This document shows positions 1 to 64,000 of a stretch of 64,000 nt of DNA, in pieces (position 1 is the first letter of the stretch; each line of letters opens with the position of its first letter). Both the position numbers and the translations under genes were made by a program. Origin of the DNA: SAR202 cluster bacterium (lineage in GTDB: Bacteria; Chloroflexota; Dehalococcoidia; Lucifugimonadales; VXLM01); assembly GCA_022448725.1 (NCBI GenBank), contig JAKUTR010000012.1, forward strand, positions 4,066-68,065, given 5' to 3'. Below the pieces are notes generated by a model, which ran no database searches, was not told the DNA's origin, and saw only the letters and a program-made list of their open reading frames with translations.

Positions 1-1856
1 TTATTATCGCGGCACTTGTCCCCATGCGAGTCTACGTTGTAAGCACCGCGGTTGATATATGGAATATGGGTCGGCAACCATTGCTTAGTTTTGAGGATGA
101 GTTTGCCAGACTGTTCTCCGGTATAGCATCCAAGAAAAACCTTGATGGCCGCTTCTTTGGAAAAACATTGCCTTTCGAGGGAAAAATTTCCTTCGCCGGT
201 GACGTTGTTATGTGGGCTAACTCCGAGAAACCAACTTACTGGTTGTCTCGATCATACGATGAGTACACATCTCAGGGGTGGAAAACAAGTGCGGCTAACA
301 CCCTGCAGGTCAATCCTGAGGGATTACCGCCTCCACCTCAAAACTCAGATAATCGCACCCTCGCATTTCATAGGATACAACTCACCTTCCAATCCCAAGA
401 TGCTTTCACGGGAGGTAACGTCGATTGGGTCAGTCGTGATGCGGTCGTGGAAACGTTGCATCCAAAGTTCTGGCAAATTGACGTAAAGGACGCATCCGAC
501 GATAGCGGCTTACCTCAAGACGTACAACAAGTTGCCCAAAAAATCAGACAAGCACTGGACCCTCCTCAGCACCAATTTGTCAAATCAATTGTTCATGATC
601 TGCTTCCAAAGGATTTGTTAGTTATGGACATTACTCGTGGGGGCGACGGGAACGATTGGCGAAACCAACAGACAGTAACTCTGCGCCGCCAGGACCCAGA
701 ATACCCCGTAGTGGTGAATTGGAAATTCAAAGACCCGCTTCCTAAAGACCAGTCATACAGCATCTACTCATTCGTTTCCGAATCAACGAACAACCAACTA
801 AGAGGAGCCGGTGCTGACTACCCTCATGTTCTTACGGACTACTACTTACAACTACCGAGTTCACTACCAAGCCGTGTCCGCAAGTTGGCGAATCAGATTA
901 CTGAATCAGCAAAAAACCCGCTCGACAAGGCGCTTGCAATAGAGCAATACCTACGTAGTGAGGATAATTTCACCTACTCCCAAGATATAGATCGCCCACC
1001 ACCTGACAGAGACGGCGTGGACTGGTTTTTATTCGAAACTAAGACCGGCTACTCTGACTACTTCGCATCCTCAATGGTTGTAATGTTACGTACAGTTGGG
1101 ATCCCATCTCGGATGGCTGTCGGCTACGGCCCTGGCAATTCAATTGGCACCCCTGGCCAACGTACAATCAAAGATTCTGATAGCCATGGGTGGGTCCAAG
1201 CATTCTTCCCTGGACACGGATGGATCAATTTCGAACCAACGATTGCATGGCCGGCGATAGAACGTGATGAGGGCGATCTAGCCGATGCATCGATTGAAGA
1301 ATCTGAAAACCAACTAGGTGATCTGGACGCTGGCGATAGCCTCGTGGCAAGCGAACTTGATGTCTGTGAAGAAGTACAACTTGACGATCCATTGGAAGCT
1401 TTCATAAATCCTGAATGCTACACCGACGAAGAGATCGCCGAAGCATCAATGACGCCAGAAGAACCAATAGCTAGCTCGATAACAGTCTTCATTTATCTAG
1501 CCATTGGCCTTTTGTCGATAGCAGGCCTGTGGATTGTCGTATGGGGTATTTGGAACCTACGCCTTCATGGCAAAGAGAGGCCGGAGAAGGTGTATATCAA
1601 AATGAGAAGACTTGCCCGACTCGCAGGTATTACTCATCAGCCAAACCAGACTCCTATGGAGTACAGTCGTCAAATCAGTGCAGTCCTACCTGCAAGCGCT
1701 GCTAGCGCAGAAGCAATCGCTTGGAATTTCACGGTCGGACGCTACAGCAACACTGTTCCTTCGCCAAACATTTTGATAGAACTCGAACGACACTGGAAAG
1801 CTCTACGGAGTGGCCTGATCAGTAGGACCTTCAAACGCGCTCTTCCTATGAATTGA
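1..1856 (+). CDS. Transglutaminase-like (TgpA-type) membrane protein with C-terminal DUF4129-like region; 5' partial
   Basis: Frame is open from the window edge (IIAALVP before the ATG at 24). Motifs GYSDYFASSMVVMLR, SHGWVQ and GWINFEPT; TM helix, then QTPMEY C-terminal domain. Confidence 0.85.
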   Translation, partial: IIAALVPMRVYVVSTAVDIWNMGRQPLLSFEDEFARLFSGIASKKNLDGRFFGKTLPFEGKISFAGDVVMWANSEKPTYWLSRSYDEYTSQGWKTSAANTLQVNPEGLPPPPQNSDNRTLAFHRIQLTFQSQDAFTGGNVDWVSRDAVVETLHPKFWQIDVKDASDDSGLPQDVQQVAQKIRQALDPPQHQFVKSIVHDLLPKDLLVMDITRGGDGNDWRNQQTVTLRRQDPEYPVVVNWKFKDPLPKDQSYSIYSFVSESTNNQLRGAGADYPHVLTDYYLQLPSSLPSRVRKLANQITESAKNPLDKALAIEQYLRSEDNFTYSQDIDRPPPDRDGVDWFLFETKTGYSDYFASSMVVMLRTVGIPSRMAVGYGPGNSIGTPGQRTIKDSDSHGWVQAFFPGHGWINFEPTIAWPAIERDEGDLADASIEESENQLGDLDAGDSLVASELDVCEEVQLDDPLEAFINPECYTDEEIAEASMTPEEPIASSITVFIYLAIGLLSIAGLWIVVWGIWNLRLHGKERPEKVYIKMRRLARLAGITHQPNQTPMEYSRQISAVLPASAASAEAIAWNFTVGRYSNTVPSPNILIELERHWKALRSGLISRTFKRALPMN

Positions 1857-1866
1857 CTGAACCAGG

Positions 1867-2409
1867 ATGTCAAATCTGTACTATGACATTTTTGAGACGT
1901 CCGAAGGGTGGGTGGGCGTTCTTGCTTCCTCCAAAGGCTTGAGAAGGACCACTCTACCCGAGCTCAGCCCAGATCTCTGCGCTGAGCAACTACAACCAGA
2001 CCTAAGGATAGCTGTAGAATCGCCAAAGAGGTTCAGAGATATACGATCAAAAATAATAAGTTTCCTAGCTGGCAATCAGGTCGATTTCTCAAATGAACAC
2101 CTCGATTTCGGCTCTTCAAGCCCCTTTCTCCGTGCTGTGTGGGAAGCTTGCACGGTTATCCCTAATGGAGAGACTCGTTCATATAAGTGGCTTGCTTCAG
2201 AAGCCAGCTACCCAAATGCCTCTCGGGCTGCCGGACAAGCCATGGCTCGTAATCGCCTACCAATTGTTATTCCCTGTCACAGAGTTATCCGAAGCGATGG
2301 GTCGCTGGGAGGCTATGGTAGCGGGCAAAATCGACTGCGGTTAAAACGGCGCTTACTGGCAATCGAAGCTGCTACAACAAGCGAACAGCCAAAGGTAGAG
2401 GCTGGTTAA
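1867..2409 (+). CDS. ogt: Methylated-DNA--protein-cysteine S-methyltransferase
   Basis: IPCHRV active-site motif; IPNGETRSY and RAAGQAMARN helix-turn-helix region. Confidence 0.95.
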   Translation: MSNLYYDIFETSEGWVGVLASSKGLRRTTLPELSPDLCAEQLQPDLRIAVESPKRFRDIRSKIISFLAGNQVDFSNEHLDFGSSSPFLRAVWEACTVIPNGETRSYKWLASEASYPNASRAAGQAMARNRLPIVIPCHRVIRSDGSLGGYGSGQNRLRLKRRLLAIEAATTSEQPKVEAG

Positions 2410-5400
2410 GTTCCGTTCGACTCTGAAGTCCTAACTTCTCCAAATTGTCCTAAGATCTGCCTTAGATCTGACTGCAATTCGTCTGATATATCTATCCGCA
2501 CGAACGGCCATTCCATTACGAACACATCTCCCTGAACTGCGATCTCTAACGTCACTTGGTCCCCACCCTGATGGTTCAGCAGAGTCTGTTTGATATCGTC
2601 AAGCACCTGGGTATCGTGATCCAAGTTACCTGTCTCTTGTATGCGTAGAGTCAATTGACGGGAAAGTGATTTGTGTGAATCGGATCCATTTACGGCTCCA
2701 TTACCTGAGGTGGGCTTACGCTGCGCAGGCAAATCTGTGCCCACCCCCTGGGACACCTGATGTCCATTTCCATTCGAAGGCGACTCTAGCTTGAGGGGCA
2801 TAACGAGGTTCGGTGCTTGTGCCACAGGTTCTTCCTGTCCCAGATCATCAGCGCCGTCTACAATTTCATCAGGGAGCTTATATTCTTCCGCCGTAAGACA
2901 GGCAAGCCCTACTCTATCCTCACGAACACGAACACTCGCTGCCACAGTCACAAGTGTCCCTTCATTCCACAAATTCTGGGTTTTTCGCAAGATGTTGTCC
3001 CAGACAAATAATTCAATTGTGGAAGTGTCCATAAAAACGAGAGTCACAATACCGTATATCTTGCCTTCTCTAGACGACCTTTGCTGGACAGATCCGACTT
3101 CTGCGTTGACGACAATCCTCTGGCCTTCTAACTCTATTCCAATATCTCTAGCAGAGAGAATTGCAGCATCACCCGTGTTCGCAAGTATGGCAAGCCTATC
3201 TTGCCCCGTTAGACTGAACCCAAGTAACTCAATCTCCCATTCCCTTTTCTGTGCGTCAGATGTTGAGCGAGCACCTAGCTCAATCTTGGTCAGAGGAGCA
3301 TCAGAACTTTCTCCCAAAACCTCAAACATTGAAGCTTGGTCAGAATTTTTCAGAGCAGTTTCACTGTGGGCAACCGACTGAATTCTTTCAATTGCGTCCA
3401 CTAGTGCTCCTCGGTCTCCATACTGATCCAAGGCACCAGCCATAATAAGACTCTCTAGAGTTTTACGATTGAGCCCACTAAGGTCAGCTCCTCTTGCAAG
3501 TTCTTCGACCGTAGCAGGTTCGTCGTCTAACTCCGTTTTTGACTTGATGAACTCCTCAACCACGCCTGTGCCCACATTCTTGATTGACGCCAAACCAACT
3601 CTAAGCGCCACTCTGTTATCATCTAACTGCTCAATGGCATACCCGGGTTGACTCTTCAGCAGATCTGGAGGTAGCACGGGGATCTTCAACCTGCGACACT
3701 CTGCAACAGCGGCGCGCGCCCGGTCAGCATTTTGGCCATACGCATTTAATAGACAGACCAGGTACTCTTCAGGAAAATTGGCCTTGAAGTAGGCCGTCCA
3801 GTATGAGATCAGCGCGTAGCTAACCGCATGCGCTTTATTAAAGCCATAACCCGCAAAGGGTTCGATGAGAGCATATACTTCCTCCACAAGTTCTTTGGAG
3901 TGTCCGTTCGCGATCGCTCCGTCAAAAAAGGTTTCCCTTTCTTGCGCCATTAGTTCTGGGATTTTTTTACCCATGGCCTTTCGGAGAGTATCTGCTTCCC
4001 CCAAGGTGTAACCAGCAAAGGATTGAGCAATAAGCATCACTTGTTCTTGATTGACTACAAGTCCATATGTTTCTTGGAGAATCCCATCAATGTCCGGGTG
4101 AAGGCTCCTCACCTCCCGCCTGCCATGCTTTGCCTCAATAAATACCCCGATATGTTCCATCGGCCCCGGGCGGAAAAGAGCAATCATCGACGCGATATCT
4201 TCTAGCGACGATGGCTTGAGTTGCTTGATGTGGCGTGTCATGCCATCACCTTCAAGCTGGAAAACTCCCATCGTCTCACCATTCGACAATAGGTCGTAAG
4301 TCTTCTTATCGTCAAAACTTAAACTACGATGATCTACTGTGATACCCCGTGTATCTTTGACGAGGTCCCGAACGTTCGCGAGAATCGTTAGGTTGATCAG
4401 ACCGAGAAAATCCATCTTAAGTAGACCCAGTGCTTCCACAGAATTCATCGCGTACTGTGTAGTAGGCAAACCTGAGTCTTCGACGTCACCTTTACTAGAA
4501 AGCTGTAGAGGTATAAAGTCATCAAGCGGATCACCAGACATGACGACACCCGCAGCATGAGTGCTTGAATGCCGTGTGATCCCCTCAAGTCCACGTGCTG
4601 TGTCAACCAGCGTCCTAACCCCTTCATCAGCTCCATAAATCTCCTGCAGTTCAGGAGTAGTTTCTAAAGCTTCATCAAGGCTGATCTTTAGACGGTTGGG
4701 CACCAAACGTGCAACGGTATCCACATCAGAGTAAGCCATCGCCAAAGCTCGCCCGGTATCACGGAGTGAAGCTTTGGCCCCTAAGGTTCCAAAGGTTATT
4801 ATTTGAGCTACGTGATCACTTCCATATTTCTCGACTACGTAGTTCAGAACTTCCTCGCGCCGATCATCCTGAAAATCCATGTCGATATCAGGCATTTCCT
4901 TACGTTCTACGTTCAAAAAACGCTCAAATACGAGATTGTAATTCAAAGGGTTCACATCGGTTACACCGAGACAATAAAGAACTAAACTCGCGGCAGCACT
5001 ACCTCGCACCGCTAATTCAATACGTTGACGTCTCACAAACTGGGCAATATCCCAAACTACCAGAAAGTAGGTGGCGTATTGAGTCTGTCGAATCACGTCA
5101 AGTTCTTGGATAAGACGTGACCACTCCTGATCTCCAGGATCAGTAATTAATCGCCCTAGCCCTTCTTTACATATACTCTCCAGGTACTGGTCAGCATCTA
5201 GACCATTCGGCACCTCAAATTTCGGTAGGTGTAGCGACCCAAAATCCATCTCCAAATTACATTTCTCGGCAATCTTTTGGGTATTGGTAATAGCTTCTGG
5301 CACATCACTAAAAAGATCTGCCATCTCCTGGGGACTCCTTAGATAAAAGGTGTTCCCATCAAAACGCATCCGTTTCTCATCATTTATATTCGTGTTGGTT

Positions 5401-6062
5401 TGGATACAGAGTAGGATGTCATGGAGGTGGTGTTCATCTGGCGTAGTGTAGTGACTATCGTTTGTCGCTACCAAAGGGATGCCTGTCTCCCGATGCAACT
5501 GCATCAGCCCGCTTCGAATCGCAGGTAAATCAGGGACTCCATCATGCTCCATCAATTCAAGGTGATAGTCCGGAAAGCGCTCGCGGTACCAGTTTGCTGC
5601 TTTCTTTGCCTCTTCCATCCGGCCGGCTCCTACAAGAGATGGAATCTCACCACTAGGACAACCGGACAACACGACTAATCCTTCACTGTGATACTCCAAC
5701 AATTCTCTATCGACCCGTGGTTTGTAGTAGTAACCTTCAAGATGTGACTTAGTAACAAGCTTCACCAGATTTGAGTAACCGATCTTGTCTTTGGCGAGAA
5801 CTGTCAAGTGGTATCGCCCTTTGTCCTCCGGCGTCCGATCCGAACGGCCGTTCAAGGCCACATACATTTCGCAACCAATGATGGGCCGCACACCTGCTGA
5901 TTTAGCTATCTGATAAAAGTCGATAGCCCCATAAAGACCACCATGATCGGTGATCGCGAGTGATTCCATCCCTAGCTCTTTACACCGTGCTACGAGTGGC
6001 TCTAATTGACTCAGACCATCAAGCATCGAGTACTCAGTGTGTGTATGCAGATGCGTGAACAA
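2406..6062 (-). CDS. dnaE: DNA polymerase III alpha subunit
   Basis: PHP domain (HLHTHTEYS, AITDHG, NDSHY), RGSAA, MPDIDMDF, KMDFLGL, YGFNKAHA, OB fold. TTG start with GGGAGG SD. Confidence 0.98.
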   Translation of the reverse strand: MFTHLHTHTEYSMLDGLSQLEPLVARCKELGMESLAITDHGGLYGAIDFYQIAKSAGVRPIIGCEMYVALNGRSDRTPEDKGRYHLTVLAKDKIGYSNLVKLVTKSHLEGYYYKPRVDRELLEYHSEGLVVLSGCPSGEIPSLVGAGRMEEAKKAANWYRERFPDYHLELMEHDGVPDLPAIRSGLMQLHRETGIPLVATNDSHYTTPDEHHLHDILLCIQTNTNINDEKRMRFDGNTFYLRSPQEMADLFSDVPEAITNTQKIAEKCNLEMDFGSLHLPKFEVPNGLDADQYLESICKEGLGRLITDPGDQEWSRLIQELDVIRQTQYATYFLVVWDIAQFVRRQRIELAVRGSAAASLVLYCLGVTDVNPLNYNLVFERFLNVERKEMPDIDMDFQDDRREEVLNYVVEKYGSDHVAQIITFGTLGAKASLRDTGRALAMAYSDVDTVARLVPNRLKISLDEALETTPELQEIYGADEGVRTLVDTARGLEGITRHSSTHAAGVVMSGDPLDDFIPLQLSSKGDVEDSGLPTTQYAMNSVEALGLLKMDFLGLINLTILANVRDLVKDTRGITVDHRSLSFDDKKTYDLLSNGETMGVFQLEGDGMTRHIKQLKPSSLEDIASMIALFRPGPMEHIGVFIEAKHGRREVRSLHPDIDGILQETYGLVVNQEQVMLIAQSFAGYTLGEADTLRKAMGKKIPELMAQERETFFDGAIANGHSKELVEEVYALIEPFAGYGFNKAHAVSYALISYWTAYFKANFPEEYLVCLLNAYGQNADRARAAVAECRRLKIPVLPPDLLKSQPGYAIEQLDDNRVALRVGLASIKNVGTGVVEEFIKSKTELDDEPATVEELARGADLSGLNRKTLESLIMAGALDQYGDRGALVDAIERIQSVAHSETALKNSDQASMFEVLGESSDAPLTKIELGARSTSDAQKREWEIELLGFSLTGQDRLAILANTGDAAILSARDIGIELEGQRIVVNAEVGSVQQRSSREGKIYGIVTLVFMDTSTIELFVWDNILRKTQNLWNEGTLVTVAASVRVREDRVGLACLTAEEYKLPDEIVDGADDLGQEEPVAQAPNLVMPLKLESPSNGNGHQVSQGVGTDLPAQRKPTSGNGAVNGSDSHKSLSRQLTLRIQETGNLDHDTQVLDDIKQTLLNHQGGDQVTLEIAVQGDVFVMEWPFVRIDISDELQSDLRQILGQFGEVRTSESNGT

Positions 6063-6070
6063 GTGCCCTC

Positions 6071-6109
6071 CCCGACGCTATGTCCGTAAGCAGTGATTAT
6101 AGCGTCGGG
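6071..6109. promoter_or_regulatory. 11-bp perfect inverted repeat overlapping the dnaE -10 box and SD
   Basis: CCCGACGCTAT-N17-ATAGCGTCGGG; minus-strand TATAAT at 6101-6096. Confidence 0.55.
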
Positions 6110-6213
6110 AGACACATTAAAACCATGTCACACCCATGGATTTTGGACCAATATTGAAGCGCGACTAGTCAAGCGAACTCACTAGTGTAGGATCTATAAT
6201 ATCGGTATAGCCA

Positions 6214-6567
6214 ATGAAAATTATCATCGTCACCCGCAACTTATTTTTCCTCCCTCGTATACAAAATGCGGCAACGCCACACGGGCATATAGTCCGACAG
6301 ACTGAGTCATTAGATCGATTCAATAAAGAATACGATCAAAACGACACCGCTCTTGTATTGATTGATCTCGAGGAAGACCCTGATCTATGGCTGAATATCG
6401 TTGGGCAAATTCTTGCGGACAAAAAGAGAAAGCCTAGGCTTGTCGCTTATGGTCCCCATTCTGATACGACTAGTCAGGAAACTGCCCAAGAGGCAGGGTG
6501 TGACACCGTGCTCACAAAAGGTGAATTCAGTCGAGACCTAGTCGAGTTGATCGCGTCATCCAGCTAG
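6214..6567 (+). CDS. Stand-alone atypical response-regulator receiver domain protein
   Basis: CheY-like pattern (LVLIDL, AQEAGCDTVLTK) without the acidic pair after beta1. Confidence 0.7.
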   Translation: MKIIIVTRNLFFLPRIQNAATPHGHIVRQTESLDRFNKEYDQNDTALVLIDLEEDPDLWLNIVGQILADKKRKPRLVAYGPHSDTTSQETAQEAGCDTVLTKGEFSRDLVELIASSS

Positions 6568-6860
6568 TCTAGAACTATTCTGTTACCTAGATGAAGTTGA
6601 CCGGCAAACTTCATGTTGCCATCCCTGATCCAAAGTAATCTAACTACCATATCGCGCGCCATTTTGGCTCGGTCGGGATAACGTACTACAGTGGTTTGGG
6701 GTCTGAATCAATATGCAGGTGTAGTATCTACAAGCTATAGGGATACGGGTAAGATTTCTCTAGCATAGAACTTTGACCACCGGGTTGTGCACACGATATG
6801 GTTCAGCGGACATCCACCATATCGGTTTGATGTCGTAACCCTGTGGCCTGGAGGCAGATT

Positions 6861-8093
6861 GTGAAAATTACTAACGTGGAAGTGTTCCCCATCTACCCTC
6901 CACTAGCAAAGCGATACCGGGATAATCCAGCGCGAAATGGCCATGAGCATCGGGTGGCCGCCAAAGTCACTACTGACATTGGCATAACAGGATTCGGTGA
7001 CTTTGACGGATCAGACCCCCCTCCGAGCGAAACATTTGAACCACTAATCGATACCAACCCTTTCAATTACATTGGGTCTGACCTAAACCCTGCAGTCGTG
7101 ATGGCAATGTATGACATTATGGGGAAATACCTAGAGATTCCGGCGTACAAGCTCATTGGACAAAAACGCCGAGATGGAGTCTCTTCTGCTGCATGGTGTT
7201 GGGGAGGCCCTACAAAGGAAGAATTAACTGACGACATCATCCGTGCGACCAACGACGGATACACTATCTTCAAGATACATACGAACCCGTTAGAGGACGT
7301 TTTCGAGTGGACAAAAGCGATTGAAGAGGTCGCACCACCGGGTTTTAAAGTACATCTTGACTTCACCGGGCGCCGTGGCAGAACACTTGGCTCGGTACTC
7401 CCTATAGTTGCTCAACTTGAGCGAAATCACCCAATCATAGGTTGGATAGAAGACCCATTCGACACAGCAGATATTGAGAGTTGGCGTGAACTGAGACGCC
7501 GAACGCAACTGCCCATCGTACACGGCGGGACCACTAAGCTCGGTGGTGGGCATGAAGCCCTAATGGGCATGGCAGATGCCTACATGATGTATCCACCCAT
7601 TGGGAACCTAATTAATACGACCACCACGATGGGCAAACTAAATCTTCAGGTCATTTTACAATTCTGCGGCGGGACCCTAGCCAAGTCTATGGCTATGCAC
7701 ATCGCTTGCACAATGCCCACCGCCACGGGGCACTCGATCCATCTCGATGATCAACTAGACGCAGTTGACGATATCACGCATAAGCGTTTCTCCGTAGCGG
7801 AGGGGTTCTCTAGGGTGTCAGAAGAACCAGGGCTAGGATTCGAAGTCGACGAGGAATTACTTTACAAATACAAGGATAACGTACCCGATGAGATAGCTCC
7901 TTACATTGGGGTCGTACGGTTAGGTGGAGGTCATAGCATATATTCCCTCCGCCAACCTAATCTGGTGAAAATTATGGGGCAAGAAGAAGGCACTATCCGT
8001 AACTTCACGTATAATCGCTGGTTTGACGATGGCTCCGAACAGTGGGCACAAACGTACGAAAGGGTCACCAATGAGGAGTGGTACATCGATTAA
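6861..8093 (+). CDS. Mandelate racemase/muconate lactonizing enzyme (enolase superfamily) protein
   Basis: KITNVEVFP, TDIGITGFGD, MAMYDIMGK, WIEDP, PGLGFEVDE. GTG at 6861 follows GGAGG. Confidence 0.9.
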   Translation: MKITNVEVFPIYPPLAKRYRDNPARNGHEHRVAAKVTTDIGITGFGDFDGSDPPPSETFEPLIDTNPFNYIGSDLNPAVVMAMYDIMGKYLEIPAYKLIGQKRRDGVSSAAWCWGGPTKEELTDDIIRATNDGYTIFKIHTNPLEDVFEWTKAIEEVAPPGFKVHLDFTGRRGRTLGSVLPIVAQLERNHPIIGWIEDPFDTADIESWRELRRRTQLPIVHGGTTKLGGGHEALMGMADAYMMYPPIGNLINTTTTMGKLNLQVILQFCGGTLAKSMAMHIACTMPTATGHSIHLDDQLDAVDDITHKRFSVAEGFSRVSEEPGLGFEVDEELLYKYKDNVPDEIAPYIGVVRLGGGHSIYSLRQPNLVKIMGQEEGTIRNFTYNRWFDDGSEQWAQTYERVTNEEWYID

Positions 8094-8149
8094 ATAAAGA
8101 GGCAAAACTGCTAGATGATTGCCTATAACGAACTAGTAGGTCATTAACA

Positions 8150-9892
8150 TCAATTAGACACCGCTCGCCTGTCTGCTCTCAATGTACTGGTAGCAACCTC
8201 ATCAACTGCCATTGATTCCTCGTTAATAACTACGCCATATTCCTTGCGAACATATTCTATCGTCAGTCGCTCTTCCATAACATCCTCAAGTACGAGTAAA
8301 GGGTCACGATCAAGCGGATCGCCCCAACCACCTCCACTAGCCAAGACATGATGAATCACATCACCTTGTTTCATTGTTGTAACACCCATCGGGCTAACTA
8401 CGTATTCATCGTCTCGTCCTGGATTCACGATGTTCCACGACGGATCTCCAGATTTCCCTCCGTTAAGACCGTAGGCACGATTGCGACGCTTATCCGACCT
8501 TAACTGTAGTATGGCTTCATTCTCTAAAAGCCTGACCCTGCGAACAATCGATTGAGATGCACGGTACTTCCCAGGCCCTCCAGTATCTGGAAGAATCCCA
8601 TATTCCTCGATACGCACAGGTGACTCCACCTCTGCAATCTCAACTGGCGTGTTAGAGCTATTCCCCCCCGGGTGTGATGCACCTTGAGGCCCGTCTCCAT
8701 TAGGCCGGCCTCCCCTGCTACCAGCAAAAAGATCGACATAGGTGAACGGCCGGTGATCCAAATCGTACCCACCAATACTGATAATGGTGTTCCCGCCCTC
8801 TCCATCTGCAGGAACACGGTCAGGAACAATTTGAGCCAGACAACCAAAAACCGCCTCCATAATACGGTAGCCCACGATCCCCCTTGCCCCACAAGGAGCT
8901 GGATTAACAGGGTTTACCACGGAGGCTTCCGGAGCCGTCACTGTAATAGGATGATGAGAACCAGACGAATTGGGGATATTCACGTCCATCACTTGTCTAA
9001 CACCACCCCAAACAGAGGACTCTGTAAAATTCATTGGTGAGTTGATACCAGCTTTGACTTGAGGGGATGTCCCATTGAAGTCGACGTGCATAGACTCGCC
9101 TTCTACCGTCATCCGCACTTGAATTTTCACATCTCCCGTGTCGATATTGTCACCATCAATATAGTGGGTGAAATCATAGGTACCATCAGGCAGGCCAGCA
9201 ATCTCATTTCTCACCAGTTGCTCCGAGTAATGTAAGAGTGCATTGGTGTATTGTTGAACCATCGAAGTGCCATATCGGTCAACCAATTTGAGGTATTGCC
9301 TATCACCCATATTAGCTGCTGCGATTTGGGAACGGATATCTCCCAAAACATGATCCGGTACGCGCACATTCGTAGCCAATAGATCGAACATCGTCTCGTT
9401 GGGTTGCCCACGATCGTACAATTTCGTAGTTGGGATCCGTAAGCCTTCCTGGTATATTTCCCGGGAATTCGTAGAGTTACTTCCAGGGACAATACCTCCT
9501 ATATCGGTTTGGTGTGCAACTGTGCATGAAAACCCCTGTAACTCCTCTTCTGCAAATACTGGCTTAATTACGTATACATCGGGGAGGTGAATACCACCAG
9601 AAGTGTATGGATCATTCATTATGTAAATGTCGCCAGGATATATACGCCCAGTGAATTTGGTTAGTATTGAACGGACCGCTTGAGGGAATGAGCCCACGTG
9701 AAAAACGATGGTTACTCCCATCGCTATAGACTCTCCCTCACGTGTACAGAAACCTGTCGAAAAGTCCATGGCATCTTTTACGATACCGGAGTACGCGGTA
9801 CGCAAGATTGTTAGGGCCATCTCGTCAACAACAGTATCCAAAGCGTTGCGAACTACTTCAAAGGTGACTGGATCGATATCGCGGGGTAACAT
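8150..9892 (-). CDS. Hydantoinase B/oxoprolinase family protein
   Basis: DPVTFEVV, NDPYTSGGIHLPD, HQTDIGG, GGGWGDPLDRDP. Confidence 0.93.
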   Translation of the reverse strand: MLPRDIDPVTFEVVRNALDTVVDEMALTILRTAYSGIVKDAMDFSTGFCTREGESIAMGVTIVFHVGSFPQAVRSILTKFTGRIYPGDIYIMNDPYTSGGIHLPDVYVIKPVFAEEELQGFSCTVAHQTDIGGIVPGSNSTNSREIYQEGLRIPTTKLYDRGQPNETMFDLLATNVRVPDHVLGDIRSQIAAANMGDRQYLKLVDRYGTSMVQQYTNALLHYSEQLVRNEIAGLPDGTYDFTHYIDGDNIDTGDVKIQVRMTVEGESMHVDFNGTSPQVKAGINSPMNFTESSVWGGVRQVMDVNIPNSSGSHHPITVTAPEASVVNPVNPAPCGARGIVGYRIMEAVFGCLAQIVPDRVPADGEGGNTIISIGGYDLDHRPFTYVDLFAGSRGGRPNGDGPQGASHPGGNSSNTPVEIAEVESPVRIEEYGILPDTGGPGKYRASQSIVRRVRLLENEAILQLRSDKRRNRAYGLNGGKSGDPSWNIVNPGRDDEYVVSPMGVTTMKQGDVIHHVLASGGGWGDPLDRDPLLVLEDVMEERLTIEYVRKEYGVVINEESMAVDEVATSTLRADRRAVSN

Positions 9893-9898
9893 AAAAAG

Positions 9899-9927
9899 AG
9901 ATTAAGGTGTAGCATCCAGAACGTCAA
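9899..9927 (-). promoter_or_regulatory. Sigma70-type promoter of the hydantoinase B gene, probably leaderless
   Basis: TTGACG-N17-TAATCT-N6-ATG with no SD. Confidence 0.55.
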
Positions 9928-10071
9928 ACAGCAATGGAAGATCACCTTACTAACTAGTAACGCATGCCCTAGACCATCCATTATTGGGAACAATTCAGCA
10001 AATAAAATATTGGCACATTTGACAATTCTGAGTGCCCATCTGTAAATACAGTACCAACTAAGGAGTGCAAA

Positions 10072-10656
10072 ATGCCGGTAACTGTATCTCTCCAACACGT
10101 CACTCGAGAGGACGTACATCGACTGCAAGATTGGCTTGAGAACGATGAGATTGTAGAGAGCTGGTTTGGTCGATATTCCTATGGTGATCCTGCTCACCTG
10201 GGTTATCACCCCGAGCGTGTGGCCGATATGGTAGACGCGCAATGGAACTCAGTTTTTGAGGATCCCGAACATCGCATCATGTCTGTGTACACTCGCGAAG
10301 GCGAACATATCGGAGAATTACACGTGGCTATCGAAGAGGCCCTGGCCGATGGTCAAATATCTATTCTTATTGGGCGCAAGGATAAGTGGCATGAGGGGTA
10401 CGGAACCGCAGCTGTAAAAGCTGGCCTACAACTATGCTTTGATGAGTGGGCACTCTATCGCGTATGGGCTGACATCCCTGAATACAATACCCATGCCCGT
10501 GCCATGTTTGAACACTTAGGATTCAAGCATGAAGGAACTCTAAGGCAAAGCCGGCCCCACGAAGGAGCTCGGTTCGACTCCGTAGTTGTAGGCATACTTG
10601 CTACAGAGTATGCGACTCAATCCTCACAGCATGCTCACCGTAATCACCACGTTTAG
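10072..10656 (+). CDS. GNAT N-acetyltransferase, RimJ/RimL-like
   Basis: WHEGYGTAA acetyl-CoA motif; NTHARAMFEHLGFKHEGTLR; AAGGAG SD. Confidence 0.85.
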   Translation: MPVTVSLQHVTREDVHRLQDWLENDEIVESWFGRYSYGDPAHLGYHPERVADMVDAQWNSVFEDPEHRIMSVYTREGEHIGELHVAIEEALADGQISILIGRKDKWHEGYGTAAVKAGLQLCFDEWALYRVWADIPEYNTHARAMFEHLGFKHEGTLRQSRPHEGARFDSVVVGILATEYATQSSQHAHRNHHV

Positions 10657-10783
10657 ATTCAACTTACCCCACCTACAGCAGTACATTTACTTACTACACA
10701 CTTGGGAATATTCTTTACTTTTAATATAGTAAGATTTTATCCACTTAAAGTGGCCATAAAGTTCTACATTGGGGGGAAATAAC

Positions 10784-11071
10784 GTGGCGCATTTTCAAAC
10801 AGTTGATCTGACAGAAGCAAAACTGCGGACATCAGGACCCCGTGCGCGAATTGTTCTGCAGTATCTGGAGTACCTGAACCAACTTACACCGGGAACAGCG
10901 GGCAAAATTATCGCCACCGAGGATGAGTCCACAGGCGCTATAAGAAGAAGACTACGTACCGCAGCACAGGTCTCGGGTAAAGATCTCGAAATAAAACGAG
11001 ATGAGGATACCGTATATTTCTGGATCAAACCCAAGCGCGGTCGGCCTAAGAAAATGCGCGCTAGTGTGTAG
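10784..11071 (+). CDS. Small basic hypothetical protein with C-terminal AT-hook-like motif
   Basis: GTG start after a G-rich SD; ends KPKRGRPKK. Confidence 0.7.
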   Translation: MAHFQTVDLTEAKLRTSGPRARIVLQYLEYLNQLTPGTAGKIIATEDESTGAIRRRLRTAAQVSGKDLEIKRDEDTVYFWIKPKRGRPKKMRASV

Positions 11072-11314
11072 ATACTTATTCCCAGTTAAGGGTAATGTAC
11101 GCCATGCATATCTGCCCCACCGTGGAGAACCTTTACGACTCTCGCTTGTAAAACGCTGATCCTCCAAACTGATTCAAACCAGACAAATCTTTAGAATAGG
11201 GATCCTTCCACACCATGTAGTCACTAACCCTTTGCTATGGAATTCGCAGTAGCCTTACCAACATCGTAAACTGCATAACCATTCATTGAATCCCGTACAA
11301 ACATTGGAGAACTA

Positions 11315-12391
11315 ATGCCAGAGAAAAAAAGAGTCGCAATTATTGGCTGCGGCCGTATGGGACAACATTACGCAGGCGCTTATGACATGTTCGAGGACAC
11401 CGAGATCGTAGCGATCGCTGAGTATAACGATGCAAGACGAAAAGTCGTCGGCGAGAGGTTCGGCGTGACAGCTTTGTATAAAGACGCCAACGAGTTATTC
11501 AAAGATATAGTCCCTGATCTAGCTGCTGTGATCCTACCTGGTAAATATATTAAGGAAGCAGTGATTGCCGCCGCCGAAGCTGGCGTTAAAGGAGTTTCCT
11601 CGGATAAACCAATCGCAGCCACTCTGCATGATGCTGATGAGATGGTAAATATCTGCGAAGCGCGAGGTGTTATCTTTCACGGTGGCAACCTTCAACGAGC
11701 TTCACACGAGATTCAAGAAACCGCCAACAGGTTAAGACAAGGTTGGTACGGCAAAATTCTTGGTGCTACTCTCCACGCCTGGGGATCAAGTGAAATATCC
11801 GGCGGTGGCTGTCAAGAGTTGGCAGTTCTAAGACTGCTCACGTCAGCTGAGGTGACTGAAGTCATCTCTTGGGCCGGGCCACAAGATGTTCTAGAGAGTG
11901 ATAGTGACGAGGGCCTTTTCGTCCACGCCCTATTCCGAATGAGCAATGGCTTAGAGTGCCCCGTTTCAGCTCACAGTATAGGGTTTGGAGGTCTGGACAT
12001 ATGGACTGAAAACACCCTCATCCGCTGTAAGGGCCCCAAAGTCGAAATGTTCCAAGGTTTTGACGGGGACGGTAAACGTACCCAAGTAGATCCTAGGTTC
12101 TCAGATTTCCCATGGCCTAGATTTAATTATCTCGGGAGTAGTATCCGTTCACTTATTTCGGCTGTTGACCATGGCTCCGAAATGGCGATCTCAGGACACG
12201 ACCTAAGGCAATCTCTAGAAATAGCCATCGCTGCGAAGTATTCCGCCTTGTGGGGTAGCGTCCCCGTCAAACTACCCCTGGCAGACCGGTCTCTCACTTT
12301 ATACCCGCACACTTATCGCTGGCTCGGCGGGGACCAATCTGGAAATCCTCAAACCGTTGAAGAAGCACGATCGCGATCACTACAAAACTGA
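11315..12391 (+). CDS. Gfo/Idh/MocA family oxidoreductase
   Basis: VAIIGCGRMG Rossmann motif; DKPIA variant of EKP. Confidence 0.9.
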   Translation: MPEKKRVAIIGCGRMGQHYAGAYDMFEDTEIVAIAEYNDARRKVVGERFGVTALYKDANELFKDIVPDLAAVILPGKYIKEAVIAAAEAGVKGVSSDKPIAATLHDADEMVNICEARGVIFHGGNLQRASHEIQETANRLRQGWYGKILGATLHAWGSSEISGGGCQELAVLRLLTSAEVTEVISWAGPQDVLESDSDEGLFVHALFRMSNGLECPVSAHSIGFGGLDIWTENTLIRCKGPKVEMFQGFDGDGKRTQVDPRFSDFPWPRFNYLGSSIRSLISAVDHGSEMAISGHDLRQSLEIAIAAKYSALWGSVPVKLPLADRSLTLYPHTYRWLGGDQSGNPQTVEEARSRSLQN

Positions 12392-12463
12392 AACCACAAG
12401 CAAACGCCTTCACCATTGACTAAGTTCCATTTACTGGAAAGTATTCTTTACAGGAGAAATAGT

Positions 12464-13225
12464 ATGAACACATTAGTAGTCGACATGCACAGCCACGCGG
12501 GACGTCAATCCCATTACTGGATGGATGATAACGCCACCGATTACATACGAATCATGGATGCAGCCGGAGTCGATAAAGCACCGATCAGTTGCCTCTTCGA
12601 ACAGACTGCACAAGAATGCAATGCCAGAGTCCTCAACCTAGTCAACACTCACCCGGATAGGTTCATGGGTGTAGCGTTCGTAACACCTCAGTATCTCAAT
12701 GAGGCGATGGAGCAACTTGAATACTGCTTCTCTCTACCGCAGTTTGTTATGCTTAAACTATACCCTGACTACCTCGGCAAACCGATCGACGATACCGCTT
12801 ACGACCCTATCTTTGAATGGTGTGATGATCGAAAAATCGTGGTCAAGAGCCATAGCAGTTACACCGGGCCAGAAGACAATCTGACAGCCCCCACACGATT
12901 TATTAAGCTCGCTGCGCGCTATCCACACATCCGCTGGGTACTAGGACACGCTGGGAACGCGATGGCAGGCCAGCATATGGCAGTAGAGGCTGCACAGTCG
13001 TCACGAAACATCTGGCTGGAGACGTGTACCTCACACGGCGACGCACATACAATTGAATTCCTGGTCGATGGAGCAGGTGCAGATCGTGTTCTTTATGGAT
13101 CGGACATGCCGTTAATGGATGCGCGGATTCAAATCGGGCGAATAACAACTGCGGATCTTGACGACAAAGCCAAAAAGAGAGTGCTAGGCCTAAACGCGGC
13201 TGAGCTTCTCGGACTCGATGTCTGA
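12464..13225 (+). CDS. Amidohydrolase family protein (Amidohydro_2)
   Basis: VDMHSH, VLGHAG, YGSDMP, NAAELL; AGGAG SD before ATG 12464. Confidence 0.88.
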   Translation: MNTLVVDMHSHAGRQSHYWMDDNATDYIRIMDAAGVDKAPISCLFEQTAQECNARVLNLVNTHPDRFMGVAFVTPQYLNEAMEQLEYCFSLPQFVMLKLYPDYLGKPIDDTAYDPIFEWCDDRKIVVKSHSSYTGPEDNLTAPTRFIKLAARYPHIRWVLGHAGNAMAGQHMAVEAAQSSRNIWLETCTSHGDAHTIEFLVDGAGADRVLYGSDMPLMDARIQIGRITTADLDDKAKKRVLGLNAAELLGLDV

Positions 13226-13581
13226 ACCCTGCCTGAGTGAACGCCCAAATCGACCGGCCCCGCTCTACACAGTGCGATTGAAAATCATACCGATGATAGT
13301 GATGTGAAAGATGAGACCAAGAATTCTTTTGCAGGGAATGAACGGAGGAGAACACGCTCACTCCCTACATACCAAAACTAGCCGACGGTACGGTCTGACG
13401 AGTGACCAAATGTTCCGCCGTCCTACAATTTGAAACGAACTGTAGGAATGAATAGTTAGTGCCCTTAAGTAAAACCCGGTTGGATACTCTGGATATCCTC
13501 TCACTATAGGTCACTGATAAGCTATATTAGATGTATGAGGTATCCATCAGATAACCGTAACTCCTTTGTAAATAGGCATTT

Positions 13582-13875
13582 ATGAAACTTCTAAACATCA
13601 GGGGTATCTTTACCATATTGACGGTAGCCGCTGCGGTCTATGCTGTAAGATCGGGCAGACCGGCAGGACGAATCCTCAACATCCCTTACGACTTTCGGTT
13701 TCCTACAACTGACCGTATTCAGGAACGTTTCTGGAACGAAAAGGATGATCGTATCTTTACTCCGCTTGTCTTCGGCGCAGGGTGGGGATTGAATCTTTAT
13801 CAACTGTTACGTAAATTTCAATCTGATAACAACGTCGAGGAAGAGGAGATCCCCGCAGCAGACTTTGAATTGTAG
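13582..13875 (+). CDS. Small membrane protein, DUF5808-like
   Basis: N-terminal TM segment; PYDFRFP and FWNEKDDRIFTPLVFGAGWGLNL. Confidence 0.7.
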   Translation: MKLLNIRGIFTILTVAAAVYAVRSGRPAGRILNIPYDFRFPTTDRIQERFWNEKDDRIFTPLVFGAGWGLNLYQLLRKFQSDNNVEEEEIPAADFEL

Positions 13876-13888
13876 ATGTAATACCCAA

Positions 13889-13962
13889 TGCCCGGTGGTG
13901 TAGTGGTAGCACAAAGGACTTTGAATCCTTTAACCCAGGTTCGAATCCTGGCCGGGCAGCCA
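13889..13962 (+). tRNA. tRNA-Gln (anticodon UUG)
   Basis: Acceptor TGCCCGG/CCGGGCA, D-loop TAGTGGTA, anticodon arm AAGGA-CTTTGAA-TCCTT, T-loop GTTCGAATC, encoded CCA, U1:A72 pair. Confidence 0.97.
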
Positions 13963-13971
13963 TCACCGTAG

Positions 13972-15063
13972 ATGCAACACTCACGGACGCTTCTGATCAA
14001 CCTTTCCGTCGCTGTTGGAGCGATACTGTTAACCCTTGCGTTAATTGAAGCAGGGCTCAGGATCATACAACAGCCTCCAAACAACGATGGAGTGCCATCA
14101 CACGTGCTTTGTAGTCCCTGTCCTCAGCTTTATGTTGCTAACCCCAAAGATCCTGAGATTAGTTCGCAAGGTCTTCGTGACAGGGAAATTGCAATACCAA
14201 AGCCTCAAGGGATTACAAGGATCCTGGTAATTGGTGACTCAGTAGCATGGGGAGTAAATGTGCATGCAAAAGACACTTTCCCTAAACAACTGGAGAAATT
14301 GTTAGGCAAAGGGACCGAAGTTATCAACGCATCAGTGAACGGATACACCACCTACAACCAGCTCCATTTCTATCGTGAGGAACTAAATCAGTTTGAGCCA
14401 GACCTTGTGATCGTTACATTTAATTTGAATGATGTGGCTGATCCATCGTTGCACTGGAACTACACGACTGAGTCCATCTCCGAGATTCCATCTGCAGCGA
14501 TTCCGAATCAAGGCTACCACGAGACCCATATCATCCCTATTCTCGAATCGCGAAAATCTGATTCATTACTTGAGCAAACCCGATTAGGCCAAGAGGTCAC
14601 GAAAACGATCAATGTTACTAACATCACTGACCAGTCTGGTAGCTACACAACCGTGGATGGTAACAGGTGGCCCACATACATCACTGGGGAAGATACTATA
14701 AGCATAGAGGTACTGACCAACCGCACGTCACCCGAGTGGCAATGGCTGGAAAACATTTTTGATGAGTTGGTCAAGGCTGTGAAGAGTTCAGGGAGCGACA
14801 TCCTCATTTTAATCGTACCTGTTTCATATCAACTCGATCCTAGTTATCCATTCATTCCTCAACAACAACTAACCGATTACTGTCAAGAACGCTCTATCAA
14901 CTGCTTGGATCTACTCCCAGCCTTCCGCAATAGTGCCAGCAATGACCTGTATTTTAATAATCTATTCGGATACACAGACATTTGGCACCTGACACCAGAT
15001 GGACATAAATTAGCCGCAGCCGAATTAGAGGATTTCCTAACTGTTTCCAGGCTCCCGCGTTGA
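13972..15063 (+). CDS. Membrane-anchored SGNH/GDSL hydrolase
   Basis: N-terminal TM; IGDSVAWG, NASVNG, NLND, DIWHLTPDGH. Confidence 0.88.
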   Translation: MQHSRTLLINLSVAVGAILLTLALIEAGLRIIQQPPNNDGVPSHVLCSPCPQLYVANPKDPEISSQGLRDREIAIPKPQGITRILVIGDSVAWGVNVHAKDTFPKQLEKLLGKGTEVINASVNGYTTYNQLHFYREELNQFEPDLVIVTFNLNDVADPSLHWNYTTESISEIPSAAIPNQGYHETHIIPILESRKSDSLLEQTRLGQEVTKTINVTNITDQSGSYTTVDGNRWPTYITGEDTISIEVLTNRTSPEWQWLENIFDELVKAVKSSGSDILILIVPVSYQLDPSYPFIPQQQLTDYCQERSINCLDLLPAFRNSASNDLYFNNLFGYTDIWHLTPDGHKLAAAELEDFLTVSRLPR

Positions 15064-15098
15064 CCGACAGGTCGATGGGTGCTACGTTCCTTTGACCC

Positions 15099-16256
15099 AT
15101 GCTTGACTACTACAATATCTCTGCTCTGTTAACTCCTGAAGAACGTCAGATCCAAGAGTCCGTCCGACGATTCTTAGATACTGACGCTGTACCAGAGGTC
15201 AGCTCTTGGTGGGAGCGGGGGGAATTCCCAATGCATTTGCTCCCAGGGCTATCTAAACTTGGCATTATCGGCGCAAATCTCCCTAAGAATTACGGTGGAG
15301 CGAGTGTAAGCAACATTGCATATGGCCTCATAATGTATGAGCTTGAGAGGGTTGATTCAGGACTCCGCAGTTTTGTCAGTGTCCAGAGTTCACTATGTAT
15401 GGAACCGATCATGACCTACGGTTCCGAAGAACAAAAGCGAAAATTCTTACCCCAAATTGCAGCCGGCCAAGTTATCGGATGTTTCGGCCTAACCGAACAC
15501 TCTGGCGGCTCCGATCCCAACGCAATGCAAACACGCGCACAAAAAGACGGCGATCAATATGTACTCAACGGTACGAAGATGTGGATAAGCCTAGGTTCAA
15601 TCGCCGACTTCGCAATCATCTGGGCGAAGGACCAGAATGATGCTGTCCGTGGCTTCATAGTCCCTACAGATACACAAGGCTTCGTAGCGACGACCGTACC
15701 GCGAACTATGAGCCTGAGGATTGCAGGCGCCAGCGAACTGATCCTAGAAGATGTGCGCATACCCGCGGATCACATGCTTCCCGCTGCATCAACCCTGTCT
15801 GCTCCCCTTTCGTGCCTTACCCATGCGCGTTATGGAATTGCATGGGGTGCGATGGGAGCTCTCGAATCTGTATATTCGGAAGCTTTAGCATTCGCTAAAT
15901 CACGAACAACCTTCGGACAGCCGATCGCCTCCCGCCAGTTGGTACAGGAAAAGCTTTCTACTATGCTATCGGATCATACAAGTGGGCTCCTACGGGCACT
16001 GCGTCTCGGCCAACTAAAGGACACTGATCAGATTACCTACAGCCAAGTTTCTCTTGCAAAGCGTGAAAATGTGCGAGGAGCATTACGAGGAGCAAGACTG
16101 GGTCGAGAACTTTTGGGAGGGAGCGGCATTACTCTGGACCACAGCGTAATCAGACACATGCTAAACCTCGAAACGGTGGACACATACGAGGGGACCCACG
16201 ATATTCATACTCTGATCATCGGTCGTGATATCACAGGGATTCAAGCGCTCTCATGA
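15099..16256 (+). CDS. Acyl-CoA dehydrogenase, glutaryl-CoA dehydrogenase-like
   Basis: ELERVDSGLRS, GCFGLTEHSGGSD, LNGTKMWI, TYEGTHDIH. Confidence 0.92.
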   Translation: MLDYYNISALLTPEERQIQESVRRFLDTDAVPEVSSWWERGEFPMHLLPGLSKLGIIGANLPKNYGGASVSNIAYGLIMYELERVDSGLRSFVSVQSSLCMEPIMTYGSEEQKRKFLPQIAAGQVIGCFGLTEHSGGSDPNAMQTRAQKDGDQYVLNGTKMWISLGSIADFAIIWAKDQNDAVRGFIVPTDTQGFVATTVPRTMSLRIAGASELILEDVRIPADHMLPAASTLSAPLSCLTHARYGIAWGAMGALESVYSEALAFAKSRTTFGQPIASRQLVQEKLSTMLSDHTSGLLRALRLGQLKDTDQITYSQVSLAKRENVRGALRGARLGRELLGGSGITLDHSVIRHMLNLETVDTYEGTHDIHTLIIGRDITGIQALS

Positions 16257-16281
16257 CTTTACGCGTGCTAAACTTCCGGTA

Positions 16282-18339
16282 ATGGTTCCTCCAGATAATA
16301 TCTTTGGCCTAATCCCCACCTGGGTTGGTGTCTACGTACTCGCCACCTTAATGTTCGGGCTCGCACTGTACATCCTGTATCGCCGAGTCTACACACTAGT
16401 GATGCTAGGACAACGAGAGAACCGCTTCGATCAACCACTCAGACGACTTATTGGGGCTATCCCGTTGACTTTGGGACAACGTAAAGTAATGCAAAGTGTA
16501 TCCATTCATGACCGAGCTGGGATCGGCCACTTTGTAATCTTCTGGGGATTTATATCGTTTGCCATAAGCTATGTGCTTTTTATATTTGCGGATTCAATTT
16601 CACCTAGCTTCTCCGCTGCTTTGCTAGGAGAAACCGGATTGAGAGTTTTTACCATCTATCTTGACCTCCTCTCCGGAGTGCTGCTGATCGTGTTGCTATG
16701 GGCAGGACTACGGCGGTGGGTCTTTACCCCTCATCGCCTGAGTTTTGACCTGACACAAAAAAACGAATCCGCGATTATCCTACTATTGATAGCTGCCTTG
16801 ATGAGTTTGTCACTACTAAGCGAGGCATTTCTAGAAGCATCCCTCTCTTGCCCATCAGAGATGGGGCAATGTAATAATCATGCGGTACCTATTGGATCAG
16901 CCATTGGCAAATTCCTAACTACCATAGGAATTAAGGGTTCTATCGCTGACGCCCTTTACCAGGTCTCATGGTGGACTCACCTGATAGTAATTCTTGGCTT
17001 TGCTATCTACATTCCGGTGTCCAAACATATGCACCTTGTCGGTGCTCCTCTCAGCTTTATTTTCCGAAAGTTAGAACCAATGGGTACGCTTCCAACCCCG
17101 ACAGATTTAGAGACTGCGGATGTCTTCGGTGCTGCAAATGTCCAGGACTTTACGTGGAAAGAGCTTCTTGATGGCTACGCTTGCGCGGTCTGTGGCCGCT
17201 GTACTGACGCTTGCCCAGCTAATATTTCTGAAAAATTTCTGTCCCCCATGCATATTGCGGAGAACCTAAAAGATAATCTACTTAGCGTGGGACCCGCCAT
17301 TGCACAAGGAAAAGATCTAGTAGACGACAAACCCCTCGTCGGTTCATACATTAGCGAAGAATCACTTTGGGATTGTTTGACGTGTGGCGCTTGTGAGTAC
17401 GAATGTCCTGTAGGTGTTGAGCATATCAATATGATTGTCGATATGCGCCGCAACCTTGTAATGGAGAAAGCGTCGATGCCAGAGACTGCAGCTAATGTAC
17501 TGCTGAGTATGGAACAACGTGGACATCCTTGGCGTGGTACAACCTACAATCGCACCGATTGGGCTGAAGGGCTGGACATACCAACACTAGCCGAAAATCC
17601 AAACGCAGAGATGCTCTTCTGGGTGGGCTGCACTGGTGCACTTGAAAAGCGAAGTCAGAGCGTACCCCGCGCGATGGCTTCAGTACTAAAACGAGCAGGT
17701 GTTGAATTCGCGATTTTAGGGGACGAGGAGGGGTGCTCAGGCGACCCTGCACGCCGCATGGGTAACGAGTATCTTTACCAAACAATGGCACAGCAGAATA
17801 TTGAGACCTTTAGACGCTACAACGTGAAGAAAATAGTGACAACATGCCCGCATTGCTTCAACACTATTAAAAACGAATATCCCCACCTTGGAGGCGAATA
17901 TGAGGTCCTCCACTACAGTGAGATCGTAAATGAGTTGATCAAGAGTGGCCGTATCAAACCTGCTGCTACCATTCAAGCCACTGTCGCCTATCACGATTCC
18001 TGTTACTTGGGCCGACACAACGATATCTACGATGCCCCGCGCCAGATTGCAGAGTCCATACCAGGCGTCAAATTAGTAGAAATGGAAAAGTGCCGAGGCC
18101 AAGGTTTTTGCTGCGGAGCAGGTGGCGGGCACATGTGGATCGAAGAGAGCCGGGGCCGTCGAGTCAACCATATGCGAACAGAGCAGTTTTTGGAAACAGG
18201 AGCTGACACGGTCGGCGTCTCATGCCCTTTCTGTCTTCAAATGTTCGAAGAAGGGATTGGCTCGGTTCAAACATCGGGTAATGCGAAAGCAAAAGACTTA
18301 CTCGAGCTTCTAGATGAAAGCCTAACCAATGGAAATTGA
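16282..18339 (+). CDS. FadF-like membrane Fe-S oxidoreductase (TM cytochrome b-like + two 4Fe-4S + two CCG domains)
   Basis: Several TM helices; CAVCGRCTDACP and CLTCGACEYECP; YHDSCYLGR, CCGAGGG. The ATG at 16282 avoids overlap with the upstream gene. Confidence 0.9.
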   Translation: MVPPDNIFGLIPTWVGVYVLATLMFGLALYILYRRVYTLVMLGQRENRFDQPLRRLIGAIPLTLGQRKVMQSVSIHDRAGIGHFVIFWGFISFAISYVLFIFADSISPSFSAALLGETGLRVFTIYLDLLSGVLLIVLLWAGLRRWVFTPHRLSFDLTQKNESAIILLLIAALMSLSLLSEAFLEASLSCPSEMGQCNNHAVPIGSAIGKFLTTIGIKGSIADALYQVSWWTHLIVILGFAIYIPVSKHMHLVGAPLSFIFRKLEPMGTLPTPTDLETADVFGAANVQDFTWKELLDGYACAVCGRCTDACPANISEKFLSPMHIAENLKDNLLSVGPAIAQGKDLVDDKPLVGSYISEESLWDCLTCGACEYECPVGVEHINMIVDMRRNLVMEKASMPETAANVLLSMEQRGHPWRGTTYNRTDWAEGLDIPTLAENPNAEMLFWVGCTGALEKRSQSVPRAMASVLKRAGVEFAILGDEEGCSGDPARRMGNEYLYQTMAQQNIETFRRYNVKKIVTTCPHCFNTIKNEYPHLGGEYEVLHYSEIVNELIKSGRIKPAATIQATVAYHDSCYLGRHNDIYDAPRQIAESIPGVKLVEMEKCRGQGFCCGAGGGHMWIEESRGRRVNHMRTEQFLETGADTVGVSCPFCLQMFEEGIGSVQTSGNAKAKDLLELLDESLTNGN

Positions 18340-18369
18340 TCCTCATAGTTACGTTTTATACGGCACCCA

Positions 18370-19350
18370 TCAAGTTGGAAATTTACGGATTGCTTCACCA
18401 ACTTGTTCAATAGCATCGAAATGATTATCACGGCAAGACTCTAGGGTTGGTTGCCACGGAGCCATCATGAACCCCAAAAGATAATCTGGGTTCAAATGTT
18501 CAACACAATAATCAACTAGAGTGTTGAAATTGTTTGGTGACGTTATGTTGCTACCGCAAGGAATTTGATCGAATCCTAACGCAGACATTTCATGGAATCC
18601 TTTTGTTTTATATTCGTTCCTCAAAAACCTATTTTTATCTCCGTAGACCCAGGCAGTAAGAAGCATTGATTTCGGGAATTTCCTGTATATTGCTTCAGCG
18701 CCACCAGGGTTACGTTCATCAAAAAACACCCATGGCCGGGATCCGGCTTTCTCAACCTGACCGATAAAGAAATACAGATCGTGCCAATACATATTTGGCT
18801 CCCGTGTAAATTGGTGCTTGTAATATTTTTCCCCAGCTTCTATTTCTGCAGAATATTCTTCATCCATTCCCAAGTGAAAAAACCTGGGTTTTTCGAAAAT
18901 ATCACTTACCTCTGCTATCAGATCACTGCAAACCGCGTAATATGTTTCCGAAGAAACCATTTTTTGGTATTTACCGAGCCATGCGTCATGCCAAGTTGAA
19001 AAGTTCATCTTGGGAATCGGTTCCAATCCTAATTCTCTCAACTTATTCAATTCACCTTTAAGTTGTTCAACTGACCACGCATTTTCGACTGCGATTTCTG
19101 GATGGCTTTTATAGCGAACGCCATCACCTAAATCTAATACCAACATATTCATTCCGACTTCTGCCATCTTTTTGATGATAGCGTTCCAAAGAGTCTCGTC
19201 AAATCTAAGAAAAGGCTTAAAATGGCTATGCACAGGGATTTCCGGATACTGTCCTTCAGGGGGATCCCAATCAAGCCACATATTACAGCTCAGATGAATT
19301 AGAGAAGCCCATATTTTGTCGTCTTTGTTATTGTTTGCTTGAGATATAAT
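18370..19350 (-). CDS. GH20-like TIM-barrel glycoside hydrolase-like protein, AT-rich
   Basis: FFHLGMDEE motif and GDGVRYKSHPE. The ORF track starts at ATG 19281, but the frame extends to ATT 19350 behind an AGGAG SD; start uncertain. Confidence 0.7.
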   Translation of the reverse strand: MISQANNNKDDKIWASLIHLSCNMWLDWDPPEGQYPEIPVHSHFKPFLRFDETLWNAIIKKMAEVGMNMLVLDLGDGVRYKSHPEIAVENAWSVEQLKGELNKLRELGLEPIPKMNFSTWHDAWLGKYQKMVSSETYYAVCSDLIAEVSDIFEKPRFFHLGMDEEYSAEIEAGEKYYKHQFTREPNMYWHDLYFFIGQVEKAGSRPWVFFDERNPGGAEAIYRKFPKSMLLTAWVYGDKNRFLRNEYKTKGFHEMSALGFDQIPCGSNITSPNNFNTLVDYCVEHLNPDYLLGFMMAPWQPTLESCRDNHFDAIEQVGEAIRKFPT

Positions 19351-19596
19351 GCTCGTTTCTCCTATATCAGCGGTAGGCGTAACATTCAGAAACAGGGTCT
19401 TCCAATTTCTTAACCTAGAACTTGCCCTCTCCTTAGGACTGGTAAATTCACCAAGGTCTCTGCAGCTATCTCTAAACTAACCGACCAACACCTCTATATA
19501 CGTATCTAGGGAAACATCGACTCACTGGTAAGGCTTCATTTTCCGTAGCGGGCTCACCATATAAATACACAGTGATTTTTGAATATTCAGGAAATA

Positions 19597-20466
19597 TCAC
19601 TTCAGCCCGAGAAGGCTAAGAGAGTCTCGATGAATGATGGCTTCAAGCTCATCGGTAGGAACTTCAGGCATATGATACTGCCGCGCAAACTCATTGAAGT
19701 TCTGAAGGAATTCAATTGTCTCTGCTGGCGTGGTAACTGGGAAATCACTGGCGAAAAGGAATTTATGCAGGACGCCCCACTCGTAAGCTAGACGGAAAGC
19801 ATTATATGCTTGTAAAGGACGTATCAAGGCTCCTGATACGTCAGCGTAAACATGTGGGTGCTTACGGATAACTGCTATACAATCAACGTGCCAAGGATGC
19901 GCGATATGAGCCATCACGACTCTCAACTCGGGGAACGCCATAGCAATTTCGTCCATAACCAATGGATGAGCGTAGCGAAGTGGGGATTGAGGGTATGGAG
20001 AAGTTCCCTGATGAAAAACAATTGGTAGACCTAGCGCTTGGGCTCGATCGTAAACTTTGAATGCGTTCTCGCTCTTCGGATCAAAATCTTGGTAGTTAGG
20101 TCCTAGTTTTATACCTCTTAGACCCAGTTGATCAACACAACGCTCAATTTCTTGGAGCACATCTGCTTCATCCGGATGGACGGACATAAAGCCTATAATC
20201 TTATCGGGAGCGCGGGAGACTACTTTAGCGGCGGTATCATTAACGTCGCCTTTCCAGGGGAAGACAGGGGAATCTTCATCCGTGGGACGTCTACGGATAC
20301 CAAAAACGAAAGCGGTATCAACTGTTTCCATACCAGCAAGATAATCATCTACATTCGTAGAAAGGCGTACTCTCTCACCCGGCCTCATCTGGGTATCTTC
20401 CTTAATGTCATCACTAGGAATTGTGTCCATGTGGGTAGGTATATGAGTGTGCACATCTACTATCAT
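19597..20466 (-). CDS. Amidohydrolase family protein (Amidohydro_2)
   Basis: IVDVHTH, GIKLGP, VFHQG, VMAHIAHP, FASDFP. Confidence 0.9.
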   Translation of the reverse strand: MIVDVHTHIPTHMDTIPSDDIKEDTQMRPGERVRLSTNVDDYLAGMETVDTAFVFGIRRRPTDEDSPVFPWKGDVNDTAAKVVSRAPDKIIGFMSVHPDEADVLQEIERCVDQLGLRGIKLGPNYQDFDPKSENAFKVYDRAQALGLPIVFHQGTSPYPQSPLRYAHPLVMDEIAMAFPELRVVMAHIAHPWHVDCIAVIRKHPHVYADVSGALIRPLQAYNAFRLAYEWGVLHKFLFASDFPVTTPAETIEFLQNFNEFARQYHMPEVPTDELEAIIHRDSLSLLGLK

Positions 20467-20585
20467 GATTCCTAAATGTCTCCTGAAATGGGAACCTTAA
20501 TTATGCTTGGATTCCCAGGCAGTCATCTGACGTTGGAAATCAGAGAAGTATCCTGACCGAATGCATGGTTCGAACAGGCCAAGGG

Positions 20586-21338
20586 CTAAGCCGTTTCTAG
20601 GATCTTGTGGGTTTTTTCACGTAGTTTCTCAGTCTGGGTGAACAGTGAGCGAATCTTTGCGTCAAACTCTGCCACACATGCTAGTGGCGTTTTTTGGGTC
20701 GTATCGATCGTGATCCGACGAGAGATCGATGATGCCTCAACTTCCTGTTGAAACCTTGTAAGAACGGTCTCGACATCACCATCCTTCACAAGCGCATTTG
20801 GATGTGGATCATCTTTCATACGTTGTCTGATTACCTCGGCTGAAGCCGTAACATGCACCAGAACAATCGCGGGAGAAAGTTGCTGCAAATGAGACTCCCA
20901 AATACGTGCAAGATGTTGTCGGTCTCCATAGATCCCCTCGTGCCCGTAGTCAAGGTAGAGAGGTGCGTAGACCGCCTCATCGAAATGTAGGCCCACCATG
21001 AAATGATCTGCCGATTCGAAGAAGCCTTCCCTCAGGTGATACTCAATGTGGTACCTCTGAAACATCTCTTTCACCTTAACGTCCATCGACAACATTTCCT
21101 GTTGTCCTTCAGGATCTAGCCCTGTCATCGTAGGATCGGGACCAAGTCCTACCGACCAATTTGCGAACATCTCCTCCTGGGTCTTCTTCTGGATATCAGG
21201 GTGATTTAAATGTGGCCATTTGAAATGATCATGGATGCCTGGTTGAGGATTACCTAACGTCTTACGCGTCCATTCAACGACTCCATTAAGTAGAGTAGTT
21301 GTGCCGGCATATTCACATCCAACAAACAGTAAGTACAC
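20586..21338 (-). CDS. NMP/thymidylate-kinase-fold protein with degenerate P-loop (paralog C)
   Basis: GCEYAGTTTL, HDHF, QRYHIEYH, HFDEAVYAP, ASAEVIRQRM, IDTT. Confidence 0.75.
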   Translation of the reverse strand: MYLLFVGCEYAGTTTLLNGVVEWTRKTLGNPQPGIHDHFKWPHLNHPDIQKKTQEEMFANWSVGLGPDPTMTGLDPEGQQEMLSMDVKVKEMFQRYHIEYHLREGFFESADHFMVGLHFDEAVYAPLYLDYGHEGIYGDRQHLARIWESHLQQLSPAIVLVHVTASAEVIRQRMKDDPHPNALVKDGDVETVLTRFQQEVEASSISRRITIDTTQKTPLACVAEFDAKIRSLFTQTEKLREKTHKILETA

Positions 21339-21346
21339 TACGCGTA

Positions 21347-22117
21347 CTATCGCTCTGTTGCCGCAGCTATTTTCTTCTGCCGCTGGAACATTATCTTCTC
21401 GCGATCAGTATCGATAAGATGCTCTTCGATCTTTTCAGCGAATTCGGCAAGACTTTCTTCGGGCGTAGCATTCGTGGTATCTATCACGAATTTATGACGC
21501 AGCCAAGACACATCATACTGATGCTGGAACTCTGCCAGCACTCCCTCAACATCTCCTTCTTGCACAAGACCAAAGGGATGCGGGTTAGATTTTAAACGTT
21601 GTTTGATAGCCTCTGGCGATGCGGTAACCAATATCAGCACCGAGTCTGGTGCCTTATGCATAATGTCTGCTTCAACCCGCCTTGCCATCCAATCTCGATC
21701 AGCATACTCTCCGGGACCACCGTAGCCATAATATCGCGGTGCGTACACAGCCTCATTGATATGGAACCCAATGTTATTGTGGTGAGCATCCGCGTAGAAA
21801 GTTTCAGCGACGTGATACTCCATATGGTAGCGCTGGAACGCCTCTTGCTGTTTGAAACTAAGAGCCAAGAAGGCCTCATTCTCCTCATCAGTATGACCTG
21901 TTAGAGATGGATCAATTCCCTTGCCATCAAGGAATTCGTCTACCATTCCCTCCCTTGTTTTACCTGCTGGCGGCTCACCGGGATGCGAGACATGAGGAAT
22001 CTGCCAATGATCGTGGAAACCAAATTCGTCGCCAAGATTTTCCTTCGCCCACCGACTGATTAAATATCCAAGGGTCGAAGTACCAGAGTATTCGCATCCA
22101 ACCATAATTAGTCGCAT
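21347..22117 (-). CDS. NMP/thymidylate-kinase-fold protein with degenerate P-loop (paralog B)
   Basis: GCEYSGTSTL, HDHW, QRYHMEYH, HINEAVYAP, ASPEAIKQRL, IDTT; GGAGG SD. Confidence 0.75.
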   Translation of the reverse strand: MRLIMVGCEYSGTSTLGYLISRWAKENLGDEFGFHDHWQIPHVSHPGEPPAGKTREGMVDEFLDGKGIDPSLTGHTDEENEAFLALSFKQQEAFQRYHMEYHVAETFYADAHHNNIGFHINEAVYAPRYYGYGGPGEYADRDWMARRVEADIMHKAPDSVLILVTASPEAIKQRLKSNPHPFGLVQEGDVEGVLAEFQHQYDVSWLRHKFVIDTTNATPEESLAEFAEKIEEHLIDTDREKIMFQRQKKIAAATER

Positions 22118-22238
22118 TTAATACCTCCAGGCTAGCATTCGCGTAAGGGTAAAGCCTAACCGTGATGTTGTATAGAGGCAGATACCCTAATCCTACTGCT
22201 AGCTATGAAAAGGGATCCAACCATTGGTGGCCCTAGGT

Positions 22239-22913
22239 TTACTTGGCGCCCTGCAAAACAATACGCATGCGATCCGTATCAGTCAGATGTGGTTCGATCT
22301 GCTGAACAAACTCTGCCATAGTTTCCTCAATGGTTCCTACACTCGTGTCCAGCGTAATCTTGTGACGAAGAAGAGAGTAACTGATCTCTTCCTCAAAACG
22401 GGCCTGAACCATCTCAATATCGCTCTCTTCTAGAACTCCATACGGGTGTGGATTTTCTATCATTCTTTGACGTATCACCTCAGGAGATGCCTTGACATGG
22501 CACAAGACTATGTCCGGCACAGCATCCAGAAGCTTACGGTCCATCGCCTGAACGTATCCCCGTTTACGGGAGTAATTAAAGTAAATATCACCATAGATCG
22601 TATCCTCCCAATGAAGGCCAATAACAACCTTGTCATCCATTCCTGGAATCGCTGCAACATGATAGGCAATGTTGTGTCTTTGAAGGGCCTCCATCTGGCG
22701 AGGACTAAGCTTCATGTAAGCTTCGAGCTCATCAGGTGTAGCCTCTACAGGTGTAGTCGAATACTCAGGGTCATGACCAAAGGTATAAGGAATTTTAAAG
22801 TGGTCGTGGACAAGGTTGACGTGCCCCCCTATCACTTCATGGACCCATTCCTGTATACGGAACCCTAATGTTGTAGTACCTGAATACTCACATCCAAGGA
22901 GAATAACTCGCAT
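22239..22913 (-). CDS. NMP/thymidylate-kinase-fold protein with degenerate P-loop (paralog A)
   Basis: GCEYSGTTTL, HDHF, QRHNIAYH, HWEDTIYG, ASPEVIRQRM, LDTS. Confidence 0.75.
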   Translation of the reverse strand: MRVILLGCEYSGTTTLGFRIQEWVHEVIGGHVNLVHDHFKIPYTFGHDPEYSTTPVEATPDELEAYMKLSPRQMEALQRHNIAYHVAAIPGMDDKVVIGLHWEDTIYGDIYFNYSRKRGYVQAMDRKLLDAVPDIVLCHVKASPEVIRQRMIENPHPYGVLEESDIEMVQARFEEEISYSLLRHKITLDTSVGTIEETMAEFVQQIEPHLTDTDRMRIVLQGAK

Positions 22914-22951
22914 AATTGGTGACCTGTTACTAGTGGGATTAAGTGGCTATT

Positions 22952-23824
22952 CTACTCGTCGCGAACAAGGTTATACATCCAGGCTCTCATCTCATCTGCC
23001 ATGTCACCCCGATTAAGAGCTGCAAAAATCGATGCTTGCAGCATCCCTAAAGGCTCTCCAATGTCAAAATGAGTGCCTGGGAATCTGTAGGCATAGGCTT
23101 GATGTTTGGAGAGTAATGCAGATATAGCATCTGTGATCTGGATCTCTCCACCGACACCCAGTTTAGTCTGTTCAATCTGATCGAAGATACCCGCAGGTAA
23201 AATATAGCGTCCTACTATAGCAAGGTTAGACGGAGCATCTTCAAGAGGGGGTTTCTCCACCATCTCATCAATAACATAGCGCCGTCCATCTGAAGCGCTC
23301 ACGCTAACGATCCCTTTACTTGAAACCAGGCTATTAGCAACCTCTTCTACAGCGACAACAATCCCATTCGTCTCTGTATAGATGTCGATCATAGAACTAA
23401 TCGTCGGCGACTCATGCCAGATCAGGTCATCAGGAAAAAGGACGGCAAACGGTTCTTCGCCAACAAGTGGACGGGCCTGAAGAATTGCGTGACCGATACC
23501 TCTACGTTCATGCTGATATACATAGCTTATCCGGCTGGTTTCAGCAATTTCTATCATTCGGTTAAGTAAATCGAGCTTGCCTTGTTGCTGTAGGGTATCC
23601 TCAAGCTCCGTTAACCGATCAAAGTAAGTATTGATTGCCTCTTGCCCTTCTGAAATCACGAATACAAGATGGTCGATGCCAGATTCCAAAGCTTCGTCAA
23701 CAGCGAATTGTAGACCGGGAGTGTCTAGTACAGGTAAAAGCATTTTGGGCACAGCCCGCGTCACCGGGAGAAAACGAGTGCCGAATCCGGCTACAGGAAT
23801 TACAGCCTTACGGAGTTCAGGCAT
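22952..23824 (-). CDS. galU: UTP--glucose-1-phosphate uridylyltransferase
   Basis: KAVIPVAGFGTRFLPVT..PK, VEKP, GRY, GEIQITDA; GGAGG SD before ATG 23824. Confidence 0.92.
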   Translation of the reverse strand: MPELRKAVIPVAGFGTRFLPVTRAVPKMLLPVLDTPGLQFAVDEALESGIDHLVFVISEGQEAINTYFDRLTELEDTLQQQGKLDLLNRMIEIAETSRISYVYQHERRGIGHAILQARPLVGEEPFAVLFPDDLIWHESPTISSMIDIYTETNGIVVAVEEVANSLVSSKGIVSVSASDGRRYVIDEMVEKPPLEDAPSNLAIVGRYILPAGIFDQIEQTKLGVGGEIQITDAISALLSKHQAYAYRFPGTHFDIGEPLGMLQASIFAALNRGDMADEMRAWMYNLVRDE

Positions 23825-23980
23825 GTGTCCTCCATTAGTGGTAATAGTGGCCAAAAGTTGAATAACTACTGTACAGGATTATAGTTAGCCTACCCAGATC
23901 GATTCAATCACCAGACGGCAGTCCTATCCATCAGCGTGGGACGTTTGATAGGATTCCGAGATAGCGAGTTCGAGGTAACA

Positions 23981-24340
23981 ATGGCTCTAGCACAAGAGAA
24001 ATGTCTGGCATGCAGGCGGGATTCCCCACGGGTTACGGATCAAGAGATCGACGAGCTACTTCCGCAGATCCCACTATGGACATTGACAGAGATGGATCAG
24101 ATAAAGCGTCTCGAAAGAACAATTAGGTTTCGATGCTTTCAGGATGCTATGGCCTTCAGTAACGCTGTGGCAGAAATAGCAGAACAGGCAGGTCACCACC
24201 CAAGAATAATCACCGAATGGGGAAGGGTCAACATAGCTTGGTGGACACACAAGATTCAAGGATTGCATCGTAACGATTTTGTAATGGCTGCAAGAACTGA
24301 TGCATTAGACTGTAATCCTATATCTGAGACCACCAGTTGA
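23981..24340 (+). CDS. phhB: Pterin-4-alpha-carbinolamine dehydratase
   Basis: AEQAGHHP, WWTHKIQGLHRNDFVMAARTD; GAGG SD before ATG 23981. Confidence 0.9.
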   Translation: MALAQEKCLACRRDSPRVTDQEIDELLPQIPLWTLTEMDQIKRLERTIRFRCFQDAMAFSNAVAEIAEQAGHHPRIITEWGRVNIAWWTHKIQGLHRNDFVMAARTDALDCNPISETTS

Positions 24341-24372
24341 AAACCTTGGTACTGATGTGCTAATATACGTGG

Positions 24373-24400
24373 AGGGATGGAGTTCTCCATCCCTTTTTTT
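24373..24400 (+). terminator. Intrinsic terminator hairpin between phhB and purA
   Basis: GGGATGGA-GTTC-TCCATCCC followed by T7. Confidence 0.8.
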
Positions 24401-24448
24401 GTGTCAAAAGATATGCCCTTTAAATAGAGAAAGAAGGTAGCCAGTAAT

Positions 24449-25726
24449 ATGGCAGTCAGTGCGGTACTAGGTGCCCAATGGGGAGACGAAGGCAAAGGCA
24501 AGATAGTAGACGTCCTTGCTAGAGACGCTGATATCGTTGCCCGATTCTCTGGGGGTAACAACGCTGGACACACTGTAATTACAGAGAAGGGAGAGTTCAA
24601 ATTTCATCTTCTCCCTTCCGGAGTTGTTTGGCCTCACTCGCTAAATGTAATTGGTAACGGGGTAGTCGTTGACCCTGACGTTCTATTAACCGAAATCGCA
24701 GGGCTGAAGCAACGCGATATCGGTATAGAAAAACGTCTCGTCGTAAGTGAGAGATCTCACCTCGTTATGCCCTACCACGTAGTTCTTGACGAACTTTCTG
24801 AGAAAGCAAAAGGACGAGAAGCAATTGGGACAACAGGACGTGGAATCGGTCCGGCATATGCTGACAAGGCCTCTCGAATTGGCATCCGGGCGACCGAACT
24901 CCTAGATATCGAGGCTCTTTTCCCCAGGCTGGAAGTTGTCGTCAACCACCACAACGCGATCATAACAAAGGTCTATGGTGGTGAAGCGTTGGATTTACTG
25001 GAGATCTTTGAAAAGTGCAAACTGTGGTCCGACAAGCTATCCGAATACATTGGACCTGTTGAACATATCATGTTCGACTCAGTCAATTCCGGGAAAAAGA
25101 TCATTATTGAGGGGGCCCAAGGCGCACTACTGGACTTAGACCATGGGACATACCCTTTCGTCACCTCGTCTCATCCAACTATTGGGGGCGCTATGACTGG
25201 CCTGGGGCTCTTGCCCGGTCAAATCGATGAGGTTCTAGGTGTCTTCAAAGCTTACAGCACGCGTGTGGGCGGCGGGCCATTTGTAACCGAGTTACACGAC
25301 AATACAGGTGACGAGATCCGTAACCGAGCTCAGGAGTTTGGCACCACGACTGGGAGGCCACGCCGAGTTGGCTGGTTCGACTCTGTTGTTGGGAGATACA
25401 GTGCCCGTATCAACGGATACACTGACATGATTTTGACTCGCCTAGACGTGCTCGACATATTTGACTCAATCAAGGTTTGCAGTTCATATGAACTTGATGA
25501 CACTGTTGTCTGGGACTTTCCTGGTAACGCATCTACTCTAGAGCGTTGCATACCGATCTACGAAGAACTTCCAGGCTGGGACACCCCAACTGCGGGTGTC
25601 ACGAAAATAGACGACCTTCCAAAAAACGCACGTAGGTACGTGGACCGCATCAGTGAGCTAGTGGGGGCTCCCGTAAAGATTATATCTACCGGACCGCACC
25701 GGGACGAAACGATTCACGTCTCCTGA
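24449..25726 (+). CDS. purA: Adenylosuccinate synthetase
   Basis: QWGDEGKGK, GGNNAGHT, GTTGRGIGPAY, EFGTTTGRPRR. Confidence 0.98.
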   Translation: MAVSAVLGAQWGDEGKGKIVDVLARDADIVARFSGGNNAGHTVITEKGEFKFHLLPSGVVWPHSLNVIGNGVVVDPDVLLTEIAGLKQRDIGIEKRLVVSERSHLVMPYHVVLDELSEKAKGREAIGTTGRGIGPAYADKASRIGIRATELLDIEALFPRLEVVVNHHNAIITKVYGGEALDLLEIFEKCKLWSDKLSEYIGPVEHIMFDSVNSGKKIIIEGAQGALLDLDHGTYPFVTSSHPTIGGAMTGLGLLPGQIDEVLGVFKAYSTRVGGGPFVTELHDNTGDEIRNRAQEFGTTTGRPRRVGWFDSVVGRYSARINGYTDMILTRLDVLDIFDSIKVCSSYELDDTVVWDFPGNASTLERCIPIYEELPGWDTPTAGVTKIDDLPKNARRYVDRISELVGAPVKIISTGPHRDETIHVS

Positions 25727-25759
25727 ACCACTGGATATAACTAACCGAGTTTCAGACAG

Positions 25760-26656
25760 TTACTCTACAGGCAGTCCAACTTCGTAGGTATCCATTACTT
25801 TGTCAAACTTGGCTTTGAAGTCCTCATCAGGAGGAGCCATCGGGAGACGAGTAGGACCAGCAAAAAAACCGGACCTGTTAACAGCGTATTTAATCGGCAC
25901 GGGATTCGTAACCCAGAAAAGAGCCTTGAAGATTGGTAGCAGCCTCCTGTGCTCAGCGGCAGCACGTTCTACTTCACCTTCAAGAATCATCCCCATCATG
26001 CCCTTAATTTGATCACCTATAATATTCCCAGCGACACTGACAATCCCATATCCGCCGACACACATAACCGAAAAAGTCTCATCATCGTTGCCAGACCAGA
26101 CCCTGAAACCATCAGGAGCGCCATCGATAATTCTAGCGATTTGTACGGGGTCACTCGATGCTTCTTTTACACCAACGATGTTGTCTATTTCCGCCAATTT
26201 TAGGGTCGTTCCATCTTCCATATTCAAAGAGGTGCGCGATGGTACGTTGTACAACATACAAGGCAGCGAGGTAACCTCGGCAAGAGCCTTGAAGTGTAAA
26301 TAAAGACCTTCTTGCTGAGGCTTGTTGTACGCCGGGACCGTAAAAAGGAACCCATCAACCCCTAGTTTTTCAGCTTCTTGGGTTAGCTCTTTCGATGCGA
26401 GATGGTTATTATCAGTTGTACCAGCTATGATGGCGACATCGGTACCAACTGCGTCCTTGACCTCACCGAACAGTTTTAGTTTCTCCTCATCAGACATCGA
26501 AGGAGACTCTCCAGTTGTCCCTCCGATAACTAGCCCATCATTACCAGACGCTATGAGCGCCTTGGCTAAGTTACCGGCCTGTTGATAATTGATCTCCCCA
26601 TCCTCTGTCATGGGCGTGATCATAGCTGTAAGTAGGCGTCCTATTTCAGCTGGCAT
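25760..26656 (-). CDS. dapA: 4-hydroxy-tetrahydrodipicolinate synthase
   Basis: GTTGES, LYNVPSRT, GVKEA, NPVPIK; clustered with asd and dapB. Confidence 0.95.
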   Translation of the reverse strand: MPAEIGRLLTAMITPMTEDGEINYQQAGNLAKALIASGNDGLVIGGTTGESPSMSDEEKLKLFGEVKDAVGTDVAIIAGTTDNNHLASKELTQEAEKLGVDGFLFTVPAYNKPQQEGLYLHFKALAEVTSLPCMLYNVPSRTSLNMEDGTTLKLAEIDNIVGVKEASSDPVQIARIIDGAPDGFRVWSGNDDETFSVMCVGGYGIVSVAGNIIGDQIKGMMGMILEGEVERAAAEHRRLLPIFKALFWVTNPVPIKYAVNRSGFFAGPTRLPMAPPDEDFKAKFDKVMDTYEVGLPVE

Positions 26657-26660
26657 CCGA

Positions 26661-27695
26661 TTAAACCCTCCCTGTCAACTTGCCCAAGAGATTTCTACTC
26701 AATAACTGTTCAGCAATTTGGATTGCGTTGAGAGCAGCGCCTTTCCTTAAGTTATCAGATGCAATCCACAACACGACGCCATTGGGATTCGACGTATCTT
26801 GACGAATCCGCCCGACCAAGACATCATCGATGCCTTCCGCGTCGAGAGGCATAGGATAACTATTCCTTAGAGGGTCGTCTACTACCTTGATCCCAGGTGC
26901 AGCTGAGAGAACCTCACGAACCTTCTGCAAATCAACTGGCTCATTAAACTCAATATTTACAGCCTCACTGTGACCTACCATTACTGGGACACGGACACAT
27001 GTAGCTGAAACCTGCAAATCGGGAAGATGGAGAATCTTACGAGTCTCATTTACCATCTTCATCTCTTCACTGGTGTACCCGTTCTCCTGAAAAGATTCTA
27101 CGTGGGGAATCACATTGAAAGCGATCTGATGTGGATACACTGTGGGCGTGGGTAAGCTATCTGCAGATCCGACTTGAACTTGGCTTCGAAGCTCCTCCAT
27201 AGCCGCCGCTCCGGTTCCGGAAACTGACTGGTAAGTTGAAGCGATCACTCTTTGAATCGATGTCATGTGATTAAGTGGGTTAAGAACCATTACAAGCGGA
27301 GCAGTGGAACAGTTCGGCACAGCGATAACTCCGGCATGCTGAGTAAGATCTTCACCATTTATTTCAGGAACCACCAGAGGGACATCAGGCTTCGCCCGAA
27401 ACGCAGAACTATTATCGATTACGACCGCTCCCTGGTCGACCGCTATCGGAGTGATATCTCGACTGGTGTCGCTCCCAGCTGACACAAAAACAATGTCAGT
27501 TTCCTGAAACAACTGCGGGGTTGCTGGCTCAACAATGAGATCTCTATCAGAAACCTTCATCTTCTTGCCCCATGACCGTTCGGAGGCACATAGCCGAATA
27601 CTTCGAGCGGGGAAATTCCGTTCCTCCAACAAGTGGAGAAAGACAGAGCCAACCGCGCCTGTCGCTCCAACGATCGCGATACTACAACCGTCCAT
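26661..27695 (-). CDS. asd: Aspartate-semialdehyde dehydrogenase
   Basis: GATGAVG, PNCST, YQSVSGTG, DNLRKGAALN. Confidence 0.97.
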   Translation of the reverse strand: MDGCSIAIVGATGAVGSVFLHLLEERNFPARSIRLCASERSWGKKMKVSDRDLIVEPATPQLFQETDIVFVSAGSDTSRDITPIAVDQGAVVIDNSSAFRAKPDVPLVVPEINGEDLTQHAGVIAVPNCSTAPLVMVLNPLNHMTSIQRVIASTYQSVSGTGAAAMEELRSQVQVGSADSLPTPTVYPHQIAFNVIPHVESFQENGYTSEEMKMVNETRKILHLPDLQVSATCVRVPVMVGHSEAVNIEFNEPVDLQKVREVLSAAPGIKVVDDPLRNSYPMPLDAEGIDDVLVGRIRQDTSNPNGVVLWIASDNLRKGAALNAIQIAEQLLSRNLLGKLTGRV

Positions 27696-27926
27696 GGATA
27701 CCTCTCACCAGATCAATAATAGCCCGTTATCCATTAGGATTCTACAGATCGATGTCCCCGTTCCCATTGTCACATCTGCACTCAAAGAATGCGCATCCGA
27801 TTAGTAAAGAGGTGTAGTTTAGATTAGTCAAGAACACCCTCAAAAACTACCGTCATCTACCTTTCAGGTATGTTCGCCTATCCATTCAGGGTGATAGTAC
27901 GCATTGGAAACGATGAATCTACGCTG

Positions 27927-28721
27927 TTAAAGGCCCATAATCTTGTCAAGTCCTATAGTAAGGCCTGGGCGACTCCTAATGGCTCGAACAGCCATCATAA
28001 CGCCAGGCATAAAGCTATCTCGATTTATAGAATCATGTCGGATAGTCAGAGTTTGACCAATGTGGCCAAACGTGAGTTCGTGATGTGCAACCCTGCCAGG
28101 CATACGAGCACTATGTATTGATACGCCGTCCAAGCTGGCTCCTCTTCCGCCTTGCACAAGTTCCTTCTCTGCAACGTTTTCAATAAACTGGTCTCCCCTA
28201 CCTTCAACAGCAGCTCGGGCAATTGCTAACGCCGTTCCAGACGGAGCATCAATCTTATTCTCATGGTGCATCTCTAGCAGATCAGCGTAATCGAAAAAGC
28301 GTGCTGCGACCTTAGCGAGGTGAATCATAACTACCCCACCAATCGCGAAATTCGGAGCAATGAGGATCCCGATATTGTTCTCGTCTGCCAGCTTCCGAGC
28401 TCGTTCAATCACCTGATCAGGTATCCCGGTTGATCCTATCACCAAGTTCACTTTCTGCTCGGCAGCTGCCTCAATAACATGGGCTGAACCGTCTCCACTA
28501 GTGAAGTCTACAATCACATCAGCACCACCGATCACGTCGGCAATTGATTTCGAAAGGGGTATACGATGCGATCCGTCAGGGAGATCCATTGTGTCATCGG
28601 GGGCAACAAGATCGGCAGCACCCACAGGATCCATATCAGGCTCTGAGCAAAGCGTTTCAAGAACCTGTCTGCCCATTCTACCGAAAACCCCTTGCACAGC
28701 GACCTTAATCTGATCAGCCAT
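27927..28721 (-). CDS. dapB: 4-hydroxy-tetrahydrodipicolinate reductase
   Basis: GVFGRMG, EMHHENKIDAPSGTA. Confidence 0.97.
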   Translation of the reverse strand: MADQIKVAVQGVFGRMGRQVLETLCSEPDMDPVGAADLVAPDDTMDLPDGSHRIPLSKSIADVIGGADVIVDFTSGDGSAHVIEAAAEQKVNLVIGSTGIPDQVIERARKLADENNIGILIAPNFAIGGVVMIHLAKVAARFFDYADLLEMHHENKIDAPSGTALAIARAAVEGRGDQFIENVAEKELVQGGRGASLDGVSIHSARMPGRVAHHELTFGHIGQTLTIRHDSINRDSFMPGVMMAVRAIRSRPGLTIGLDKIMGL

Positions 28722-28787
28722 GATCTGCCTCCATTTGTTACAAGAAGAAATCGTAACTTATCGCGCGAGGTCGCGCCAGCAGAGTAA

Positions 28788-28820
28788 ACGCTCCTTCACC
28801 CTTGATAGATGAAGAAGCGT
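28788..28820 (-). terminator. Stem-loop downstream of pnp, possible terminator
   Basis: Minus strand ACGCTTCTTCATC-N7-GGTGAAGGAGCGT, 13 bp with two G-U pairs; weak U tract. Confidence 0.45.
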
Positions 28821-28853
28821 CACAAATTGGATTTACATCCCATCGACGATGGA

Positions 28854-31091
28854 CTAGTCGCGGCGCGGTGGCCTAGGCCCGCGATCACGTGGACCACGTC
28901 CACCACCACGAGGTCCGCTATAACCACGCCCTCGTGGACGATCGCCTCCTCTAGGGGGCCGGTCATTTCCAGACCGTTGAGGCCTCGGATCACTGCCTTC
29001 ACCATCGGAACTGTCATCTCCAGATAGGAGGGCCCTACGAGACAGTGCAATCTTTCCACTAGGGTCAACATCAATTACCTGAACTGTCACTTCTTGACCA
29101 AGTTCAAGCTCGTCCTCTACTTCTGCAACACGGTAATTAGCAATCTCGCTGATATGAACCATGCCATCCTTGCCTGGGAGTATCTGAACGAAGGCTCCGA
29201 ATGGCATGATACGCACTACTTTACCCGTGTATATCTCACCGACCTTCGCCTCTTTTGTTAGCAACTCGATAGTTTCTACCGCCTTTTTGGCTGAATCACC
29301 GTCAACGGAGGAAACAAACACAGTCCCGTCGTCTTGGACATCAACATTCGCGCCTGTCTCTTCTTGGATACCGCGGATAGTCTTACCACCCGGTCCTATA
29401 ACTGCTCCAATCTTGTCAACAGGCACCTTGATGCTGATCATTCGTGGAGCAAACTCACTGACTTCATCACGTGGCTCTGAGATGGCCTCAGCCATGATAT
29501 CGAGAAGCCGCAACCGGGCCTCCTTTGCTTGGGACAAAGTCTGCTCTATCACCTCATAGCCTATGTTTTGTACCTTTATATCCAACTGTATTGCTGTAAT
29601 GCCGTCTCGTGTACCAGCAACCTTGAAATCCATATCCCCGAAATGGTCTTCCATACCTTGGATATCAGTAAGAGTTACAAAGTCACCATCGTCATTGGTG
29701 ACCAAACCAACCGATATTCCAGCAACTGGTTTCTTAATAGGTACACCAGCATCCATAAGAGCAAGGATACCTGCACACGTGCTCCCCATCGACGTACTCC
29801 CGTTGGAGCCGAGTGCCTCGGCAACTACCCTGATGGTATATGGGAATTCGTCTTCATCGGGCAAAACAGCCGATATAGCCCGCTCGGCAAGCATCCCATG
29901 TCCGATCTCTCTACGACCTGGTGACCCTACACGCTTGGTCTCACCCGTACTGTATGGAGGGAAGTTGTAGTGCAGCATAAAACGCTTGGATTCAACCGGA
30001 CTCAGAGAGTCAATTTTGAGCGCGTCACCAATCGGCCCGAGGGTGACAACTCCAAGTATTTGTGTCTCACCGCGTTGGAAAATTCCTGAGCCGTGGGGCC
30101 GAGGCAACACATGAGCTTCAGCTGAAATAGGACGGATCTCTGTGAGAGAGCGACCATCAGGACGTTCACCCAACTCTATGATCCTTCGCCGAAACTCTGC
30201 ATCAACATAGGTCTCCAAAGCGTCCTTAATGTCGTCTTTACTCCATTCTTCTTCAAGTTGTGCAACTACATCATCTTGCAAAGAGTCGAGCCGGTCCTGT
30301 CGCTCCTGTTTTGTGCCTTCCGGAGACATCGCAGACTCCATCTTGCCATCAACCAGACCACCAACAACAGGTTCAAGTTCCTTGGGGTGTCCGTGGCGTA
30401 CGTAAGTATCATCCTTCTCCTTACCAGCTAGACCAACGAGTTCATCCTGTAAGGCGATACCTTCAAGGTTTGTTTCTTGGGCAAGCTTGATCGCCTCAAG
30501 CATTTGATCTTCGTCAATTTCCTGGGCACCTGCTTCCATCATCAAAACGCCATCACGTGAACCCGCTACGATGAGTTCCAAAGCGCTAGCTTCCATCTGA
30601 TCGTAGGTCGGGTTGACTACAAACGACCCATCAACATACCCAACACGGGTGGCTGAAATTGGACCACTGAATGGAATCTGTGAAATCGATAATGATGCGG
30701 ATGCTCCAATAATGGAGAGCATATCTAAAGGGTGCTCCATATCAGCGGAGAGCGAGGTAGTGATTACCTGTACTTCGTTCCTGAAATCCTTTGGGAACAG
30801 TGGGCGGATAGGTCTATCGGTCAAACGCATCGTAAGGATTGCATCCGTTGTTGGGCGACCTTCTCTTCGGAAAAAGCTGCCAGGGATACGTCCTCGAGCA
30901 TAATGTCGTTCTTCGAAATCAATGGTTAGAGGGAAAAAATCAATGCCCTCTCGCGGCTTACTCATCGTTGCCGTCACCAGAACCATTGAATCACCCTGTC
31001 GGACGACGACTGCGCCATGAGCCTGAAGCGCTAGCTTACCTGTTTCAATACTAATCGTGTCTGTACCAATAGAACGTGAAACTGAATGCAT
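28854..31091 (-). CDS. pnp: Polyribonucleotide nucleotidyltransferase (PNPase)
   Basis: FFRREGRP, RREIGHG, GDMDFKVAG, KH (IGPGGK) and S1 domains; AGGAGG SD before ATG 31091. Confidence 0.98.
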   Translation of the reverse strand: MHSVSRSIGTDTISIETGKLALQAHGAVVVRQGDSMVLVTATMSKPREGIDFFPLTIDFEERHYARGRIPGSFFRREGRPTTDAILTMRLTDRPIRPLFPKDFRNEVQVITTSLSADMEHPLDMLSIIGASASLSISQIPFSGPISATRVGYVDGSFVVNPTYDQMEASALELIVAGSRDGVLMMEAGAQEIDEDQMLEAIKLAQETNLEGIALQDELVGLAGKEKDDTYVRHGHPKELEPVVGGLVDGKMESAMSPEGTKQERQDRLDSLQDDVVAQLEEEWSKDDIKDALETYVDAEFRRRIIELGERPDGRSLTEIRPISAEAHVLPRPHGSGIFQRGETQILGVVTLGPIGDALKIDSLSPVESKRFMLHYNFPPYSTGETKRVGSPGRREIGHGMLAERAISAVLPDEDEFPYTIRVVAEALGSNGSTSMGSTCAGILALMDAGVPIKKPVAGISVGLVTNDDGDFVTLTDIQGMEDHFGDMDFKVAGTRDGITAIQLDIKVQNIGYEVIEQTLSQAKEARLRLLDIMAEAISEPRDEVSEFAPRMISIKVPVDKIGAVIGPGGKTIRGIQEETGANVDVQDDGTVFVSSVDGDSAKKAVETIELLTKEAKVGEIYTGKVVRIMPFGAFVQILPGKDGMVHISEIANYRVAEVEDELELGQEVTVQVIDVDPSGKIALSRRALLSGDDSSDGEGSDPRPQRSGNDRPPRGGDRPRGRGYSGPRGGGRGPRDRGPRPPRRD

Positions 31092-31167
31092 AACGATATA
31101 AATCCTCCTATGAGAACGGTGCCAAACAGAAGAACCCCCAGCTTTTAAAAGGGGGTGAAGGTGAAGG

Positions 31168-31437
31168 TTAACCTCTAAGGCCGAGGCGCGCGACAAGAGC
31201 GCGGTAGCGCTCTACGTCCTCAGCATTCAGGTACCGAAGCAACCTGCGGCGCTTTCCAACCATCTGAAGAAGGCCGCGGCGGGTGGACTCGTCGTGATTA
31301 TGTTCGCGAAGATGGTTTGTTAGACCAATGATACGGGTGGTTAGGAGTGCGATCTGCACCTCAGTAGAGCCTGTGTCTCCGTCGCGAGTTTTATATTCCG
31401 TGACGACTGCTTCTTTTACGCTTTTGTCGAGTCCCAT
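31168..31437 (-). CDS. rpsO: 30S ribosomal protein S15
   Basis: [28 protein letters not shown]; directly upstream of pnp. Confidence 0.98.
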
Positions 31438-31642
31438 CCTACTTGTGTTTTCTCTCTTTCTTTTCTGCCTACGATTGTATCACAGCAGGTATTAGACAAC
31501 AGTATTTTTAGCTCATGATACAGTCTGTTACCTATCTCTAAGATTGGTCTTGGTTACAGGAGTGGCATAAATAATTCCGCTTACTGGGTAATGATCTTCC
31601 TCGATATTTAGGTTCGCAACACATGAAATGTATAATGCATCG

Positions 31643-33967
31643 GTGACTCCCTCCTCCAGCATCCTTTCAGGACTCAATCCCCCACAACGCGAGGCCGTAG
31701 AAACTACTAGTGGTCCCGTGCTGATCATTGCAGGACCTGGTAGTGGAAAAACACGCGTAATCACGCACAGAATAGCCTACCTAGTCGATCACTGTGATGT
31801 ATCACCTTCTGGAATCGCAGCCCTCACATTCACAAACAAGGCTGCCCGAGAAATGAAGAGCCGGATGAATGCCCTTCTTCAGGCCCGCTGTGAGCAAGTG
31901 ACCGTCAGCACCTTCCATGCCTTCTGCGCGATGGTTCTGAGGCGGGATGGGACAGCCTTGGACATTAAGAATGATTTCACTATTTATGATTCTATCGACC
32001 AAATTTCCGCCCTTAAAAAAGCCCTGCAAGAAGCCAATGTCGATCTAAAACAATTCTCTCCATCTATGATGCATACAGCTATATCAGCTGCAAAAAGCCA
32101 ACTCATTAGTGTCGAGGGGTATGGACTAGGCAAGAGTACTTATATTGAAGAGATCGTCCACCGGGTATATGAGCGCTACGAGGAGATCCTTAATCAAGCT
32201 AATGCTCTAGACTTTGACGACCTCCTATTGAAAACCCATGATCTGTTCGACAAGTTCCCACATGTTGTTGAGATCTACCACCGAAGGTATACCCACCTTA
32301 TGGTCGATGAATTCCAGGATACCAATACGATTCAATACGCGATTACAAAACAACTGTCTGGAAAACACAGGAACCTATGTGTTGTAGGAGATCCCGATCA
32401 GTCCATATACGCATGGCGCAATGCAGATGTCCACAACATACTGAATTTCAAGACCGACTTCCCCGATGCAAAGCTGATAGCTTTAGAGCAAAATTACCGC
32501 TCGACTGAAACTATCTTGGAGGCCGCGCAAGGAGTAATTGCACCAAACGAGCAACGTGTAGAAAAGGAACTGTGGACTGATAACAGCCACGGTACGCAAA
32601 TCGTTTTGACTGAGCAATATAACGAACAAGAAGAGGCTCAGTTCACCATCAGAGAGGCTAAACGTCTCACCCGAGAAAAAGAGTACGATCTCCGTGACAT
32701 AGCCGTTATGTATCGACTAAACGCACAATCCAGAGCACTGGAAGAAGCTTGCGTACGCCAAGGAATCCCATATCAACTAGTCGGTAGTCTTCGTTTCTAT
32801 CAACGCCAGGAAGTAAAGGACGTACTTGCCTATTTACGAGTCATTGTAAATCCAAACGATGATGTGAGTTTTCAGAGAATCGTAAACACCCCTACTCGGG
32901 GCATTGGACAACGGACTATCCACGAACTCACCCGTTATGCTAGAGACAACACGGTTTCACTATTCGACGCCATTGACCATGCCACAGTAACCAATGGCCA
33001 CCCTGACAATCTGCCTCTGCCACTTCCGACCAGATCGCTAAATGCGCTCAGTAATTTCAAAAAAATGATTGTAGGTTTCATCAATAACCGAGAGAACTTG
33101 GATCTAACTACCTTGATAGACAAGATTACCGAAGAGACCGGGTACAAAGAGTACTTGCTAGGTGATCCTGATCGAGGAGAGGAGCGGTGGGAGAATTTAC
33201 TGGAACTACGAAACACTGCAAAGAATTTTGAAGATTCGGGTGGTCAAGGAGCACTAAATGCCTTTCTAGAAAGCGTCAGTCTTGTGACAGATACCGATAA
33301 CATGACCGAAGAAGCTGACGCGATCACGCTTATAACATTACACCAAGCCAAAGGACTAGAGTACCCAGTGGTCTTTATAGTCGGCATGGAGGACGGTCTT
33401 CTACCACACAGTCGATCCATAGAAACAGGAGATCCCACAGATTTAGAAGAGGAGCGCAGGCTATTTTACGTTGGCATCACACGCGCAAAGGAACAACTTT
33501 ATTTACTGAGAGCGTTTCGGCGGGGATTCAGGGGACGGTCTGAGCCAAACTTACCTTCAAGATTCCTCACCGACATCCCACAACGGCTGGTAACAAAGCC
33601 CGAACCAAATAAGCGCGATCGTACGCGTAAAGCAAACCTCATATCTTCTAACTACGAAAGAAAGCGGGGCCGCGGCAGCCAAGAACGTGAGATTGGTAAT
33701 CCCGATCTCATACCAACTGCACGATCCGAAAATATACAAAAGCCGGTGACGCGGAGGCTACGTCAATCAGAAGCAAGTCAACCCAACCAACCGTCCAAGC
33801 CAAAACTGAATACAGGCGATCACGTTCGGCACAAAACGTTTGGCGAAGGTGTCGTTACCGGAACCAAACCTTCACACGGCGATCTGGAGGTAACCGTCGC
33901 TTTCAGGGACGGCCACGGTGTAAAGCGCCTAATGTTAGGGTTCGCCCCGCTTGAAAAGTTGAAATAG
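31643..33967 (+). CDS. pcrA: ATP-dependent DNA helicase PcrA/UvrD
   Basis: AGPGSGKT, VDEFQD, GDPDQSIY, TLHQAKGLE, C-terminal Tudor-like domain. GTG 31643 is favoured because ATG 31628 abuts a TATAAT box. Confidence 0.95.
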   Translation: MTPSSSILSGLNPPQREAVETTSGPVLIIAGPGSGKTRVITHRIAYLVDHCDVSPSGIAALTFTNKAAREMKSRMNALLQARCEQVTVSTFHAFCAMVLRRDGTALDIKNDFTIYDSIDQISALKKALQEANVDLKQFSPSMMHTAISAAKSQLISVEGYGLGKSTYIEEIVHRVYERYEEILNQANALDFDDLLLKTHDLFDKFPHVVEIYHRRYTHLMVDEFQDTNTIQYAITKQLSGKHRNLCVVGDPDQSIYAWRNADVHNILNFKTDFPDAKLIALEQNYRSTETILEAAQGVIAPNEQRVEKELWTDNSHGTQIVLTEQYNEQEEAQFTIREAKRLTREKEYDLRDIAVMYRLNAQSRALEEACVRQGIPYQLVGSLRFYQRQEVKDVLAYLRVIVNPNDDVSFQRIVNTPTRGIGQRTIHELTRYARDNTVSLFDAIDHATVTNGHPDNLPLPLPTRSLNALSNFKKMIVGFINNRENLDLTTLIDKITEETGYKEYLLGDPDRGEERWENLLELRNTAKNFEDSGGQGALNAFLESVSLVTDTDNMTEEADAITLITLHQAKGLEYPVVFIVGMEDGLLPHSRSIETGDPTDLEEERRLFYVGITRAKEQLYLLRAFRRGFRGRSEPNLPSRFLTDIPQRLVTKPEPNKRDRTRKANLISSNYERKRGRGSQEREIGNPDLIPTARSENIQKPVTRRLRQSEASQPNQPSKPKLNTGDHVRHKTFGEGVVTGTKPSHGDLEVTVAFRDGHGVKRLMLGFAPLEKLK

Positions 33968-33980
33968 GGCATCAGGTCCA

Positions 33981-34418
33981 ATGTCTATCATTACCAACGA
34001 GATGCTTACTGCAATTGGCGTAGAGTCAAATACTCGTACATACAGGGTGGATCCGAGCGCGATTAGCCAGTTCGTAGAGGCAGTCGGAGACAAGAATATC
34101 GTATACGAACTTGAACACATCGCTCCGCCCACCTTTCTGAGGTATTTCGACGAAGTTCCCCCCTTACTCGAGTTCCCCATGCCTTATACAAATATCCTGG
34201 ATGGCGGATCAGACTGGGAATTCTACGAACCTGTCCACACTGGCGATGAAATTACTTCAACGACAGAAGTTACAAAAATCTTCGAAAAAACTGGAGCCCT
34301 TGGGCATATGATCTTCGTAGTCCGCAGACATCGATATAACAGATCTGACAGTGTACAAATCGCACAGCAACTCAGTACAACCATCTACTATAGCGGGGGT
34401 CCGCAAGCGGGAACATGA
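33981..34418 (+). CDS. MaoC-like hot-dog dehydratase N-terminal domain protein (HadA-like)
   Basis: APPTF, LDGGSDWEFYEPVHTGD. Confidence 0.82.
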   Translation: MSIITNEMLTAIGVESNTRTYRVDPSAISQFVEAVGDKNIVYELEHIAPPTFLRYFDEVPPLLEFPMPYTNILDGGSDWEFYEPVHTGDEITSTTEVTKIFEKTGALGHMIFVVRRHRYNRSDSVQIAQQLSTTIYYSGGPQAGT

Positions 34419-34448
34419 TCGCAATACACATTGGGTGAGCTCAAAGTC

Positions 34449-34874
34449 ATGATAAAACTACTCAGCCGTGATCACGTATTCGAGGGTACTACCATCACCC
34501 CACTGGTAAAAACTCCCACGAATCGTCAACTCGTTCAGTACGCCGGAGCATCCGGCGATTACTATGAAATCCACTATGATCAGGCTTTCGCTCAATCCGC
34601 CGGCCTAGAAGGTGTCATCGTACACGGTGCTCTCAAAGGAGCGTTCTTAGCAGAGATGCTATCCAATTGGGCAGGCCATCCTACAGCCCTTAGAAAGTTA
34701 GGTGTTCAGTATCGCGGGATGGACATCGTAGGCAAGCCAATAACCTGTAAAGGGATCGTAACCAACACGTTCTCCGACAACAGTTCCTATTTCGCTGAAT
34801 GCGATGTATGGACTGAAAACGAGCGGGGCCAGCGCACAACGGTTGGAAACGCAGTAGTTAACCTGGGAACCTGA
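34449..34874 (+). CDS. MaoC-like dehydratase, catalytic subunit (HadB-like)
   Basis: YAGASGDYYEIHYD hydratase-2 motif, IVHG. Confidence 0.88.
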   Translation: MIKLLSRDHVFEGTTITPLVKTPTNRQLVQYAGASGDYYEIHYDQAFAQSAGLEGVIVHGALKGAFLAEMLSNWAGHPTALRKLGVQYRGMDIVGKPITCKGIVTNTFSDNSSYFAECDVWTENERGQRTTVGNAVVNLGT

Positions 34875-34882
34875 GTAAACCC

Positions 34883-35758
34883 CTATGCAGAATCAATAAC
34901 CTGATGCGCACGGCGCTCAAATTTGGTCTTACCACCAGCGATCGCGTCTTTGATTTGTTGTACAGCCTCTGGCGATACCCATAGGGTCCAGATTTCTTCA
35001 TTTTCCTTTAGGTATTTCAGAGCCGCAACGTTTGGCAAAAGTCCTAGAAATCCTGACAGTATCATCGATCCTTCAATCTCAGATAAGATCTCATCACCGG
35101 GTTTCATTAAGCCAAGAAGTTCGATGACTTCGGGAGCCCGCGTTTCTATATTCCTGTTAACCCCGATTCGAAGAGTTGGTCTAGTTTCATAAAGACTACC
35201 TGCATCAACAATTACTTCAGTAACCGATGATTGCTGAACCCAGCCTTGGTCCGCAACCAGAACGATATCAAAGTCACCCTTTTGCAAGCCATCTTGGTAA
35301 GCAGCACCCTCTAATTCCACCAGTTCAATATCGTACTCGTAGCCGTGCGAAAGGATGTAGCCCACGATGAAGTTGGCCAAATTAATGTTTTTTTCTGGCC
35401 AGTTTGCCATCTTTATATGTTGATCACTCTGCCTATCGAGCGCTAACGGTGTAGGAGCAGCCTCTCCTGACTCCTTCGCCTCTTGCTCTTTTCTGAAAGC
35501 TGCTGCCGTCGCTTCACCTACAGTGTGTACAGTTGGGGTAGGTTCAGGGGTACCTTCCGAAACTGGGACCACTGTTGGGGCCACTGCAGAAGCATCACCA
35601 ACCACAGTAGGGACTGCTGTTGGTGCAGGCGTCGCCTGTCTTATTTCACGAAGTTGGTCAATTTCGAAGGGGTCCTCTTGTGAACTACACGCTAGCACCG
35701 CCATCGTGGCTATGCCAGCAACAACTGAAACAACTGTCCGGAGTTTACGTGTTCGCAT
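34883..35758 (-). CDS. Lipoprotein with a truncated glycine-betaine/ProX (OpuAC)-like binding domain
   Basis: Lipobox VLAC, Pro/Thr-rich linker, ILSHGYEY, GDFDIV, RAPEV, ENEEIWTLWV; GGAGG SD before ATG 35758. Confidence 0.7.
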   Translation of the reverse strand: MRTRKLRTVVSVVAGIATMAVLACSSQEDPFEIDQLREIRQATPAPTAVPTVVGDASAVAPTVVPVSEGTPEPTPTVHTVGEATAAAFRKEQEAKESGEAAPTPLALDRQSDQHIKMANWPEKNINLANFIVGYILSHGYEYDIELVELEGAAYQDGLQKGDFDIVLVADQGWVQQSSVTEVIVDAGSLYETRPTLRIGVNRNIETRAPEVIELLGLMKPGDEILSEIEGSMILSGFLGLLPNVAALKYLKENEEIWTLWVSPEAVQQIKDAIAGGKTKFERRAHQVIDSA

Positions 35759-35771
35759 AAATTCCTCCAAC

Positions 35772-37433
35772 TTAGTTACTCGGGGCAACTCTTCTTACAT
35801 TAAAATCTTGGGGTCTCTCAAATTCAGCATATTGCGTACGAATTTCCACTCCATTAATGGAACGGGTGAAGCCAGCAGTTTTTTCAAAGGCCATCACTTC
35901 GACTTCCAAGACGTTCTCGCCTTCCTGCAATATGTCGGTTCCGAGATTGTACCTGAACCAGCAAGCCGGCATCTGAAGTGACGCTTCGACCGGACTACCA
36001 CGTGACTTAAGAGGCATCCATAGCTCACTCTGATCTGTAATCTCTGCATCCTCAGGCGGGAGGACCTCGTCGTTTAGCCGGATTTCGATAGTATCCTCAA
36101 CACATAGCTCTGCGAACCGGATACTGATAACAGCTCCACGTAATTCACCGTCTCTATTAGCAGACTCTAAATCGTCCGATATGACAAACACCGCCCTCGC
36201 AGTTTCCTTTTCCAAGAGTTCAACGGGTAGATTCCTATCTGGTGGGTTAGTAATCTCATCTTCTTTACGTCTTTCAACTTTGGGATAATCACCCTGGTAA
36301 TCCAATAGTTCTTCAAAAACCAACCCAGACTCCCGAGGCTGCAGGACATAACGCTTGTTCTTTCTCTCATAGACCTCAGGGTGAGCCATTTCTCGTAGTA
36401 TTTGATACTCGTCTCGATCAAACGGCCATTTCAAGTAGCCTAGATATAATCCGTCACCCCCCTGTCGGCTAACCGCCTGCCCGAAAGCACGAAACATTTC
36501 CCCGGTAGGCATCCCTACCTCCTCATGATAGATCCGCCGAGGAGGCCGGACGTATATGCCCGCATGAGAGCCGGCTGCGTCAACGAGCCATTTCACGTTA
36601 ACTGATGTCGCATCCAAGAGTTGCTCAGACATCTGTCCAATTACAATATCTACACTTCCGTCACGCAACCATGTCTCGACGTCCAAACCTAGTTTGAGAT
36701 TAGCCTCTCGCTGGTGAAAGACTCTCGCACCGACCGCTATATATCGACCCTGACGAGCACCAATCTCGTTTGCTAGACGACGAACATCTGACACAAATGA
36801 ATTCATTAAATCACTGTGGCATTCCTCTTCACCACTGCGGAAGTACTTTGGAACGAACATGAAATCAAGTTCGATACCATCCGCAGCATAGTCCTCCATC
36901 ACCTCCGCAAGTAGATCGAGCTTGGACTGCCGCACAGCAGGATGAGCATAGTCATAACACCACTCGTACCTTGGGTGGTGTACGTCTTTCTCAAGTAGGC
37001 AAACTTCGTTCGCAGACTCCCACTTTAGCTTCCCGCATCTATCTGAACCTGGTCTATCACAACTTTGGAGTTTTAGACTGGGGAAAACTCGAAGTCCGTC
37101 CGCTTTCCCGTGGTCGATCACTGATCTCAATTGGTCAATGCCCAATTCCCGGCTCGACTCAACTAAGCGCATTATTCGCCAGTCAATAAAACTATCCCAA
37201 GTTTCCTGCTGATCCCCAACAACACGGCCTGTCTTGCTTTCATGAAAATAGACATCTCCGTACCCTAAACCAAAGGCAAGGGTGTCAACTCCCGTTCCAA
37301 GCAGTTCATCGATGGGCCATCTTAGTTTAGAGAGACTTACTGGCGGATCAAGCCGCTTGGCATGAAAGTGGTGAGCGTCCTGATAGTAAATGAGACGAGG
37401 CAGGGCAGGTCGCTCAAACTCCAAACCAGTCAC
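35772..37433 (-). CDS. Glycoside hydrolase-like family 10 (GHL10/DUF187-type) protein with C-terminal beta domain
   Basis: RLIYYQD, YDYAHPAVR, DGIELDFM, GLDVETWL. Confidence 0.65.
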   Translation of the reverse strand: MTGLEFERPALPRLIYYQDAHHFHAKRLDPPVSLSKLRWPIDELLGTGVDTLAFGLGYGDVYFHESKTGRVVGDQQETWDSFIDWRIMRLVESSRELGIDQLRSVIDHGKADGLRVFPSLKLQSCDRPGSDRCGKLKWESANEVCLLEKDVHHPRYEWCYDYAHPAVRQSKLDLLAEVMEDYAADGIELDFMFVPKYFRSGEEECHSDLMNSFVSDVRRLANEIGARQGRYIAVGARVFHQREANLKLGLDVETWLRDGSVDIVIGQMSEQLLDATSVNVKWLVDAAGSHAGIYVRPPRRIYHEEVGMPTGEMFRAFGQAVSRQGGDGLYLGYLKWPFDRDEYQILREMAHPEVYERKNKRYVLQPRESGLVFEELLDYQGDYPKVERRKEDEITNPPDRNLPVELLEKETARAVFVISDDLESANRDGELRGAVISIRFAELCVEDTIEIRLNDEVLPPEDAEITDQSELWMPLKSRGSPVEASLQMPACWFRYNLGTDILQEGENVLEVEVMAFEKTAGFTRSINGVEIRTQYAEFERPQDFNVRRVAPSN

Positions 37434-38362
37434 GGTAATTTTGAAACAGAGGTAACTCCATATTGGAGCTCCTCTCCTGTTACGTCATCAGTTAAACAGT
37501 CGTTGGTTGGCACACTATCAACCTGCACAACATTGACACCATACGTAGCTATCGGGGACTGAACTGTAAACATCCCAGAAGATTCCGTAGTTACACTCGA
37601 TGGACATTCGAGCCAAGACCACCCCTCTCTTACAAAAGCCTCACGCTCAGCGACTTGTTCTTCGGGAGAAGCCAAAGCAGCCCACCCGCGGTAGTGTGAC
37701 CTGATACCAGCACTATCACCCTCACGAGAGACGATACGTTCACTGAATTCAGGTGTTACTCTCCCCCAGTAACGACCAGAGGGCATTTCAATAACGTTGG
37801 GGGAAAGCCGGTGGCCTCCTGTATGACTAGTTTGCCAAACCCGGATTGAGTTCGTAGCAAAATCCCTCCGGAGTGCTTCATAAATTGGGTAACATCGCGA
37901 GGCACAGCAGATGTCTCGCGAGCCGTGCGTACATACAAGTATGTCTCGAACGTTATCGCCAAAAACTCTGTAACCATCAAAACTAGTAAGAGTGTCAGAA
38001 TCCAAAACAAGACTTTCCAACAGTCCAGTCAAGTTGGAGTTAGGAATCAGGTATTCCTGTCGTTCATAAACATCGATCTGCTTGTCCGGCATGGAGAACA
38101 GCATCACCCGGGAATGGTCATCACGAGAGTATTTTTCGTCTGAATGAATCGCCTGAAGCCTGATATCGGGCACCTGGTCGAGAATCTCGCCTACACCTTT
38201 AGGAAATCCCTTAGAATCTCTCACTTCATGCTCCCAGGGTTTGGGTATTTCGAGAACCAAACATACGGTCCAACGCGCTGCCGAGCCGCCGGGATCTTCT
38301 CCTTTTTCCTGAGAAAACATAGAGCACATGTGATTTCTAAAGGGTCGAACAGATGTTGTCAC
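37430..38362 (-). CDS. Sucrase/ferredoxin-like (Apd1/Aim32-type) thioredoxin-like 2Fe-2S protein
   Basis: LEIPKPW, CTHGSRDICC (C-X8-C), SHTGGHR, YRGW. Confidence 0.88.
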   Translation of the reverse strand: MTTSVRPFRNHMCSMFSQEKGEDPGGSAARWTVCLVLEIPKPWEHEVRDSKGFPKGVGEILDQVPDIRLQAIHSDEKYSRDDHSRVMLFSMPDKQIDVYERQEYLIPNSNLTGLLESLVLDSDTLTSFDGYRVFGDNVRDILVCTHGSRDICCASRCYPIYEALRRDFATNSIRVWQTSHTGGHRLSPNVIEMPSGRYWGRVTPEFSERIVSREGDSAGIRSHYRGWAALASPEEQVAEREAFVREGWSWLECPSSVTTESSGMFTVQSPIATYGVNVVQVDSVPTNDCLTDDVTGEELQYGVTSVSKLP

Positions 38363-38470
38363 GTGACTGTCCTCCGGAAAGTTTGGGTGAAGTGTAGCAA
38401 AGGTGGCTAGAGTTCGTCATACGGTAAAATGCTCCTAGCAATGCTACTGAGATCATGTTGAGAGGGCTTC

Positions 38471-39307
38471 ATGGATATAGACACCATAGTTAAAAAAGTT
38501 CGTGTGGACGGTTGGTGCGTGATCCCACAGGTTATTCCGACTAATGAAGTAAACTCGATCTGTTCTGATGTCGCTGAAGAGGTTGAAAAGGCCGATCAAG
38601 AACACAGGGCATTCGTGGTGGAAATGGAAGCAAAAGGCCACAAGGTGAGCGGCCATGGGATCGGATCCGCTACGGGTCTAATTAGCCTGTTGCCCGCATT
38701 ACATCCTTACCTTAGCAACGAGAGTATTCTTGGTGCGGCTGAAGCCATATTGGGCCCGTTTGTACGGATCTCAACGGTAAGCGGCCTAGTAAATAATCCG
38801 GGTGTGAAACGAGGGTACTGGCATTCGGATTGGCCATTCAACCAGACCGTCGCCGCCAAAGTGCCCGCACCGTATCCAGATGTTGTCATGCATCTTTCGT
38901 CAATCTTTATGCTAACTGAGTTCTCCGAAAAAACAGGTGGTACTTTAATCGTTCCCGGAAGTCACCGTTTCCCAAACAACCCATCTGGAAGCAACGGTGT
39001 AGATGCAATGGCTCCTTACCCCAATGAGATGAACTCTACGGGCAAACCTGGAGATGTACTTTTTTACGACAGCAGACTATGGCACGCAGTTCCTGACAAC
39101 CCTAGCTCAATCCCCCGCGTGGCAATCAGCATCCGTTATGCTCCCTGGTGGCTCAACTTAAACGCTCAGAAGGCAGGGCATCCTGATCACCAGATGATCG
39201 TGGTTGACACAAACGGTAAGGGCAATATTAACCCAATCTTACCGGCCGCAATCTATGACAGCCTTCCAAATCGTGCACAATTACTATTCCAACATTGGCT
39301 CTCCTAG
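38471..39307 (+). CDS. Phytanoyl-CoA dioxygenase (PhyH) family Fe(II)/2OG oxygenase
   Basis: WHSDWP, VPGSH, GDVLFYDSRLWHA, distal Arg. Confidence 0.88.
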   Translation: MDIDTIVKKVRVDGWCVIPQVIPTNEVNSICSDVAEEVEKADQEHRAFVVEMEAKGHKVSGHGIGSATGLISLLPALHPYLSNESILGAAEAILGPFVRISTVSGLVNNPGVKRGYWHSDWPFNQTVAAKVPAPYPDVVMHLSSIFMLTEFSEKTGGTLIVPGSHRFPNNPSGSNGVDAMAPYPNEMNSTGKPGDVLFYDSRLWHAVPDNPSSIPRVAISIRYAPWWLNLNAQKAGHPDHQMIVVDTNGKGNINPILPAAIYDSLPNRAQLLFQHWLS

Positions 39308-39354
39308 CAATTTCATTACCAAAATGACCAACTTATCCAGAAGGCCTATACAAG

Positions 39355-40464
39355 ATGATAGATAGATTCAAGGTTACCGCTCATAATTCAACTCGTGTTG
39401 AAGAGACAGCCCTTCGTGAGACCGTTAGAAGCATTTTCACCGCGTGTGGAGTGAGTCCAAAGGATGCTGATACTGCGACAGACGTCTTGGTAACCGCAGA
39501 CCTTCGAGGGATCGACAGTCATGGAGTATCTAATTCGCTACGTGGTTATGTGCAAGGGTTTCATGATCAGGAACTAAATCCGACACCCGAGTGGCGCGTA
39601 GTCCGCGAAACACCGGGCACTGCGAACATTGACTCTGATGCCGGTTTGGGAATCATGGTGGCGCCAAGGGCTATGGAAATCGCGATCGATAAAGCATCAA
39701 AAGTAGGTGTCGGAACCGTCACAATCCATAATAGCCGTCACCTAGGAATGATCTCTTACCATGCAATGATGGCCCTCCCACACGACATGATCGGAATGAC
39801 AATGTCATCGTGCCCAGTAAACGTAAATCCAACCTTTGCAGCCGAGCCCCGGTTAGGCACGAATCCCATAGCAATCGCAGCTCCAGCAGGCACAGAGAAG
39901 CCTTTCGTCTTTGATGCCGCAATGAGCGTAGTACCTGCTAATAGGCTAATATGGGCCTTACGACTGGACCAAGATCTGATGCCAGGCTGGGTTGCGGATG
40001 ATGATGGCACACCTCTGATGCATCCTGTCCCTCCTCCAGAACTTGGAGATGATGGCATCCCACAAGCTAACATTCTGCCCCTAGGTAGTACACACGAACT
40101 CGGATCACACAAAGGCTACGGTTTGATGGCGATGGTAGACATCCTCAGCGGTATACTTAGTGGAGGTGGCTATGGAGTCAAACCTGGTCGCCCTACCTTC
40201 AATCACTACGTCACAGCGTACAATATTGAAGCTTTTACGGAAGTTACAGAATACAAGCAGATGATGGATGAGTGGCTTGTGATGCTGAAAAATACAAAAC
40301 CATCTCCCGGGCATGAACGCGTCCTGTACGCAGGCTTGAAGGAAGCCGAAACCCTAGCCGATCGCAAATCCAATGGGATACCGCTCCACGCTGAAGTACT
40401 GAGTTGGTTCGATACAGCTTGTCAAAAACTGGGAGTTGAGAACGCCTTACAAAACCGTTTTTAG
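39355..40464 (+). CDS. Ldh_2 family (malate/L-lactate/sulfolactate) dehydrogenase
   Basis: DLRGIDSHG, GTNPIA, HKGYGL. Confidence 0.9.
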   Translation: MIDRFKVTAHNSTRVEETALRETVRSIFTACGVSPKDADTATDVLVTADLRGIDSHGVSNSLRGYVQGFHDQELNPTPEWRVVRETPGTANIDSDAGLGIMVAPRAMEIAIDKASKVGVGTVTIHNSRHLGMISYHAMMALPHDMIGMTMSSCPVNVNPTFAAEPRLGTNPIAIAAPAGTEKPFVFDAAMSVVPANRLIWALRLDQDLMPGWVADDDGTPLMHPVPPPELGDDGIPQANILPLGSTHELGSHKGYGLMAMVDILSGILSGGGYGVKPGRPTFNHYVTAYNIEAFTEVTEYKQMMDEWLVMLKNTKPSPGHERVLYAGLKEAETLADRKSNGIPLHAEVLSWFDTACQKLGVENALQNRF

Positions 40465-40525
40465 CACACACATGACCCTAGCTCATCCAAAGGAACTGAA
40501 CCTCAACCGAAGCATTTGAGATACT

Positions 40526-42133
40526 CTAATTAAACGGATCCGGCATCATCCCAACTGGCACCTCGATAAGGGTTGGTGACTCGATTGAGATTGACTCCTT
40601 CAGTTTACGTTCAAGATCTTCAGGACCACTAGCCTGCACACCACGTACACCGTAGGCATCCGCTAATTTCATAAAATCTGGGTTAGTAATTTCAGAGCCG
40701 TAATGCCTACCATCGAATATATTAATCTGATCGCGGTACACATTGCCAAAAGTGTTGTCGTTAAAAACGATCACAACCGCATTTATACCGTACCTTGCAG
40801 CAGTGGCGAGCTCTTGAGAATTGAACAAAAAACCTCCGTCTCCTGATATAGCTACAACTGGGACATCAGGCTTAGCAACCTTGGCACCCAAAGCAGTTGG
40901 GTATGCATATCCAAGATTCCCAAAGTATGACGAAGTGATATAGCTTCTTGGGTTCTGGACCTTGAAAAGCTCCCGAGCTGCATAGCCGATCTGAGTCACC
41001 CCCTCTACAACAATTGCCTCATCAGGTAGAGCCCCCTGTATGGCAGCAGCGAAGTCACCCTGAGGTTGGGTCTGATTTTCGCGAAGATGTCGCTTTGCCT
41101 TAATGGCCCTAACTTCGTCCGATCGACTGGGACGTCGAGGGCTAGCTTTGATGGTGTCAAAGAGCCGGTTCAAAGTCAGTTTTGCATCACCGACCACTGG
41201 GTAAGCTTGAGGGAAATTGCGCCCAATCTCCTCAGGATCAATGTCAATCTGTACGATGTTGTGCTCTCTGGTCAAATTTGTGCGACCTAGTCGTGTCCCC
41301 ACTCCAATTACTAGGTCAGCCTCATCAACAAGGGTAGCCAACTCTGAGGGACCAAACTTCCACCCTGGAGTTCCAATACACAACTCATGGTCATAAGGTA
41401 TCGCCCCTTTGCCTTCAGCAGAGGTCATCACCGGTGCCTGTATGTGTTCAGCTAGTTTTTTCAGAGGTTCCGTAGCATCCGCAACCATTACTCCCCATCC
41501 GGCCCAGATAAGGGGGCGATCCGACTCAGATATCCTCCTGGCGACTTCGGCTATATCCTCATCATTCGGAGCAACTGTGGAGTATTCCTCTGGTTCCAAT
41601 AACTCCACATCACGTTCATCCGAAAGCGTATCCCAAGCAATCTCAATCTCCACTGGACGCTGCCTACCAGTCGAAAGATACCGGAATGCTTCATGTACTG
41701 TTTCAGGTATCCTCGCCACGTTAGTCATTCTGCCTTGCCATTTTGTAATGGGCCTAACTACATCCATTTGGTCATTCACTTCATGCAAGGCTCCAGTGTC
41801 CTTACCAATCTCGTGAGTGTATGCCTGACCAGAAATGAGTAACATGGGTGTTGAGGCTGAATAGGCGGTTCCAACTCCAGCCGCCGCATTTAGAAGCCCA
41901 GGACCGGGCACAACCAGGGCAGTACCCATCCCTTCTCCGCCTACCTTTGAGTAACCAAACGCCATATAGGCAGCCGCTTGTTCATGCCGCACAGTGATGA
42001 ATCTGATTCCGGGTTCGTCAATAAGAGCATCCATTGCGTGGTACAGTTGTACGCCAGGCATTCCAAATATCGTGCGAACGCCCTCGCGATAGAGCGACTT
42101 CATAAGGGCCTGACCGCCCGTCATTTTCGACAT
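40526..42133 (-). CDS. Thiamine-diphosphate-dependent enzyme (acetolactate synthase/decarboxylase-like)
   Basis: RHEQAA, GPGLLN, GDGGF...NDN ThDP motif. Confidence 0.9.
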   Translation of the reverse strand: MSKMTGGQALMKSLYREGVRTIFGMPGVQLYHAMDALIDEPGIRFITVRHEQAAAYMAFGYSKVGGEGMGTALVVPGPGLLNAAAGVGTAYSASTPMLLISGQAYTHEIGKDTGALHEVNDQMDVVRPITKWQGRMTNVARIPETVHEAFRYLSTGRQRPVEIEIAWDTLSDERDVELLEPEEYSTVAPNDEDIAEVARRISESDRPLIWAGWGVMVADATEPLKKLAEHIQAPVMTSAEGKGAIPYDHELCIGTPGWKFGPSELATLVDEADLVIGVGTRLGRTNLTREHNIVQIDIDPEEIGRNFPQAYPVVGDAKLTLNRLFDTIKASPRRPSRSDEVRAIKAKRHLRENQTQPQGDFAAAIQGALPDEAIVVEGVTQIGYAARELFKVQNPRSYITSSYFGNLGYAYPTALGAKVAKPDVPVVAISGDGGFLFNSQELATAARYGINAVVIVFNDNTFGNVYRDQINIFDGRHYGSEITNPDFMKLADAYGVRGVQASGPEDLERKLKESISIESPTLIEVPVGMMPDPFN

Positions 42134-42238
42134 AGTCACCATCCTCGTACAGTATCGAGATATAGAGTACAGGGACAGGTAATAGGGGTCTAGGGTTTCC
42201 AGTTGGCGTTCTGATTATCAGTAGGTATGATTGCAAAA

Positions 42239-43423
42239 ATGAGACTAATTCGAAGAGCACTGAAAGCACTAGTTTGGGTTTTGGGTATATGTGTGGTCAT
42301 ATTCTTAGCTGCCGTGTGGTACTACGCCGACATGTTGAGAGATAAAGCGCTATCCCTAGAACGAGATCCCACTGTTTACGATTTAAGAGTTGCCGCTGTA
42401 GACGATGAGACGATAACACTTGAACCTGTTGTGGAAGATCCCACTGATCGATGGGAAAAGGCAGGGGTTTGGGGACTAGAGTGGGAAGGCGGGTATGGTC
42501 GCATTAAACTGTCAAATACCATAACTAAAGAGTCCCCCACGATCCACCAATTCACCATGATCAAAGATGAACCTTCAATAGGTACGCTCGTGACCGTCGA
42601 CGGCTTTGCCTTCCGGGGAGACCCCAAAACAACTCGTGTGGTCACATTCGAAGACGTCGTGATTCAGAGTTTCGTTGGCAATTGTGCTCTGTGCCTGAAA
42701 GACTTCCCTGCTTGGTTTACCCAAGGCACCCAGGATCCCTGGGTGATCTTTGTCCACGGTAAGGGATCAAACAGAGCTGAGGCTCTGCGTATTCTCAAGG
42801 AAGTTAGTAACGCTGGATACCCCACTCTTTCAATTACGTACCGTAATGATGAAGGCTTGGCTCAAAGCGAATCAGGTTTCTACGACTATGGAGCCACTGA
42901 ATGGAAAGATCTAGAAGCGGCGGTGGCATTTGCTCGTGATGCCGGAGCAGAGAATATAGTGCTCTATGGGTTTAGCATGGGCGGGGCAATCGTCACGAGT
43001 TACCTTGTTAACTCGGAAGAACAAAACGGCATCACTGGAGCCATCCTAGACTCACCAGCGCTAAGTCTAGAGGCTGCTATCGACCATGGGGCCGAGCAAA
43101 CATACTTACCCGTAGTTGGAGGTTCTCTTCCACGTCCATTAACCAGCACGGCGAAACTAGTCGCAAAGGTTCGTTTTGGTCTGGATTTAGACCGGATTAA
43201 CTATCTTCAACGCGCAGACGAGCTAACGGTGCCAATTTTGCTTATCCAAGGTGACATTGACGACACAGTACCAGCTTGGACCAGTAGACAGTTGGCTACA
43301 ACGCGACCGGATATTGTCACCTACCTCGAATTAGCAAACGTCGGTCATGTAGAGGGATGGAACATGGAACAGCGCCTGTATGAAAGAACCGTCCTAGAGT
43401 TCTTATCCGGACAAACTAAATAA
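42239..43423 (+). CDS. Membrane-anchored alpha/beta hydrolase
   Basis: N-terminal TM, VHG, GFSMGG nucleophile, DDTVP, GHVE; start could be 42227. Confidence 0.88.
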   Translation: MRLIRRALKALVWVLGICVVIFLAAVWYYADMLRDKALSLERDPTVYDLRVAAVDDETITLEPVVEDPTDRWEKAGVWGLEWEGGYGRIKLSNTITKESPTIHQFTMIKDEPSIGTLVTVDGFAFRGDPKTTRVVTFEDVVIQSFVGNCALCLKDFPAWFTQGTQDPWVIFVHGKGSNRAEALRILKEVSNAGYPTLSITYRNDEGLAQSESGFYDYGATEWKDLEAAVAFARDAGAENIVLYGFSMGGAIVTSYLVNSEEQNGITGAILDSPALSLEAAIDHGAEQTYLPVVGGSLPRPLTSTAKLVAKVRFGLDLDRINYLQRADELTVPILLIQGDIDDTVPAWTSRQLATTRPDIVTYLELANVGHVEGWNMEQRLYERTVLEFLSGQTK

Positions 43424-43427
43424 CAAT

Positions 43428-45131
43428 TTAGTCAGCTAACACTCCCTGTACATACTCGACTAGTGAGGACGTCGCTATTATTGCTGCCTCGCTGGACGCA
43501 CGTAGTTTTACCTCAACCACCCCTTGTTTCATATTGCGAGGGCTAACAACTACTCGTATCGGTAGGCCCAGTAGATCAGCATCATTGAACTTAACTCCAG
43601 CAGATTCATCACGATCATCGAGCAACACGTCTAACCCTTTGGATTGCAACTCGTCATGAAGTGCGACTGCCTCGTTTAGGACTTCCTGTTTGTCAACGCT
43701 AAGTGCGGTAATCCACACGTCATAGGGTGCAATACTAGGTGGGAATACAATCCCATCTTCATCATGGTTTTGTTCAATACTAGAAGCCAGCAAACGACCA
43801 ACACCGATACCGTAACAGCCCATGATGATAGGTTCTTGGGTACCATGCTCTGTCGGGAACAACGCCCCTAGAGCCTCCGCATATTTTGTGCCCAGCTTAA
43901 AAACGTGCCCTACCTCAATACCCCGACGGCTCACCATGGGGGACTCACACTTTATACATGCATCGCCCTCATGCGCCAATGCTATGTCAGTTTTCACATC
44001 GGCCTCAAAATCTCGGGGGAAGTTGGCATTGAGCAGATGGTAATCGTGTTTATTCGCACCAACCACAAAGTTAGATCCCATCCCTACAGACTCATCAGCT
44101 ACTATGGTTATAGTAGAAAGTCCAACTGGTGACGCTGAGCCAGCTACAAGCCCTGCCATTTCGACTTGTTCTGGGGTGGCAATGACAAGTTCTCCAGCTC
44201 CTAATGCATTCTTAAGCTTAACCTCATTAACCTCTAGGTCTCCACGCACTACAGCTATGATCACATCTCCATCTGCTGAATAGAAAACCACCTTCAATGT
44301 TTTACTTGTTGGAACTCCGACGAAATCGGCCAAAGCATCGATAGTCTTGATACCAGGCGTGTGGATTTCTTCAAGAGGTAGTTCACTGTCCTCCCGATGG
44401 CTAGATTTTATGAATGCAGCCTTCTCATCGTTTGCAGCATAGCCACACCCTTCCCTTTCACACATCAGAATCGTGTCCTCACCTACATCTGTAAGAGCCA
44501 TGAATTCTTGAGAATCCTTGCCTCCTATCGCTCCGCTATCAGCCTCCACTTTTACAAAATCCAAGCCACACTCTGCAAAGATCTTGTTATACCCACGTAC
44601 CATCGCCTGGTAACTCAAATCAAGTCCTGCTTCATCTGAATCAAAACTGTAGGCATCCTTCATATCAAACTCCCTGACCCGAAGAAGGCCTCCGCGAGGC
44701 CGTTCCTCGTCACGGAATTTAGTCTGGATTTGATATAGGATCTGGGGCAGATCCCGGTAACTGTTAACGTTGTTTCTAACGATGGAAGTGATCTCTTCCT
44801 CATGGGTCGGTGCAATAACTAACTCACGTTCTCGACGATCACGGACTTTGAGAAGCACGTCCTGCATATCACTTGCACGACCTGATTCTTCCCATAATTC
44901 AACTGGCTGAAGAGCGGACATTCGGAGTTCCTGGGCACCTTCAGCATCCATTTCATGACGAATAATTGCCTCAATTTTCCTTAAGGAACGCCAGGCCAAA
45001 GGCAAGTAAGCATAAACGCCAGCTGCAACTTGATGAATAAGTCCAGCACGCAGCATAAGACGATGGCTAGCTATTTCTGCTTCAGCTGGATCGTCACGCA
45101 GGGTTTTCCCGAATAGTTTTGATACACGCAT
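43428..45131 (-). CDS. proS: Proline--tRNA ligase with INS editing domain
   Basis: PTHEE, FRDEERPRGGLLRVREF, GCYGIGVGR, anticodon-binding domain. Confidence 0.98.
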   Translation of the reverse strand: MRVSKLFGKTLRDDPAEAEIASHRLMLRAGLIHQVAAGVYAYLPLAWRSLRKIEAIIRHEMDAEGAQELRMSALQPVELWEESGRASDMQDVLLKVRDRRERELVIAPTHEEEITSIVRNNVNSYRDLPQILYQIQTKFRDEERPRGGLLRVREFDMKDAYSFDSDEAGLDLSYQAMVRGYNKIFAECGLDFVKVEADSGAIGGKDSQEFMALTDVGEDTILMCEREGCGYAANDEKAAFIKSSHREDSELPLEEIHTPGIKTIDALADFVGVPTSKTLKVVFYSADGDVIIAVVRGDLEVNEVKLKNALGAGELVIATPEQVEMAGLVAGSASPVGLSTITIVADESVGMGSNFVVGANKHDYHLLNANFPRDFEADVKTDIALAHEGDACIKCESPMVSRRGIEVGHVFKLGTKYAEALGALFPTEHGTQEPIIMGCYGIGVGRLLASSIEQNHDEDGIVFPPSIAPYDVWITALSVDKQEVLNEAVALHDELQSKGLDVLLDDRDESAGVKFNDADLLGLPIRVVVSPRNMKQGVVEVKLRASSEAAIIATSSLVEYVQGVLAD

Positions 45132-45313
45132 AGTTGTGACTTCTAGTTAAAAGGGGGTCTGATTATACATCCATATGTTTCGGTATCATCACACGCAGTA
45201 TCAATTAATCGGCCGGGTATTACGAGGTTTTCACCTTAGGTTCGCAAACTTTCGCACCGACACCGCTTCATCTTTAAAGACTTTCGTTGTGTAAAGATCT
45301 CCCCGAACTCTAT

Positions 45314-46459
45314 TCACGATAAAGCCACCAGGTCTTGTTCGGCCTGTTTAATCTCTTCCATCAGTGCAGCCAACATCTCTTCTTCTTGGACAATACGTGC
45401 CTTCTGACCTTTACGGAAAATGATTGCCCTGCCATTACCCGCGGCGATACCCACATCAGCATCCTTTGCCTCACCTGGACCATTCACTTCACAGCCCATG
45501 ACAGCAACTTTGATTGGAGTCTTTATCTGTTTCAGCATTTCGTCTACGGTGTTAGACAATTTGTGCACATCAACATCAGCACGACCACAACTCGGACAGG
45601 CGACTAGGACTGCTCCTTCTTTCCTCAGTTCCAACGACTTTAGAATCTCCAAACCCGTGTATACCTCTTCGCGCGAGTCGTCGCTAAGGGAAACTCGGAT
45701 AGTGTCTCCAATACCCTCATATAGCAACATTCCTAACCCAATAGCACTACGTACACTGCCGGCTTTAGCAGTACCTGCCTCCGTAATACCCAAATGTAGG
45801 GGGTACGGAACCAACGCAGCCATACGGCGGTAGGATTCGACGGTGGTATCAATATCAAAGGCTTTCATAGATATCTTTATAAGATCAAAGTCCAGGTCCT
45901 CGAGTATCCCAATCTCCCATAGCCCAGTGTCAACCATGTGATCAACTACCGTGTATTCTCCTGAATTGGCTTCACTCGGCTTAGGCAACTTATTCACGCC
46001 GTCTAGATGGCGGTGCTGTGCTCGAGTTACGCCTATCTTTCCAACTGGGGGCAAACTCCCAAAATTGACACCAATACGAATAGGTATCTGCCGAATTTTT
46101 GCTTCTTTGACAATCTTCTCAACCTTGGACCGGTCGCGGATGTTGCCAGGATTAAGACGAAGACAATCGACTCCACTGGCAATTGCCTCGAGAGCTAGCT
46201 GATAGTGAAAATGAATATCTGCGATCAGAGGAATATTGATTTTGCTCTTGATCTCCGCAAGGGCCTTAGCAGCATCCATATCAGGAACCGCGCAACGTAT
46301 GATGTCGCAGCCAGCCTCTTCAAGACCTCTGATTTGCTCGACAGTTGCAACAACATCGCGAGTATCAGTTTTAGTCATCGACTGAACTGTTATTGGAGAG
46401 TCTCCCCCCACAGCCACTTCTCCAATCTGAATCAGTTTAGATACTCTCTTTTTTTTCAT
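45314..46459 (-). CDS. ispG: 4-hydroxy-3-methylbut-2-en-1-yl diphosphate synthase
   Basis: VQSMT, ADIHF, RLNPGN, HLGITEAG, CPSCGR, GCEVNGPGE. Confidence 0.97.
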   Translation of the reverse strand: MKKKRVSKLIQIGEVAVGGDSPITVQSMTKTDTRDVVATVEQIRGLEEAGCDIIRCAVPDMDAAKALAEIKSKINIPLIADIHFHYQLALEAIASGVDCLRLNPGNIRDRSKVEKIVKEAKIRQIPIRIGVNFGSLPPVGKIGVTRAQHRHLDGVNKLPKPSEANSGEYTVVDHMVDTGLWEIGILEDLDFDLIKISMKAFDIDTTVESYRRMAALVPYPLHLGITEAGTAKAGSVRSAIGLGMLLYEGIGDTIRVSLSDDSREEVYTGLEILKSLELRKEGAVLVACPSCGRADVDVHKLSNTVDEMLKQIKTPIKVAVMGCEVNGPGEAKDADVGIAAGNGRAIIFRKGQKARIVQEEEMLAALMEEIKQAEQDLVALS

Positions 46460-46500
46460 TTGTTTGCCTTCATTAATGCACCATTCAAGCTCAGTGATGA

Positions 46501-47706
46501 CTACCGTATGAAACTGTCTCCAGCAATGATTCGTAGGACGTCCCGGTAGCTCATTATCACAATCAGACCGATTAGAGTCGCAAACCCAACCAGGTGCACA
46601 AACCCTTCTCGTCGAGGCGAAATACGTTTACCTCGACGGAGCCATTCTATGATAACGAACAGAAGACGACCACCATCGAGAGCTGGGATAGGTAGAACGT
46701 TAATTACACCCAAACTAACGCTCAATAATGCTACGAATTCAAAGAGTGGGGAGAATCCGATATGCGGTATCTCTCCTGCAATTTCGCCTGTAGCCTGAGC
46801 GATACCCACTGGCCCTGCGATTCCAGGATCAGGCCCTCCACGGGCCCATTGAATAAATCCTCTCCGCGTGACGACCACAACATCCCAAACACGAGCGACC
46901 GCCAACGGTACTGAATCCCAGACCGGATAGCGACTGCTAACCACCTTAGGGTTCACAGTACCAATCATTACCCCCATAGCACCCTGACGGACCTTATCTC
47001 CTGGTTGCGCATCGGGATTAATGAGCAGAATCTCCTCTAGCGCAATTTCATTCACTGGATCTTTGACCTGATGGACAACCGTCTGCTCCGGAACGTGGAG
47101 TCGGGGCACTAGTGTGATCTTTTCAACGGGGGCAAGCTCTGGTGAAAAGGGAATCCCGGCAACGATTGTTCCTCTACGTACTGTGAACTCTGTGGCTTTA
47201 CCAAGCCGTAAGGTAACTTCCCGGACTAATTCGAGGTGGTTATTAATTTTATTACCTTCAATCTCAAGCACAGAATCATTAGGTCGAATACCTGCAGCTT
47301 GAGCCGGTGAACCGGGAGATACCCCGGAAATTACAACCGTTCCAACAATAGTATCGTGGGGCAAGATGAACAGCACTGTAAAAACAATAATAGGGAATAC
47401 CAGGTTCATAAATGAACCCGCGGTTAGCACAATCACCCTCTTCCAAATTGCTTGTCTAGCAAAACTCCTCGGGTGTCTAGGATTTTCTTCACCAACCATA
47501 CGAACGAATCCACCCAAAGGAACCCAATTCAACGAGTAAAGCGTGCCCCTGTATCGAACTCCCAAGATTCTAGGAGGGAACCCAAACCCAAACTCTGTGA
47601 CCTTGATCCCAAACCACTTAGCCGTAACAAAATGGCCAAGTTCATGGATGAACACAAGAAATCCCAGGATGGGTATTATCAGCAACCAGCCAGGCAGTCC
47701 AAACAT
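46501..47706 (-). CDS. rseP: Site-2 zinc metalloprotease RseP with PDZ domain
   Basis: HELGH, PLGGFV, NVLPIPALDGG. Confidence 0.95.
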   Translation of the reverse strand: MFGLPGWLLIIPILGFLVFIHELGHFVTAKWFGIKVTEFGFGFPPRILGVRYRGTLYSLNWVPLGGFVRMVGEENPRHPRSFARQAIWKRVIVLTAGSFMNLVFPIIVFTVLFILPHDTIVGTVVISGVSPGSPAQAAGIRPNDSVLEIEGNKINNHLELVREVTLRLGKATEFTVRRGTIVAGIPFSPELAPVEKITLVPRLHVPEQTVVHQVKDPVNEIALEEILLINPDAQPGDKVRQGAMGVMIGTVNPKVVSSRYPVWDSVPLAVARVWDVVVVTRRGFIQWARGGPDPGIAGPVGIAQATGEIAGEIPHIGFSPLFEFVALLSVSLGVINVLPIPALDGGRLLFVIIEWLRRGKRISPRREGFVHLVGFATLIGLIVIMSYRDVLRIIAGDSFIR

Positions 47707-47709
47707 TTG

Positions 47710-48849
47710 CTAAGTTAACATTTTCCGAACTTCACTTTTGGCCCAGGATGCCGCTTCCAAAGATTGGATTGGGGTGGGATCTTCGATCGCATCATGAGTC
47801 TGAAGAGCCTGCTCTATTACCACCGCAATATCAGTAAACTTAATCTCCCCGCCCAAAAACATTTCAACCGCTACCTCATCCGCACCACATAACGCTGCTG
47901 GCCACGTCCCCCCACGCTTGGCAACTCTTAAAGCTAATTCGAAACAAGGGTATCTTTCAGCTTCGAGCTCCCTGAAGGTAAGTTCTCCCACTTTCACAGG
48001 GTCGAACCGTGAAATTTCCGGATTTCTGATGCGTTCCGGATAAAGAAGGGAGTATTGAATCGGTAGATGCATATCTGGAGGACTGATCTGCGCTTTAACA
48101 GAACCGTCCACGAACTCAACCATTGAGTGAACATAGCTTTGCGGGTGTATAACAACTTCGATATCCTCCCACGCGACTCCAAAAAGCCAGTGAGCCTCAA
48201 TCACTTCAAATGCTTTGTTCATCAAAGTTGCTGAATCAACAGTGATCTTTGCACCCATCTCCCAAGTCGGGTGATTCAATGCTTCTTCGGGACTGACTCC
48301 GTGCAATTGGTTGAGGTCATAGTCACGAAATGACCCCCCTGAGGCCGTAATCACCAGCTTAGATATATTTTCGCTCTCTCCACGGATACATTGCCAAATA
48401 GCGTTAGGCTCACTATCCATGGGTAGTAAGTTAACTTGGTGGAGATTGGCAAGTTCAGTCAAAGCCTTACCAGCTATTATGACGGACTCTTTATTGGCAA
48501 TCGCAACGTCCTTCCCCGCCTCGATGGCCGCGATAGTCGGCACTAACGCAACATCTCCGACAGTTGCAGTTACCAGCAAGTCCACGTCAGGATGAATGGC
48601 CATATCAAGCATAGAGAGTGGCTGAGAACCAAACTGTCCTAAGCGCTCAAGTTGCTGCGGCATCCCTTCACAAGCAAAATATTTTGGCTCAAATTCTGCT
48701 ATCTGGGCACCGAGCCGGGCCAGATTACGGTGAGCAGCTAAACCAACAACGTCAAAAATATTGGGGAATAGACGAACAACATCCAAGGTCTGGGTCCCTA
48801 CAGAGCCTGTCGAGCCCAGAATTGCTAAACCTTTCAGGTTGCGACCCAT
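47710..48849 (-). CDS. dxr: 1-deoxy-D-xylulose-5-phosphate reductoisomerase
   Basis: LGSTGSVG, ANKES, TASGG, HPTWEMGAKITVDSATLMNK. Confidence 0.97.
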   Translation of the reverse strand: MGRNLKGLAILGSTGSVGTQTLDVVRLFPNIFDVVGLAAHRNLARLGAQIAEFEPKYFACEGMPQQLERLGQFGSQPLSMLDMAIHPDVDLLVTATVGDVALVPTIAAIEAGKDVAIANKESVIIAGKALTELANLHQVNLLPMDSEPNAIWQCIRGESENISKLVITASGGSFRDYDLNQLHGVSPEEALNHPTWEMGAKITVDSATLMNKAFEVIEAHWLFGVAWEDIEVVIHPQSYVHSMVEFVDGSVKAQISPPDMHLPIQYSLLYPERIRNPEISRFDPVKVGELTFRELEAERYPCFELALRVAKRGGTWPAALCGADEVAVEMFLGGEIKFTDIAVVIEQALQTHDAIEDPTPIQSLEAASWAKSEVRKMLT

Positions 48850-49643
48850 ATCGAAAAATAGTACACGAGGGGTATGTTGAAAACAATGGAATCAAGACGG
48901 TCAAGAACACCTCCATGGCCTGGAAGAAGACTACCTGAATCCTTGACCCCCGCCCAACGTTTGGCAGCTGATTCGACCAAATCACCTATCTGACCAGCAA
49001 CGCCGAGAAGTGTCCCTAACAGAATGGCCTGCAGGAAGGTCATCCCTAAACTTAGGAATACAACAACGGCAACAGTTGTCGTTATTGCTGCTAAAAGGTT
49101 GCCTACAGCGCCTTCCCAAGTCTTTGCAGGACTGATCGCATGGGCAAGTAAGTGACGACCGAAAGATTTCCCTAGGATAAGTGCTGTGGAATCTGCAATA
49201 AAAGTGACTGCAACCAAGAGAATTACCCATTCAAATCCTTGGTCAAGGTCTCGAACCAATAGTACTAGGGAAAGGGGTGCTGCTGGATAGAAGGCGGCAA
49301 CAGCTGTCGCCGCGAAAGAGTTGACCTCCAGCCTACCAGGCACTCGTCTTAGGAAAAGGGTTACAGCGCCGAGAAGTGCTGCCAACACCACAGAAAACAG
49401 AATGATCTGTTGCCCTTGTACCGAAGCAACTTGGCCATGAACGAATACAACGCAGCATCCAGCCCAAATACCCGCACACACTGAGAAAGGCTTCAGGCCT
49501 CGGGCTCGGGCCAGCCGACACACTTCTAAGGCGCCCACCACGCCTAGAGCAGTAATCCCTAGTGTGAGGAAAAGATCTCCAAGCCAAATCAATAATATTA
49601 CTATTGGCACAGTCACGATAGCTGTGCAGACACGTGCCATCAT
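48834..49643 (-). CDS. cdsA: Phosphatidate cytidylyltransferase
   Basis: Multi-TM; ISPAKTWEG, GDLVESAAKRWAGVKDSG..PGHGGVLDRLDS. Confidence 0.95.
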   Translation of the reverse strand: MMARVCTAIVTVPIVILLIWLGDLFLTLGITALGVVGALEVCRLARARGLKPFSVCAGIWAGCCVVFVHGQVASVQGQQIILFSVVLAALLGAVTLFLRRVPGRLEVNSFAATAVAAFYPAAPLSLVLLVRDLDQGFEWVILLVAVTFIADSTALILGKSFGRHLLAHAISPAKTWEGAVGNLLAAITTTVAVVVFLSLGMTFLQAILLGTLLGVAGQIGDLVESAAKRWAGVKDSGSLLPGHGGVLDRLDSIVFNIPLVYYFSIWVAT

Positions 49644-49802
49644 TTAGCTATACAGGCTTTTGTAGGATCACTAGAGTAAATTACTGTTTGCCTTAAGCAG
49701 CAGTATTTTTGAGGGGCTAGAAGAATACTTCCTACAAATGAGATCATCACAATTGAGTTGAATGTGGGATTGTACGCATTGTTCCTGGGGATTAGGAACG
49801 GG

Positions 49803-50366
49803 TCAAACCTCCAAGACCTCAGCTTCCTTAGCATTACCCAAGGTATCCATCTCAGAGGTACGAGCATCTGTCACCTTCTGAAGATCGTCTTGACCATAGC
49901 GTAGCTCGTCTTTGGAGATCTCTTTCTGCTTCTCCATCACACGTAATGTATCAATTCCATCTCGACGAATGTTACGAATAGAAATATGCCCCTCTTCAAC
50001 TTTCTTTCGAACTAGCTTGACTAAATCACGTCGCCGTTCTTCTGTTAGCTGGGGAATACTTATCCGAATCACGTTGCCGTCATTATTGGGCATTAATCCA
50101 AGGTCCGACGACATGATGCTCTTCTCAATATCTGCGATCGAACTCTTATCCCATGGTTGAATCATAAGAAGGCGAGCTTCGGGGACGGAAATCGAGGACA
50201 GTTGGTTCAGAGGAGTCGGAGCACCATAATAATCGACTACCAAACTCTCCACCAGAGCGGAGCTAGCACGACCCGTTCGGATAGTATTCAACTCGCGCAC
50301 TAGGGCTTCGACTGACCTCTCCATCCTATCGTCAGTTTCCAAAAGGATATCGTCTACTTCTGGCAT
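49803..50366 (-). CDS. frr: Ribosome recycling factor
   Basis: IRTGRA, PQLTEERR, IRNIRR. Confidence 0.98.
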   Translation of the reverse strand: MPEVDDILLETDDRMERSVEALVRELNTIRTGRASSALVESLVVDYYGAPTPLNQLSSISVPEARLLMIQPWDKSSIADIEKSIMSSDLGLMPNNDGNVIRISIPQLTEERRRDLVKLVRKKVEEGHISIRNIRRDGIDTLRVMEKQKEISKDELRYGQDDLQKVTDARTSEMDTLGNAKEAEVLEV

Positions 50367-50459
50367 CGCAAACCTCCACGGCGCAGTAGGGGAAGTTAAA
50401 GGGTATTAAAGGTGACGATAACTCCGATGGAGCCCAAGGTCAATACACAAGAGGGGGTG

Positions 50460-51209
<750 letters not shown>

Positions 51210-51707
51210 CTACTCCCCTAAAGAGAATCTGGCAATTCTCCGAATTTGGATATTCTCTCCCAACTTACCAATAGCTTCCTTGATGAGATCGTTTATTGTT
51301 AGTGCCGGGTCTCGGATAAAGTTCTGGCTGATCAAAATTTCGTCTTCGGACACATCTTCTTCTTTTGGAACATCATCTTCAGAAACGTACTTTGGAGACA
51401 TGGCAGCAACCTGCATCGCAATCTCATGGGCGAGTTCCTTGAAATCGCCGGTTCTCGCAACAAAGTCAGTTTCGCAGTTAAGTTCTACAAGAGCACCAAC
51501 ACGCCCTCCTCCATGGATGTAGGATTCGACGATCCCCTCTTCCGTATCGCGAGAAGCTTTTTTGGCTGCTGAGGCAATACCTTGTTCCCGAAGAATTTCT
51601 TGGGCTCTTTCGACGTCCCCATCACCCTGCTCAAGGGCTTTCTTGCAATCCATGATACCGGCACCAGTCTGCTCTCGTAGCGCCTTAATTGCGTTAGTTG
51701 TAACCAA
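51210..51707 (-). CDS. tsf: Elongation factor Ts, short form
   Basis: LREQTGAGIMDCKKAL, NCETDFVA, KLGENI; TTG 51707 follows AAGGAGG. Confidence 0.97.
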   Translation of the reverse strand: MVTTNAIKALREQTGAGIMDCKKALEQGDGDVERAQEILREQGIASAAKKASRDTEEGIVESYIHGGGRVGALVELNCETDFVARTGDFKELAHEIAMQVAAMSPKYVSEDDVPKEEDVSEDEILISQNFIRDPALTINDLIKEAIGKLGENIQIRRIARFSLGE

Positions 51708-51734
51708 TCTATCCTCCTTCAAATTGGCCCTTAC

Positions 51735-51766
51735 ACAAATTTGGCCCCGCGGGGGGCCAAATTTGT
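51735..51766. promoter_or_regulatory. 14-bp perfect hairpin between rpsB and tsf
   Basis: ACAAATTTGGCCCC-GCGG-GGGGCCAAATTTGT; no U tract on the minus strand. Confidence 0.65.
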
Positions 51767-51792
51767 CACCACATGTATCCTGTCCTTATTAA

Positions 51793-52662
51793 CTATTCAG
51801 TTGAATCTGGCTCCTCAGCAGGAGTCGCTTCCTCTGACGCCTCAGCTGAATCTGGCTCCTCAGCACTAGCCACAGATTGCACCAGTTGACCTTCGCTGAC
51901 CTCAAGCTCAGCATTCATAGCAATTCGCCGATTTGTACCTTCAATGTATGCATCCGCAATACGGGTTGTTACAAGCTTGATAGATCGAATTGCATCATCG
52001 TTACCAGGAATAGGGTAATCAATATCGGTCGGGTCGCAATCAGTATCTACAAGCGCGATGACAGGAATCCCGACTCGCTTTGCTTCGGCTACGGCGATCG
52101 ATTCCTTGCCTACATCAATGACAAATAAGGCACCAGGAATTTGCGTCATCTCCTTGATACCGCCAAAATGGCGGTTCATGCGCACGATCTCCGTCTCAAG
52201 CTTTAGACCTTCCTTTTTGATAAGAGCCGCAATCTCGCCGCGAGCACTTCTTTGCTCAAGACCAACGAGGTGATCGATACGCTTCTGAATCGTAGAAAAG
52301 TTGGTTAAAGTCCCTCCCAACCACCGGGTATTGATGAAAAATACGCCACATCTCTGCGCTTCAGCTATGACTGTATCTTGAGCTTGCTTTTTTGTCCCGA
52401 CGAAAATTATGGTTTTCCCCTGAGCCGCCAGGTCTTCAACAAAAGCAGCTGCCTGTTCGATGTACTGCAACGTCTGCTGCAGGTCGATAATGTGGATACC
52501 ATTCCGATGGGCAAAGATGTACTCTTGCATCTTCGGATTCCAGCGTCGGCGCTGGTGACCGAAGTGCACGCCAGCTTCTAACAAAGACTTCATTGAAATC
52601 TGCTGAGAGTCCTCTTGTGCTTGCTGGGGCTCCTCGCTAACCTTTTCTACCTCTTGAACCAT
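51793..52662 (-). CDS. rpsB: 30S ribosomal protein S2
   Basis: [32 protein letters not shown] before ATG 52662. Confidence 0.98.
51802..51865. repeat. 19-bp direct repeat in the rpsB acidic tail (AEEPDS twice)
   Basis: TGAATCTGGCTCCTCAGCA at 51802-51820 and 51847-51865. Confidence 0.8.
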
Positions 52663-52816
52663 ACGTCTCCTTATTACGTTAACTCCCCTAAACATCCGAT
52701 TTAATGGGTGCCAAACGCCGACGGAATTATATCATAAGCTTTACGGCAAGGTAAACAATCTTGTCACAGGCTGCACGGCTCAAACACCCTGTCGAGCCTC
52801 CGAAGATGGTCAGCAA

Positions 52817-53581
52817 TCAAAGTGCCCTGGCAACCCATATCATTTCGTCGCTTTCCGGACCAAATTCTTCAGAATCAAAGCTTCCATAAAGATCGACAAC
52901 CTCAAACCCACAGCGAGCCAAAAGGTGATCTAGTTCATACCGGTAGGCGTATCTCATCTCATATTCATGATATGACTTCCGGACAACTTCTCCTTTGAAG
53001 TCAAGTTGTTCAAGGCTCAATCTAACCGCAATCACTTGATTGTAACTATCCACCGCTGTTTGCTGGGATAGCACGCTACGGGAACCAGTCTGGGGATCAG
53101 TCAAGTCGCGGAGATGATATGTAGAGTCTTCATCATCACCTAAACGATGGAGTTCTGGTACGAACGCACTGAAAATCAGTTTCCCTCCAGGAGCAAGGTG
53201 ACACTTTATACGGTCAAGCGCCGCTATCTGATCTTCAACGGCCATCAACCCCAGGAAACTACGAAAAGGGATAATCACTAATGGGAATTGGCGATCGAGA
53301 GCAAAATCGCGCATATCCCCCAACTCCAAGACCGGTTGTACACCAGCGTTTGCAGCCTTCTGCTTTGCCAGATCAAGCATAGCAACTGAGTTGTCGATAC
53401 CCACAATCTCGCAACCCGCTGCAGCAACAGGAATGGTAACCCGTCCGGTCCCACAACCCAATTCCAGGACTGGCCCGTCGCACTGTTGTGCTCGCTCTAC
53501 ATAGAACTGAATATCATCTCTGACGTATGAGTACACAATATCGTAGATGTCAGCCCAATTATCGTAAAGTGTCATTGTCAC
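52817..53581 (-). CDS. Class I SAM-dependent methyltransferase
   Basis: VLELGCGTGR, GIDNS, GDMRDF, HLAPGG. Confidence 0.92.
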   Translation of the reverse strand: MTMTLYDNWADIYDIVYSYVRDDIQFYVERAQQCDGPVLELGCGTGRVTIPVAAAGCEIVGIDNSVAMLDLAKQKAANAGVQPVLELGDMRDFALDRQFPLVIIPFRSFLGLMAVEDQIAALDRIKCHLAPGGKLIFSAFVPELHRLGDDEDSTYHLRDLTDPQTGSRSVLSQQTAVDSYNQVIAVRLSLEQLDFKGEVVRKSYHEYEMRYAYRYELDHLLARCGFEVVDLYGSFDSEEFGPESDEMIWVARAL

Positions 53582-54156
53582 TACTCAGCTAGGCCTTCCA
53601 ACGCTATACGGAGTTTCTCTTCAAAACTCAGTTCGTCTTCTATCGGTATAGCGTTAACAGCGACAGAAACTTCGGTTGTCGAGTATCCGAGAGCTGTTAA
53701 AGCCTCAATAACTTCACTTTCTGTGGATGTTGTTGCGCTTGTTGTAATCTCCGCAGTCAGCTTACCTTTTAGTTCAAGGATTATGCGCTCAGCTATACGT
53801 GCTCCTACACCAGATACGCCCTTAAATACACTTGCATCCTGAGAAGCTACAGCTACAGCAAGCTGCTCTGGCGTCAACCTCGACAAGATCGAGAGGGCTA
53901 CTCGAGGCCCAACTCCGTTAACTCCAAGAAGCGCTTCAAAGGTTTTGCGTCCTTCGGGGGCTGGGAAACCATAGAGGTCAAGACTATCCTCTTTTACCTG
54001 AAGCGAAGTATGTAGTTTAACAATATCCCCGACAACTCCAACGCGCTCAATTAACGCAGTAGGTACACTGACCCTTAATCCCACTCCACCTCCAACAATT
54101 ACATCGACCCAATCGACTCCTGCTTCACTAAGCCTACCTTCAATAGTAGTGATCAC
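53581..54156 (-). CDS. ruvA: Holliday junction branch migration protein RuvA
   Basis: LYGF, VNGVGPRVA, AERIILELK, ALTALGY. Confidence 0.95.
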   Translation of the reverse strand: MITTIEGRLSEAGVDWVDVIVGGGVGLRVSVPTALIERVGVVGDIVKLHTSLQVKEDSLDLYGFPAPEGRKTFEALLGVNGVGPRVALSILSRLTPEQLAVAVASQDASVFKGVSGVGARIAERIILELKGKLTAEITTSATTSTESEVIEALTALGYSTTEVSVAVNAIPIEDELSFEEKLRIALEGLAE

Positions 54157-54159
54157 AAA

Positions 54160-54654
54160 TTATTCCTTGATAACTAATTGACTAATAATATTTGAGCTAG
54201 CATGGCAGATTGCCACAGCGAGAGCATCGGATTCATCTGAAGTCTCATATTCAGCATCTTCGCCTAAGAAAATTCGGACCATCTCCTGTACTTGTTCCTT
54301 AGAACTCCCTCCATAATCAGTGACCGCCTGTTTAATTTGTGTCGGAGCGTAAGTTAGTACAGGCATCTCATTCTCCGCAGCAACTAACATTACAACAGCC
54401 TGTGCATGTCCTATGGCCATTGCGGACTTCACATTGCGTGCAGCGAAAGGTTCCTCCACAGCAAGCTCATCTGGATTCCAGCGACTCACCACGTCTGATA
54501 CAGCATGGTACAAATATCTCAACCGCTGAGACATTGGACTATTTTTAGTTGGGGACACAACTTCGGAGTAGACGTAGGTACAATCGGCGCCATCAGCATC
54601 AACGACACCGATGCCCATATGGTATGTACCTGGATCTATACCAATAATTCTCAT
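54160..54654 (-). CDS. ruvC: Crossover junction endodeoxyribonuclease RuvC
   Basis: IIGIDPG, AVEE, KEQVQEMV, DESDALAVAICH. Confidence 0.96.
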   Translation of the reverse strand: MRIIGIDPGTYHMGIGVVDADGADCTYVYSEVVSPTKNSPMSQRLRYLYHAVSDVVSRWNPDELAVEEPFAARNVKSAMAIGHAQAVVMLVAAENEMPVLTYAPTQIKQAVTDYGGSSKEQVQEMVRIFLGEDAEYETSDESDALAVAICHASSNIISQLVIKE

Positions 54655-54793
54655 GACGGTAGCCTCTACCTCGCCGAGAGAAAGTAGCAACCGCATACTC
54701 CAGAATAATCAAGCAATCGCTCAATTTGGCCGGTGTACCGCATCTGGTAACACTCCTCCGTCTTGGTATCCACGGTGAGTTTAGCTAAAATCC

Positions 54794-55552
54794 CTACACA
54801 TCTTCGCTAAACTCACGGAGCGCATCTTCTGGGAAGTCTGCGTTAGAAAAAACCTTCTGGACATCATCAAGTTCCTCTATTTGGTCCAACAGTTTTAAAG
54901 TCCTCAACGCCTCTTTAGCCTCGAGGATCACTTGACTCTGGGGAATCATTGCCAGCTCAGACGAAGCTATCGAGACGCCAGATTCAGTGAGTGCAGCCCG
55001 GACACCTTCAAGATCATCAGGAGCTGAGTAAAAGCTCGCTGCCCCACCATCAGTCTCGAAATCGTCGGCCCCTGCGTCAATAGCTATAAGGGCTAGATCA
55101 TCTGCGTCCGTTTCACCTAGATCGGCGATCACAACACCTTTTTGATCGAACTGCCACGCTACAGCTCCAGCATTCGCCATCGTACCACCGGCTTTTGTCA
55201 ATGTAGACCGTATGTCGGAAACCGTGCGGTTACGATTATCCGTAAGTACCTCCATCAAAATTGCTACCCCACCTGGCGCATAACCTTCATAGGTGCTCTC
55301 GACCATCTGCTCGCCTTCATCACCCTCTCCAGTAGCACGCTTTATAGCTCGATCGATGGTATCAGCAGGCATGTTACTATCCCGGGCACGTTGCACTGCC
55401 ATGCGAAGCTTAAAATTCATCTCCAAGTCAGATCCACCCTGCTTTGCAGCAATGATGACTTCCTTGGTGAGCTTGGTGAACAGTTTGCCGCGACGAGCGT
55501 CAGTGACTGCTTTCCCATGTTTTATTGTTGACCATTTGGAGTGGCCTGACAT
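54794..55552 (-). CDS. yebC: YebC/PmpR family protein
   Basis: MSGHSKWSTIKH, YEGYAPGG, TDNRNRT, DDVQKVFSN. Confidence 0.96.
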   Translation of the reverse strand: MSGHSKWSTIKHGKAVTDARRGKLFTKLTKEVIIAAKQGGSDLEMNFKLRMAVQRARDSNMPADTIDRAIKRATGEGDEGEQMVESTYEGYAPGGVAILMEVLTDNRNRTVSDIRSTLTKAGGTMANAGAVAWQFDQKGVVIADLGETDADDLALIAIDAGADDFETDGGAASFYSAPDDLEGVRAALTESGVSIASSELAMIPQSQVILEAKEALRTLKLLDQIEELDDVQKVFSNADFPEDALREFSEDV

Positions 55553-55618
55553 GGCTAGACTCCTTCGTACAGGTGTTTAGAGGATTATGTGAATTCTAGC
55601 ACGGGATTTTCCTACTGG

Positions 55619-56101
55619 TCAAAGGGTGTCCAGAGGAAAGGAAACTGTAATTCGCTTTGCTTCAATATCCACGTCCACTATGGTCTCCTGAATAGCAGGA
55701 ACGAGCACCTCGGCCCCAGTTCCTTCCCTTACTACGAACACATCGTTCGCTCCAGTTGCAATGATCTCTCGGAGCGTCCCCATATGTTCTCCGCTGTCCG
55801 TCCAAACCGAGCAACCGATTAGATGATAGTGATAGTAACTCCCATTAGATAGGGCAGCCAAACTACTTGTGGATACGGTTATCTCCTGACCTCGCAGAGA
55901 TTCAGCTGTGGTGCGATCGGTGACGATATCCAGAGTAAGAATAAAGCCCTGTTTCCAATCTCGTTTATGAACAACGGTAGCAATTCGACCTTGCAGTATA
56001 ACGCTGTCCCCAGGAGCAAACCGCGACTCAACATCAGTGTAGGACTTGACCTTGACATCACCATGAACACCCCAGGCGCCAACGACGATACCCACAAGCA
56101 C
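55619..56101 (-). CDS. rimM: Ribosome maturation factor RimM
   Basis: GAWGVHGDV, YYHYHLIG, TGANDV, VLVPA; true start may lie slightly upstream. Confidence 0.93.
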   Translation of the reverse strand: MLVGIVVGAWGVHGDVKVKSYTDVESRFAPGDSVILQGRIATVVHKRDWKQGFILTLDIVTDRTTAESLRGQEITVSTSSLAALSNGSYYHYHLIGCSVWTDSGEHMGTLREIIATGANDVFVVREGTGAEVLVPAIQETIVDVDIEAKRITVSFPLDTL

Positions 56102-56153
56102 CTGTTCGGTTTGTAAAAGACGTTGGTCCGAACCAGATGAGTCAGGCAGTGGG

Positions 56154-56381
56154 TTAATCGATCTCTAGAATCGCTCGGGTGTCCCGTTTAACTGCTGATA
56201 CGCGAAGAAGTGACCGAATCGCCTGAGCCACCCTGCCTTGTCTACCAATGACCTTACCCTTGTCGTCAGGCGCGACTTCTAGGTTAATGATCACCCGTTC
56301 GTCAAGATCATCCTCAGTCACCTGAACTTGGTCAGGCTCAGAAACTATCGATTTCGCTATGTACTCAACCAGGTCTTTCAT
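56154..56381 (-). CDS. khpA: KH-domain RNA-binding protein KhpA
   Basis: GKVIGRQGR; lies between rpsP and rimM. Confidence 0.92.
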   Translation of the reverse strand: MKDLVEYIAKSIVSEPDQVQVTEDDLDERVIINLEVAPDDKGKVIGRQGRVAQAIRSLLRVSAVKRDTRAILEID

Positions 56382-56692
56382 TTCTCTTGAGCAACCGCCT
56401 CGGGAGCTGGATCAGTTAGGAGCGATGCTATTCGAGGTGGGAGACTGTCTAGATCAATGGTACCGAGCTTCCTAAGGAGGTGGGCAACAGTATCCGATGG
56501 CTGTGCTCCGACACGTAGCCACTTAAGCATTTTCTCCTCGTCGATAACAACTTCGGGAGGATCAGGTATCGGATTGTAGTGTCCAAGGTGGTCTACAAAG
56601 CTGCCATCACGAGCGGAACGCTTGTCGGCAACAACGACCCTGTAGCTAGGCTGTTTTTTAGCTCCTGTACGTCGGAGGCGAATTCGTAGCAT
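56378..56692 (-). CDS. rpsP: 30S ribosomal protein S16
   Basis: IRLRRTGAKKQPSYRVVVAD, GAQPSDTV. Confidence 0.98.
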   Translation of the reverse strand: MLRIRLRRTGAKKQPSYRVVVADKRSARDGSFVDHLGHYNPIPDPPEVVIDEEKMLKWLRVGAQPSDTVAHLLRKLGTIDLDSLPPRIASLLTDPAPEAVAQEK

Positions 56693-56771
56693 GAAATTGT
56701 AGTTCCTAAACGAAAAGTATACGAGGAAAAATTGTAGACTTGAGAAGAGCCAGATGTCAATCTAATGCAGT

Positions 56772-56798
56772 GCCTTCACACTGTTATAATTTGAAGGC
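56772..56798 (+). promoter_or_regulatory. Extended -10 promoter of pyrD flanked by a 7-bp inverted repeat
   Basis: GCCTTCA-cacTGtTATAATt-TGAAGGC. Confidence 0.5.
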
Positions 56799-56841
56799 GT
56801 GCAAAGTATATTAGGTCAGTCCGGCTGAAACGAGAGGCGTT

Positions 56842-57915
56842 ATGTTGACCCTGGGCCTCGACAAATACGAGGACATCTTTCGACCTCTGTTATTTCGACT
56901 CCCTGCAGAAACTTCACAAAATATCGCCGAGTACGCTCTCAGTCACCAATGGTTATGGCGTGGTCTTGGCACTTTAGCCACACACCGTGATAAGCAACTC
57001 GAGTCGGAATATTGCGGGATCAAACTCAAGAATCCGATCGGACTCGCTGCTGGATTTGACAAGAACTGTGAAATGATCCCGTCCCTTGCAAACCTTGGCT
57101 TCGGATACTTAACTGTGGGTACTGTAACGGAGGAACCGCGCGCAGGTAACACTAAGCCACGACTACTTCGGATACCCGAGCAACGAGCAATCTTGAACGC
57201 CTTGGGCTTCCCTGGGACCGGGCTTGTCAAAGCAGCGCATAGACTTGAGGAAGTACAACATCTTACGAAGTCAGTACCAATCATTGTGAGTATTTCCGGG
57301 ACGACAGAAGATCAAATAGTCCGGTGCCATCGCCGGCTTGAGCCGATATGCTCAGCAGTCGAACTTAATATTAGCTCCCCCAATACTGCCGGCCTAAAGA
57401 TTTTCCATCAATCCGATAATCTCACCAAGCTACTCGACGCAGTTAACAAACAGAGGGAAAGACCCCTTGCAGTCAAACTACCACCATTCGTCGCTTCGAA
57501 CAGTTCAGATGCTGAGTCACACCGTGAATCAGTCTTAGCACTAGTAAAAGGATGCAGCAGCGCGGGGATCGATGCTGTGACTATCGCTAACTCCCTACCC
57601 ACCAAAGACCCGCGCATGGCCGTCGGAATGGGTGGTATGAGCGGAAAACCCGTTTTCAATGATATGTTGGATATGGTCCGCGCCGTTAGATCAGAGATTG
57701 GGGGCAGTTTAGCCATCAACGCCTGTGGAGGTATCTTCACCGGCCAAGATGCGGCCGACGCACTCTCCGCAGGTGCCACGACAGTCCAGTTGTATACAGG
57801 AATGGTGTACCGCGGACCGTGGGTAGCCAACAAAATCGGGAGAGAACTTTCATCACAAATGATGTCTCGTGGTTTTCGTTCCTTGGACCAATTCCGTATC
57901 GGCACGACTGAATGA
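56842..57915 (+). CDS. pyrD: Dihydroorotate dehydrogenase, quinone-dependent class 2
   Basis: GLAAGFDKN, NISSPNT (Ser base), VKLPP, GGMSG, VQLYTG. Confidence 0.93.
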   Translation: MLTLGLDKYEDIFRPLLFRLPAETSQNIAEYALSHQWLWRGLGTLATHRDKQLESEYCGIKLKNPIGLAAGFDKNCEMIPSLANLGFGYLTVGTVTEEPRAGNTKPRLLRIPEQRAILNALGFPGTGLVKAAHRLEEVQHLTKSVPIIVSISGTTEDQIVRCHRRLEPICSAVELNISSPNTAGLKIFHQSDNLTKLLDAVNKQRERPLAVKLPPFVASNSSDAESHRESVLALVKGCSSAGIDAVTIANSLPTKDPRMAVGMGGMSGKPVFNDMLDMVRAVRSEIGGSLAINACGGIFTGQDAADALSAGATTVQLYTGMVYRGPWVANKIGRELSSQMMSRGFRSLDQFRIGTTE

Positions 57916-57947
57916 GTAGTCGATGAAGGTGGTAAAGTTTAGCCGGT

Positions 57948-58856
57948 ATGGAAAGCGTAATACATACTGAGAACCTTGCGAAGCTCTACGGTGACTTGCC
58001 CGCTGTCATGGATCTCAATCTCGATGTATTCAAAGGAGAAGTCTACGGATACCTTGGCCCTAATGGCGCTGGCAAATCCACAACTATCCGTGTGCTCTTA
58101 GACCATATACGACCAACGACCGGACTCGCATCGATCTTTGGGCTTGATACACGCACTGACAGTGTCGAGATCAAAAGCCGCGTTGGGTATTTACCCGGCG
58201 ACCTTACGCTCTACGAAAATATGACTGGTAAGGATATGCTGACCTATTTCGGTAGTCTCCGGGGGAGCTTCGACTCACCATACGTTAATGAACTTGCTGA
58301 ACGCTTCGACTGCGATCTAAGCCGGAGACTCTCTGAGTTATCCCGTGGAAACCGTCAAAAAGTTGGTCTGATTCAAGCATTCATGGGTAAGCCTGAGTTA
58401 CTTATCCTCGACGAACCCACAACTGGGCTTGACCCTCTGATTCAACAGGAGTTCAATTCACTGATTCAAGAGATCACCCACGAAGGACGGACAGTCTTTT
58501 TCTCCTCCCATATTCTTCCCGAGGTAGAAAGGATATGTGACAGGATCGGTATCATTCGAGAGGGTCGCCTCACAGTTGTTGAAGACATGCAAGAGTTCAC
58601 AAACCAGTCAACCTTCCATCGGCTTGAGATTGAATTTAATACGGACTTTACCCCAGAACGATTCAGCCTGATTCCCGGAGTATCCAACCTGAAGACAGAG
58701 GGACGTAAACTGACCTGCAGCGTAACAGGCAGTCCGGACAAATTTATCAAGGCAATTGCAGAACTAGAGGTTGCGAATCTGATTAGTCAGGAGCCTTCTC
58801 TCGAAGAGAGGTTCCTCACACTGTACGGAGAGAAAAACACAGACGATGTTGAGTAA
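57948..58856 (+). CDS. ABC exporter ATP-binding protein
   Basis: GPNGAGKST, LSRGNRQK, LDEPTTGLD, SSH. Confidence 0.95.
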   Translation: MESVIHTENLAKLYGDLPAVMDLNLDVFKGEVYGYLGPNGAGKSTTIRVLLDHIRPTTGLASIFGLDTRTDSVEIKSRVGYLPGDLTLYENMTGKDMLTYFGSLRGSFDSPYVNELAERFDCDLSRRLSELSRGNRQKVGLIQAFMGKPELLILDEPTTGLDPLIQQEFNSLIQEITHEGRTVFFSSHILPEVERICDRIGIIREGRLTVVEDMQEFTNQSTFHRLEIEFNTDFTPERFSLIPGVSNLKTEGRKLTCSVTGSPDKFIKAIAELEVANLISQEPSLEERFLTLYGEKNTDDVE

Positions 58857-59637
58857 CGTATTTTTGAAGTCTCTTCGTGATCTAACACGTCCACTGATCT
58901 TTTGGGGGACAGGCGTACTCTTATACGGGCTAGTCATAGTGCTGTTCTACCCTACCATCAGCGAAGTCCCTGAACTCAACGAAATCTTCCCTGAGGACTC
59001 GGTCCTAAGTGTAGCGTTTGGCGGCGGGGACCTAACATCTCCTGAGGGCTTTCTAAACGCAGAAGTGTTTTCGTTCATGTGGCCGCTCCTATTTATGATT
59101 TTCTCAGTGTGGATAGGTACGGCTAGTATTGCCGGGGAGGAGAGAAGAGGCACACTGGAAATCCTGTTAGCACTTCCTATAACGCGGTCCAGCATAGTTC
59201 TCCAAAAATCCGGTGTTATTTTCGTCGCGAATATCCTCCTTGGACTATCCGGGTGGATTGGCCTTGCTGCAGGTTTCACCATCATTTCCGTAGATGTTGA
59301 TATATTCGTGTTCATCTCCCCTATCGTCATGCTTGCACTATTGGGAAGTTTACTGGGGACAATTGCACTGCTTATCGGAAGCTCTACTGGAAAAACAGGA
59401 CTAGCTATTGGAGTAACCGCAACCGTAGGCACGGCGGCGTACTTACTAAACACTTTGGGCCAACTCGTAGACGGCCTAGGGTGGATAAGGTACGGATCCC
59501 CACTCTATTATTACAGTGGTGCAAATCCACTAGAACATGGCCTAAGTTTGGGGCATTCAGTCGTGATGGCTTGCACGGTAATAGTCTTCATCTCTATCAG
59601 TATGATCGTATTTAATAAGCGTGACATCAACTCATAA
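58846..59637 (+). CDS. ABC-2 type exporter permease
   Basis: About 6 TM; EERRGTLEILLALPITR; ends KRDI; overlaps the ATPase gene. Confidence 0.9.
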   Translation: MLSNVFLKSLRDLTRPLIFWGTGVLLYGLVIVLFYPTISEVPELNEIFPEDSVLSVAFGGGDLTSPEGFLNAEVFSFMWPLLFMIFSVWIGTASIAGEERRGTLEILLALPITRSSIVLQKSGVIFVANILLGLSGWIGLAAGFTIISVDVDIFVFISPIVMLALLGSLLGTIALLIGSSTGKTGLAIGVTATVGTAAYLLNTLGQLVDGLGWIRYGSPLYYYSGANPLEHGLSLGHSVVMACTVIVFISISMIVFNKRDINS

Positions 59638-59736
59638 ATGGGTAAGTGGATAGCCACCTAATTACAGAGACACCAATACAATCACAACGGGGGATCTACG
59701 CCAAAAAGAATCCACCTTAAGCTCACGGCAAAATGT

Positions 59737-60603
59737 TTACTCGCTGTCCCCTTTTGCCATCTGAATGTCCCTACGAAGCGCCTCTACATCAATGTACCCA
59801 AGTGCAACAGCCTTGGATAAATCTGTATCCGCATTTACTTCGTCTCCCATATGGGCGTATGCAACAGCGCGGACTGCATAAGTACCAGGTATGTCCGGTA
59901 ACTGTCGGATCACCACTGAGAAATCACTAATTGCCTGAGAATACCGGCCCCGAGCCGAATGTACACGCCCACGCCCAAAGTATGCCTCAACAATGGAACT
60001 ATCTAGCGATATAACCTCATCATAATCCTTGATTGCTTCATCCAATCTACCAAGTGCTGCCTTCGCTTCTGCCCGCCCAAAGTAAGCATCCGGTTTGGTC
60101 GAATCCAACCTAACTGCATCCTCATAGCGCCATAATGCGCGTTGGTAATCACCCAGCCTCAGGTGTACTTCGCCTAAAGCGTAGAACGCTTTTCGTTCAA
60201 GAGGGTCTAGTGAGGTAGCGTGTTGGTAATCGACAACCGCCAGCGGGATGAGACCGGCCCGTTCATACGCAAGCCCTCGGTTGTAGTATAAAAACCCGAG
60301 CAGTGGATTTAACCCTAGGGCAAATCCAAAATCAATTACCGCCTCATCGTAGCGACCAAGATCCATATTAGCGACACCACGATTGCTATATGCTTCGATA
60401 TACGTTGCATCCAACTCAATGGCCTTATCGTACTGAGCAATTGCACCTTCTAGGTTGCCTCTACTCTGGAGCGCTAAACCGGTTGCATAGAATTTCTCAG
60501 CGGTATCCTCTGGTGACTGGGTATATAGGTAAGCACCAGCGCCCAAGCCCAGCATACCAAGGCTTATAAATCCAAGAGCTATTAAGATAATTTTACGATT
60601 CAA
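59737..60603 (-). CDS. Membrane-anchored tetratricopeptide-repeat protein
   Basis: N-terminal TM, then repeated AY.NRG...AI.DY..AI.LD units. Confidence 0.88.
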   Translation of the reverse strand: MNRKIILIALGFISLGMLGLGAGAYLYTQSPEDTAEKFYATGLALQSRGNLEGAIAQYDKAIELDATYIEAYSNRGVANMDLGRYDEAVIDFGFALGLNPLLGFLYYNRGLAYERAGLIPLAVVDYQHATSLDPLERKAFYALGEVHLRLGDYQRALWRYEDAVRLDSTKPDAYFGRAEAKAALGRLDEAIKDYDEVISLDSSIVEAYFGRGRVHSARGRYSQAISDFSVVIRQLPDIPGTYAVRAVAYAHMGDEVNADTDLSKAVALGYIDVEALRRDIQMAKGDSE

Positions 60604-60629
60604 GTTACTCCTGATGCTTGAATTGGTGA

Positions 60630-62126
60630 CTACTTCTTATTCTCTTGTTGGATAGCCATCAGGCTCCTGTTAAGTTGAGCTCGGTCTGCTCCGTACTTCT
60701 CAGCTTCCTCCGCATCCGCGAGAGCTGCATCTTCCATCCCTAAATACATTCGGGTAATCGCACGGGTAGCAAACAAGTCCGCGTCGTATATATTGTCTTG
60801 ATCAGCCTCGTCTAATTGCACAGCCATATCTAGGTCTCTCAAAGCATCCTGATGGTCCCCAATAGTCCCTCGAGCAACTCCTCTATTTTTGTAATATTCC
60901 AGCACACCCGAGTCGATATTTATCGCTGTGGTGTAGTCAGCTATGGCGCGGTTGAAATCACCTATCATCAGAAACATTTGACCACGTCCGCTGTGTGCTT
61001 CGTGATTATTTGAGTCGAGCCTGATGGCATCTTCAAAATCAACTATCGCCTGATCGAAGTACCCCAGTTCACGCCACACACTACCTCTCTCAGTCAGCAC
61101 TCTGGAGCTTTTAGGGCTAAGTGCAAGCGCCTGGTTGAGGTCAATCATTGCTGACTCAAAGTCTTGAATAGCAACGAGGGAATCAGCCCGGTCAACGAAA
61201 AGCCCTACGCTATCAGGGCTGATCTGAATAGCTACCGTAAGATCTCGGATCGCCTTCTCATGATTCGGCATCCGTTTGTATACTGCTGCACGTTCCTGGT
61301 AAAGCTTGGCATTATTGGGTTCCCGCGCTATGGCAGCTTCATAGTTCTTCACCGAGTTATATAAGATCCCAATCTCACCATAGATCGTCCCGCGATCTGT
61401 AAAGATTTTTTCGTTAGTGGGGTCGAGTTGAACTGCTTTCTCCAGGTGAATAAATGCATCATCAAATAGCTCCAGAGCAGCATACGCCGCACCGCGGTTA
61501 AAGTATGCCTCCGCATACTCAGGGTCGGCACGAATGGCTTCCCCATAATCTTGAATTGCGCGACGCGGTTGACCAAGACTGACATAAGCGGTCCCTCGAT
61601 TCGTCAACGCTACCGCGTTCTCCGGCGCCAGTTCAATTGCAATGTCAAACTTTTTCACAGCTTGATAGTTACGGTTCAAACGAGTGAGGGTCGTCCCCCA
61701 GTTTAGGTAGAGACGGAAATCGTCCTGATCGATTTGTTCCGATTGTTCATAGTCGGCGATGGCATCTTTGTACTTTGTAATACGAGAGTAGGAAATAGCA
61801 CGATCGACGTACAAACCCGCGTTCTCCGAATCCAGTACCATCGCTTTATTGTAATCTTCGATGGCTCCTTCATACTGATCAAACTCGGCACGTGCTCTAC
61901 CTCTAGCCTGGTAGATCAAAGCGGAATTAGGATTGAGAACAACTGCCTGATCAAGCTCTATCAGCGCCGCATCAAACCGGCCTTCATTACCAAGTTCAAT
62001 CGCTGACTCATAGTGGCTCTGGGCCAGTTGCCGAGCTGACTCGCTAATCTCTGTGCTGCCAGTACAAGCGGTGACTATTAGTAGCGCCGCTAGCAGAACG
62101 CTAATCGACGCAGCAGGAAACATCAA
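60630..62126 (-). CDS. TPR-repeat lipoprotein
   Basis: Lipobox VTAC followed by about a dozen TPR repeats. Confidence 0.88.
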   Translation of the reverse strand: MMFPAASISVLLAALLIVTACTGSTEISESARQLAQSHYESAIELGNEGRFDAALIELDQAVVLNPNSALIYQARGRARAEFDQYEGAIEDYNKAMVLDSENAGLYVDRAISYSRITKYKDAIADYEQSEQIDQDDFRLYLNWGTTLTRLNRNYQAVKKFDIAIELAPENAVALTNRGTAYVSLGQPRRAIQDYGEAIRADPEYAEAYFNRGAAYAALELFDDAFIHLEKAVQLDPTNEKIFTDRGTIYGEIGILYNSVKNYEAAIAREPNNAKLYQERAAVYKRMPNHEKAIRDLTVAIQISPDSVGLFVDRADSLVAIQDFESAMIDLNQALALSPKSSRVLTERGSVWRELGYFDQAIVDFEDAIRLDSNNHEAHSGRGQMFLMIGDFNRAIADYTTAINIDSGVLEYYKNRGVARGTIGDHQDALRDLDMAVQLDEADQDNIYDADLFATRAITRMYLGMEDAALADAEEAEKYGADRAQLNRSLMAIQQENKK

Positions 62127-62181
62127 TCCAACCTCCTGATTATTGTGACCTGTTACCTATAACGATATTGGCATCGCTAGG

Positions 62182-63147
62182 TCAATGAGAATCTAAGACT
62201 GATTTCAACTGGTCCCGAGAAATATTACCTCCGCTCATAACCAGTGCCACCTTTTTACCTCGCAGTCGGTCCTTGATCTTGATAGCAGCTGCAAGAGGAG
62301 AAGCTCCAGCATGCTCCGCGAGATTGTGAGTCGTTTCGAGAAGAATGTTGACAGCTTCGATCATCTCTTCATCTGTGACTAGAACGAAATCGTCTAACAG
62401 ATCTCGCATTATCTCCTGAGGAATCTTAAACCCAATCTCTGTTGCTAAGCCTTCCGCTATAGTTCCCATCTTTGCCTGAGTCAATTCACCCGTCTTCCAA
62501 GAATTGTAGGCTCCGGGTGCATAAGTGGCCTGCACACCTATAACCTCCACTGCTGGATTCAATCCATCTGCAACAATACAGGCCCCACACACACCACTTC
62601 CGCCACCGACCGGCACAATAATCACGTCTACATCGGGTAAATCTTCAAAAATTTCAAGAGAATATGTGCCCACACCCGAAATTAGCCGAGGCTCATTTGC
62701 AGAATGAACATATATATATCCTTCCTCTTTGGAAAGGACCTCACAGTGTTGTCGACTCTCATCAAAGTTAGCGCCATGGAATATGACATTTGCTCCTAAT
62801 TCTCTCATCGATTCGCATTTGTCAGGGTTAGCATTGGTCGGTACCACAACGTTTGCCTGCACACCAAAAACCTGCGCTGCATATGCGATACCTTGACCGA
62901 AATTACCCGTGGATGCCACAACTACACCCCGCGCACGTTGTTCGTCTGACATCTGGTCAACCACATTCAAGGCACCACGTATTTTAAATGAGCCTAGAGA
63001 TTGGTGGTTTTCATGCTTGATGTACACTTCAGCATCAAGAATTTTGTCAAGCCTCGTATAGTGGTGGAGTGGTGTACGGGCGATGTAAGGATCAATTCGT
63101 TTACGAGCGCCAAGCACGTCAACTAGATTAGGACGGCTAGTTGTCAT
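62182..63147 (-). CDS. PLP-dependent threonine/serine dehydratase family protein without a regulatory domain
   Basis: KHENHQSLGSFKIRGA, STGNFG, PVGGGSG, SGGN. Confidence 0.9.
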   Translation of the reverse strand: MTTSRPNLVDVLGARKRIDPYIARTPLHHYTRLDKILDAEVYIKHENHQSLGSFKIRGALNVVDQMSDEQRARGVVVASTGNFGQGIAYAAQVFGVQANVVVPTNANPDKCESMRELGANVIFHGANFDESRQHCEVLSKEEGYIYVHSANEPRLISGVGTYSLEIFEDLPDVDVIIVPVGGGSGVCGACIVADGLNPAVEVIGVQATYAPGAYNSWKTGELTQAKMGTIAEGLATEIGFKIPQEIMRDLLDDFVLVTDEEMIEAVNILLETTHNLAEHAGASPLAAAIKIKDRLRGKKVALVMSGGNISRDQLKSVLDSH

Positions 63148-63227
63148 AATTTTCTCCCGTTGTATACACAAATAGGATACGACACCGAGCGGTTGCTGGT
63201 ACAGAATGGGGATTGTAAGGTTTGGTC

Positions 63228-64000
63228 ATGTCAATACAGTTACTCACAGAAGAAGTCGCCTCCAAGATTGCGGCAGGAGAGGTGACGGAACGTCCTGCCT
63301 CAGTTGTCAAGGAGCTAGTTGAAAATTCTTTAGATGCTCAAGCCTCTACCATAGCAGTAGACATTCAAGGCGGCGGATTAGACCGCATCCTTGTAGCCGA
63401 CAATGGTTACGGTATCGAGAAAACAGATGTGCCACTGGCGTTTGAGCGCTTCGCCACCAGTAAATTATCACAAGCAGATGACCTTGAAACGATCGCAACT
63501 TTTGGATTCCGAGGCGAAGCCCTTCCAAGCATAGCTGCGGTTTCCCAACTTGAACTGATCACGAGGACACCAGACAGCACGTCTGGTTCAAAAATCGAGA
63601 TCGACCAAGGTAAAGTTATTGAGATAGGAAGCCAGGGCTCAAGCTTTGGTACATCCGTAACAATCCAACATCTGTTTCGAAACTTCCCCGCCAGACGAAA
63701 GTTCCTCAGGTCACCTAAATCAGAGGCGTCGCGTATTCAAAAACTTATCTCAAAGTTTGCATTGGCACACCCAGAAGTAGCATTTACTCTAACGATGGAG
63801 GGTACCCAGAGTTTACTTACATCAGGCTCGGGAAATCTCCGAGAGGTTATTGCTGAAATCTACTCAACCCGAGTTGCTGAAGCCATGCTCGAATTGGAAT
63901 GGGATAACACCGAGCCTATGGTGTCGCCAAGAGGACTTATCGGAGTAGCATCCGTCGCTCGCTCAAATCGTGAACACATGAGCATTTTTGTCAACGGGCG
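63228..64000 (+). CDS. mutL: DNA mismatch repair protein MutL, 3' partial (absent from the ORF track)
   Basis: Translated by hand: MSIQLLTEEVASKIAAGEVTERPASVVKELVENSLDA...DNGYG...ATSK...GFRGEALPSIA. Confidence 0.96.
   Translation, partial: MSIQLLTEEVASKIAAGEVTERPASVVKELVENSLDAQASTIAVDIQGGGLDRILVADNGYGIEKTDVPLAFERFATSKLSQADDLETIATFGFRGEALPSIAAVSQLELITRTPDSTSGSKIEIDQGKVIEIGSQGSSFGTSVTIQHLFRNFPARRKFLRSPKSEASRIQKLISKFALAHPEVAFTLTMEGTQSLLTSGSGNLREVIAEIYSTRVAEAMLELEWDNTEPMVSPRGLIGVASVARSNREHMSIFVNG

Follow-up and report, generated by a model that had tools for sequence, protein, structure and literature searches.

Three tandem genes on the minus strand of a SAR202 cluster bacterium contig encode proteins that resemble nucleotide kinases and lack the lysine of the Walker A motif. 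This lysine is a supposedly fixed P-loop signature, and its loss is routinely taken to indicate a dead enzyme. The locus raises the question of what became of the lysine, and whether proteins that lost it can still act as kinases. The window analyzed here is the whole stretch of 64,000 nucleotides that contains the locus. Residues are numbered as in paralogue B; in A and C the numbering is shifted by +1 at the HDH motif. The features of the locus are as follows.

22952..23854, minus strand: galU-like nucleotidyltransferase, upstream of A (TIGR01099, 309.5 bits; cut-off 326.8)
22239..22913, minus strand: paralogue A (P0001), 224 aa; P-loop GCEYSGTTT; second-site Lys40 (HDHFK); without the insert
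22794..22796, minus strand: Lys40 codon of A (family position 39, second-site lysine), from the sequence and the numbering map
21347..22117, minus strand: paralogue B (P0002), 256 aa; P-loop GCEYSGTST; Gln39 at the second site; insert present
22001..22003, minus strand: Gln39 codon of B, where Lys is usual in the T-type subfamily, from the sequence
21896..21925, minus strand: GxGxDPxxTG portion of the B insert, from the alignment
20586..21338, minus strand: paralogue C (P0003), 250 aa; GTG start; P-loop GCEYAGTTT; second-site Lys40 (HDHFK); insert present
21219..21221, minus strand: Lys40 codon of C (family position 39, second-site lysine), from the sequence and the numbering map
21120..21149, minus strand: GxGxDPxxTG portion of the C insert, from the alignment
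19597..20466, minus strand: Amidohydro_2 metal-dependent hydrolase (Pfam), downstream of C

We found that A, B, and C are intact open reading frames arranged in tandem on the same strand, with pairwise identities of 31-43% and BLASTP E values of 4e-40 to 5e-68; the gap between B and C is 8 bp. Their alignment contains every motif that the first-pass annotation had listed (GCEY[SA]GT[TS]TL, HDH[FW]xxP, QR[YH]xxxYH, G[LF]HxxxxxY, AS[PA]ExIxQR, PHP, and [IL]DT[ST]), and among the three only B and C share the GxGxDPxxTG insert, as it had described. The B insert is helical, spans about 25 residues, and is confined to one subclade of the family. Threonine does replace the Walker A lysine at position 13 in all three proteins, and profile alignment with thymidylate kinases sets I116-G117 of B on the DR motif, in agreement with the reported change of DR to IG or VG. 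AF2 models of B and C had pLDDT values of 95.5 and 97.0, respectively. In the predicted fold, that of an NMP kinase, five parallel strands form the core, the P-loop follows strand 1, and the lid is helical; fold searches of predicted models, among at most 50 listed entries, uphold the proposed NMP/thymidylate/deoxynucleoside-kinase fold.

To place the trio within its family, we aligned 278 full-length members, comprising 139 of 250 proteins that passed a coverage filter and 139 from loci. Some genes occur twice among the 278, and reduction to <90% identity left 199 members, a sample skewed toward relatives of B. Within the P-loop, G7 is present in all 199, C8 in 183, E9 in 196, Y10 in 190, G12 in 198, and T15 in 190. 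The HDH region is similarly retained (H35 in 198, D36 in 197, H37 in 197, and P41 in 196), as are residues in the middle of the protein (E92 in 189, R96 in 192, H102 in 193, Y125 in 187, and Y129 in 191) and in its C-terminal half (R141 in 186, R174 in 198, and D213 in 190). R174 lies in a predicted helix (168-177) that corresponds to the lid helix, and Asp36 lies at the end of predicted strand 2. The Cys/His motifs that the trio was said to share held up for the histidines and failed for the cysteines: there is no Cys cluster, and C8, the sole shared Cys, is replaced in 16 of the 199 members. None of the 199 carries Arg at 117 or 118, the place of the DR arginine, and Asp occupies position 117 in 12 of 67 K13 members and 1 of 117 T/K39 members. 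Two other paralogues from the genome of the window depart at single sites: one on contig C7 has Asp at the Walker B position, and one on contig C12 has DGD-like residues where HDH is expected.

The Walker A pattern GxxxxGK[ST] fails in A, B, and C, with Thr in place of Lys, and is satisfied by 67 of the 199 members. These 67 carry Lys13 and have no basic residue at position 39, which lies three residues past Asp36 in H-D-H-[FW]-x-x-P. Another 119 members carry Lys or Arg at 39 without Lys13, and 13 have a lysine or other basic residue at neither position. Lysine at both positions occurs in none of the 199 members, nor in any of the 278. Lys13 members have a small residue at 39, and Lys39 members have Thr13. 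The column pair 13-39 ranks first of 22,588 pairs (MI-APC z 13.0), with 39-121 second and 39-79 fifth, although kinship among the sequences inflates the statistics. The latter two pairs suggest that Lys39 may have acidic anchors at 121 and 79.

On a tree built without columns 13 and 39, parsimony required 9 and 10 changes at these positions and 13 jointly; on a tree from residues 75-245, it required 12 and 12 changes and 15 jointly. These switches are partly non-independent, and deep nodes are weakly supported. In addition, P0060 is a mosaic whose N-terminus is 90% K-type and whose C-terminus is 89% T-type, so some of the joint changes are segment swaps. P0010 is a mosaic of two family subtypes as well: in both proteins, each end resembles a different subtype at ~90%, which suggests either that paralogues have recombined or that the assemblies are chimeric. 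C branches within the Lys13 clade, beside a galU-linked K-type copy (local support 0.88-0.89), yet bears the B-type insert, and thus may represent either a lysine switch or a mosaic.

B presents a different case: it and 23 relatives have Thr13 and Gln39. This clade has Asn121 in 23 of its 24 members, whereas T/K39 members have Asp or Glu there (116 of 117), and Arg128 in 22 of 24, a position that is mostly Leu elsewhere. Lysine-free forms arose at least four times, in the B clade, in a T/T clade, in an A/E pair, and in a G/V sequence, and kept most other residues; whatever selection maintains thus does not require a lysine. At L102, L105, and L111 (genomes G012, G006, and G010), the Walker A lysine has been lost and Lys39 has not been gained; these genes are orthologues of the K13 paralogue C23:29677-30369 in the genome of the window and make up a second lysine-free lineage.

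All three classes are under constraint. For the B clade, median pairwise dN/dS was 0.088 over 119 pairs of 16 sequences; the T/K39 class gave 0.128 over 75 pairs and the K13 class 0.099 over 187, all from pairs that are non-independent. For A, B, and C against their nearest relatives, synonymous sites are saturated (pS 0.8-0.9), and pN is 0.30, 0.13, and 0.37, respectively. The earlier argument against decay therefore stands: purifying selection acts throughout, with dN/dS of about 0.1 rather than near 1. What did not survive was the step from a missing lysine to a repurposed family, as a third of the family keeps Lys13, A and C have a mutually exclusive second-site lysine, and B alone lacks both. 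From these results, we conclude that A and C are probably functional kinases whose lysine has moved, not broken enzymes, and that B has neither lysine.

No existing family claims these proteins. In keeping with the undescribed system that the annotation had suspected, A, B, and C gave no Pfam match at E<=1 and reached no NCBIfam cut-off. Among the closest proteins is YorR of the Bacillus subtilis prophage SPbeta (PDB 2axp, 3kb2), at 13-18% identity; it is itself uncharacterized, has 173 aa, and keeps DR, whereas family members have 210-260 aa and lack DR. Thymidylate kinases (TMPK; PF02223; PDB 4s35, 2wwf) resemble the family in the acidic residue at P-loop position 3 (E9 in 196 of 199), but differ in that the family has no DR, lacks the Walker A lysine in two thirds of members, and places HDH after strand 2. 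PF02223 weakly matches 5 of 77 members (best E 0.0024), TIGR00041 scores P0060 at 17 bits (cut-off 83), and the genome of the window encodes a separate canonical TMPK. Deoxynucleoside kinases (dNK; PF01712; PDB 2jas) have an ER/DR-S motif, whereas the family has no arginine there; 4 of 77 members match PF01712 at E<=0.1 (best 5.7e-4), none convincingly. Matches to APS kinase, PPK2, and deoxynucleoside kinase were sought in this genome, which is 95% complete, and none was found. Shikimate kinase (SK; PF01202) and nicotinamide riboside kinase have a catalytic Asp at the end of strand 2 (PMC3306394, PMC1994991), to which the family Asp36 would correspond; in shikimate kinase this residue is Asp33, and Walker B is occupied by glycines (PMC3306394), a place at which the family would have G117. 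The shikimate kinase profile matches at 92-97%, and SKI is the most frequent weak Pfam match (32 of 77). Against the DxD and GGG of SK, the family has one Asp (H-D-H) and one Gly (G117), in an alignment whose register is not firm, and NF010553 scores B at 16.5 bits and P0060 at 32.8 (cut-off 204). Judged by these sequence features, the family appears to act like a P-loop small-molecule kinase, yet fails membership of the TMPK, dNK, shikimate kinase, PPK2, and sulfotransferase families.

A basic residue that meets the phosphate site from a non-canonical position, as proposed here, is also found in WNK kinases, sulfotransferases, and SIMIBI deviant Walker A ATPases. WNK protein kinases, which have a different fold, and sulfotransferases use a displaced or extra catalytic lysine. 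In the SIMIBI ATPases, the lysine is added in trans and the canonical one is kept (10.1101/439992), whereas here both lysine states occur among paralogues of one genome and are mutually exclusive.

We propose that A, B, and C use ATP to phosphorylate small molecules bearing a hydroxyl group, and that the lysine three residues past the HDH Asp substitutes for the missing Walker A lysine; we regard this proposal as evenly poised between right and wrong. Asp96 of thymidylate kinase is the aspartate of its DR motif. In NRK1, Asp36 serves both to activate the hydroxyl of the acceptor and to bind Mg, and Phe39 touches the acceptor (PMC1994991); this Asp36 is the spatial equivalent of thymidylate kinase Asp96 (PMC2836551). 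Spacing and predicted strand position, rather than superposition, suggest that the family Asp36 corresponds to NRK1 Asp36, and covariation and spacing would put residue 39 close to the P-loop. By analogy with NRK1 and shikimate kinase, residue 39 would face the transfer site and Asp36 would stand in for the DR Asp. ATP-Mg would be seated on the P-loop; Asp36 would activate the acceptor hydroxyl, as in NRK1; Arg174 would serve as the lid arginine; Lys39 would contact the beta-gamma phosphates from the acceptor side; and Glu92, Arg96, His102, Glu/Asp122, Tyr125, and Tyr129 would line the acceptor pocket. The P-loop lysine binds the beta and gamma phosphates and P-loop kinases need a lid arginine, and in simulations monovalent cations can take the position of the lysine (10.1101/439992). 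B could be a slower variant, or be assisted by a cation or by Arg128. The paralogues would act singly, probably as homo-oligomers, in scavenging or catabolism. Several findings weigh against a kinase: the putative acceptor pocket is near-invariant across paralogues, a surprising trait if their substrates differ; known kinases are matched by profile at a modest 82-97%; the DR arginine occurs in 0 of 199 members; and lysine-free lineages are retained.

The trio is part of a larger expansion. Its three paralogues are indeed in tandem, but they are no self-contained unit, as nine further paralogues lie elsewhere in the genome (2.09 Mb), making 12 on 8 contigs with mutual identities of 29-45%; the loop reads GK in 4 of the 12 and G[TS] in 8. 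The nine are found at C19:14977-16374 and on C23, C10, C11, C7, C21, and C12; C19:14977-16374 is a second tandem family pair whose orthologues remain neighbors in same-genus genomes. All 15 same-genus genomes searched have 7-12 family matches each, and most copies from three of these genomes fall into stable orthogroups, each corresponding to a distinct paralogue of the window's genome at 52-80% identity. In other families of the order, 2 of 15 genomes have matches (6 and 14 copies), and an even sample of the phylum yielded matches in 14 of 301 genomes, with at most nine candidates scored per genome, so that copy numbers there are floors. A scan of species genomes confirmed 545 stretches as family matches; the 80 of these that were retained are from Dehalococcoidia/Chloroflexota, Poribacteria, Latescibacterota, and one Acidobacteriota. 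Representatives at the 50% level with E<=0.001 to the family number 355, and in the ESM Atlas B falls among unnamed Chloroflexota clusters. The genome of the window also has 19 Amidohydro_2 and 11 luciferase-like monooxygenase matches, which, together with the taxa of the family matches, suggest a SAR202-type lifestyle.

Family arrays sit at the galU locus in at least six other loci, where the residue 13/39 types vary: T/K with T/Q (L027), K with T/K (L038, L039), two T/K (L062), three T/K (L081), and K followed by an unrelated gene and then T/K (L098). The A orthogroup adjoins galU in same-genus genomes. The window also encodes a membrane-anchored, HdrD/GlpC-like CCG/4Fe-4S oxidoreductase (16225-18339, plus strand); a homologue flanks the array in L038, L039, L081, and L098 too, and the locus is therefore old. 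Downstream of the amidohydrolase lies a 303-aa TIM-barrel-like protein (18370-19281, minus strand) with a weak glycoside hydrolase 20 match (E 0.002) and no NCBIfam match, and between two other protein genes there is a tRNA-gene-like stretch at ~13780-13850 (region 13757-13850), judged by ORF translation. In 13 of 15 loci (L021-L035), an Amidohydro_2 orthologue (67-71% identity) is present along with the B orthologue. More widely, in a domain scan of 102 of 116 selected neighboring proteins, the neighbors are mixed: amidohydrolases, Gfo/Idh/MocA and short-chain dehydrogenases, PhyH dioxygenases, BNR-repeat proteins, a sulfatase, a PIG-L deacetylase, an enolase-family enzyme, and housekeeping genes. 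No dedicated neighbor that names a substrate was found in the family loci surveyed. Two tandem 301-aa paralogues with HTHTT motifs, presumably PHP-like, lie directly downstream of a family member at C21:9969-11942 in the window's genome. In Poribacteria (L065-L088), a K13-type member directly precedes a metallo-beta-lactamase-fold gene in 17 loci, usually beside a GH42-like gene; this most consistent neighborhood offers a possible route to a substrate. Marine metatranscriptome contigs from four runs (at most four studies) contain pieces of B in 4 of 4 and of C in 3, and one contig spans the B-C junction (20762-21418), although contigs from RNA libraries do not prove transcription or a common transcript.

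Two readings that dispense with kinase activity are kept alive because lysine-free forms persist and the pocket hardly varies among paralogues. The whole family, or at least its Thr13 members, could be non-catalytic nucleotide or metabolite sensors (pseudokinases) in which Lys13 or Lys39 merely tunes binding, an idea that we think unlikely but worth taking seriously. Recurrent lysine-free lineages under purifying selection (B clade dN/dS 0.088), the absence of the DR arginine from all members, and pocket residues near-invariant over 7-12 paralogues per genome, as if reading one ligand, all fit such a role. However, Glu9, Asp36, and the lid Arg174 are near-universal (196-198 of 199), an either/or lysine this strict suggests a single chemical role, and the neighbors are mostly enzymes with a few sensor genes; a search for longer forms also turned up no regulator domain and a single fusion, with an aldo-keto reductase on one contig, which is weak evidence. 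It is rather improbable, in our estimate, that the proteins are metal-dependent transferases or hydrolases on a kinase fold, an option raised by the annotation; here a transition metal would be held by His35, His37, and His102 with Asp36, Glu9, or Glu92, and the substrate would be something other than ATP. The proposed ligands are well conserved (H35 198, H37 197, H102 193, E92 189, and E9 196 of 199), DR is lost, and HDH lies outside the TMPK, dNK, and SK consensus lines, but the one shared Cys is replaced in 16 of 199, an intact GK[TS] loop persists in a third of members, and the P-loop glycines, Thr15, lid arginine, and terminal DT motif of nucleotide kinases are all retained.

The arrangement of the trio might instead reflect an obligate A/B/C hetero-oligomer in which lysine-free B scaffolds or regulates A or C. 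TMPK and dNK, the structural relatives, are dimers, the genes are tandem on one strand with the closely spaced B and C sharing an insert, and A and B orthologues are adjacent in genome G012 (L101) too. Although the annotation had raised a hetero-oligomer as a possibility, a fixed complex of this kind seems very unlikely: the B orthologue is the sole family member in 14 of 15 loci (L021-L035), A and B orthologues lie ~430 kb apart in genome G010, and arrays elsewhere, including those at galU, have two or three copies of varying type. Moreover, C was the best match of none of the 37 paralogues fetched from five relatives (6/7, 8/10, 9/10, 8/14, and 6/6 matches), sets that are incomplete. The suggested likeness of GT[TS]T to the sulfotransferase 5'-PSB loop, which would make the family PAPS/PAP-dependent sulfotransferases derived from a kinase, is weak. 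Sulfotransferases have an S-G-T-T loop, and a sulfatase adjoins some family members; but in sulfotransferases a basic residue (Lys or Arg) precedes S-G-T-T, whereas position 10 here is Y in 190, H in 3, W in 3, F in 2, and G in 1 of 199, and never Lys or Arg. Sulfotransferases also bind the 3'-phosphate through an Arg-x7-Ser motif in strand 4 and the next helix, and no such motif is conserved here (position 165 is K in 121, T in 38, and R in 17; position 173 is Ser in 7; n=199). GK members have the same whole architecture, and neither an APS kinase nor a Sulfotransfer_3 match was found in the 95% complete genome, so that we give this reading very little credence. Equally little attaches to a polyphosphate-dependent kinase like PPK2 (PF03976), a family marked by GxDxxGK, a DR/NR-S motif, and a basic channel for polyphosphate: profile-profile probability is <1%, the DR/NR motif is absent, and the family is acidic (median pI 5.5), whereas PPK2 holds polyphosphate by a Lys/Arg cluster (PMC8776046).

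We return to the proposed kinases with a movable lysine. The literature searched by listings contained no description of this family, although supplementary tables or subscription papers could list it as a hypothetical cluster. The SAR202 expansions reported in PMC10444878 are of enolases, dehydrogenases, flavin monooxygenases, and sulfatases, with non-phosphorylative catabolism, and the word 'kinase' appears once in its main text. This analysis contributes the family counts, the finding that the expansion spans the genome, and the lysine-free B clade, together with the caveat on mosaics. We tentatively suggest, as a possibility that we would not yet bet on, that these proteins make up a P-loop kinase family, so far undescribed, in which the catalytic lysine alternates in WNK-like fashion between the Walker A motif and the loop that follows strand 2; that lysine-free members such as B are active via a monovalent cation or Arg128; and that the 6-14 copies per genome are a paralogue expansion, hitherto overlooked, for phosphorylating dissolved organic compounds in SAR202-type Dehalococcoidia, with fewer copies in Poribacteria and Latescibacterota. 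The occurrence of lysine-13, lysine-39, and lysine-free forms in one genome provides a ready-made test of the Walker A rule. If the suggestion is true, a kinase-fold family joins the known paralogue expansions of marine Dehalococcoidia, and the identity of its substrate would indicate an unrecognized step in organic-matter processing by these bacteria.
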